64,000 bases of DNA, taken from assembly GCF_009914755.1 (NCBI RefSeq), contig NC_060947.1, one strand, 5' to 3'. The translations under genes and the position numbers were made by a program. Position 1 is the first letter of the stretch. The number at the start of each line of letters is the position of its first letter. The notes under the pieces were generated by a model. It saw nothing but the letters and a program-made list of their open reading frames with translations, ran no database searches and was not told the origin of the DNA. This DNA is from the human T2T-CHM13v2.0 reference genome, Homo sapiens. Shown here piece by piece: positions 1 through 64,000 of the stretch.

Positions 1-886
1 CATCAGCATATATTTTTCCTTCTTCATTTCATCTGAAGCTCAAGTGTTGGTCCTTTGCCTCTATTTAGTGCACAATATGTTGGCTATTTAGGAAGATCTA
101 ATAGTTAGAAATGCTGTTTCTTTTAGTCAAAAGAAAGGAAGCCAGTAAGAAAAGAGGCTAATATTGATTCTTCTTCAGAATCATCTCAAGAGCCAAATGT
201 CTTTCTGGTTTTTTAATCATACCTGTATGGGAAATATTACCTTGAGGGCACACTCCTGGATTGTCCTGTTTGAGTAAATTGTGTAGTTAAGGCTGAAACT
301 CAAGGGGAGCTTTCTGAGGCACAAGGTATACATGACACTAGAAGGATGTGTTCCTAATGTGAACTTCAGTATACCAAAAAAGACAGAAATATAAAGTTAC
401 AGTTGTTTCAGGAAGGGAGGAAGAAACAAACTTACATAATGTTTCTCTGTAGTTAGGTAGGGCCGAATACTAGCAAGCTCATAAAGCAATTCACAAGCCC
501 TATTGAATCTTCCTAGCTTTAGCTGTGAGGCTTAGAGGTAAAGTTTATACAAGGAAGAGAGAGAGTATAGCCAAGTTACAGAGTGAACCAGTGTCTGAGT
601 CAGAAATAGAACTCCTTGCTTCTAATGCTGTGTTAAGTCCCAGCGCCACACCCTCACTTCTAGACGGCAAAGGTGGTTGTGTGTTCAAGCAATGGGAGCT
701 ATGAATAGGGCCACAGTGGCAGTTTTCCCATGCCCTCTCTTCAGGATTGAGAATGTAATGTTTTCTTGTCTGTCCTTTCTCTCCCACAAAGTTTGATTAC
801 TCAGAGCAGCAGAGCAGAAGTGCCAGGCATTTGCAGGCTGCTTGCTGTGGGTGTAATATATATGTTCCTGGAAACATAAAACTGAA

Positions 887-1024
887 GTGAGGGGATGGAT
901 GTGTTAATTAGCTTGACATAATCACCTCATGTAGTATACATATATTAAAACATCGCCTCGTACTTACATAAATGTAGTTCAATTATGATTTGTCAGTTAA
1001 ACATAATGCAAATAAAAAATAAAA
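887..1024 (+). mobile_element. L1MA-type LINE-1 3' end fragment in the LPAR4 intron
   Basis: GTGAGGGGATGGATGTGTTAATTAGCTTGA...TTGTCAGTTAAA followed by an A-rich tail resembles old L1MA 3' termini; flanked by loosely similar GAAACATAAAACTGAA / GAAATCATAAAAAATCTGAA. Confidence 0.65.
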
Positions 1025-1574
1025 TGATTGAAATCATAAAAAATCTGAATGGAAAACTGGGGAGATCTATTTGAAATGTATCAACTTGAGACTCACAAAA
1101 TAATATATAGCCAGTGAGCTAGAATCATGCTGTGTAAAAGGATCACTAGTGGGCAGACTGGAGGGACTCTGGGCAGAAGGGAAAAGCCTTCCATTATAAA
1201 AGCATTTTCCAAATAAAATAATTATACTGGCAGTACTTATTGTAGAAGATAAGTTCAAGCCGATCATAGTGAATAAAGCCTGACTTTAATGTTAGAGGTT
1301 TTGCAGTCCCATAAATGCTGTTTTAACTATCATTTTATATTTTTGGACTCTTGAGTGACCTACACCTTAGTTACATTTGCAATGCTATAGTATTGCACTT
1401 ATTGTATTGAGTGTGAGCTTTCCTGCTCCTGCAACATACTCTTGTAGTACCTTTAAATATATAATAGATGTTCAAAAAATACTTGTCAAACCAAATGGAA
1501 TGTGCATGTTTTCTTCCAATCTGGGTGGACAGAATATCTTATTACACAGAAATCATGGATGGAAGGCAAATTTG

Positions 1575-1602
1575 ATTATTTGTTCCATCTTGTCTCTCAT
1601 AG
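1575..1602 (+). promoter_or_regulatory. LPAR4: Splice acceptor of the LPAR4 coding exon (polypyrimidine tract + AG at 1601-1602)
   Basis: TTATTTGTTCCATCTTGTCTCTCATAG|GAGG lies 79 nt upstream of the ATG, with no ATG in between. Confidence 0.75.
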
Positions 1603-1681
1603 GAGGAAAATATTTCCTACCGGTCCATAGTGTCAGAGTGGTGAACCCCTGCAGCCAGCAGGCCTCCTGAAAAAAAAGTCC

Positions 1682-2794
1682 ATGGGTGACAGAAGATTCA
1701 TTGACTTCCAATTCCAAGATTCAAATTCAAGCCTCAGACCCAGGTTGGGCAATGCTACTGCCAATAATACTTGCATTGTTGATGATTCCTTCAAGTATAA
1801 TCTCAATGGTGCTGTCTACAGTGTTGTATTCATCTTGGGTCTGATAACCAACAGTGTCTCTCTGTTTGTCTTCTGTTTCCGCATGAAAATGAGAAGTGAG
1901 ACTGCTATTTTTATCACCAATCTAGCTGTCTCTGATTTGCTTTTTGTCTGTACACTACCTTTTAAAATATTTTACAACTTCAACCGCCACTGGCCTTTTG
2001 GTGACACCCTCTGCAAGATCTCTGGAACTGCATTCCTTACCAACATCTATGGGAGCATGCTCTTTCTCACCTGTATTAGTGTGGATCGTTTCCTGGCCAT
2101 TGTCTATCCTTTTCGATCTCGTACTATTAGGACTAGGAGGAATTCTGCCATTGTGTGTGCTGGTGTCTGGATCCTAGTCCTCAGTGGCGGTATTTCAGCC
2201 TCTTTGTTTTCCACCACTAATGTCAACAATGCAACCACCACCTGCTTTGAAGGCTTCTCCAAACGTGTCTGGAAGACTTATTTATCCAAGATCACAATAT
2301 TTATTGAAGTTGTTGGGTTTATCATTCCTCTAATATTGAATGTCTCTTGCTCTTCTGTGGTGCTGAGAACTCTTCGCAAGCCTGCTACTCTGTCTCAAAT
2401 TGGGACCAATAAGAAAAAAGTACTGAAAATGATCACAGTACATATGGCAGTCTTTGTGGTATGCTTTGTACCCTACAACTCTGTCCTCTTCTTGTATGCC
2501 CTGGTGCGCTCCCAAGCTATTACTAATTGCTTTTTGGAAAGATTTGCAAAGATCATGTACCCAATCACCTTGTGCCTTGCAACTCTGAACTGTTGTTTTG
2601 ACCCTTTCATCTATTACTTCACCCTTGAATCCTTTCAGAAGTCCTTCTACATCAATGCCCACATCAGAATGGAGTCCCTGTTTAAGACTGAAACACCTTT
2701 GACCACAAAGCCTTCCCTTCCAGCTATTCAAGAGGAAGTGAGTGATCAAACAACAAATAATGGTGGTGAATTAATGCTAGAATCCACCTTTTAG
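1682..2794 (+). CDS. LPAR4: Lysophosphatidic acid receptor 4 (GPR23/P2Y9), class A P2Y-like GPCR, 370 aa, uninterrupted CDS
   Basis: Seven hydrophobic helices, NLAVSDLLF (TM2), DRF (TM3), CFVP (TM6), DPFIYY (TM7), N-terminal N-glycosylation sequons. [13 protein letters not shown]...MLESTF recognised as LPAR4. In-frame upstream TAG at 1628-1630 fixes the start. Confidence 0.98.
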
Positions 2795-3460
2795 GTATGA
2801 GAAATGTGTTCAGGTCCAGATATGGTTTCTCCTATAATTTTTCCTATGCTATAAACTAAAGATTTGAAGCTAATGATACTGAGAATAATGCACCAAATCC
2901 AGTCAGATACATTTGTTTGAAGGTATACTGTAGAGTTTTTATTGCTGTTTTGTTCAGTAATTATAGGTCAAATCTAATTACAACAACCAAGATGGATTGC
3001 CAAACTCTTCTGCTTGGTTGGAATTTCATTGTATCGCATTATCCAGGTGGCCAGTGGCATTTGATAATATAGAGATGACTTTGAAACTTTCAAAAAGGTA
3101 TTTCTATTCCAATGATATTTGGTAATTAGGTTGGGCCTATAAATATAGAACAAATTCAGGGATTTTTAAAAAATTGTGTTACTACTGATATATGCTAGTT
3201 TTATTTTATTTTTTTGAACTGTCATTGAGTTTATTTTAGCACAAGAATATTTTTAGCCTAACATTATTAATAAGAAATGTGTCAAATTTTTAACATTGGT
3301 AAAATATGTTATGTGCATTTTGAAAACAGAAAACAAATTGCGTTGGCATGTACGTGGGTGGGAAGAAAAAGAAAATTAACAGGATTTACACAATTATAAT
3401 CACCAGCAGTGTGAGTTTAAAAAACTTCGTTGTTTTTACACCAAATTAAAATTTTCATGT

Positions 3461-4990
3461 CAAACTTCAAAGCCAGAAAGCTGCTAAATACGTGTCTGGC
3501 AGGTAAAAGCTGGAAAATTACTTAAAACAGGAAAGTGTCAATAAAAAAACTTGAGCAACACCAACATATTTTTTCTTAAAATGTCACGTTATCTTCATTT
3601 TGGGAAACTAGGTTCTATAAAATATTTATCCTCCCTGTTATACTTTGGAGCACAGCACAGCCAGAAAGGGGCTGCATTTGTGCCCAGGTCAGGAGCAAAT
3701 TGAAAAAAAAAATAAAGTAATACAAAAAAATCAAACTATAAAGCAAAAACATTTATTAAAACCTGAATTAATCCTTTTTGGAGGGAGGAGTAGAGATATA
3801 TAACCTGAAAATACTTATTCTTTCTTATCGAATTTTGGAGCCTAATATAGCCAGGAGCTGCTGAATTTGTGCCCCTGGATTGGAAGCAAATAAAAAAAAA
3901 AAACAACACATAAACTAAACCAAACCAAAACAAAAAAACCAGAGAACCCCAAGAAAAATAAAAATAAAAAAACCTCAACAATAATTTGTAACACTTTCAT
4001 TACTATTTGTTGAGGTTCTGTAAATGTAAAAATACTATGTCATTTGCATAACATTTTGAAGCACAACGCAGCTACCAAGTGGCTAAATTCGTCTCCTGGT
4101 TAGGAACAAGTTGTGGGAAAAAAAGGTCAAAAATCAAACTGCGATAAAACAAACAAAACAAGCACAAACAAAATTTAGAACTTGCATTTTCTGAGCATCT
4201 GCGAAACTTACAAAACACTATAACATTCATATAATGCTTTGGATCAAATTGCAACTAAGAAGCTGCTAAAATGGCACCCAGTTTAAAAGGAATTAAAAAC
4301 AGTATTTTAAAATCTACAAAAAAAGAGAAAATTTTTTTATAATTTACTTAAACCGCAAAAATCTTTAAAACTCTTACTAGTTTTTAAACTAAAGTGGATA
4401 TTTAAGAATATTAGAACTTGTAAATATAACTTCTGAGCTTGAAAGATGCTACATTTGTGCTCAAGTCAGGAGCAGTGGAAATAAACCCTCGTATACACAC
4501 ATACACAGCAGCAGCAACAACAAAAACCAAAATTAAATGTTAAACCCTGAAAAACAACAAAAATATTTTAAAATGTGCATTAATCAATTTTTAAAATATT
4601 TGGATAACATGGCAATTTAAAAATGCTAAGAATTTTAAAACAAAACTTCCAGGAAAAATGTATCCTGCAAGTTGCTGAACTTGTGCCAGAAAGTGGTTAA
4701 ACAATTATAAAGCACAGAACAATAACAAAAAAGTAAAACTTCTAAAACAATAAGCAAATTTTTAAAACTCATTAACTTGTTTTTCTTTCTGATGATATGC
4801 AGACTTAAAAATACTGAGACTTTTAAGTAAAAATCTGTTAGCATAATGTAACTTTAAAAACTGTAAAATCTGTGTCTGGGTTAGGAACAAAGTGAAAAAA
4901 TGCTAAAACAATAGTAAAAACAAATTCTTAAAACTGGCATTACTTTTTCCCAATGAAAGTCCTAAAAGTAATTATGCATTATGTAGTCTT
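3461..4990 (+). repeat. Degenerate tandem array, 8 units of ~183-226 bp, within the LPAR4 3' UTR
   Basis: Core resembling GCTRMATTTGTGYCYRGGTYAGGARCAAA recurs at 3483, 3671, 3860, 4082, 4265, 4448, 4674 and 4863, each followed by an A-rich tract. Confidence 0.8.
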
Positions 4991-5259
4991 ATGAAAAGAG
5001 GCTATAGATGGAATATATAAGGCATTAGATTCAGTTAAATAAAATTAGGTTAAGATAAGTTCAGTTGTTAGATTATATGGTAAGATCAAATCAGTAATAA
5101 AAGCGTGAATAATCTTTTGTTTCTTTCAGTATTCATGTTTTTCCATTTCTTGTTAAGTATAAAATATATGTGAACATTTGTTTGTGCCCTTGCTTCTTAA
5201 CATTATAAAATTTTATGATTATGACACCAAACCATTTAATGGGATATTAACTAAGTTGA

Positions 5260-5265
5260 AATAAA
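5260..5265 (+). terminator. LPAR4: Candidate proximal polyadenylation signal AATAAA
   Basis: AATAAA followed ~15-45 nt later by a U/GU-rich tract (TTTCTTGTGTAATTTCCATGTTTAGTTTTT). Confidence 0.5.
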
Positions 5266-5506
5266 ATATATTATTAAATGTTTCTTGTGTAATTTCCATG
5301 TTTAGTTTTAATTTTTTTATATTTCACTTCTCAAATTTCCATTTTTATAGTTAATATAAATTGCTAATAATAAAACTTGTCACATTAACAATGTAACCAA
5401 GAAAATGTAAAGTATAACTAAATATAAAAGTGACTATGTTACATCGAAAGGAAAAGCAATTTTGCAGCTGTAATTGCAACTTGGATTTTAAATGTTTATT
5501 AAATGT

Positions 5507-5512
5507 AATAAA
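5507..5512 (+). terminator. LPAR4: Candidate distal polyadenylation signal AATAAA
   Basis: AATAAA preceded by TGTA elements (CFIm-type UGUA) and followed by T-rich sequence. Confidence 0.55.
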
Positions 5513-6891
5513 ATATATTTGAATTATTTAGCAGTCATACTTTGATCAATTATTCAACTTTCTTTATTTGTGGCCACCCAAAGGCATCTCTCCTTTATCT
5601 TCCCTCCATCTTTTCACAAAGGAATTATTAGACTATATTTGCTCTCAAATTAATTTCAATAACTCATTTCTGAGGCTATCTGAAGACTAATGCAGAAATG
5701 GCAAATGGCAAATTCCTGGGTAACTTTTCAGGGATCAAGATGAAAGACTAATGACCTCTTTTCCTGATTTTTCGAACTTGGGTTTGATTTATTTGGGGTT
5801 GCTAGCCAAGCTGACTTCAGATTTTAATTTCTAGGATTTGACAAAATATTCTAGGACAACAACTGGGAAGCCTGGGAAAAGATAGGGCAAACAGATCGTC
5901 TTGACAACAATAAGATGAATGCAGAGCTAAGTGGCTGGCAGATTAATACCTAGAACAGGTGATGGTCCCGAGGTAGCAAAACGGAATTTCTGGTCATCAT
6001 GCTCATGCCTCTAACTCTCGGGGAAGGCAATGTCATCATCTCAAGCACCATATGCTGTGTTAGTTCCCCATGAGATGACAGCAAACTCTGCATTTTTTGA
6101 TCATGACTAGCATGATCAGCCCTAGGCTACATTTAAAACTAGAGGAAGTTTGCCATTAATGATGCCCTAGGTCACGTCCCCAGAAACATAGGGACAGAAA
6201 CTGTAGGTTTCACATTCCTATCTGCCCTCTTCTACCTTTTGTCTTCACCCCCAATCCCCGTACCTTATATTTAATATGGTTTCCCAAACTTCATACTTTC
6301 TCCCTGTTTTACATGTGGTCTTTGTGTTCTCCAACATGTCTTCCCACCCTCTCCAGAAATATCGTTTCTTCCTGAACAAAAAGACAACACATAAAGCTCT
6401 ATCAAGACAGTGACAGGCTGAACAGATTTACATTAAGGTGTGAATGATTGATCCCCCATTTTTCTCTCCTTGACTGTTTTTAACCTTTTGGTGTTCGCAT
6501 CTTAGAAAAGGAGTCCAGTTAATTCAAATGACTGAAGGAGGGTCAGGATGGGAAGAGATGATTGTCCTGGTAAATGGTAAATCATCTGTTAAGCCTCAGC
6601 CTCTCTTGCCTTGCAGTGGAGCTTCTGCACTGCAGGCTTTCTTGTCCTGCTCCCTTGAGCTCACTTTGTGTTCTGTTGATTCCAAACCATATACCACCTG
6701 TTTCTAGACAGCCCTCTTTTCCGAAACCACCTGAAGTGACTGGGAGCCTGTATTCTCATTTCATATAGGCATGGATTATTTCCCTCAAATGTCTCCTGAT
6801 TCTGGTGGATTTGGTGAAATTAGGTAAAATAAGAAGCAGATTGTTTATATTTTATGAACAAGGAAGCAAAAGAGCGCAGGCTACTGAGTCA

Positions 6892-9294
<2,403 letters not shown>

Positions 9295-9761
9295 AAGAAC
9301 CATGTACTGCCTACTGTTTTGCTTCCTTCCCTCTCTGAGGGCCTGGGAATGAAGCTCTTCTTTACCAAATATCCAGAGAGATACTGAGTTCAGGATGTCA
9401 GAGGAGCAGGTCTAGTGTGAGGCCTAAAATGTGGCAGTGAAGGAAGTCAAACAGGTTCTCAAGTTGTCATGCCTTGTGTGGCCCTAGCAGCCAGCTTTCC
9501 TTCCTGTTTATCATGCAGCAGCTCAGACCTTATAGATAGAAAGGTAGTCACAAAGAGGCCTCATGCCTTATATTGATGTTCCAAGGTAAGTTGTCTCCTC
9601 CACACATTGTCGCTTTTCCTCCTCATGTTGGTGGTAGCAAAGCCAAAACTATGGGTCGCTTTCCCCAACTGGGAACCTGGAACTTCTTGACTAGACCCAG
9701 TTCAAGGCAGTTTGAAGTTCCTGAGAAACAAATTGGCTGGGAGAATTCCTAGGGATCCAGA

Positions 9762-9950
9762 ATTCATTCATTTACTTATTCAACAAATTTCTTGAATACC
9801 AACCATGTGTCAGACATTCTTCTAGGCACTGGGGGTACAATCGTGACAATAACAGAAAAAAAAATCCTTGTCATTTTAAAACTTAAGCTCTCGAGTCAGA
9901 GCAAGCAAAGCCACTAACAAACAAATAAACAAGTTAAAAAGTAATAACAG
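9762..9950 (-). mobile_element. L2 3' end fragment, interrupted by the RPL7 pseudogene (resumes ~10795-10835)
   Basis: TTCATTCATTTACTTATTCAACAAATTTCTTGAATACC...CTAGGCACTGGGG is the typical reverse-strand L2 terminus. Confidence 0.7.
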
Positions 9951-10785
<835 letters not shown>

Positions 10786-11234
10786 TGTAATAAGAACAGA
10801 TGATAATAAGTGCTATAGGCAAAAATAGAGCAAACACATACATGAAACAAAATTCCATGCTCCACAGCAGGACTGGGTTTAACTTTAATGGTTGTAAGCA
10901 TTCATAAGATGAAGATGCTCCATTCTCAATAAATACATAAAATGAAAACCAATACTAAATTTATCAATGCATGTAAGGAAGTACAAAAAAGTTGATTCTT
11001 AAATATCGCATTTCTAATGTTTGTTTTTAAATGGGTTATGAGGGCCTGAAGTGCTGTTGTCCAAAATTTGTGCTTAGTTAATACATTTTGGGGTGTTTAT
11101 GCTCTGGTTCAAGTCACAGGGATTCCAGAAGACTAATGAAGGCCCAAGCCTAGGCAACCTCTGGTCAGCAGTGCTGATCATGTAATGGCCTCAGCATCAC
11201 CTTTCTTGTGCTTTCTCTTGCTTTAGGCAAGACT

Positions 11235-11239
<5 letters not shown>

Positions 11240-11274
<35 letters not shown>
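11240..11274. repeat. (CT)n microsatellite with downstream pyrimidine-rich tract
   Basis: Directly visible CT run. Confidence 0.95.
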
Positions 11275-11275
<1 letters not shown>

Positions 11276-11419
11276 ACTCCCACTCCCACACACACACCCT
11301 CCCCCTTCTTGCTTTCTCTTTTCTCTCCACTCTTTCTTCCCTTACTGCCTCCCCACCTTTCCTTTAAGCAGAACATGCTCCCAGGGAAGGATCTGAGTGC
11401 AAACTCTGTGCTGTAACAG

Positions 11420-11565
11420 AGAGCTTTGGGCTGGAAGCTCAAATCTGGTTTTGTACTCAGTTCTCCTACTCACTGTGTAACCTTGGGCAAGTCCATTCCT
11501 TTCTTTGTGCCTGAGTTCCCCTGTTAGCAGAATAAGCAAATTGGACTCAGTGATCTCTGAGGTCA
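11420..11565 (+). mobile_element. MIR-family SINE
   Basis: CTGTGTAACCTTGGGCAAGTC...CTGAGTTCCCCTG...TTGGACTCAGTGATCTCTGAGGTC MIR core and tail. Confidence 0.75.
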
Positions 11566-11635
11566 AACTTTTTGGAAAACATTTCACAAAAATGGCTACC
11601 TATTCTCACTTATATGTGAGGCCAGAAGGAGTTTG

Positions 11636-11762
11636 AATAACAATAACCATATTAATAAATGCATTTTCAAATGCTCAATATGAGGCCATAGAATTTTGTG
11701 TGCTACTTTCTGATGCATATTGAGCATTTGAAAATGTATTTATTAATATTGTTATTGTTATT
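11636..11762. repeat. Inverted repeat: 47-bp arms (45/47 complementary), 33-nt spacer
   Basis: Left arm 11636-11682 AATAACAATAACCATATTAATAAATGCATTTTCAAATGCTCAATATG versus right arm 11716-11762 CATATTGAGCATTTGAAAATGTATTTATTAATATTGTTATTGTTATT. Confidence 0.95.
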
Positions 11763-11865
11763 GATGACAAAAATGAGGCTTAGGAAGCCTAAATAACTTG
11801 CATAGCCAATAAGTGGCAAAACCAAGACTTGAACACAGGCTATCTGATTCTAATCCCCTATCAGC
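11763..11865 (-). mobile_element. MIR fragment
   Basis: GATGACAAAAATGAGGCTTAGG...TAACTTGC...AAGTGGCAAAACCAAGACTTGAACACAGG reverse MIR core. Confidence 0.7.
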
Positions 11866-11884
11866 CATGGATAGACTGTTTCTA

Positions 11885-12870
11885 ATAAATAATAACAACA
11901 ATGAACATTTATTGCCTGCTTTCTATGTCTTAGACTTTGAGTTTTACATATATTATCTCTTTTAATATTTACAACAACCTTAGGAGTAGGTAATCTTACT
12001 GTCTCCACTTTACAAGTGACGGAACTGAGACAAAGAGTTAAGAAATGTGCCCAGGCAGAGGGCGCCCCTACTGGGAAGTGAGGAGCCCCTCTGCCCGGCC
12101 AGCCGCCCTGTCTGGGAGGGAGGTGGGGGGGTCAGCCCCCCGCCCGGCCAGCCGCCCCGTCCGGGAGGTGAGGGGCGCCTCTGCCCGGCCGCCCCTACTG
12201 GGAAGTGAGGAGCCCCTCTGCCAGGCCACCACCCCGTCTGGGAGGTGTTCCCAACAGCTCATTGAGAACGGGCCATGATGACAATGGCGGTTTTGTGGAA
12301 CAGAAAGAGGGGAAAGGTGGGGAAAAGATTGAGAAATCGGATGGTTGCCGTGTCTGTGTAGAAAGAAGTATACATGGGAGACTTTTCATTTTGTTCCGTA
12401 CTAAGAAAAATTCTTCTGCCTTGGGATCCTGTTGATCTGTGACCTTACCCCCAACCCTGTGCTCTCTGAAACATGTGATGTGTCCACTCAGGGTTAAATG
12501 GATTAAGGGCGGTGCAAGATGTGCTTTGTTAAACAGATGCTTGAAGGCAGCATGCTCATTAAGAGTCATCACCACTCCCTAATCTCAAGTACCCAGGGAC
12601 ACAAACACTGCGGAAGGCGGCAGGGTCCTCTGCCTAGGAAAACCAGAGACCTTTGTTCACTTGTTAATCTGCTGACCTTCCCTCCACTATTGTCCTATGA
12701 CCCTGCCAAATCCCCCTCTGCGAGAAACACCCAAGAATGATCAATAAAAAAAAAAAAAAAAAAAAAAATTAAAACCACCCAAAAAAAAAAAAAAAAAAAA
12801 AAAAAAGAAATGTGCCCAAAGTATCATAAATAGTAAGTGGGTCTTGATATGAAATACAACATCTAATCAA
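11885..12870 (-). mobile_element. MIR split by the SVA insertion (11885-12053 and 12819-12870)
   Basis: ACATTTATTG...CCACTTTACAAGTGACGGAACTGAGACAAAGAGTTAAGAAATGTGCCCA, continuing AAGTATCATAAATAGTAAGTGG after the SVA. Confidence 0.75.
12054..12804 (+). mobile_element. 5'-truncated SVA retrotransposon (end of VNTR + SINE-R + poly(A)), probably SVA_D-like
   Basis: GC-rich VNTR units (GGGAAGTGAGGAGCCCCTCTGCCCGGCC), SINE-R ending CCCAAGAATGATCAATAAA, long poly(A), perfect 14-bp TSD AAGAAATGTGCCCA at 12040-12053 and 12805-12818. Confidence 0.96.
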
Positions 12871-12920
12871 GGCAAAGGCCCCATGATCTGGCCCTTACCT
12901 ATTGCTCAGCCTCATCTTTC

Positions 12921-14889
12921 TGTTTTTAACTTTTATATTAAGTTCATGGGTACATGTGCAAGTTCATTACATAGGTAAACCTGTGCCATGGAGGTTTGTT
13001 GTACAGATTATTTTGTCACCCAGGTATTAAGCCTAGTACCCATTAGTTATTTTTCCTGAGCCTCTCTCTTCTCCCACCCTTCACTCTCTGGCACACACAA
13101 CTGTCTCTTGTTCCCCTCAATGTGTCCATGTACTCTCAACATTTAGCTACCACTTATAAGTGAAAACGTGGTATTTCATTTTCTGTTACTGTGTTAGTTT
13201 GCTAAGGATAATGGCCTCAGCTTCATGTATGTTTGCGCAAAGGACATTATCTCATTTTTTTATGGATGCATAGTATTTCATGGTGTATATGTACCACATT
13301 TTCTTTATCCAGTCTACCATTGATGGGCATTTAGGTTGATTCTGTATTGTTGCTATTGTGAATAGGGCTTCAATGAACACACATGTTCATGCGTCTTTAT
13401 GATAGAATGATTTACATTCCACTGAGTATATATTTAGTAACGGGATTTCTCATTGAATTCTAGTTCTGTTTTTAGTTCTCTGAGGAATTGCCACACTACT
13501 TTCCACAATAGTTGAATTAATTTGCACTTCCACCAACAGTGTATATAAATGTTCGTTTTTCTCTGGAACCCACCAGCATTTGTTATTTTTTGACTTTTTA
13601 ATAATAACCATTTTGACTGGTGTGAGATGGTATCTCATTGTGGTTTTGATTTTCATTTCCCTAATGATCAGTGATGTTGAGCTTTTTTTCATATGCTTCT
13701 TGGCCACATGCATGTCTTCTTTTGAAAAGTGTCCAAAACACTGCTCAAAAATTCAGAGATGACACAAACAAATGGAAAAATATACCATGCTCATAGACAT
13801 GAAGAATCAATATCATTAAAATGGCCATACTGGGCTGGGTGCGGTGGCTCACACCTGTAATTCCAGCACTTTGGGAGGCCGAGGTGGGCGGAACACGAGA
13901 TCAGGAGATGGAGACCATCCTGGCTAACATGGTGAAACCCTGTCTCCACTAAAAATACAAAAGCAATTAGCCGGGCATGGTGGTGGGCACCTGTAGTCAC
14001 AGCTACTAGGGAGGCTGAGGCAGGAGAATGGCGTGAACCCAGGAGGCAGAGCTTGCAGTGACCTGAGATTGCATCACTGCACTCCAGCATGGGCAACAGA
14101 GTGAAACTCGTCTCAAAATAAAAAATAAATAAATAAATGGCCGTACTGCCCAAAGAAATTTATAGATTCAATACTATTTCTATCAAACAACCAATGACAT
14201 TCTTCCAAGAACTAGAAAAATCTATTTTAAAATTCATATGGAACCAAAAAGAGCTCGAATAGTCAAGGCAAACCTAATCAAAAAGAACAAAGCTTGAGGC
14301 ATCACGTTACCTGACTTTGAATTATACTACAAGGATCAAGTAACCAAAACAGCATGGTACTGACACAAAAACAGACACATAGACCAAAGGAAGAGAATAA
14401 AGAGCCCAGAAATAAGACCACACACCTACAACCATCTGATCTTTGACAAAGCTGACAAAAACAAGCAGTGGGGAAAGACTCTGTATTCAATAGCTGGCTA
14501 TCTATAGGCAGAAGATTGAAACTGGAACTCTTCCTTACACTGTAGACAAAAAAATCACCTCAAGGTGGATTAAAGACTTAAATGTAAAACCCAAAATTGT
14601 ATAAACCCTGGAAGGAAACCTAGGCAATACCATTCTTGACGTAGGAGTGGGCAAAGATTTCACGATGAAGACGCCGAAAGCAATTGCAATAAAAGCAAAA
14701 ATGGATAAATAAGATCTAATTAAACTAAAAATCTTTGCACAGCAGAAGAAACTATCAACAGAGTACATACAGACAACCTACAGAATGGGAGAAAATATTT
14801 GCAAATTATGCATCTGACAAAGGTCTGATATCCAGCATCCATAAGGAACTTAAACAAATTTACAAGAAAAAAAAAACGTTAAAAAGTGG
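12921..14889 (-). mobile_element. 5'-truncated older L1PA with twin-priming inversion (3' part 12921-13733 on -, inverted part 13734-14889 on +)
   Basis: L1PA 3' UTR and ORF2 C-terminus on -, ORF2 mid-region on +; TSD TCAGCCTCATCT at 12906-12917 and 14890-14901. Confidence 0.88.
13833..14134 (+). mobile_element. Alu (AluY-like) nested in L1
   Basis: Full dimer with GAGACCATCCTGGCTAACA and GAATGGCGTGAACC; TSD AAATGGCCRTACTG on both sides. Confidence 0.93.
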
Positions 14890-14901
14890 TCAGCCTCATC
14901 T

Positions 14902-15345
14902 CTTACTACTCTGTCCTTCACATTTGAACTCTGGGTACACTAGTCTTCTTTCCATTCTCTTATTATATTAAATGAAGCTCATTCTTATTTTAAGGTCTTT
15001 GCCTTTGCTGTTTCCTATGTTTAGAACACTTTCCCATCAGGTCTTCATGTGGCTGGCTTCTTCTCATCATTTAGGTTCAAATGCTACCTCTTCAGAGAGG
15101 ACTTCCTTGATCATCCAATCTACAGTAGACACCCAGTTACTTTTATCACATTACCCTATTTTAATATTCTTCATAGTACTCTGAGATATTCATCTTTTTG
15201 ATTTATTTGTTCAGTGTCTGTCTACATCGCTCCCTCCCCCTACATAAAAGGTAAGCTCCATCAGGGTAGAAACCACGTTTTTCTTTTTCAATACGGTATC
15301 TAGTAAATAGACACTCAAATAATATTTGTTCAGTGAATCAATGTG
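14902..15345 (+). mobile_element. L2 3' portion (upstream part ~12875-12917), target of the L1 insertion
   Basis: CATGATCTGGCCCTTACC before the L1; ends ...GACACTCAAATAATATTTGTTCAGTGAATCAATG. Confidence 0.75.
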
Positions 15346-17789
15346 GCATATCTAGGATGGGAAATCACATCTGTATGGCTTTAATCCTCTAGCTCTATAC
15401 TCTACTACCTCTCAACTTATCACTTGAGCCTTCTCTTTACACCAAAATGCGCTTCACATTGCTTTATGCACACTTTTAGCAGAATATGAACGTTGAAGAG
15501 CAAAGTGTTTTCATTTTACAATACAGTTGGCAAAGTACATACTTAATTTCCTAGATGGCTACTTTCGTCACACTATCTTTTTTTACTTTGGGGTATTTTG
15601 CAGATTATAAGGGTTCCCAAATATCCAAATGTTCAAGGAAGATATAAAAGAAAGAAGACAGACCTTGAACATATTTGAAACTCTTAAACTATATTCAGGT
15701 CCCAAGTAAAAAACTCCACTTTTCCTTTTGCAGTTTCCTGTCATTTAATTTGTGCCCTCTGGTATTTGTTGGCACTTTTGAGTTATATATTAGAGCTCTC
15801 GGTCCATATGGCATGTCACACAGCACATAAAGTTGACTACAAAGAAGTATCTTGTTACTGGTGATTCTGAAAAATATGTCATTCCTTTCAGCACACATTC
15901 CCCTGGTTGATTTGCAGTCTACTTCTTTACTAGAAACCACTGTCTAGCCATTGAAAGAACATGTTTTTACTAAAAAAGAAAAAAAAAGAAAAAGTGAGCA
16001 AGAAGGAAGGAGAAAGTGCTATGTGACTGGATGTCATCCAGGAAGTGCTTACATAGCTTTAACTGTAATGGAGTATAATGGCAGCCTTTTTCTAGGAGGC
16101 TCTGGGGCCAGTCCTCACAGTTTTCTGTTTGCAGTTTTACTAGGAGAAGTCTGTGCTGGCTTCTCAAATAAAACGTACTGCTATCATTATCTGCCAGGAT
16201 GCTAAGTGAAAAGATCCATTATTTTTGATATTTAATACCTTATAAATTATATGGAGATTGTGTTGACCGACAGGGACATCTGGAATGATGGTCAGGGATT
16301 TTTTTCCTAGGTCAGATAGACTGAGTGTCTGTTTGTTCATCAATGACCAGTTATGCATTCATAGAGAAAAGGTCTCTTCTCAGCTGCTGGTCAGCTAACC
16401 TCAGAGGAATTGGAATTACTGAGTTTGAAGGAGGAGATGCAAATGAGCAGTGGCTAGCTGGAATTTATATGGGATATGTATAGCTGCCTGTTTCCTAACA
16501 AAGGTGAATTGTGAGAGCAGACCAGGGCTTGAAGGACAGAGAAATTCTGTGTTGGTTAAGCAGAGCTGGATGTGTTTTTGTTATTTTTTCACCTTCCATA
16601 TTGGCTATCTCTGTAGACAGTTGAAGGTGCTTGGCTTTTGAATATTGGCCAGGAGTTAACTCATTTCTGACTGTAGTCTCCAAATTTGCTCCCGGATTCA
16701 TTCTCAAGAAGAAAAAGATGAAAATTGCAAACCCAATAGTAGTATCTTCTTGGTCTTGAAGACTTTTTATTCCACTGTTAATTCACCAGTTTTTTTCCTG
16801 CTGAAACACTTGCTGTTATGTTTCTGTCCACAGTTTTGGTTTGTTCTGGGGCATTTTTGGCTTCACATTTAAGCCTTAATATAGGGAGTGCCTGACACAC
16901 CCCTCCCTAAAGCAGGGCATGCCTGGGGATTAGCTGTTCTCACAAGCTGAGATGGATTTCAATGAGCTGTTCACTCTGTCTTGCCTGGCCCCCTGTGACA
17001 AATGGCATGCCTTTGCTAGGCAGCAAGCTGGGGCTGAGGCTATAGAGAAAAAAGTAAATGAAAAAAACCCTTTCACTAGGTTGGAAAAAAGGGCATGACA
17101 ATTAAGGCTAACAAGAAGGGCCATCTTCATTCAATTAACAGATGGTGAGTTAAATAGCAATGAAATTAATACTTTTTAAAATAAAGTCAGAGAATTCAAA
17201 GGCATCAAAACTGTTTTAGTGAATGTAATTGTTTTTAGCTAACCTTTAAAAATTTTAAATAGCATTTAACAATCAACTTCAGTGTTGTTTAAGCCCCAAT
17301 TAAAACACTGTACTCAAGAAGTCCCGGCTGTCAATTTTGTTTCTGCACATGGAGTTTACTGTGTGTGTGTATATGTGTATATGTAGTATGTGCACATACT
17401 CATAGAATATCCATTATATGTTACAGACATGTATCTCCATATGAGGTATGTATATCATATGTCTTTCCTTAAAACTCATGTTTTGTGAGTAGGTAATGAT
17501 ATTTGAAAAGGACAGTTTCTAACAGAAGAGCAACTTCAGCTACCTGATGGCCACAGACAGTAGGTATTATAAATTCCTCTTTAATGAAAGATAGGAGTGA
17601 GGGTAGGGTTATTATAATGGGAATATTTCTGCTGTGTTGCTTTCTAAAGAAACAAATATTATATAAAATATTATATGAGCTTTTAAAATGAAAGTCAATA
17701 ATATAATGGAATACCTCCCAACTCAACTCCCCAACAGCACCTATTTAGCAAAATTGTAGCTAATTATCATTCATTTATTATTTATAATT

Positions 17790-18035
17790 ATCATTTAAGT
17801 CCAAGTCCAAATGTCTTTTCCTTCTTGGAAAGTCTTTTTATTATCCTCAGGTAGAACTAGCTGGCCATTCTCTACTCTTGATTATCACAGCATCCCCTTT
17901 GTCATATTATATTACAATTTATTTTCTTTTACATTTGCCTCTCTTGTAAAACATATTTACCTCTGTGGGACCATTCACCTGGCAAATAGTGGCTGCTCAC
18001 TAAATGCTTGTTGTGTGAAAGAATGAGTGAGTGCG
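17790..18035 (+). mobile_element. L2 3' fragment
   Basis: CCTGGCAAATAGTGGCTGCTCACTAAATGCTTGTTG...GAATGAGTGAGTG terminus. Confidence 0.6.
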
Positions 18036-18077
18036 AAGGTGTTACATCATGTGGCACATACTGCAAAAAACTCTGGG

Positions 18078-18290
18078 TACAGTGACCATAATTTCTGAGT
18101 ATATTATCAGGTCCTATGGCCTATCAAATGATTTTATGCTGCTTCTGGGTAAAAGTGGCAGAGGTAAGAGATGTATTTTGAAAGACAAAGCATTGTAATT
18201 TCCAGGACTTCTCTGTGATTTATAAGGACATAGGATACAATACTTGAAGTTGGGTCTGTCCTGGAAAAACTGATATGTATGGCTGCCATA
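18078..18290. mobile_element. Possible hAT-type MITE relic (MER96B-like)
   Basis: Degenerate terminal inverted ends TACAGTGACCATA / TATGGCTGCCATA with internal CCAGGAC / GTCCTGG subterminal motifs. Confidence 0.4.
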
Positions 18291-18599
18291 GAAGCAGAAT
18301 CTAAAGAACACTTAGATTAGAGAGCATGCACTTGATCTGATAAATGTGAGCAATCCTCCATTGTAGGGTGAAGGCTGGTGGTTTATTCTCCCAGAAAGAT
18401 GGGTAATGCTCCAGGGATATTGTAGTCATGGACTGTGTAGTACAGAAATATATGGAGTGAGCCCAGATGACATAAAATTCACTCTTTGGAATATTTTTAC
18501 ATAGAAAGGATAAAATACATTATTTTCTGCATGTACAGAAAATGCATTTTCACCAATCAGTCAGACAGCCACAGGCTTTGGCGGATGTGACAGGAGGAG

Positions 18600-18850
18600 G
18601 GGTTAATATTTATTGCATGCCTATTATGTGCCCAGCACTGTACTTAGACTCTACTGTACTTTATCTCATGTAATTTTACCTTACAACCATTCTGTGGTAC
18701 ACATATAATCATGTTTTTGAAAATGGCTAGACCAAGGTTTGAGAGGGTTGGAGTTGGGATTCCATCTCAGCCTGAATAACTGCAAAAAGGGTAGAGGTAG
18801 ACTTCAAAGTTAGGCTTACATTACTTCAAGGTGTGTAAACTATCCATTGT
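18600..18850 (-). mobile_element. MIR
   Basis: ATATTTATTGCATGCCTATTATGTGCCCAGCACTGTACT...TTATCTCATGTAAT reverse MIR tail. Confidence 0.65.
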
Positions 18851-19039
18851 ACTTTGGTGACCGCTTAACTAATTGAATTAATACAAGTCTATGTATTGAA
18901 AGCAAATGATGAAGAGCAGACAAGACAGGCATGTGGCCGGATCTGGGGTTCCTTCTTAGAGAATCTATCTGACAGGATGAGGGTCAAAGAAGGGCTGAGA
19001 TCACCAAAGAGATGGTTACAGTCTCTGGGCCAGACATTA

Positions 19040-19235
19040 CCATGTATTAAACACATTGATAGAAATTTTTATGTAGCTTACCACATTTAATACACTTCCT
19101 CAAAACAATCTTGCAAGGTATATATTATTTTCTGAATTTTATAGCCAGAGAAACTGAGGTCCCTTAGGTTAAAAAGAAATTAGATAATTTGTCTAGGTCA
19201 CATAGTTGGTGGGTAATAACTCTAATGCTTGACAC
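19040..19235 (-). mobile_element. MIR
   Basis: GAGAAACTGAGG...TAATTTGTCTAGGTCACATAGTTGG reverse MIR core. Confidence 0.65.
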
Positions 19236-20519
19236 AGACACTCACTTACTGTGTTTTCTTTCAAATCCCAGCCATCCTTGGGTATATTTTGAGCCCACAC
19301 GTGTCTCTTCTTCTACTTCTACCCAAAGGGGGCCAGGCCGTGGTTGCCTCCTCCATAATGAACTCCCTCCCTTTTATCACAGGACTCAGACATTTCTCAG
19401 CAACGCCCAGGAGCAAGCCCGCCATTGATACTGCAAGTGACATACTTCACTATATATCTACTGTCATCCAGATTGTAAGACCTGTAAAACATGAACTTGC
19501 CACCCCTCTAACACTGGAGTTGTCAGGAAAAGAACTCTCAGAAAAAACAGCACTCCTGGTCTCTTGCAGCTCAAGATCAGGCTGCTACCTCAGCAAGTAA
19601 TCAAAAGTGTCAGTGAATATTCACGTTTTCTGGTGGGATCTGGAGGTTGCTTCTAAATGTCACTGTGCAAGTGGGGTCATGGGGAGTGAGAAGTGGAGAA
19701 GAGATTGAGTTCTGGGCCTCTGAAAATCTGCTAGTTATACTTTTCTCTGGAGGCATCTTTATGAGCTATGTGTGGAACCCTTCATATATATGCAAGGCCT
19801 GTGGAAACCAACATGTGCTTTCACTCACTCCAAATTCTGCTCCTGAATATCCCCCTGCCTTGTGTAAATAGCTCATGTTTGCCTCATGTTTGTCCACTCC
19901 TTGCCTCAAGGAAAAGCAAAAAAATGGCTGCAAGTTTGTCCTTCTTGAGAAGCAAATGTCTTGTGTATTTCTGATTGTAGAAACATATTCCTTCTTCCAT
20001 TTGTGTGGACAAAGGAGAAGGCCTAGTTAAACACAGCACAGGAATGGAGCAGAGAACTGTGAAAGTTGAAAAAAAAAAAAAAAGCATGGGTAGTCCCTCC
20101 ATCCCACTCTGATCTCCTTACCTTCTCCTGACAAATAATGTAACTACCAAGCATTTCCAAGAAACTCCTAAAAATCGTGTCATAAGCCTGTGGGATTTGT
20201 ATCATAAACTGTCAATAGTGTGTGCATTTTCTTTCAAGGCAAGTTACAGGTACTTCTACACATCAAATCTCTCAGTAAGAAATGTTTCTGTGGTGAGAAA
20301 TTTGCTCTATCAGAAGCATTTCTAAGGTTTAGGCAATGAAAGGTGGCTTTACTGATCTGGTGAAAGAAAACATTCAGCACAAAAGGTATTGCTGCTGGAA
20401 TGCAGAAGGGAACCATTACCTTTCCTCTGGGAAGATCAACAGCCAGAGCAGCATACGTGGCTTATGAATCAACTATTTGCTGGGAAGTTACACTGGCTAA
20501 TTCACCACCAGGTGAGAGG

Positions 20520-20588
20520 CAGCAAAGAACAGTGGGAAGAGAACTCACCTTAGAATTGGACAGACCTGAGTTCAAATCTCAATTTTTT
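20520..20588 (+). mobile_element. MIR 5' part, split by a 6-kb L1 (resumes 26584-26720)
   Basis: GGACAGACCTGAGTTCAAATCTCAA, continuing TTGGCAAATTACCTGAC...ATAAAATGAAAATA after the L1. Confidence 0.7.
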
Positions 20589-20962
20589 TAAAACATGTCT
20601 CTTTTTTTTATTTAAATTTTTATTTCCATAGTTTATTGGGAAACAGGTGGTGTTTGGTTACATAAGTTCTTTAGTGGTGATTTGTGAGATTTTGGTGTAC
20701 CCGTCGCCCAAGAAGTATACACTGCACCTAATTTGTAGTCTTTTATCCCTCATCTGCTTCCCACCCTTTCCCCCTGAGTTCCCAAAGCCCACTGTGGCAT
20801 TTTTATGCCTATGCATCCTCATAGCTTAGCTCCCACCTATGTGTGAAAACATACGATGTTTGGTTTTCAATTTCTGAGTTACTTTACTTAGAATAATAGT
20901 CTCTATCCAGGTTGCTGTGAATGCCATTAATTCATTCCTTTTTATGACTAAGTAGTATTCCA

Positions 20963-20964
20963 AC

Positions 20965-21020
<56 letters not shown>

Positions 21021-21040
21021 TCCAACATATATATATATGT

Positions 21041-21085
<45 letters not shown>

Positions 21086-21113
21086 ATCTATCTATCATCT
21101 ATCTATCTATCTA
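20963..21113. repeat. Compound (CA)n-(TA)n-(TCTA)n microsatellite inside the L1
   Basis: Directly visible. Confidence 0.95.
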
Positions 21114-24061
21114 TAGATCTCACACTTTCTTTATCCACGTGTTGATTGATGGGCATTTGGGTTGTTTCCACATTTTTGCAATTGCGAATTGTGCTGCTTT
21201 AAAGATGTGTGTGCAAGTATCTTTTTTGTATGATGACTTATTTTCCTCTGGGTAGGTACCCAGTAGTGGGATTGCTAGATCAAATGCTAGTTCTACTTTT
21301 AGTTCTTTAAGGAATCTCCACACTGCTGTACTAGTTTGCATTCCCAACAGCAGTGTGGAAATGTTCCCCGTTCACCACTTCTGTGCCAAAATCTATTATT
21401 TTTTGATTATGGCCATTCTTGCAGGAGTAAGGTGGTATTGCATTGTGGTTTTGATTTGCATTTCCCTGATCTTTAGTGATAATGAGCATTTTTTCATATG
21501 TTTCTGGCCATTTGTATATCTTATTTTAAGAGATGTTTGTTCATGTCCTTAGCCCATGTTTTGATGGGATTGTTTGTTTGTTTTTTTTTTCTTGCTAATT
21601 TGTTTGAGTTTGTTATATATTCTGGATATTAGTCTTTGGCAGATGTATAGATTGTGAAGATTTTCTCCCACTCTTTGGGTTGCCTGTTTGCTCTGCTGTT
21701 TCTTTTGCCATGCAAAAGCTCTTTAGTTTAATTAAATCCCAGCTATTTATTTTTGTTTGTATTGCATTTGCTTTTGGGTTCTTGGTCATGAAATCCTTGC
21801 ATAAGCCAATGTTTAGAAGGGTTTTTCTGATGTTATTTTCTAGAATTTTTATGGTTTCAGGTCTTAGATTTAAGTCCTTAATTCATCTTGAGTTGATTTT
21901 TGTATAAGGTGAGAGATGAGGATCCAGTTTCATTCACCTACATGTGGCTTGCCAATTATCCCTGCACAATTTGTTGAAAATAATGTATTTTCCCCACTTT
22001 ACGTTTTTGTTTGCTTTGTCGAAGATCATTTGGCTGTAAGAATTTGGCTTTATTTCTGGGTTATCCATTCTGTTCCATTGGTCTATGCACCTATTTTTAT
22101 ACAAGTACCATGCTGTTTTGGTGACTATGGTCTTATAGTATAGTTTGAAATCAGGTAATGTGATGCCTCCAGATTTGTTCATTTTGCTTGGTCTTGCTTT
22201 GGCAATGCGGGCTCTTTTTTGGTTCCATATGAATTTTCGGATTTTTTTCCTAGCTCTGTGAAGGACGGTGGTATTTTGATGGGAATCACACTGACTTTTT
22301 TGATTGCTTTTGACAGTATAGTCATTTTCACAATATTTAATCTACCCATCCATGAGCATGAGATGTGTTTCCATTTGTTTATGTTGTCTGTTTTCTGATA
22401 GGAGTGTTTTGTAGTTTTCCTTGTAGAGGCTTTTCACCTCCTTGGCTGGGTATATTCTTAAATATTTTATTTAATTTTATTTTATTTTTGCAGCTATTGT
22501 AAAAGGCGTTGAGTTCTTGATTTGATTCTCAGCTTGGTCACTGTTGGTGTATAGGAGAGCTCCTGATTTGTATACATTAATTTTGTATCCAGAAACTTTG
22601 CTGAATTCTTTTATCAGTTCTAGGGGCGTTTCGGAGGAGTCTTTAAGGTGTCCTAGGTATACAATAATATCATCAGGAAACAGCAGCAGTTTGTCTTCTT
22701 CTTTAATAATTTGGATGCCCTTGATTTCTTTCTCCTGTCTGAGTGATCTGGCTAAGACTTCCAGTGCTATGTTGAAGAGAAGTGGTGAGAGTGACTATCC
22801 TTGTTTTGTTCCAGTTCTCAGGAGAAATGCTTTCAACTTTTCCCCATTCAGTATTATGTTGGCTGTGAGTTTGTCATAGTTGGCTTTTATTACAATGAGG
22901 CATGTCCCTTGTATGCCAATTTTGCTGAGAGTTTTAATCATAAAGCGATGCTGAATTTTGTCACGTGCTTTGCATCTATTGAGATAATCATGTGATTTTT
23001 GTTTTTAATTCTGTTTATGTGTTGTATCACATTAATTGGCTTGCATATGTTAAACCCACCCTGCATTACTGGTATGAAACTCACTTGATCATGGTAGATT
23101 ATCTTTTTGATATGTTGTTAGATTTGGTTAGATAGTATTTTATTAAGGATTTTTACATCTGTGTTCATCAGGGATATTGGTCTGTGGTTTTCTTTTTCGG
23201 TTATGTCCTTTTCTGGTTTTGGTATTAGGGTGATACTGGCTTCACTGAATGATTTAGGGAGGATTCACTTTTTCTCTATCTTGTGGAATAATGTCAATAG
23301 GATTGGTACCAATTCTTCTTTAAATGTCTGGAAGAATTCCGCTGTGACTCTAACTGGTCCTGGACTTCTTTTTTGTTGGTATTTTTTTTATTACCATTTC
23401 AATATCACTGCATGTTATTGGTCTGTTCAGGGTATCTAATTCATCCTGATTTAAGCTAGGAGGGATGTAGCTTTCCAGGAATTTTTTCATATCCTCTAGG
23501 TTATCTAGTATATGCACGTAAAGGTGTTCATAGTAGTGTTGAATGGTCTTTTTATTTCTGTGGTGTAAGTTGTAATATATCCCGTTTTGTTTCTAATTGA
23601 GCTTATTTGTATTTTATCTCTGCTTTTATGGTTAATCTCGCAAATAGTCTATCAACTTTAGTTATCTTTTCAAAGAACCAGTTTTTTTTTTCATATATCT
23701 TTTGTATATTATTGTTTCAATATCATTTAGTTCTTCTCTGATCTGCATTATTTTCTTTCTTCTGCTGGGTCTGGGTTTGGTTTGTTCTTGTTTCTCTATT
23801 TCCTTGAGATGTGACCTTAGATTTTCTGTTTGTGTTCTTTTAGACTTTTTGATGTAGGTGCTTAGGGCTATGAGCTTTCATCTTAGCACCGCCTTTGCTG
23901 TATCTTAGGGGTTTTGATAGGTTGTGTCACTATTTCATTCAGTTTGAAGAATTTTTTGAATTTCCATCTTTGCAGGTTCCTTTTGGAGTTGATTCCCAGT
24001 TTTATTGCACTGTGGTCTGAGAGAGTAGTTGACACCATTTCAATTTGCTCAAATTTATTGA

Positions 24062-24513
<452 letters not shown>

Positions 24514-27069
24514 TTCCATTGTTTCTTTGTTGACTTTCTGTCTTGATAACCTGTCTAGTGCTGTCAGCAGGGCATTGAAGTCCTCCACTATTATTGTGTT
24601 GCTGTCTATCTCATTTCTTAGGTCTATTAGTAATTGTTTTATAAATTTTGGACTCCAGTGTTAGGTGCATATATATTTAGGATTGTGATATTTTCCTGTT
24701 GGACAAGGCCTTTTATCATTATATGATGTCCCTCTTTGTCTTTTTTAAACTGCTGTTGCTTTAAAGTCTTTTTTGTCCAATATAAGACTAGCTACTCCTG
24801 CTCGCTTTTAGTGTCCATTTGCATGGAATGTCTTTTTCCTTTACCTTAAGTTTATGTGAGTCCTTGTGTTAGGTGAGTCTCTTGAAGGCAGCACATAGGT
24901 GGTTGGTGAATTCTTATCTATTCTGCAATTCTGTATCTTTTAACTGGAGCATTTAGGACATTTACAATCAGTATTAGTATTGAGATGTGAGGTACTATTC
25001 CATTTATTATGCTATTTGTTTCCTGTATACCTTGCTTTTTTTTAATTGTATTTTTGTTTTATAGGTCCCGTGAGATTTATGTTTTAAAGAGGTTCTGTTT
25101 TGATGTGTTTCCAGGATTTGTTTCAAGATTTAGAGCTCATTTTAGCCATTCTTGTAGTGCTGGCTTGGTAGTGGTGAATTCTGTCAGCATTTGTCGGAAA
25201 AAGACTGTATCTTTCCTTCATTTATGAAGGTTAGTTTTGCTGGATACCAAATTCTTGGCTGATAATTTTTTTTTTTTTTTTAAGGAGGCTGATGATAGGG
25301 CCCCAATCCCTTCTATCTTGTAGGGTTTCTGCTGAGAAATCTGCTGTTAATCTGATAGATTTTCCTTCATAGTTTACCTGATGCCTTTGCCTCACAATTC
25401 TTAAGATTCTTTCCTACATCTTAACTTGAGATAACCTGATGGCAATGTGCCTAGGCGAAGATCTTTTTGTGATGAATTTCCAAAGTGTTCTTTGAACTTC
25501 TTATATTTGAATGTCTAGGTCTCTAGCAATGCTGAGGAAGTTTTCCTCAATTATTTCCCAAAATGTGTTTTATGCTTTTAGATTTCTCTTCTTCCTCAGG
25601 AATGCCAATTTTTATTCTTAGGTTTGGTCATTTAACCTAATACCGGACATCTTGGAGTCTTTGCTTATATTTTCTTATTCTTTTTTCTTTGTCTTTGTTG
25701 GATTGGGTTAATTCAAAAACCATGTCTTGGAGCTCTGAAGTTCTTTCTTCTGATTGTTTGATTCTATTGCTGAGACTTTCCAAATAATTTTGCATTTCTA
25801 TAAATGTGTCCATTTTTTCCTGGAGTTTTGATTGTTTTTATGTATGCTATCTATTTAACTGATGATTTCTCCCCTCATTTCTTGTATTTTTAAAGTTTAT
25901 TTAAATAGGGCTTCATTCTGGTGAAGGCTCTGGTGCCTTTTTGATTAGCTTAATAACTGACTTTCTGAATTTTTTTCACGTAAATCAGGTATTTCTTCTC
26001 GGTTTGGATCCATTGCTGGTGAGCTAGTGTAATTTTTGGGGGGTGTTAAAGAACGTTGTTTGGTCACATTACCAGAGTTGATTTTCTGGTTCCTTCTCAT
26101 TTGGGTAGGCTCTGTCAGAAGAGAGGTCTAGGGCTCAAGGCTGTTGTTCAGATTATTTTGTCCCATGAGGTGTTCCCTTGATGTAGTACTCGCCTCCTTT
26201 TCCTAGGGACGTGGCTTCCTGAGAGCCGGGCTGTAGTAGTTGTTATCTCTCTTCTGCATCTAGTCACCCAGCAGGTCTACCAGGCTCTGAGCTGATTCTG
26301 GGGGCTGTCTGTATGGAGTCCTGTGATGTGAACCATCTGTGGGTCTCTCAGCTGTGGATACCAGCACAGTATTTGGGGCATCTTCTGAGTCCTGCAGGAG
26401 CAATCTGCTTCCTTCAGAGGTTCTGTGGGTTCTCTCAGGTTTCTTGATTTATTCTTGCAGCAGATCTGAAGCAAAAGTTCATGATGTGAGACTCCATGCA
26501 CTGCTCTGTCTGTCCGAGTGGGAGCTGCAATCTAGTCCTTCCTCCCATCCGCCATCCTCCCAAGTCATAAATCTCAACTTTTTCACATTGTAGTTACAAG
26601 GTTTTTGGCAAATTACCTGACTCTTCTAGATTACAGCTTCTTCCTTATAAAATGAAAATATATAATAACATTTACCACTTAAGACGGTTGTAACAATTAG
26701 AGATAAGTTAGTGCCACCCCAAACCTGGTAGTTACATAAGTATATATAGAATATGCGTCAAAAAATGGAAATTTCGTATAGAACTTGCCCCTGAATAGCT
26801 GTATGACAATTAAAAAAAATTCTTCCTCTTTTTAGGTCCAAGTTGCCTTATGGGTAAAAGGAAGGGAGCATACTAGACAATTGTCAAGATCCTTTTCAGC
26901 ACTAACTTGGTGCAGTGTTAGAGCTGCTTCCCTGGAGATGCTAAGAAGGCTGGATGTGCTTCATACTTACTTGAAGAGTGATGCTTTTGCCTTTGGTCAC
27001 TTTGATTAGTTCACAGTACCAGCCCCAGAGCTGCAGCTGAAGCTAAGGAGGGGAAAAGAAGGAAGCACT

Positions 27070-27262
27070 GTGATTCTGTAACTTGGGAATGTCCCTCTCC
27101 CTTTTGCACAAGAAACATGACCTTCCTGGACTCCATTTTCTTCATCTTAAAATGGAGTTATTTTGTAGGGTTGTTGTGAGGATCAAATGAGGAGATCAAT
27201 GTAAAGCATCTAGTATAGTTCCTAGTACAAAATAGATAATAAATGACAGTTTATATTATAAT
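27070..27262 (+). mobile_element. MIR
   Basis: TTTTCTTCATCTTAAAATGG...GGGTTGTTGTGAGGATCAAATGAG...GTAAAGCATCTAG. Confidence 0.7.
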
Positions 27263-27389
27263 TGAGCTGGGTTCAGGCAATCAATACATAAGAGAAGTAC
27301 TTGTAAACAAATCCTTGGATAAAATCAAGATATTAGATAGATATATACCTTCCTTTAATATTAATTGCAAGATATAGTTATTGAGTACG

Positions 27390-27950
27390 ATGTGTGAGGG
27401 ACATCGAGGGTAATGAACAACTATGTGCATAATTTTGTCATTCACTGAGACAAGGAACACAGGTAGAGGAAAAGGTAATGTGTTCAATTTTAGATATGTT
27501 GAATTTGAGATGTATGTGGGCCTTCCAAATGAAGGTTCTACTAAGCAGTTACATATGTCCATTTGAATCCCAGGAGAAACAATCTGGATTAGGCAAATGG
27601 ACATCAAACCAGAGATGGTGGATAAACACATGGGGATGGATGAGATTATTCATATAAATTATTTGGACTAAAAATTATAGCGGGACAGGGATGGAACCCT
27701 GAGGAACACCAACATTCAAATGGCAGGTAGAGAAGGAGAGTAACAAAGAGTGACTAGAGATGTAAGAGTGAATCCTGGTAAGGATTACACTACAAAAGCC
27801 ACTGGAAGAGAGCAATCAGGAAAGAGTTGTCAAAAATATCAAATGCTGACAAAAAGGCAAGTCCTTTAAGGAATGAGCATTCTTGGATTTAGCAGTAAGA
27901 AGGTTGTGTATTATTATTATGTCTTTGATTTTCACTGAAAGACAACATGA
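27390..27950 (-). mobile_element. L2 internal fragment
   Basis: TTCAATTTTAGATATGTTGAATTTGAGATG...GGAACCCTGAGGAACACCAACATT...GTCAAATGCTG typical of L2 reverse strand. Confidence 0.7.
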
Positions 27951-30104
27951 GAAAGGACCAAATGACAAATGTGACAACACATACCATAAAACTACTACCA
28001 AAAACTAGAGTGACTAATGTTTTTTCCTGTCCCTCATATATACACTTATTAAATTCTTATTAGAGACTAGCTCTAGGAAAAATTTACTTTCTTTCATGCG
28101 TGTCCACAGACAGCCATTGAGTACTTACTATGGGACACACTGATAAGTGCTTGTGATGCAAATAGAGTTGAGTCATAGTCTTTACTCTCAAAAAACTCAT
28201 TAAAACTTCATTTATTCATACAATAAATAATTATGAATCTCCTAACATATATGCCGGATCCTGTGCTAATCACAAGATTGGTATAGTCTCTCCTGCATGG
28301 GGTTTCTAGTTTATTTCTTGAAGAGCTATTATTATTTTATTTATTGGACAATGTTCACTGTATAACTATCAAATTTCCCTTTTTGGTTTTACATCCAGGA
28401 ATCCCCAAATTACATTCACTTAAATATCTAGAATGATCCTATCTGATTCTGCAAGAATTGTGAAAATATGACTTTTTAATCTCTCTTTAATGGCTCTAAT
28501 TGTACATGTCTTCTATCAAAAGACTGAAAAATTTTTGCTGGAAACAAGTAAAGTATAAGTAAAAAATAAAGGCATACATACAAGCAAATACATAATGAAA
28601 AGGAATAGACACAGAGTCCTTCCCAGCTATTGTATTTTGTTTAGATGGCCTTCACATAGTAATTACCCCTTGACTTCTCTTAATCCTTGTCCATCTCCAA
28701 AATTCCAAACATCCCATTAGGAAAACTTATCTAAACTTCCAAACCACTCATTGAAATGAATAAGATCATGCAAATATTCCCCTCCAACTACATATCACTC
28801 ACATACATCCATGAGCTAGAGTCATAGGGAATAGCTGTGTGGAAGACAGAAATCGATGAATGATGCCAACCCCATTACACCTTTTTTTTTTTTTTGAATG
28901 AATGACTCTTTATTTAGGGAATTTTCCTCCTTTCCCCTTTATCTTCAAAGCACTTTGTTTAACTTGCAAATGTACTGGACAGTTCCTTTGTGTGCTATAT
29001 TCGATAGGGAGGGAGGTGGATATGAAGAGGCTGGAAATTTAATCTGTTTCACCACAGTGCTTGAGGTCTAGGAATATGATTTCTAGTAATTGGGACAATG
29101 AAATCCCACATCAATAAAAAAAATTGGCTTTCCCCATGTAGTTTATTAAAATAGGATTCTATCTGCACGTGTGTGATAATAACTGATTGCATTATTATGA
29201 AATAAGTAAGTCTATTCGTATGCATTTTTTGTTTTATTTTAAAAAGAGAAGCACATAATGAGAGCCAAGATAATTATCAATAAAGCCTAAATATTAGGCA
29301 GATTAGGAAAGAAAAAGAAATGAAAACAGTAACAACAAAACCAATTCAACTCAAATCACATCACAGAGGATCAGCCTCCCTGAGCATTTCCATGGCAATA
29401 AGATCTTTCCCTTCACGATACTCCCTAAGTGGCCGTGGCCCTGATTTGAGCTAACATATAATTTAACATGCCAAAGCTTAAAGTATCACACAACACTTTC
29501 TTTAAATTTGTTCTATTTTGCTAGAAACCCTTCAGAAAGGGGATTAGAGACTACAAGTAGGTCTATGATATGAGAGTTGTTTTATTTAATTGATTAGATT
29601 CTGTTTTGTAGATACCAATGCTTGCCTCTTGGAAACATGTCACATGGGCATGCAGAAGAAAATTTGGAGATGGAGAATCCCTCTGCTGCTGTTTGTATCA
29701 ATAGGATGGTTTGCTGATTTCCATGTGTTGTTACTCTAAGCTTCTTTCCTCTCCCCCACCTCAAGTTGCCAGGGCAATCTTTTCACAAACGCAGCAGCAA
29801 CCACAAGTATAATTATGGAGACCAAATCACTCTAAAATGAGAATAGGCTCTCTTTTTTTAGAGACCTCAGCCTAGAGAAGTTAAACTTAATGGCCAGACT
29901 TCTTGTCTGCAGTTTGGGTGTCACATGGTGAAGAAACAGAAGGTATAAATGGGAGGCCTAATGTCAAAATTTTCCAAGACTTCCATCTCTGGTACTGTGA
30001 CCATTAGAGCATTCACAGTCTTTGTGCATTCCTGGTAATGCCCAACATTTCCAATCTGTCTGACATAATCCTTTGGTGCACTAAATCCACTTTCCAGACA
30101 CAAC

Positions 30105-30479
30105 TTATGTGGTTTGGCTCTGTGTCTCCACCCAAATCTCATCTTGAATTGTACTCCCATAATTCCCACATGTTGTGGGAGGGACCTGATGGGAGATGAT
30201 TGAATTATGGGGTAGTTTCTTTCACCCTGCTCTGTGGTAATGAATAAGTCTCATGAGATCTGATGGTTTGAAAAGAGGAAACCCATTTCACTTAGTTCTG
30301 ATTTTCTCTTTGCCTGCTGACATACATGTAAGATGTGACGTGCTCCTCCTCACGTTCTGCCATTATTGTGAGGCTTCCCTAGCCACATGGAGCTGTAAGT
30401 CCAATTAAACACTTCTTCCTATTTAAATTACCCAGTCTTGGGTATGTCTTTGTTAGCAGCATGAAAATGGACTGATACA
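30105..30479 (+). mobile_element. THE1 (MaLR) solo LTR
   Basis: GGTTTGGCTCTGTGTCTCCACCCAAATCTCATCTTGAATTGTA...AAAATGGACTGATACA, ~375 bp. Confidence 0.9.
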
Positions 30480-30586
30480 CCTTACAAATGCTTATGCCTA
30501 AAAGCTTTGGAGGGCATACTTTTACCAGATACACTCCTGAATTTCTTTTTTATCCAATTAAAATCTATCTACTGCCTACTGATTAA

Positions 30587-30642
30587 TCTATCTATCTATG
30601 TATCTATCTATGTATCTATCTGTCTATCTATCATCTATCTAT
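30587..30642. repeat. Imperfect (TCTA)n microsatellite
   Basis: Directly visible. Confidence 0.9.
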
Positions 30643-31319
30643 CACTATCTTATTCATTTTCCTTTATGTGCTTAAATTGCTGTTTGGTAGAAGCAATCCA
30701 AATTATGAGCACGGATTGAAGGTAAATTTGGGACAAAGTAGGTCTCGCAGTTTTGTGCCATGCTCACAGTCATTGCCTTAGGTGATGCCAGAACTGGATA
30801 GAAATAGAAAACAGAGGTAAGCATTGTTTGTGCTCTAAGACAAGGGAATTGATAGGTTTTAGGGTAGATAACAGAGCAATAAACCTAATGACTAAGGTCC
30901 TGGAAGGCATAATCTAGAAAAGGAGCCTATATTGGGAGTCTGGAGGTATAGTCAAAGATAAAGAGGTGAGAATATGGGCACTGTTGTGAGACAACCTGAT
31001 ATATTCTGCCCACTGATGGCCTAATTCTCAGGAGCTATTTTATTAGGTTAGTTCCTCACTTCTTCCCTTTCTATTTTGTTCCTCTTTGAAAAATAATTTG
31101 TGAGAGACTTAAAGTGTGCTGGACAGTGGATTTGCTCCATCAGTATCTTAAAAAAGGATTATGATAAGTTTATATCAAGTTTATTTTCCTTAGCTCTTTC
31201 AATGCAATCATATGCTCTTTCCCCATGATCTCTTTATTTATTTATTTGTACAGAAAATTCATGAAAGTTATTGAAAATGTATTCAAATTTAAGATAATAT
31301 AGTAATGAAGGTATGGGAA

Positions 31320-31545
31320 ATTTGTTGGACCATTGCTATGTGCCAAGTAGTTCCTTACACACAGTTTTATCTATTAATTATCATAACAATCCTGTGATGC
31401 AAGTAGCATAAGTATTATTATCTCAATTTTTCAGATAATTTTACTTCACAGAGATTAAATAGCTTTCTTAAGTTTCTACAGCTAGTGGGCAGCTGCCAAG
31501 GTTCAGACACAGATATATATGACTGTAATGCCATTTATCTTTCTT
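31320..31545 (-). mobile_element. MIR
   Basis: CTATGTGCCAAG...CATAACAATCCTGTGA...CTACAGCTAGTGGGCAGCTGCCAAGGTTC. Confidence 0.65.
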
Positions 31546-32149
31546 TTGCATTTCTAAAAGAAAAATGTCTTTTTCATCAACACCAATTTTCAAAATTCAA
31601 GGCATTCCAAATAGTCACTGCCTTCCTAAGGTATTTTAGATCAAATATAAATTGTCTTAAATTCAGCTTTCTTAGTGCTAATCTTCACAGTCCTCAGATA
31701 AGAAAAAGTGCCAGACATCTCACCATGATATTTCTGTCATGTAGCTTTAAGGACAGATAATACTAGGAGCATGAAATGTGTCTCACCACTATCCTCACAT
31801 TGAAACTCTGGGGTTTAGCATCTTGCTTCTGTTCATTCACTTGCTCAAACAATTTAGTTGACTTTGTGTCCTTGCTTTTGGGATCCATGAATGATAAAAT
31901 AGATAATATGCTATTTTGGAAAATTTGGCATTTTCACATTTTTAATGTCCTTTGGAAGGAATATATTTGGTGAAATGATTATGTCTTCCTTTAGGAATAT
32001 GATTCAAAAAGAATTTTCCATAAAGGGCTGCACATTATGACAAATAGATGAATAAAACTAGTACACTGGCTTTACATTTTATACTAAAGTGCTTGCAGTT
32101 ATTGTGCACATGACCCACAGGCACTGACAGATTTTGAGAAGTTAAATGA

Positions 32150-34700
32150 CATGATTATTTTTGGGCTTTAGGAAGAATATTCTGAATTCTCTGTGGAAAA
32201 TGGATTAGGAAGGGGAGAAAAAAAGGCAAACTGAACATTTAGGGGACTCTTGTTAGTTAAGATGACAAATGCTGAGGTTTTCATTTAAAAATAAGGGGAA
32301 TGAAGAAGAGGGAAAAATAGTTGTTTATAACCAGTTATATCGTGATCAATTATGAGAAGGTGGCGGGGTGATACCAAGATTTTTTCATGATGATACCAAG
32401 ATTTATGACTTGGGTAATTGGGTGTATGTTTGTGCTAATACAAAGATAGGAAATATTGGAAAAGGAGAATTGTGTTTGAGTTAAGACAAGGAAAAAAGTT
32501 ACGTGTTTGGAAATTTTGAGATAGAGGTACTTGTTGCCAATTCAGATGGAGATGTCTCATATACAGTTGAAACATGGATCTGGAGTGCAAAAGACAAGCC
32601 TTGGATAGGATATGGACCAAATGAGAATATATTGAATAAAAAATGACCCAATGATGAAACTATAAAGAACACCATAAAAAAGATGAAGGAAACTAGTAGT
32701 TAGAGAAATAGGAGAAGATAATTTCACAACAAAGAGAATATGCTTTAATTAGTTATAAATTAACAGGTTAAGTAGGCTCATAATTAAAATAGTCCAGTGA
32801 CCTTAGAAACTAAGAAGCCATCAGTAGCCTTTGTGGGAATAGTGGTTGGAATAGAAGCCAAATTACTGCACATTGAGGAGTAAATTGGTGGTGGGGATAT
32901 GGAGAGAGCCTATTTTTTAAAAGGTTGTCTGTGAAAGAAAGTAGGATAGAGAAAATTAGAGGGGAAAACAGGACCCAGGGAATTACTGTTATTGATATTA
33001 TTGTGGTTACTTTTAAGGTGGAGCTACTTGAACCAATTCATATGCTAAAGGGAAAGAGACAGTGAGGGGGCAAGAGCAAGGTTGTTGGGGAAGCAGGAGA
33101 GGATGAGATAAGCACTGAAGAGGAAAAGGAGTAATTCTTTCCACTGAGCTATCAGGAAGAAATGTTTTAAGGACAGCTACAGATGCAGAGAAATTTGTAG
33201 AGTTTGAAGCAGGAAGTCATGGGTGTTCCTAACATCTTTTCTCTGGTAAGTAGGAGGTGATGTCATGCTGGGGATGGGCCCCCAAATCTGGCCATAAACT
33301 GGCCCCAAAACTGGCCATAAATAAAATATCTGCAGCACTGTGTCATCTTCATGATGGCCATGATGCCCACGCTGAAGGTTTTGGGTTTACCGGAATGAGG
33401 GCAAGGAACACGTGGCCCACCCAGGGTGGAAAACTGCTTAAAGGCGTTCCTGAACAACAAACAATAGCATGAGCGATCTGTGCCTTAAGGACATGTTCCT
33501 GCTGCAGATGACTAGCCAGAGCCCATCCCTTTGTTTCGGTCCATCCCTTTGTTTCCCATAAGGAATACTTTTAGTTAATTTATAATCTATGGAAATAATG
33601 CTTATCACTGGCTTGCTGTCAATAAATATGTGGGTACATCTCTGTTTGTGGCTTTCAGCTCTGAAGGCTGTGAGTCCCCTGATTTCCCACTCCACAAGCT
33701 ATATTTCTGTGTGTGTGTCTTTAATTCCTCTAACGCTGCTGGGATAGGGCCTCCCTGACCAAGCTGGTCTTGGCAATGTCATCTGCTCAAAGGGAGGGGG
33801 AGTTGTGGTGAGGATTCTGAAGAGAGGTTTGGAATTGCTCTTGAGGATGGGAAAAGGTGTTTACTAGAAAAATTTCTGAGCTACACTGAAGCTCTGTTAG
33901 ATGGGACTTGCAGTCATTCTTTTCATTATTATGCATTTTTATCCTTTTGCAGCACTCGGGTGCTTGGGTACAACAGAAAAAAAAAAAGAAGATGCTTAGT
34001 TTGCATCAGGACTAGGGTTTAGTAGGGCAGACATGATTCAATGATAAAAGAAAAAGGTTGTTGAGAGTCTTAGAAAAAGAGAAGTTCAGGTGAGGTCTCT
34101 GGTGTCCAGACTAAATAGAGAAGGAAGTAAAGCAAGAGACAAATTATGCACTGAGATAAAGAGAGGTGTTGAATGACTGTAGGTCACAAAATAAGCATTG
34201 TCAGAGAAAAAAGTGAGAGATCTGAAGGAAATAAGCATTAACAGAGAAAAAAGTGAGAGATGTGAAGGTTCATTGTCTTGGAGTCCATTAGTGAAACACC
34301 TGAATTTGTGTTTTAATTGTAAAGCAGCTTTACCTTATGACAATATTTATATGTGGCCAGAGGAATATGCAACTGAAGCCGAGTTTGTAAATAAATTCAT
34401 TGTAGTTTAAAAGGTCAAGGAACTGTTAGGTTAAAGTAGTAGGTGAAATAGTGAAATGGACATTGAAGTCTCTTTGGAGGCTTCAAAATACGAAGTGGCA
34501 AATCATTGTGGAGATAGGGTCATCATGAAAAAAATGAGACAGTGATCAACAGGTAGCGCCAAAGTGGAGGGAAAGAATAGTATAGCTAGGTGGCATGAAT
34601 CTAAGAGGACAAAGATTTTTGTACATGAGGAAAGGAGAGTTTTCATATTGAAGTGGTGATGGAAGCAAAGAGAATGCCAATGCCACAACAGAGGATATGG
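32150..34700 (-). mobile_element. Long degenerate L2 region, interrupted by a MER9 LTR
   Basis: Purine-rich sequence with L2 motifs (GATACCAAGATTTATGACTTGGGTAATTGGG; AGTTGAAACATGGATCTGGAG). Boundaries uncertain. Confidence 0.5.
33266..33775 (+). mobile_element. MER9 solo LTR (HERV-K/HML-3 family)
   Basis: GGCCCCCAAATCTGGCCATAAACTGGCCCCAAAACTGGCCATAA...GCTGGTCTTGGCA; TG...CA termini, 510 bp, perfect 6-bp TSD ATGTCA (33260-33265, 33776-33781). Confidence 0.9.
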
Positions 34701-35889
34701 AGAGCAGAGGAGAAATAGAGCCACATTTTCTTTTACATTTTTAATTTGCAATTTTTGTGGGTATGTAGTATGCGTATATATTTCTGGGGCACGTGGCATA
34801 TTTTGAAACAGGAATGCAGTGAGTCACACATAAAGGTAAATGGGGTATCTATCACCTAAAAAATCTCTCCTTTGTGTTACAAAAAGTATAATTATAGTCT
34901 TTTAGTTTTTTTAATGTACAATTCAATTACTGACTATAGTCACCCTGTTGTGCTATCAAATACTTGATCTTATTCATACTTTCTAACTACTATTGTGTGC
35001 CTGTTCATCAACCCCACTTCCGTCTCTTGACATTCCACTACCTTTCACAGGCTCTGGTAACAGGCTTTTGTAATATCTACCTCTATGAGTTTCATTATTT
35101 TAATTTTAATTTATAACTCACTCATATAACTGAGAATATGCAAGGTTTGTCTTTTCGTGTCTGGCTTATTTCACTTAATGACCAACAGGTCCATCCATGT
35201 TGTTACAAATGACAGAACATCATGATTTATTGTGGCTGAATAGTATTCCATGATGCATATTTGTACCACATTTTCTTTATCCATTCCTCTGTTGATGAAC
35301 ACTTAAGTTGCATTCAAATCTTAGCTTTTAGAAACCATGTAACAATTGTTGCCTCCTCCTGTATTTTTCAGAATAGCTTGAATAGGTTTGGTATTATGCC
35401 TTAAGTGTTTCATAGAATTCAGCAGGGAAGTCATCAGGTCCCAGACTTTTATTTGTTAGGATAACTTTCACTGTGACTTCAAGCTTGTTACTTGTTATTG
35501 ATCTGTTCAGGTTTTGCATTTCTTTATAGGTTGTAGGTGTCTAGGAATTTATCTTTGTCTTCTAGATTTTCCAATTTATTGGCATATAGTTGCTCATAGT
35601 AGTCACTGATGATACTTTGCATTTCTGCAGTATCAGTTGTAATGTCTCCTTTTTCGTCTCTGATTTTATTTATTTCAGTTGTATTCCCTTTTTTTCTTAG
35701 TTATTCTGTGCAGAGGTTTGCCAATTTTGTTTATTTTTTCGTGAAACCAGCTTTTTGTTTTGTTGAAATTTGTACTGATTCTTTCATTTCAGTTTCATTT
35801 ATTTATGCTCTGATCTTGATTATTTCTTTTCTTCTACTAATTGCACATTTGTTTTGCTCTTGCTTTTCCATTTCCTTAAGATGCATCTT

Positions 35890-38800
35890 GGAAGGCAACC
35901 AAAATGGCTGAATAGAAACTGCTCCACTCTGTGGTTCCCACTAAGAAGGATGAAAACAGAGAGTGAATTCTGCATCTTCAATTGAGGAACCAAGGTTCTC
36001 TCACTGGGACTGACTAGTTGGTTGGCATGACCAACAGAGAGCAAGAAAACACTGGGTGGAGTGAGGGTCCACATGGGAGCTACATGGGGCAAAAGGAACT
36101 CTGTTTCCCAGCCAAGGGAGGTGGTGAGGGATTGTGCTTCTCCTCCCTGGAAACTACATTTTTCCCACAGATCCTTGCAACTAATGGATCAGAAGGTCCC
36201 CTCCTAAGTCCACAGCATTAGAGGCTTGGGTCTCAAGCACAAAGCTGTGGAGACTCACCCTGGCTCTTTGGGCAGGAGTCCTCTGGAGCAGGCACTAAGA
36301 CGCAGGAGTATTTGCAATCTCTGGCTCTGGGAACTCCTGTGAGGTAAGATACCCATCCTCCATAAGATCAACCCAAGTCAAATAATCATCAGATTCTCCA
36401 AGGTCAAAATGAAGGAAAAAATGTTAAGGACAGCCAGAGGAAAAGACCAGGTCACCTATAAAAGGAAGCCCATCAGACTAACGGCAAACCTATCAGTGGA
36501 AACCCTAAAAACCAGAAGAGATTGGAGGCTGATATTCAACATTCTTTAAAAAAAAACAGAATTTCCAACCTAGAATTTCATTTCTAGCCAAACGAAGCTT
36601 CATACAAGAAGGAGAAATAAAATCTTTTTCAGACAAACAAATGTTGAGGGATTTCATCACTGCCAGGTGCCTTGCAAGAGCACCTGAAAGAAGCACTAAA
36701 TATGGAAATGAGAAAGCACTACCAGCTACTACAAAAACACACTGAGGTACACAAGACCAATTACACTATGAAGCAAACACATAAACAAGTCTGCAAACTA
36801 ACCAACTAGCATCATGATGTCAGAATCAAATTCACACATAACAATATTAGTCTTAAATGTAAATGGGCTAAATGTCCCAACTAAAAGACAGAGTGGAAAA
36901 CTGGATAAAGACTCAAAATGCTTCAGTATGCTGTATTCAAGAGGCCCATCTCACATGTAAAGACTCACATAGACTCAAAATAAAAGAATGGAGGAAAATT
37001 TATCAAGCAAATGGAAAACAGAAAAAAAGCAGGGGTTGCAATCCTAGTTTCTGACAAAACAGACATTAAACCAACAAAGATTTAAGAAAAAAGACAAAAA
37101 AAAGGCATTACGTAATGGTAAAGGGGGTCAATTCAACAAGAAGATCTAACTATCCTAAATATATATGCAACCAATACAGGAGCACCCAGATTAATAAAAC
37201 AAGTTCTTAGAGACCTACAAAGAGACTTAGACTCCCATACAATGATATTGGAAGACTTTAACACTCCAATGTCAATATTAGACAGATTATTGAGACAGAA
37301 AATTAACAAAAATATTTAGGACTTGAACTCAGCTCTGAATCAAGTTGATATATATATATCTACAGAACTCTCCATTCAAAAACAACAGACTATACATTAT
37401 TCTCAGTAATACATGGCGCTTATTCTAAAATGGATGAAATAATCGGAAGTACATCACTCCTCAGCAAATGCAAAACAACTGAAATCATAACAAATAGTCT
37501 CTCAGACCACACCACAATCAAATTAGAACTCAAGATTGAGAAACTCACTCAAAACCACACAGTTACATGAAAATTGAACAAACTGCTCCTGAATGACTCC
37601 TGGGTAAATAACAAAATTAAGGTGGAAATTAGAAAGTTCTTTGAAACCAATGAGAACAAAGAGACAACATACCAGAATCTCAGGGACACAGCTAAGGCAG
37701 TGTTAAAAAAGAAATTTATAGCACTAAATGCCCACATCTAAAAGGTAGAAAGATCTCAAATTGATATCCTAGCATCACAACTAAAATAACTAGAAAACCA
37801 AGAGCAAACAAACCCCAAAGCTAGCAGAAAACAAAAAAAATAACCAAGCTCAGAGCAGAACTAAAGCAGATAGAGACATGAAAAACCCTTTGAATAATCA
37901 ATGAATCCAGGAACAGATTTTTTGAAAAAAAATAATAACATAAAGATAGTTTGCTAGCTAGACTAATAAAGAAAAAAGAGAAGAATCAAGTAGTCACAAT
38001 AAAAAATGATAAAAGGGGTTATCACCACTGACCCCACAGAAATACAAGCATCAATCAGAGAATATTATAAACAGCTCTGTGCAAATAAACTGGAAAAGTT
38101 AGAAGAAATAGATTAATTCCTGAACACACACACTCTCCCAAGGCTTAACCGGGAAGAAGTTGAATCCCTAGATATACCAATAACAAGTTCTGAAATTAAG
38201 GAAGTAATAAATAGCCTACCAACCCAAAACAGCCCAGGACCAGATGGGTTTACAGCTGAATTTTATCAGAGGCAAAAAGAGGAGCTGGCACCATTTCTTC
38301 TGAAACTATTCCAAGCAATTGAAATGGAGGAACTCCTCCCTAATTCATTCTATAAGGCCAGCATCATCCTGATACCAAAACCTAGAAGAGATACAACAAA
38401 AAAAGAAAACTTTAGGTCAATATCCCTGATGAACATCAATGCAAAAATTCTCAGTAAAATACTGGCAAACAGAATACAGTACCACATCAAAAAGCTTATC
38501 CACTATGACCAAGTTGGCTTTATTTCTGGGATAGAAGGCTGGTTAAACCTAAACAAATCAATAAGCATCATTTATCACATAAACAGATCTAAAGACAAAA
38601 ACACATAATTATGTTAATAGATGCAGAAAAGACCTTTGATAAAATAAAACATCTCTTCATGTTAAAAACTGTCAATAAATTAGGTATTGAAGAAACACAC
38701 CTCAAAATAATAACAGACATTTATGACAAACCCACAGCCAATATACTGAATGGGCAAAGGCTGGAAGGATTCCCCTTGAAAACTGGCACAAGACAAGGAT

Positions 38801-40756
38801 GCTGTCCCTCACCACTCCTATTTAACACAGTATTGGAAGTTCTGGCTAGGGCAATCAGTCAGGAGAAAGAAATAAAGCATATTCAAATAGCAAGAGAGGA
38901 TGTCAAAGTGTCTTTCCTTGCAGATGACATAATCCTATGTCTAGAAAACCTCATCGTCTCAGCACCAAAGCTTTTTAAGCTGATAAGCAACTTCAGCAAA
39001 GTCTCAGGATACAAAATCAATGTACAGAAGTCACGATCATTCCTATACATTAACAACAGGAAAGCAGAGAGCCAAATCATAAATAAACTGCAATTCACAA
39101 TTGCTACAAAGAGAATAAAATACCTAGAAATACAGCTAACAAGGGAAGTAAGGGACCTCTTCAAGGAGAACTAAAAACCACGGCTCAAGGAAACCAGAGA
39201 GGACACAACCAAATGTAAAAACACTTCAAGCTCATGGATAGGAAGAATCAATATCGTGAAAATGGCTGTACTTCCAAAATAATTTATAGATTCAATGCTA
39301 TTCCCTTTAACCTACCATTGACATTCCTAACAGAATTAGAAAAAAAAAAACTATTTTTAAAATTCATATGGAACCCAAAAAGGGCTTGTATAGCCAAGAC
39401 AATCCTAAGCAAAAAGAACAAAGCTGGAGGCATAATGCTACCCAACTTCAAACTATACTAGAAGGCTATGGTAACCAAAACAGCACAGTACTGGTACAAA
39501 AATAGGCACATAGTCATGGGAAAAGATTTCATGATGCAATCACCAAAAGCAATTGCAACAAAAGCAAAAATTGACCAATATGATCTAATTAAACTAAAGA
39601 GCTTCTGCACAGCAAAATAAACTATCATTAGAGCGAACAGGCAACCTACAAAGTGGGAGAAAATTTTTGCAATCTATTCATCTGACAAAATTCTAATATC
39701 AAGAATCTACAAGGAATTTAAACAAATTTACAATAAAAAACAACCCTATTAAAAAGTGGGCAAAGGATATGAACAGACATTTCCCAGATGAAGACATTCA
39801 TGTGCCCAAAAAACTGAAAAAAAGCTCAACATCACTGATCATTAGAGAAATGCAAATCAAAGCCACAATGAGATACTATCTCATGCCAGTCAGAATGACA
39901 ATTATTAAAAAGTCAAAAAACAACAGATGCTGGTGAGATTGCAGAGAAATAGGAATGCTTTTACACTGTTGGTGGAATGTAAATTTGTTAAACCATTTTG
40001 GAAGATGATGTGGTGATTCCTCAAAGATCTAGAACCAGAAATACCTTTGGACCCAGCAATCCCAGTACTGGGCATATACCCAAAGGAATATAAATCATTC
40101 TATTACAAAGATACATGCGTGCTTATATTTATTGCAGTATTATTCACAATAGCAAAGACATGGAATCAACTCAAATATTCATCAAAATAGACTGGATAAA
40201 GAAAATGTGGTGTATATATATATATACATATATATATATACACATATATATATACATACATATATCTATACACATATATATATACATATATCTATATACG
40301 TATATATATATATATATATGTATACACATACCATGGAATACTATGCAGCCATAAAAAGAACAAGATCATGTCTTTTGCAGGGACATGGATGAAGCTTGAA
40401 GCCATTATGCTCAGCAAACTAATGTAGAAACAGAATATCAAACACCGCATGTTCTCACTCATAAGTGGGAGTTGAACAATGAGAACACATGGACACGATG
40501 AGGAGAACAACACACACGGGGGCCTGTTGGGGGGTGTGGTGGGGGGGTGAGAGAGCATTAGGAAAAATAGCTAATGCGTGGTGAACTTAATATCTAGGTG
40601 ATGGGTTAATAAGTTCAGCAAACCATCATGGTACATGTTTACCTATGTAACAAACCTGCACATCCAGCACATGTATCCCAGAACTAAAAATAGAAATTAA
40701 AAGAAAATAAAGAAAAACTTATTTCTTAAATCTTAAAATGAAGATTGTTTTTTAAA
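35890..40756 (+). mobile_element. L1PA (L1PA8-13 age) with 5' UTR start and internal deletions, nested antisense in L1MA
   Basis: 5' AAAATGGCTGAATAGAAAC, 5' UTR jumps into mid-ORF1 near 36360, RT fragments (38324..39174), L1PA 3' UTR; TSD core AAGATGCATC at 35878-35887 and 40757-40766. Confidence 0.88.
40213..40330. repeat. (TA)n/(TACA)n microsatellite inside the L1
   Basis: Directly visible. Confidence 0.95.
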
Positions 40757-41847
40757 AAGATGCATCATCTTGAGGCCATTTATTTGAAGATTTTCTTCTT
40801 ATTTGATGTAAGTGCTTATAGGTATAAATGTCACTCATAGTACTGCTCTCACCTTATTACAAAGGTTTTGGTATGTTGTGTTTCCATTATCACTTGTTTG
40901 AAACAATTTTTGAATTTCCTTCTTAATTTATGGACCCATTAATCATTCAGGAGCATATGGTTTTATTTCTATTTGTGTAGTTTCCACAATTTCTCTTATT
41001 TATTTCTAGCTTTATTCCATTGTGGTAACAGAAGATGCTTAATATTATTTCAATTTTTTGAATGTTTTGAGACTTGTTTTATGACCTAACACTATTCTTG
41101 AGAGTGACTTCTGTGCTGAGAAGAAGAATGTGTATACTGCAGCCGTTGGATGGAATGTTCTGTAAATACCAATTAAGTTCATTTGGTTAATAGTGCAGAC
41201 TAAGTTCCATGTTTCTTCCTTGATTTTCTGTCTGCGTGATCTCTTCAGTGCTGAAAGTGGGCTGTTGAGGTCTCCAGTCATTATTGTATTGGGATCTATC
41301 TCCTTCTTTACCTCTAATAATATTAACATTATATATCTGGGTGCTTCAGTGTTGGGTATATGTATCTTTAAAATAGTTATATCCTCTTACTGAATTTACC
41401 CCTATATCATTATATAATGGCAAAAATTTTCTCTTTATGGTTTATGTTTGAAATCTATTTTGTCTAATACAGGTATAGCAACTCCTATTCTTTTTTTGGT
41501 TTCCATTTGCATGGAATTTTTTTTCATCTCTGTATTTTCATTCTATGTGTGTCTTTATATGAAGTGTTTTTCTTGTAGGCAACAGGCCGTTGGGTCTTGT
41601 TGTTTTATCTATACAGCCACTCTATGTCTTTTGATTGGCGAGTTTAGTTCACTTACATTCAGTGTTATTACTGACAAGTAAAAACTTACTCTTGCCATTT
41701 TATTTGTTTTCTGGTTGTATTTTTATCTTCTCTTCTTTCTTTCCTTCCTTTCTGTATTTGTTTTAGTGAAGGTGATTTTCTCTAGTGGCATGATTTAATT
41801 TCTAGCTTTTCATTTTTTGCATATCCATTGTATGTTTTTTGATTTGA

Positions 41848-42222
<375 letters not shown>

Positions 42223-45200
42223 TAAACTGATGACAAATTAATGATGATGACAACCTAATCATCATGCCCAGCCTAAACTGATGACAACTTAAATGCTGAT
42301 TGCATGAACACACAAGCAAAAATAAAACTGATAAAACCTCTATATTTTAAATTTATCACTCTGCTTTTTAACATTTTGTGGTTTCTATTTATATCTTATT
42401 TTACTGTCTAAAGGTTGAGAAGTTGTAGTTAGTTATTATTTTTGATTAGTTTATCTTTTACTTTTTCTGCTTAGAGAAGAGCAGTTTAGACATCATAATT
42501 ACAGTGTTATAATACTCTGTGTTTTTCAGTGTACTTACCAGTGAGTTTTTAAACTTCAGATGATTTATTATTGCTCATTATCATCCTTTTCTCTCTGAAG
42601 ATTTTCCTTTAGCATTTCTTCTAGGACAGTTTTGATGTTGAGAAAATCTCTCAGCTTTGTTTTTCTGGGAAGCCTTTTTTGTCCTTTATGTTTGAAGTGT
42701 ATTTTCACTGGATACACTCTTCAAGGGAAAATGGCTTTTTTCCCTTCAGCATTATAAATCTGTCATTCCTCTCTCTCCCGCCCTGTAAGGTTTCCACTGA
42801 TATTACTGCTGTCAGTCATATTGGAGCTCAATTGTATGTTATTTGTTTCTTTTCTCTTGCTGCTTTTAGGATCCTTTCTTTATCTTTGACCTTTGGAAGT
42901 TTGATTATTAAATGCCTTGATGTGGTCTTATTTGGCTTAAAGCTGCTTTGAGTTCTATAACCTTCTTGTGCTTCAATGTTGATATTTTTATCTGGATTTA
43001 AGTAGTTCAAGTTAGTTAGTTATGACTTTGAGTAAATTTTTTACCTTTATCTTTTTCTCTTTCTTCTCTTTAAGGTCAATAGCTCTCAGATTTTCCCTTT
43101 TGAGACTATTTTTCTAAGTCCTCTAGGTGTTTCTGCTATATTATTTTTGCTTTTGTCTCCTCTGACTGTGTATTTTCAAATAGCCTGTTTTCAAGCTCAT
43201 AAATTCTTTCTTCTGCTTGATTAATTCTTCTTTAAGTCACTATGATGCATTCTTCAGTGTGTCAATTACATGTTTCAACTCCAGAATTCCTGCATATTTT
43301 TAATTACTTCAATCTCTTTGTTAAATTTATCTGATAAATTCTGATTTTTTTCTCTGTGTTATCTTTAATTTTGTTGAGTTTTCTCAATGCAGCTATTTTG
43401 AATTCCCTGTCTGAAAGATCACATGTCTCTATCTCTCCAGGATTGGTTACTGGTGACTTATTTAGTTCATTTGGCAAGGTCATGTTTTTCTGGATGGTTT
43501 TGATGCTTGTGGACATTAGTTGGTGTCTGGGCATTGAAGAGTTAGGTATTTATTGTAGTCTTCATAGTCAGGGCTTGTTTGTACCCTTCCTCTATGAAAA
43601 GGATTTCCAGGCATTCAAAAGGACTTTGGTATTGTGATCTAAGCTGCATCTCCATCAGGGAGCACCCCAAGCCCAGTAAGGCTGTAGTTCTTGCAGACTT
43701 GTTGAAGTACCCTCTTGGTGGTCTTGAATAAGATCCAGAAAAATTCTGGAGATTACTAGGCAGGGACTCTTGTTTTCTTCCCTTGCTTTCTCCCAAATAA
43801 ATGGAGTACCTCTGTGTTGAGACACCTGGATATGGGAGTTAGGTGACACAAGCACCCTTGTGACCACCACCACTGAAACTGTGCTGGGTCAGACCTGTAG
43901 CGAGCTCTGTACTGGGTCTTGCCCAAGGCCTACTGTAACCACAACCTGGTTACCACATATGTTTGCTTAAGATCCTAGGCCTCTGCAATCAGCAGGGGGC
44001 AAAGCCATCCAGGCTTGTTTCCTTCCCTTTGGGGCTGTGAGTTCTTCCTGGCCTTGGATGGTTCTAGAAATGTCATTTGGGAGCCAGGGACCAGAGTAGA
44101 ATACCTTAAAAAGTCTACTTGGTGCTCTACTGTACTGCTGCTGAACTGAACCTTATGAAACTCTCATTTGTTCTCGAGGAATTTAGACTAGAATGCCTCT
44201 AATGTCTCCTCCAGCTCTGTCATAGAGATTAAGTTTGTCCCACTCTTCCCACCTCTTTCCACAAGCAGAGGAGCCTCACTTCATGGCCACCACCATGACA
44301 CGGCCATGCGGAGTACTGCCAATGTTCACTTAATGCTCAAGGTCTCTTAAGTCAGTTTGTTGTGAATGCTGCTTGGTCTTAAGAGTCACCCGTCAGGGTG
44401 GTGGGCTCCCCTCTGGCCCAGGTTAGGTCCAGAAATGCTGTCAAATACCCAAGGCCTGGAATTGTGATCCCAAGAGGCTGCTTGGTGTTCTACCCCACTG
44501 TGCCCAAGCTGGTATTTCATTTTTTATTCTTATGAAAATGCTTTATTTTTTTTGTAGATAGCTGTTAAATTTGGTGTCCCTGCAAGAGGAGCAACTGGTG
44601 GAGGCTTCTATATGGCCACTTTGCTCTGCCCACAGCTAGATTCACTCTTTGATGAGGCAGGAAGGGAATAAGTTAACTCAGGATTTGCTAATTGCCTCAG
44701 TAATAGAGATTTGTTATTGACCTTTTATTGCCTATTGTGTTTGTTGTTGACAGTTTTATTTTTCTCTGTTCTTATTTTCACATGTAGGTAAAATAAATGT
44801 TTTACTTTGTTTTTCAAAACAAGCAAACCCAACCACTTTGAGGCAGTGTGAGATTTTGGAAAAAAAATTTGACCAGGATGCAGAGATATAATCTTTAGTC
44901 TTGGGTTGTATGTTCTTACAAAACCCTCATCCATTATCTGAGAAATTTAGACTAGAATACTTCTAATGTCTCCTCCAGCTCTGTCACTGTGAAGCTAGTC
45001 CAATGACTCTTTTATTTTTTTCCCTTCTTCATTTTACTTACAATTTTCTGATTATTTTGATCTGTCAGCCCATGGTTCTGGGCACGGAAAAAAACAGATG
45101 CACTGCCTTGGATAGGATGGATAAAGTGGAGTGTCTTTAGGTGGCTCTAGTAAAATAAAAATAAATAATAGAATTGAAGTACAAAGAGTAACATATTTAT

Positions 45201-45454
45201 AGTCATTATCATTCATGGGGTACAGAAATGTATGACTTGAAGTTTAGGAGGTGGCAAGAAAAATTCTAGAGCTTGAACACAAATATGAGCATGAACACAA
45301 GGTGTTACCAGGCTGGATAGACAATTTAGGATGGGCCTAGTTTGGCAGTTTTGGTGAATGTGGTAAGGGTAAAAATGGGAAAGCATAGAGGTGAAATATC
45401 TATGGGCTATCTATGGCGAGAAATGGTTAGCTACTTAGAAAACTTCCTCAACAG

Positions 45455-45700
45455 AAAAGTAATAATGAACTGATCATCTTCTGTGTGCAAGGTATGTGAC
45501 ATTCATCGTGCCAATTTGATCCTCAGAATAATCCTGTTAAATTGTTGTTATTAGGCTTATTTTACAAAAGGACAAAATAAAGGATGAGAAAAGTTAAGTA
45601 AAATACCCATGTTCATGCAGCTAGTATGTGGTAAGCTGAGATTCAAATTCAGGTCTGTCTGAATCCAAAACCCATCTTCTTAATCTCTTTCTAAACTGCA
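45455..45700 (-). mobile_element. MIR
   Basis: TTTGATCCTCAGAATAATCCTG...GCTGAGATTCAAATTCAGGTCTGTCTGAATCCAAAACCC. Confidence 0.75.
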
Positions 45701-45764
45701 ACTCTGCATTAATAGGTATGAAATAAAGATAGAAGAAGTAGAGTTATATGCAGAATCAGAATAG

Positions 45765-45990
45765 AATAAGTTCAGAGTATGGACTCTGGAGTCAGACTAC
45801 CTGAAGTGGAATTCCTGATGCAAGCAGGCAAGTCATTCAAACTCTTTGACCCTCGGTTTCTTCATTCATGAAATGGTGAAGTTAATATCAATTTCAAGAG
45901 GTTATAGTGAGAATTAAATGGGTTAGTCTATGCAAATTTGGGGGCACAATAAATATAAAACAATAAATCATAATAATAAATATTAACTAA
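45765..45990 (+). mobile_element. MIR
   Basis: GAGTATGGACTCTGGAGTCAGACTACCTG...GGCAAGTCATTCAAACTC...CCTCGGTTTCTTCAT. Confidence 0.75.
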
Positions 45991-47544
45991 TAAAAGAACC
46001 AGATCCCAGGAAACATTTCCATTTTAAGTGACTAAAAATGTAATGGGACCCAGGAGAATATTTTTCCACTTAACAATTGTGATTTGAGTCAATTCTTATA
46101 TAAAGTTGTGGGTGTCAATTATCAACGAGTGCTTCATTTTAAGAAGCCTTTTTATCTGAACCTTCTTAAGCATTAACAATGTGGTTCTTGTTTTTTATTA
46201 CAATAGACAGAACCAATCAAAATCTGTGTGCCTTTTGTCTTATTGATCATATTAAATGATAAATTCAGTCAAGCGACTGGCCTGATAATTAGAAAAGAAA
46301 ACAGTTGAACTGCTAACCTACAAATAAGCACTAGGTTCATTTTAAAAATCAGAAAAAAAAATCTTCAATAGACCAACTCTGTTAACATTTTCACTTGTCA
46401 TCCAGACAGCTTTTCACCATGAAGACTTATCCTCCAAAATATTTTCATTTACTGTAATTTACTTTCTATTAACTTTAGAAAGGACTAATTGCAATATATC
46501 CCGGAAAGGAAAGAAAGCAGGCACTTTAATTCTACTGAAATTGAGATTCTACGGGTTTGATATCTTCTGAGCTCTTCAGAGAGCTCTCAAAGATTCCTGA
46601 GCATCAGAGAATTCCCCTTTTCATGTGAAAACAAACTTCTGCCTCTAAACTGAGTGTGCTGAACCTCCCAGATTTTTCCAGCATTGGCTTGTGATCTGAG
46701 TTACATGCTCAGTGAGACAAGACAGGACTTTAACAGGAAATCTTTAAAGTCTGAGTGTGTTTACCTTTCATTTTGGTGCCTTTGATGCTTGACTTATATT
46801 CAATTGACCAAGGGTTTACTGACCTCATTAATCTACCTTCTTCTCAGAACTGATTCCTCATAGAAACTAAGATCTGTATGTTCTCATTTTTTTTGTTTGA
46901 GTGGTCAAGAAGTTCCACAGGTGTGAAGCTGAATGTTTATTTCCATTTCACACCTTTCTAGACATTTATTAATTAAAAGCAGTAGTTGCTAACTAGGGAC
47001 AATTTGAGTCAACCCCAGTGTTTAGGAGGGATTCCATGGAAGAAAAGTAACACTCGATTTCTTCTAGTCAGGTAGACAGGCCTGTCTTATTCTACCTTCT
47101 GATTTCTGCTGCTTCTCCTCATAATCCACTTTAGATCTAGACAGTACAGAGATACAGGAAGTATTACAGCTAAATGCATTCCTCCTCCTCTACTGTGTAT
47201 TTTCTAACCTAAATTGCAGGCAAAGAGAATCAAGAACGTTGTTTTATCTATTATCCTTCTACTTTTCACTGCATTTCTTAAACAGCAATCATTAGGTCAT
47301 TCTCAGAGTCATTAGAGTAGATTAAATTTTTACTCCTCACAGGGTCAGCACTGTCATGGGGTCTGAGAAGAAAGAAAATCTTGATCCTGTTTCTTATAAC
47401 CAAATTGGGAAAAATGAGACAGACACATAGACTTATATAAATCAGGCAGTAAATCATTAAAACATTAATTAAGTATTGACCACAGTAAGTAGAGTAGATT
47501 GGAATGAAGTGAAGGGAGAGCTCAATTTAGAATAGTTAGAGAAG

Positions 47545-53796
<6,252 letters not shown>

Positions 53797-54004
53797 AAAA
53801 GGCTTAAAGGTGTAAGGTAATGATATCTTAAGTATGGGTAGAAGTTGGATAGATAAGTGATGATGAAATTAGGCAGCGATAGGGAAAGGTTCATAACATG
53901 AGCAAAAACATGAAGGTATACAAACAGATGTGTATAAGACTAGACTATGAGGAGGACACCCTAGAAGGAGAAAAAGTACTGCGGTGACAATCTTACTTAA
54001 ATTA

Positions 54005-54199
54005 CAATGAGACATTCTACATTGGATAAAATGAGATGAATAGAAATGTCTATAAAGCTTGTTAAAATACATACTGCTGAACCCCACTCCCAGAGTTTCA
54101 ATTTAGTTGGTCTGTGTGGGGCCAGAAAATTTGCATTTTCAATTACCAAGAGACTCTGATGCTGCTGATGAGGTGGGTGCCACGTATTGAGAATAACTG
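54005..54199. mobile_element. MER5A-like hAT-Charlie DNA transposon relic
   Basis: CTTGTTAAAATAC...CCCACTCCCAGAGTTTC...AATTTGCATTTT...TGATGCTGCTG...TTGAGAATAACTG. Confidence 0.75.
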
Positions 54200-56802
54200 A
54201 TCTAATTCAGAGAACCTTGAAACAAATACAATATCTTGTCATTGTTTTTTAACCACAATGAAAATCTAAAAGATTAAAGAATGCCGCCTATGGGACTGTC
54301 AAATCTATCAATATCCAAACATATTTTTGTAGCTGCTATTTCTTCAAATTAGACTTGCCAGTTTTAGGTAGAAAATGTGCAAGTGTATGCTTGGTGGTGG
54401 TGGTGAAATAACATGACTTAGCAGGTCAATCAGGCCTCAACCCTAAGTTTTCCAAAGTATTTTGGATAAATTAGTAAAAACATATACTTATTCTCCTTTT
54501 TCTGGTAGATTTACAATGTTGGATTGATAACTGCTTTAGTGGAATTTCCTCAGCAGTGTTCAATCTTGCACTCTGTAATTTAGATTGCTGTACTTCTAGA
54601 TGGGACATTACAGCTCTAGTGGAATCAATAGCACCCATAAAACTACATCATAAATATGCAGTCACTTAGTTCAAGGAAAAAACTTCTACAGGGTAGATTC
54701 TGCAAAGAAATTGGTCCAGAACCAGTGTTTCTGCTGAGCTGATCTATTAAAAGGACTCATTAAAGGGTGTCCATTCTGTATGAATGCCAACATATTTACT
54801 CTTTTGCTTGTCAAAATAAACCTTAATGATGAATCTATTCCTGAATTAAACCAAGGTAAATGTTTATTCTGGAAACTTCTTAAACATACTTGTTTTTCTA
54901 AAACTGAATCAATGAGAGGACAATGATGGGGATTCAGAAACTTTGACTCCCAGGTTTGTACTCAGTACATTAATGTTTTTCTCACCACCTTTGTTTTCTC
55001 TCTTTTTGGAAAAAATAATCTTCACATTTCCTGAGATAAATTGATAACTCAGAAATTTAGCCTTTTTGGAGTTCATGCTTGATGACTAGTCTGTGCATAC
55101 GGTAAGACAAATGGAAAACAGCCTTAGGCTATACTGCCAAGCATAAGCTCTACTAAATGAGAGAATCCAGAGATAAATTACAAAGAGAGAATTCTCTGGA
55201 GCTAGACATGAATGCTTCTGTGACTTCCTTAGTCATCTGGCATTAGGACCCTCTGAAAGATAATATGAATCACCTTACTGAGCCAATAGTCACCTCGTAT
55301 TTCACCTTCCATTTTCTGTATCTTGCATATATTTGTTTGGAACAAGCAATATCTTCAGTAATTTGCACTAAACTAGGCTTTCCTATTTTCTCCATCTGTT
55401 TCCTTGGTACACATCTATCCATTCATTTCTTTATTGGGTGGGTTTTTGAAGATGTAGATCAATCTAGTAGGGCATTTTTTGGGTAGGTGGCCAGAAGACC
55501 AGGGTTCAAGTACTAGTATTGCCACTAGCTGTGTGACCCTGAGAAAGAGACAGAACTGCACAATTATATGACTCAGTGGCTCCTAAAGTGTGAAATGTGT
55601 ACCACTGATAGGTTTGTAAGTTGATTATACTTGGTACATGGATGAATACTTTTAATTTGAATATTAATTTGAGCATGTCTTCAACTAATATTATAAAAGC
55701 TGTCTCTAGGGTTTCCCCTGCCTGACACCAATACCCAAACATGTAGTCTAGGGTTTGGGAACTGAACTGTCCTGCACACTGCAAATGGTACCTGAGTGCA
55801 CCATCTAGGGGACTGAGGACAAGACTGACCCTCCTCTCATCCCTGTCATTGGTGCCTGTGCACATCATCTGGGAGTCTGGGGATTGACCAACTTCACCCA
55901 CCAGTGCTGGTGCCCAAATACATTATCAAGAGGTCTGATGACAGACCTGCTCTGCCCACCACCACTTCTGCTTGCAGCCAGCACCCAAACACACAATCTG
56001 GGAGCCTGTGGATTGACCTGCCCTGTCTGCCCCAATTGGTGCCTGTGCATACCATCAGGGGGACTAAAGAAAGGTCTGTCTTGCCTGATGCCACCACTGC
56101 TAGTGCCCGAGGATCAGCCCACCTAATGTTCCTGTCCCCAGCAAAGCCTTACAACAGCATCCATTAAAAACCACAGTCTAAGACACTTCAGAACTTAACA
56201 ACACAACTGATGCTGATTACAGCTGAAGAAATTGTACAGAGAGTACACTGCTTTACTCACCCAGAATCAGCATCAAATATATTTCTACCCAACCAACATG
56301 AAAGATACATCTATAGAAAAAAGTCTTTCCCTATGAAAGCCAATACATAAAATTGGAAGAAGTGAGTATTACTCCAGATGCACAGATACCAAACCAAGAA
56401 CAAAAGAAACAAGGAAAAGCAAAGAAAGATAGTCTCTCCAAAGGAACACAGTAATTCTCTGGTAATAGACTCCAAAGAAAAGAAAATTTATAAAACGCTT
56501 GAAAAAAAGAATTAAAAACACTGGTACTAAAGAATCTCTATAAGATAGGATAGAACACAGAAATACAAAGAAATCAAAATCAGGAAACAATTCATGATTT
56601 GAATGAGAAATTTGAAAAAGAACCAAATAGAATTTCTAAAACTGAAGAATTCTATGGATGAAAAGAGAAACACACTCAAGACCTTAAACAATAAACTAGA
56701 TAAACCAGAAGAATTTCTGAATTTCAAGACATGTCCTCTGAAACTACTCAGTTGGACAAGAAAAACAGAAAAATTATTAAAAGAATGTAAAAAGCCTATG
56801 TG

Positions 56803-57113
56803 GGTCAGGTGCAGTGGCTGACACCTGTAATCCCAGCACTTTGGGAGGCTGAGGCGGCAGGATCACATTAGCCCAGGAGTTCAAGATCAGCCTAGGCAAG
56901 ATGGAGAGACCCTTATCTCTACATAAAATTAAAATGCAATAGTTGAGTGTGATTCTGGGTGCCTGTAGTCCCAGCTACTCAGGAGGCTGGGGTTGAAGGA
57001 TTGCTTGAGTCAGAAATTTAAGGTGCCAGTTAGCTTTAATCCTACCAGTGCACTCCAGCTGGAGTAACAAAGTGAGACCCCATCAATAAAAAAGGTGAAA
57101 TTATTTTAAAATG
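56803..57113 (+). mobile_element. Alu (AluJ-like)
   Basis: Diverged dimer with AGCCCAGGAGTTCAAG; TSD AARAGCCTATGT flanks. Confidence 0.85.
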
Positions 57114-57134
57114 AAGAGCCTATGTAAAATATAG

Positions 57135-58642
57135 TGTCACAGAATCCTTTGTGTGTTGCTTTTCCAGCTGGAAACTTCTGTGGCCAGTGGTGCCTTTGCC
57201 CAAGTTTTGCTCAGGCTCACTGGGCTTGTTCCACCCACTCAGCCCAGCAAGTTGCAATCAGCTTGTACTACTGGCCTGGATCCCATGCCTGCCAAGGGTG
57301 AGCCAGGCATAGAGTGGCAAGTGGTGTGTGAGTGAGCATGGAGTCCTGCTACTGCACACATCCAGACATGCCAGCTGCAGTGGGGTGGGCTGCTCCAAGA
57401 GCCAGTACAGACACTCGCTTCATGAAAGGCTGTGGCTGGACCAGGCATACCACAAGTGGCTTCCACTGTGGGTGCCAAGAAATGAGGTAGAACCTGGAAG
57501 TTTGGAGATGTCAGGAACTGCGAAGACAGCCCTGACCTGGGGAACCCCTAGGTCTGGGCTCTGTGAAGGGCTTCAGCTTGTCTCTCCTTCTCATTGCCCA
57601 CAATGTGGCAAGTGAGGGGTATGTTTCAGGCCTGTTTGTGTTACTGCTCTTTCAGTCATGCCATTTGGTGGGTCCTGAGTTCTTGTCCCATGTCCAGGAA
57701 GAATGAGGTAGGTGGACAACTGGAGTGTGAGCAAGGCAGAGGGGAGCTTCACTGAATGACCGAACAGCTCTCAGGAGACCCAAAGTTTCCTGATGAGTGT
57801 CCTGGAAGAGTGTCCAGTTCTCAGAAGAGAGGAGACCTATAGTGAGTAGCTCCTTTCTGCAGGCAGGTCATCCTGATGAGTCAAGGAGACCCAAAGTGAG
57901 TAGCTCTTTCCCACATCTGGTAGTCCCGACCTCTCTGTAAGTCTGGCTGAGTCTGCAGTTTGTATGGGCTTTAGAAGGGAGGAAGTGTGTGCTGGTTGGT
58001 CCATGGGTGGCCATGGGTGGGCCCGGCAAAAGCACCATAAGTTCTTAATCTGGGCCGTAGACTCCACCTGGAACAGACAGCCCATACCCTAGACTTCAGG
58101 CCATCACTGGCTTGAAGGTGGGCTTCACCAGGGACCTGTCCCTTTCCACCAAGGAGCCTGTCTGCCTAGTGCTGCCATCTACATGTCATCCACCATGCCC
58201 AGGCTGTTTGTGCTGAGGGGCACCTGCAGGCCTGCATGGAGCCACCCTCAGCCCTACTTTGTTCTCCCTCCCATGCCTGTCAGCTAGGAGAGGGCCAAGG
58301 CAGCAGGAGGTTGGTGTACCAGTACCACCCTGAGTGTGTGCACACCAAGCTGGGTTGTGACAGCACTCAGGCTTGACCACAACTTTGCTCCACCCTGGAG
58401 CAGGCACCAGGAGCAGGGAGAGGCCAGTCAGTGGGAGCAGGCACTTCTGAACCTGTGGGGGAAGGGGGACTTCCTGGGCTCCTAAGATCATAGGGATGTG
58501 TGGGTTCATAGCCATGGCTCTGCAGCTGCAGCTGTGCCTAGGAGAGCAGTGCTCCCATCCTGTCATCTCAGAAAGGGGCAGGGCTCCTGCCTGTTCCTGG
58601 CTCCCACCAGCTCTGTGGAGTGTCAGGCTGCCACTGCCATCA
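57135..58642 (-). mobile_element. MER52-like long solo LTR (ERV1), ~1.5 kb
   Basis: TG...CA termini (reverse start TGATGGCAGTGGCAGC, end GGATTCTGTGACA), GC-rich, 4-bp TSD ATAG/ATGG; L1 ORF1 continues on both sides. Confidence 0.8.
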
Positions 58643-61600
58643 ATGGAACACCATAAAGTGACCAAATATTTAAATTCTGGAATTCCTAGGAGAAGAGATG
58701 GACAAAGCATAAAAACCTATTTAATGAAATAATGGCTGAAAACTTGTAAATCTTGCAAGAATTATAGAAATCCAGATATAGGAGGCTCAAAGTATATTCA
58801 CAAAATAGATTCAACCTAAAAAGGTCTTTTCTAAGACACGTTATAGTCAAACTGTCAAAAGTCAAAGACAAAGAGATAATTCTAAAAACAGCAAGAGAAA
58901 AGCATAAAGTTACATATGAAGGAATTCCCATTAGACTAACAGTGTATTTTTCAGCAAAAGCCTCACAGGCTAAGAAAGAAAGGTATGATATATTTAAGTT
59001 GCTGAAAGAAAAAGAAATCATTTAGCCAAGAATACTACAGCCAGCAAAACTACCCTTCAAAAATGAAGGAGAAATAAAGTTCTTGCCAGATGAGCAAAAT
59101 CTGAAGGAATTCATAACCACTAAACCAACCCTACAAGAAATGCTAAGTGGAGCCCTACACCTGGAAATGAAAGGATATCTACCATCATTAAAACACATGG
59201 GAGTATAAAATCCACTGGTATGGCAAACACATAAATAAGGGAGAGAAAAAACTCAAATGTTACCATTACGGAACACCACCAAACTACAATGATTAAAAAC
59301 AAAAGAAAGAGAAACAACTGAAGGACACGTAAACAAATAGAAATTAGTAAAATGGCAGGAATAAGCCCTCACATATCAATAATAACATTGAATGTAAATA
59401 TATTACACTCTACACTTAAAAGATATAGACTGGCTGAATGAATAAAAAAGTCATAACGCAACTATATGCTACCTAAAATAAACTCATCTCACCTCTAAAG
59501 ACACATAAAGAATAAAAATAAAGGGATGAAAAGAAGATATTTCATGCAAATGAAAACCAAAAGTGAGTAGGAGTAGCTATACTTAGATAAAACGGATGTT
59601 AAGTCAAAAACAGTAAAAAGAGAAAAATAGGTCATTATGTAGAGTGATCAATTCAGCAAGAGAATATAAGAATTTGAAATAAATATGTATTCAAAACTGG
59701 TGCACCTAGATATATAAAGCAAATATTATTACCTAAAAAGGAAGATATAGATTACAATACAATAATAGTTAGAGATTTTAGCCCCCCACTCTTACCATTG
59801 GACAGATCATCTAGACCAAAAACCATCAAAGAAACCTTGAATTTAAACTTCATTTTAAACCAAAAGGACCTAACAGGCATTTATCCAAAACTTTCATCCA
59901 AAAGCTGAGACATGCACATTCTTCTCCTCAGTACATGGAACATTCTTCAGGACAGATTATATATTAGAACACAAAACAAGTCTCAAAATTTTTTTAAAAA
60001 ATTAAAATTATATTCAGTATATTCTCAAGCCACAACGGAGTAAAACTAAAAATTAATAAGCAAAGGAACTTTGGAAACTGCACAACAAAAAAAACTTAAA
60101 CAGCATACTCCTGAATGTCCACTGAGTTAATGAAAAAATTAAGAAGGAAATAAAAAACTTAAATGAAACAAATGAAAACGGAAACATAACATACTAAAAC
60201 CTGTGAAATACAGCAAAAGCATTGCTAAGACGGAATTTTATAGGACTGAACACTTACATCAAAAAAGTAGAAATATTTTAAATAAAAAACCTGCTGATGC
60301 GCTTAAAGGACCTACAAAATTAATAACAAACCAAACTCAAAACTAGTATAAGGGAAGAAATAATAAACATCAGAGTAGAATTAAAATACAGACTTAAAAA
60401 CAATACAAAGGATCATAAAAACAAAATGGTGGTTGTTTGAAAATATAAACAAAATAGACAAATCCTTAGCTAGACTAAGAAAAACAGCCACATATAAATA
60501 AAATCAGAGATAAAAAGGGAACATTAAACTGATGTCACAGAAATACAAAGAATCATTAGAGATCATGAACAACAATATGCCAACAAATTGGAAAATCTAG
60601 CAGAAATTAATAAATCACTGGGCACATATAAGCTACCATGATTGAATCAGAAAGGGAATTAAGAAACTGTTCAGACCAATAATGAGGAATAAGATTGAAT
60701 CAATAATAAAAATCTCCCAACAAGAAAAGACCAGGAGTAAATGGATTGACATATGAATTCCACCAAACTTACAAAGAAGAATTAACACAAATTCTTCTTA
60801 AGGTATTCCAAAACATTAAAGAGACAGGAATTCTTTCTAACTCATTCTGCAAGAATTACCCTACTACCAAAACCAGAAAGGACAAAACAAAAAAAGAAAA
60901 GCATAGGCCAACATCCTTCATAAATATAGACTCAAAAATCCTCAATAAAATATTAGCAAAATGAATCTAACAACACATCAAAAAGGTAATACACCATAAT
61001 CAAGTGGGATTAATTTCAGGAATCTAAACATGTTTCAACATATGCAAATCAATAAATGTGGTACATCATATAAACAGAATTAAGGACAAAAGCCATATAA
61101 TTATCTCAATAGATGCAGGAAAAGCATTTGCTAAAATCTGATATCCCTTCATAATAAAAAACTTTCAACAAATTAAGCATAGATGGAACATTCCTAACCA
61201 TAACAGAGGCCACATATGAGAAACCCACAGCCTATATCATATTGGATGGGGAAAAGCTGAAATATTTTCCTGTAATAACTGGAACAAGGATGCCCACTTT
61301 CACCACTCTTATTTAACATAGCACTGAAACTCCTAGCCAGAGAAATCACGCAAGAGAAAGAAATGAAAGGCATCCAAATTGGAAGAGAGGAATTGAAATT
61401 ATCCTTCTTTTCGGACAACATAATAATATATAATATAATAATATATTTAAAGAATAAGATGAAAGACTTCTACAACTAAAACTACTAAACATTGATGAAA
61501 GAAATTGAAGAAGACACAAACAAATGGAAAAATAACCCGTGTTCATGGATCAAAAGAATTAATTTTGTGAAAATGTCCACATTACTCAAAGCCATCTATA

Positions 61601-62659
61601 GATTAAATGTCATCCATATCAAAATACCAGTGATATTCTTTTCAGAAATACAATGTGTAATGACAATTTTAATTAAAAATAGAGCTACCATAAGATCTAG
61701 CAATCCCATTACTGGGTATTTATCCAAAGGAAGAGAAATCAGTATATCAAAGTGATACCTGCAACCTCATGTTTATTGCAGCACTATTCATAATAGTCAA
61801 GATATGGAACTGACTTAAGTCCATCAACAGAAGAATGAATAAAGAAAATATAGTGTATATACACAACGGAATATGGTTCAGCCATAAAAAAGAATGAAAT
61901 TCTGTCATTTGCAGCAAACTGGAGGACATTATGTTAAGTGAAATAGTCCAGGCACAGACAGGCAAATATCACATGTTCTTACTCATATGTGGAAGCTAAA
62001 AAAAGTTGATCTCATGGAAGTAGAGAGTAGAATAGTGGTTAATAGAGACTGAGAAGGGTGGGTGGGAGAATGAAGAGAGGTTAACAGGTGCAAACATATA
62101 GTTAGATAGAAGGAAAAACTTCTAGTGTTCAATAGCACCGGAAGGTGACTATAGTTAAGGAGAATTGACTGTATATGGCAAAATAGCTAGAAAAGAGTTA
62201 AAATGCTCCCAACACAAATAAATGATACATTTTTGAGGTGATGGATATCCTAAATACCCCAATATTGTCATTACACATTGTATGCATGTATCAAAATAAC
62301 ACACATGCCCAATAAAATGTACAATTATTATTTATCAAAAAAAAGGTTCGTACAAGAATACTTATTCATAGTAGCTATCTTTTTGAGCAAGGGCCATCTG
62401 TTGCCAATTATCACCAAGAGTAGAAGTCTGAACACTTTATAAAAAAACTATCACTAAAACAATGCTTCTGAATTCACAGATACAGTTGCTTAGAACAGGC
62501 TGGCCTAGGTATTGAAGTAAAAATGTATATTGACTTAAAGTAAAACATAAAGTAAGCAATCATAGCGATGGTATGCGACATGAGAAAATTGTGAAAGTGG
62601 CCATGGAATAGCTGAATTTTGAGAAATATTTCTAAACCTAGAAGGAAACTTAGAATCTA

Positions 62660-63360
62660 GTTAATTATTCACTTATCCACTCAACACCTATTTACTGAGC
62701 CGATGCTTTGTATCAGGCATTGTGTTAGGCACAAGCGCCAGAGGTTAGGTGTGCAAATAGAAACACAATTCATCTTGACACTCACAACCCTCACTTTAGT
62801 ACATCAAGGATATGTGAACAAATATTTATAATAAAACACAGGAAATTCTACAAAAGCGCGTTGAACAAATTGTCTCGGAGAAACTAAAAGGAAGACTAAC
62901 ACTTGTGGGAACTGGGAAAACTTCATAGTGTAATTGCTGCTTGAGTTGAGTCTTGAAAAATGAATGATTTTAAATAGTCAAAGAGGGAGGCAGAAGGAGT
63001 AGTATGAGTGGGTGAAAAGTTGCACCCTTTGGAAAAGTATGTGTTTTTTGTGGATAATAACCTGAAGTTTGGGGTTGTTGGAACATATAATATTGGAGTG
63101 GTGGAGAGGAGCAGAGGTGAGGCTGAAAGGGAGGCAGGGACCAGGTTGGGAAGGGACTTTGGTGCCATGTCAGTGAGATGCAGACCATGGTGAGAAGGCC
63201 AAGGATAATTAAAGAATTTACTTAGAGATATACCATGATTAAATTTACATATTTAAAACTTATTCTAGCATAGAGATTGAATTACATTAGGGCAAGACTG
63301 GAAGCAAGGAAACTTGTCAGAAGGCTGGTTCAGGTAAGAAATAAGTTCAGATAAGAAATA
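62660..63360 (-). mobile_element. L2 3' region
   Basis: ATTCACTTATCCACTCAACACCTATTTACTGAGC...CAGGCATTGTGTTAGGCAC; later GAGGTGAGGCTGAAAGGGAGGCAGGGACCAG. Confidence 0.7.
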
Positions 63361-63371
63361 ATGGTGGCATA

Positions 63372-63680
<309 letters not shown>

Positions 63681-63777
63681 AATGGTGGCAAGGGGATATA
63701 CTTTTATTTCTTATCAAACTGGAGTAATAGGAATTGAATTTACCCATGCATTTTAAACTACCAAAAATTACAAATAA

Positions 63778-64000
63778 AGGGTATCTATAAAAAATCAACA
63801 GGGTTAGATAGAATAAATTAGATCTAGTATTTGATAGCACAACAGGATGACTATAGTCAACAATAATTTACTGTACATTTAAAAATAACTAAAAGTGTAT
63901 AATTGGAATATTTGCAACATAAAGAAAGATAAATACTTGAGGTGATGGATAACCCACTTACCCTGATGTGATTATTATCCACTATATGCCTGTATCAAAA
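63778..64000 (+). mobile_element. L1MA-type 3' end fragment (runs off the window)
   Basis: GTTAGATAGAATAAATTAGATCTAGTATTTGATAGCACAACAGG...GAGGTGATGGATAACC...TGTATCAAAA. Confidence 0.8.

What the first reader, a model, noticed from the sequence alone, without database searches (positions are those of the whole stretch)
3461..4990. Cryptic eight-unit ~190-bp tandem array in the LPAR4 3' UTR
Seen: what looks like low-complexity A-rich UTR is periodic. A core recurs at 3483 (GCTAAATACGTGTCTGGCAGG), 3671 (GCTGCATTTGTGCCCAGGTCAGGAGCAAA), 3860 (GCTGAATTTGTGCCCCTGGATTGGAAGCAAA), 4082 (GCTAAATTCGTCTCCTGGTTAGGAACAAG), 4265 (GCTAAAATGGCACCCAG), 4448 (GCTACATTTGTGCTCAAGTCAGGAGCAG), 4674 (GCTGAACTTGTGCCAGAAAGTGG) and 4863 (GTAAAATCTGTGTCTGGGTTAGGAACAAA). 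Spacings are 188, 189, 222, 183, 183, 226 and 189. Several cores are preceded by TTTGGAGC-like and AGCCAGAAAG-like blocks, and followed by an A-rich tract and a second weak block (ACAAATTTTTAAAA..CATTA..AAAATACT). It matches no interspersed repeat I recognise. Inference: an ancient tandem amplification whose cores stayed recognisable while linkers drifted, as expected for a multivalent cis-regulatory module (RNA-binding-protein or localisation array, conceptually like NORAD or Xist repeats) in a GPCR mRNA. I do not know of a description of it, but cannot search the literature.
Basis: partly seen in the sequence, partly recalled or inferred. Interest (0 to 1): 0.82.

Follow-up and report, generated by a model that had tools for sequence, protein, structure and literature searches.

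The report
Decayed tandem repeat in LPAR4 3' UTR
The LPAR4 3' untranslated region really does contain eight very old, badly eroded head-to-tail copies of a ~190-base unit, but nothing found here shows that they are more than a relic of an ancient duplication burst.

Summary
TRF misses the array. Three results show it: a 6-mer lag peak at 181-190 bp (z 4.1 against 200 shuffles), a MAFFT alignment, and leave-one-out profile searches that recover 7 of 8 left-out units in register (E 2e-16 to 4e-4; U5 only E 0.26).

No further units lie in the flanks or in the 64-kb window. BLAST-level and pattern searches find no copies elsewhere in the human genome.

The unit tree is a star with terminal branches of about 0.4 changes per site, meaning one old burst followed by long independent decay.

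The functional inference has no internal support:
- Core-versus-linker heterogeneity lies within uniform-rate simulations.
- Core CpGs have decayed.
- There is no consensus RNA structure and no Rfam or tRNA match.
- No recognised protein-binding or microRNA motif recurs in most units.

Orthologues, Dfam and CLIP data could not be consulted. Most likely this is a neutral relic. A constrained RNA platform is not excluded.

The parts
3443..3630 (+). Unit 1 (188 bp); core GCT at 3483; the TTTGGAGC block is missing or deleted
   Evidence: Alignment A1. Left-out search: E 4.4e-6, 3446-3584.
3631..3819 (+). Unit 2 (189 bp); the best-preserved unit, with its core at 3644-3700
   Evidence: Left-out search E 2.1e-16. 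65.9 bits with core model R1.
3820..4041 (+). Unit 3 (222 bp); its linker is lengthened by an A/C-rich tract (about 3884-3987). The other annotated transcripts end inside this tract, at 3924.
   Evidence: Left-out search E 1.4e-11. The A/C-rich tract is the only part of the array with matches elsewhere in the genome. AATAAA at 3889. The 3924 end comes from the hub annotation.
4042..4224 (+). Unit 4 (183 bp); it keeps both core CpGs (4067, 4090)
   Evidence: Left-out search E 1.2e-12. CpG columns.
4225..4407 (+). Unit 5 (183 bp); the most eroded unit
   Evidence: Left-out search only E 0.26, though in register (4231-4326). Longest terminal branch, 0.75.
4408..4633 (+). Unit 6 (226 bp); its linker is lengthened by an ACACA/CAGCAG/A-rich tract
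   Evidence: Left-out search E 4.8e-10.
4634..4822 (+). Unit 7 (189 bp); the 3' half of its core is partly deleted
   Evidence: Left-out search E 1.7e-9.
4823..5010 (+). Unit 8 (188 bp); the last unit, whose tail merges into unique UTR
   Evidence: Left-out search E 3.6e-4. No unit follows it.
2795..5526 (+). LPAR4 3' UTR of the selected transcript. The array fills 1568 of its 2732 bases. The flanks 2795-3442 and 5011-5526 are single-copy.
   Evidence: Hub annotation. Flanks are unique in the genome. AATAAA at 5507, 19 nt before the annotated end.

Best explanation
This is a locus-specific, very old tandem amplification. A unit of about 190 bp was copied head to tail to eight copies in one burst, probably by unequal crossing-over or replication slippage. 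The unit consists of a mixed-composition core of about 65 nt, an A-rich tract, an AAATTTTTAAAAC..GCATTA block and an AAAATACT block.

Since the burst the copies have decayed independently at roughly the neutral rate, each differing from the ancestral unit at about a quarter of its sites. The array survives because it sits inside the terminal exon of LPAR4, where large insertions and deletions are poorly tolerated. Nothing suggests that each core is a maintained binding site.

Its present effect on the mRNA is most likely generic. It contributes 1.6 kb of A/U-rich 3' UTR. Its A-rich linkers carry AATAAA hexamers, and one of them (3889) may account for the shorter annotated 3' end at 3924, either as a real alternative poly(A) site or as oligo-dT internal priming.

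Shown: the array, its limits, its star-like deep divergence, the absence of other copies at BLAST level, and the absence of a shared structure or motif. Inferred: the mechanism of amplification, the age (before the radiation of placental mammals), and neutrality.
For: Array and limits.

Burst followed by independent decay: the IQ-TREE tree has 0 of 5 inner branches supported and terminal branches of 0.28-0.75 changes per site, median 0.4. The pairwise identity matrix shows no neighbour or higher-order pattern.

Compatible with a uniform rate: star-tree simulations with 25-27% substituted sites per lineage plus 3-6% indel events reproduce the mean identity (0.52-0.54 against 0.539 observed). 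They reach the observed spread of window identity in 11-22 of 150 runs, and the observed best window in 41-60 of 150.

CpG decay inside the core: alignment columns 60-61 read CG in U1 and U4 and TG in 5 others. Columns 36-37 read CG in U4 and TG or CA in 4 others. CpG observed/expected is 0.26, the same as in the flanking UTR (0.27, 0.31).

No consensus RNA structure: 0 pairs. Single-unit folds give z from -1.66 to +0.37 for 5 sense and 3 antisense cores.

No Rfam family: the only match is miR-430 at 24.4 bits, against a gathering score of 47.3. No tRNA-like gene.

Not interspersed: the whole array and the U2+U3 queries hit only themselves plus 4 places matching the A/C-rich tract. Of 15 genome matches to a 20-place core motif, 2 are in the array. 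The other 13 match the unit profile only across the motif itself.

No long ORFs: 5 ORFs of 40 aa or more, longest 69 aa.
Against: The core and block C are somewhat better preserved than the tail (58-63% against 45%). The heterogeneity sits in the upper 7-15% of the simulations, so weak constraint on some blocks is not excluded.

The simulations are crude: a consensus serves as ancestor, there is a single substitution class, and the indel model is ad hoc.

All eight units keep a length within about 12% of one another after very long decay, and no transposon has landed in 1.6 kb. This could reflect selection on the UTR.

TAAA and TAAA pairs are mildly enriched over shuffles (48 against 38.9, 22 of 1000 shuffles reach it; pairs 29 against 19.5, 31 of 1000; 14 motifs tested, uncorrected).

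Neutrality was inferred from one genome only. No orthologue, polymorphism or CLIP data were available.
Confidence: 0.6

Rival explanations
1. The array is a constrained multivalent RNA platform. Each unit offers the same binding site or sites to an RNA-binding protein, so that the array tunes the stability, translation, localisation or condensate partitioning of LPAR4 mRNA.
For: The array lies within the mature 3' UTR (hub annotation; AATAAA at 5507). The core and block C are the best-preserved blocks. Heterogeneity is in the upper 7-15% of neutral simulations. Unit length is roughly kept. TAAA pairs, which the NORAD/SAM68 paper gives as the SAM68 preference (passages of PMC5828396), are mildly enriched.
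Against: No tested motif is present in most units: PRE in 1 of 8, TAGG in 3 of 8, GT.AGG in 4 of 8, GCTGCT in 3 of 8, GCATT in 4 of 8, and RBFOX and QKI motifs in 0 of 8. There are 0 consensus base pairs. Core CpGs decayed in parallel. The best window is no better conserved than in 27-40% of neutral simulations. The TAAA enrichment would not survive correction for 14 tests and fits plain A/T-richness.
Confidence: 0.15
2. The unit derives from an ancient mobile element, either an A-tailed SINE-like retroposon or the internal tandem region of a transposon, that was amplified locally. A repeat library such as Dfam would then name it.
For: If the unit is phased differently, it reads as a mixed-composition body of about 130 nt followed by a sense-strand A-rich tail of about 60 nt. 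Transposable elements are reported to seed many human tandem repeats (title and abstract of PMC3389668 in the listing).
Against: There are no other copies of the core in the genome at BLAST level. The 13 motif hits elsewhere do not extend. There is no tRNA-like head and no Rfam match. Elsewhere in the window the core model scores at most 8.1 bits.
Confidence: 0.15
3. The array works at the DNA level, as periodic transcription-factor or insulator sites, or nucleosome-length phasing at about 190 bp, acting on LPAR4 or on X-linked chromatin.
For: The period is close to a nucleosome repeat length. U2 carries AGGTCA and a CCAG..GGGGC stretch (the motif resemblances are recalled, not scored).
Against: These strings occur in one or two units only. 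RefSeq lists no functional element here (hub annotation). No test was possible with these tools.
Confidence: 0.04
4. It is a chance resemblance within low-complexity A-rich sequence, with no real repeat.
For: TRF reports nothing with a period near 190. U5 alone is not significant (E 0.26).
Against: Seven of 8 left-out units are recovered in register at E of 3.6e-4 or better, while nothing else in 64 kb scores better than E about 0.5. The lag peak has z 4.1. The cores have mixed composition (A 33, C 18, G 24, T 25%).
Confidence: 0.01

Closest known systems
Decayed minisatellite/satellite-type tandem repeats (the 'old tandem repeats' that tools such as ULTRA aim to label)
   Same: Head-to-tail copies of one unit whose pattern has been blurred by substitutions and indels. 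[quoted passage not shown] TRF misses this one.
   Different: The unit is long (about 190 bp), the copy number is low (8), and the array lies wholly inside the 3' UTR of a protein-coding gene. Pairwise identity of about 54% is at the edge of what is recognisable.
NORAD repeat units (NRUs)
   Same: Several tandem units a few hundred nucleotides long in a cytoplasmic RNA, each a mosaic of short blocks separated by A/U-rich sequence. NORAD has 12 units of about 300 nt (passages of PMC5828396).
   Different: NRUs carry Pumilio elements, two conserved hairpins and conserved UAAA pairs, and they are conserved in mammals. Here the PRE occurs in 1 of 8 units, there are no consensus pairs, and conservation is untested.
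Xist tandem repeat blocks (A-F)
   Same: Local tandem expansion within a transcript on the X chromosome. A review presents it as a route by which an RNA gains function (title and abstract of PMC6316617 in the listing).
   Different: Xist repeats are binding platforms with experimental support, and some have defined core hairpins (recalled). No structure, motif or binding evidence exists for the LPAR4 array.
A-tailed SINE-like retroposons
   Same: A mixed-composition body followed by a sense-strand A-rich tract.
   Different: No tRNA- or 7SL-like head. No dispersed copies were found. The copies lie strictly head to tail.

Membership tests
Tandem repeat array (decayed minisatellite/satellite type) | Two or more head-to-tail copies of one unit at a near-constant period | tested here: met
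   Eight units of 183-226 bp, contiguous over 3443-5010. The lag peak at 181-190 has z 4.1. Seven of 8 units are recovered in leave-one-out searches.
Tandem repeat array (decayed minisatellite/satellite type) | Copies confined to the locus, not an interspersed family | tested here: inconclusive
   BLAST-level genome searches hit only the locus itself and A/C-rich tracts. The 13 motif hits elsewhere do not extend. A profile search of the whole genome or of Dfam was not possible.
NORAD-like repeat units | Pumilio response element (UGUANAUA) in most units | tested here: not met
   One of 8 units (U6). In total 1 occurrence against 0.2 expected; 165 of 1000 shuffles reach it.
NORAD-like repeat units | Conserved hairpins within each unit | tested here: not met
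   RNAalifold on the eight cores gives 0 pairs. Single-unit folds give z from -1.66 to +0.37.
NORAD-like repeat units | Units and motifs conserved across mammals | not testable with these tools
   No non-human vertebrate sequence is held.
microRNA sponge / repeated seed-site array (CDR1as-like) | The same seed match in most units | tested here: not met
   GCTGCT (the miR-15/16 6-mer; the seed is recalled) occurs in 3 of 8 units. No other 6-7-mer was seen in register in most units in alignment A1 (by eye).
SINE-type retroposon | A pol III-type (tRNA, 7SL or 5S) head | tested here: not met
   ARAGORN finds 0 genes in 3300-5200. The Rfam E-value scan gives only a sub-threshold miR-430 hit.
SINE-type retroposon | Many dispersed copies in the genome | tested here: inconclusive
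   None was found at BLAST level. Very old families would escape this search.

The most novel reading that the evidence does not exclude
The eight units are a selectively maintained, mammal-wide multivalent platform in the LPAR4 mRNA. This would be an mRNA-embedded analogue of NORAD repeat units: an A/U-rich-binding protein (for example a STAR-family UAAA binder) or a still unknown factor binds once per unit, and the array sets the receptor mRNA's stability, its translation site or its condensate partitioning.
Probability: 0.12. Interest if true: 0.65.

Novelty: new member of a known kind. Interest (0 to 1): 0.27.

Why it matters
If the array is a relic, the main lesson concerns annotation. 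A 1.6-kb block making up more than half of a GPCR 3' UTR is a tandem repeat that standard tools miss. Motif counts, microRNA-site predictions and 'conserved element' calls in this UTR are therefore not independent of one another. The A-rich linkers may also explain a shorter annotated 3' end.

If the array were instead constrained across mammals, it would be a rare example of a NORAD-like repeat platform inside a protein-coding mRNA, and it would give a handle on post-transcriptional control of LPA signalling. That outcome is testable with public alignments and CLIP data that were not available here.

Tried and rejected
- TRF at minimum score 30 found no period near 190.
- Pairwise global alignments with free end gaps were unstable, with many aligned stretches of only 2-20 columns. 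I dropped them and used identities from the multiple alignment instead (then).
- Higher-order repeat:
  - Lag bins 401-410 (z 2.9) and 591-600 (z 3.7) stood out.
  - GT.AGG occurs only in even units and GCTGCT only in odd units.
  - Against this, the identity matrix shows no parity or lag pattern, and the tree has no supported inner branch.
  - I therefore claim no higher-order structure.
- RNA structure, Rfam and tRNA: nothing.
- Coding potential: nothing periodic; the longest ORF is 69 aa.
- A weak recurrent minus-strand hit at about 44716-44875 (E 0.5-1) shows no recognisable core when read. I treated it as noise.
- Genome search with the core model was not accepted for this genome. I used the allowed DNA and pattern modes instead.
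  - The 20-place motif gave 15 hits, 2 of them in the array.
  - My own estimate for equal base frequencies is about 12.
  - The tool's reversed-pattern control gave 1, but that control contains a CpG and so is biased low (my inference).
  - Four hits belong to one unrelated interspersed family, 80-84% identical over about 780-830 bp.
- Literature:
  - 'LPAR4' + 'UTR' + 'tandem repeat' gave 0 papers.
  - 'GPR23' + 'untranslated region' + 'repeat' gave 1 paper, a G-alpha-12/13 review judged irrelevant from its title.
  - 'LPAR4' + 'UTR' + 'luciferase' gave 21 papers, 15 listed. None concerns the array by title or abstract start.
  - In one search, none of the 12 papers listed contains 'LPAR4'.
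  - I therefore found no description in the searched library. Subscription journals and genome-browser tracks were not searchable.

Full report
**Observation.**
- Tandem Repeats Finder at its lowest allowed score reports six rows in 2500-6500, all of period 10 or less, and nothing near 190. The array is cryptic to the standard tool.
- The repeat finder groups the cores into direct-repeat families. D1 has 5 copies of 33 nt and D4 has 5 copies of 17 nt. D7 has 3 copies of the TTTGGAGC block. Spacings are near 190, 220, 366 and 411.
- In 3441-5000, non-trivial 6-mer matches at lag 181-190 number 19, against 5.8 +/- 3.2 in 200 dinucleotide-preserving shuffles (z 4.1). Bins 401-410 (z 2.9) and 591-600 (z 3.7) are also raised.

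**Anatomy.** Cutting at a fixed offset before each core gives eight contiguous units: 3443-3630, 3631-3819, 3820-4041, 4042-4224, 4225-4407, 4408-4633, 4634-4822 and 4823-5010. MAFFT aligns them in 270 columns with 52% mean column identity and 19 invariant columns (A1). Four blocks recur in the units:
- a core of about 65 nt of mixed composition (..CTTTGGAGC.., AGCCAGAAAG, GCTNAATTTGTGCCC, GGTTAGGAACAAA; A 33, C 18, G 24, T 25%);
- an A-rich tract (60% A);
- an AAATTTTTAAAAC..GCATTA block;
- a weaker tail ending in AAAAATACT.

The longer U3 and U6 owe their extra length to A/C-rich or ACACA/CAGCAG tracts in the linker.

**Significance without circularity.** A profile built from all eight units finds them by construction (E 1.7e-35 to 8.3e-20; next best in 64 kb E 1.5). 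I therefore built a profile from seven units and searched the whole window for the eighth.
- Seven of 8 left-out units are found in register: U2 2.1e-16, U4 1.2e-12, U3 1.4e-11, U6 4.8e-10, U7 1.7e-9, U1 4.4e-6 and U8 3.6e-4.
- U5 reaches only E 0.26, although it is in register.
- The best match outside the array in any of the eight searches is E about 0.5.
- A sequence-only covariance model of the 83-nt core region scores the eight units at 44.8-65.9 bits, by construction. Nothing else in the window exceeds 8.1 bits.
- The flanks 2795-3442 and 5011-5900 hold no further unit (best E 0.54 in 1.5 kb).

The array is real, with seven solid units and one badly eroded unit.

**Where else does the unit occur?** The window's genome can be searched by DNA or by pattern.
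- U2+U3 and the whole array hit themselves, four places matching only the A/C-rich tract (query 442-545 of the array, that is window 3884-3987), and one weak self-inverted AT-rich match (E 0.64).
- The UTR flanks are single-copy.
- A profile search of the genome was not accepted.
- A 20-place degenerate core motif gives 15 matches, 2 of them in the array.
  - My estimate for equal base frequencies is about 12.
  - The tool's reversed control gave 1, but that control contains a CpG and so is biased low (my inference).
  - I fetched the 13 other places with 400-base flanks. They match the unit profile only across the motif itself (profile positions about 29-68).
  - Four of them are copies of one unrelated interspersed family, 80-84% identical over about 780-830 bp.

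At the sensitivity available, the unit is locus-specific. A very old dispersed family (25-35% diverged) would escape these searches.

**History.** An IQ-TREE tree of the eight units has 5 inner branches, none supported. Terminal branches measure 0.28-0.75 changes per site, median 0.4.
- Pairwise identities from A1 are flat, 45-62% over all columns. There is no neighbour effect and no odd/even or four-unit pattern.
- GT.AGG occurs only in units 2, 4, 6 and 8, and GCTGCT only in units 1, 3 and 5.
- I read this as one burst of amplification followed by long independent decay. I claim no higher-order repeat.
- A terminal divergence of about 0.3-0.4 changes per site is, from my recollection of human ancestral repeats such as MIR and L2, at or beyond the age of the placental radiation. 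This dating is an inference and was not tested here.

- Mean pairwise identity is 58.3% in the core, 62.6% in block C, 52.3% in the A-rich tract (where chance identity is high) and 45.2% in the tail.
- I simulated eight lineages from the alignment's majority consensus under one substitution rate (25-27% of sites) and 3-6% indel events. I realigned each set with MAFFT and computed the same 25-column window statistics.
  - The simulations reproduce the mean identity (0.52-0.54 against 0.539).
  - The observed spread (SD 0.066, range 0.265) is reached in 11-22 of 150 and 16-32 of 150 runs respectively, depending on the parameters.
  - The observed best window (0.651) is reached in 41-60 of 150 runs.
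- The cores are therefore not better preserved than uniform decay predicts. At most, the tail is a little worse. The model is crude, so this is an absence of evidence. It does not prove neutrality.
- Independently, two core dinucleotide columns look like methyl-CpG decay. Columns 60-61 read CG in U1 and U4 and TG in five units. This is the very 'TTTGTG' that makes the cores look alike. Columns 36-37 read CG in U4 and TG or CA in four units.
- CpG observed/expected in the array (0.26, 9 CpGs) equals that of the flanking UTR (0.27 and 0.31).

**RNA-level features.**
- RNAalifold on the eight cores predicts no consensus pair.
- Five sense and three antisense cores folded alone give z-scores from -1.66 to +0.37 against 200 shuffles each.
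- The Rfam scan at E up to 1 returns one sub-threshold match (miR-430, 24.4 bits against 47.3, at 3966-4023). ARAGORN finds nothing.
- Only 5 ORFs of 40 aa or more overlap the array, the longest being 69 aa.
- I counted 14 recalled motifs against 1000 dinucleotide shuffles.
  - The Pumilio element occurs in 1 of 8 units. RBFOX and QKI motifs occur in none. AUUUA (6 against 5.5) and AATAAA (6 against 6.2) are at expectation.
  - GT.AGG (4 units), GCTGCT (3 units), GCATT (4 units) and AAATACT (3 units) exceed the shuffles. They are simply inherited pieces of the ancestral unit, each kept in half of the units or fewer.
  - TAAA (48 against 38.9; 22 of 1000 shuffles reach it) and TAAA pairs (29 against 19.5; 31 of 1000) are mildly enriched, uncorrected for 14 tests.

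**Comparison with NORAD.** Passages of PMC5828396 describe NORAD's 12 units of about 300 nt. Each carries Pumilio elements, two hairpins, a U-rich stretch and conserved UAAA pairs bound by SAM68, with phyloP support. The LPAR4 array shares the tandem mosaic architecture but fails the two defining features I could test, the PRE and the hairpins.

**Transcript context.** By the hub annotation the selected transcript runs to 5526, and an AATAAA at 5507 fits that end. The array is therefore in the mature mRNA and makes up 1568 of the 2732 UTR bases. Other annotated transcripts end at 3924. That position lies in U3's A-rich tract, 29 nt after an AATAAA hexamer at 3889 and next to genomic A-runs. 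It could be a true alternative poly(A) site created by the repeat's A-rich linker, or oligo-dT internal priming. I could not tell which.

**Literature.** I found no description of this array in the searched library.
- 'LPAR4' + 'UTR' + 'tandem repeat' gave 0 papers.
- 'GPR23' + 'untranslated region' + 'repeat' gave 1 unrelated review, judged by title.
- 'LPAR4' + 'UTR' + 'luciferase' gave 21 papers, 15 listed, none about the array by title or abstract start.
- A looser repeat-term search listed no paper containing 'LPAR4' among its 12 rows.
- Passages of the ULTRA paper (PMC11580682) state that old, mutated tandem repeats are often hard or impossible to annotate. This fits TRF's miss.

**Verdict.** The step to a maintained multivalent regulatory module is unsupported by every internal test. 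It remains open only because the decisive data could not be reached: orthologous UTRs, base-wise conservation, Dfam, CLIP and polymorphism. My probabilities are about 0.6 for a neutral relic of a locus-specific amplification, 0.15 for a constrained RNA platform and 0.15 for derivation from an unrecognised ancient mobile element. The last is compatible with the relic reading as to present function. DNA-level function or chance takes the small remainder.

Noticed in passing
window 3884-3987: The A/C-rich tract in unit 3 (AAAAC-type, TRF period 5 at 3895-3935) is the only part of the array with matches elsewhere in the genome. There are 4 places, 75-89% identical over 47-89 bases. This is probably independent low-complexity similarity and not homology.
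   Followed up: partly
window 3924 (annotated end of other LPAR4 transcripts): The shorter annotated 3' end falls inside a genomic A-rich run, 29 nt after an AATAAA hexamer (3889). It could be a real alternative poly(A) site or oligo-dT internal priming.
   Followed up: no
units 2, 4, 6, 8 versus units 1, 3, 5: GT.AGG (GTCAGG or GTTAGG, loosely like a 5' splice site) occurs only in even units, and GCTGCT only in odd units. This hints at a dimeric precursor, but overall identities and the tree do not support it.
   Followed up: partly
L010, L011, L014, L017 (G000 C4:67004220, C5:105617764, C11:132416515, C23:63165354): These four motif hits are copies of one interspersed repeat family, 80-84% identical over about 780-830 bp. 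The family happens to contain a 20-mer resembling the array core, but the similarity does not extend. I did not name the family.
   Followed up: partly
window 44716-44875 (-): A weak match to the unit and core profiles recurs here (E 0.2-1, 4-8 bits) in several searches. No core is recognisable by eye, so it is probably noise in A-rich sequence.
   Followed up: partly
window 3966-4023 (+): A sub-threshold Rfam match to miR-430 (24.4 bits, gathering score 47.3, E 0.22) lies in the linker of unit 3. I treated it as chance.
   Followed up: no
window 4561-4601: A short AT-rich stretch in unit 6 matches its own reverse complement (86% over 41 nt, E 0.64 in the genome search), making it a weak palindrome.
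   Followed up: no
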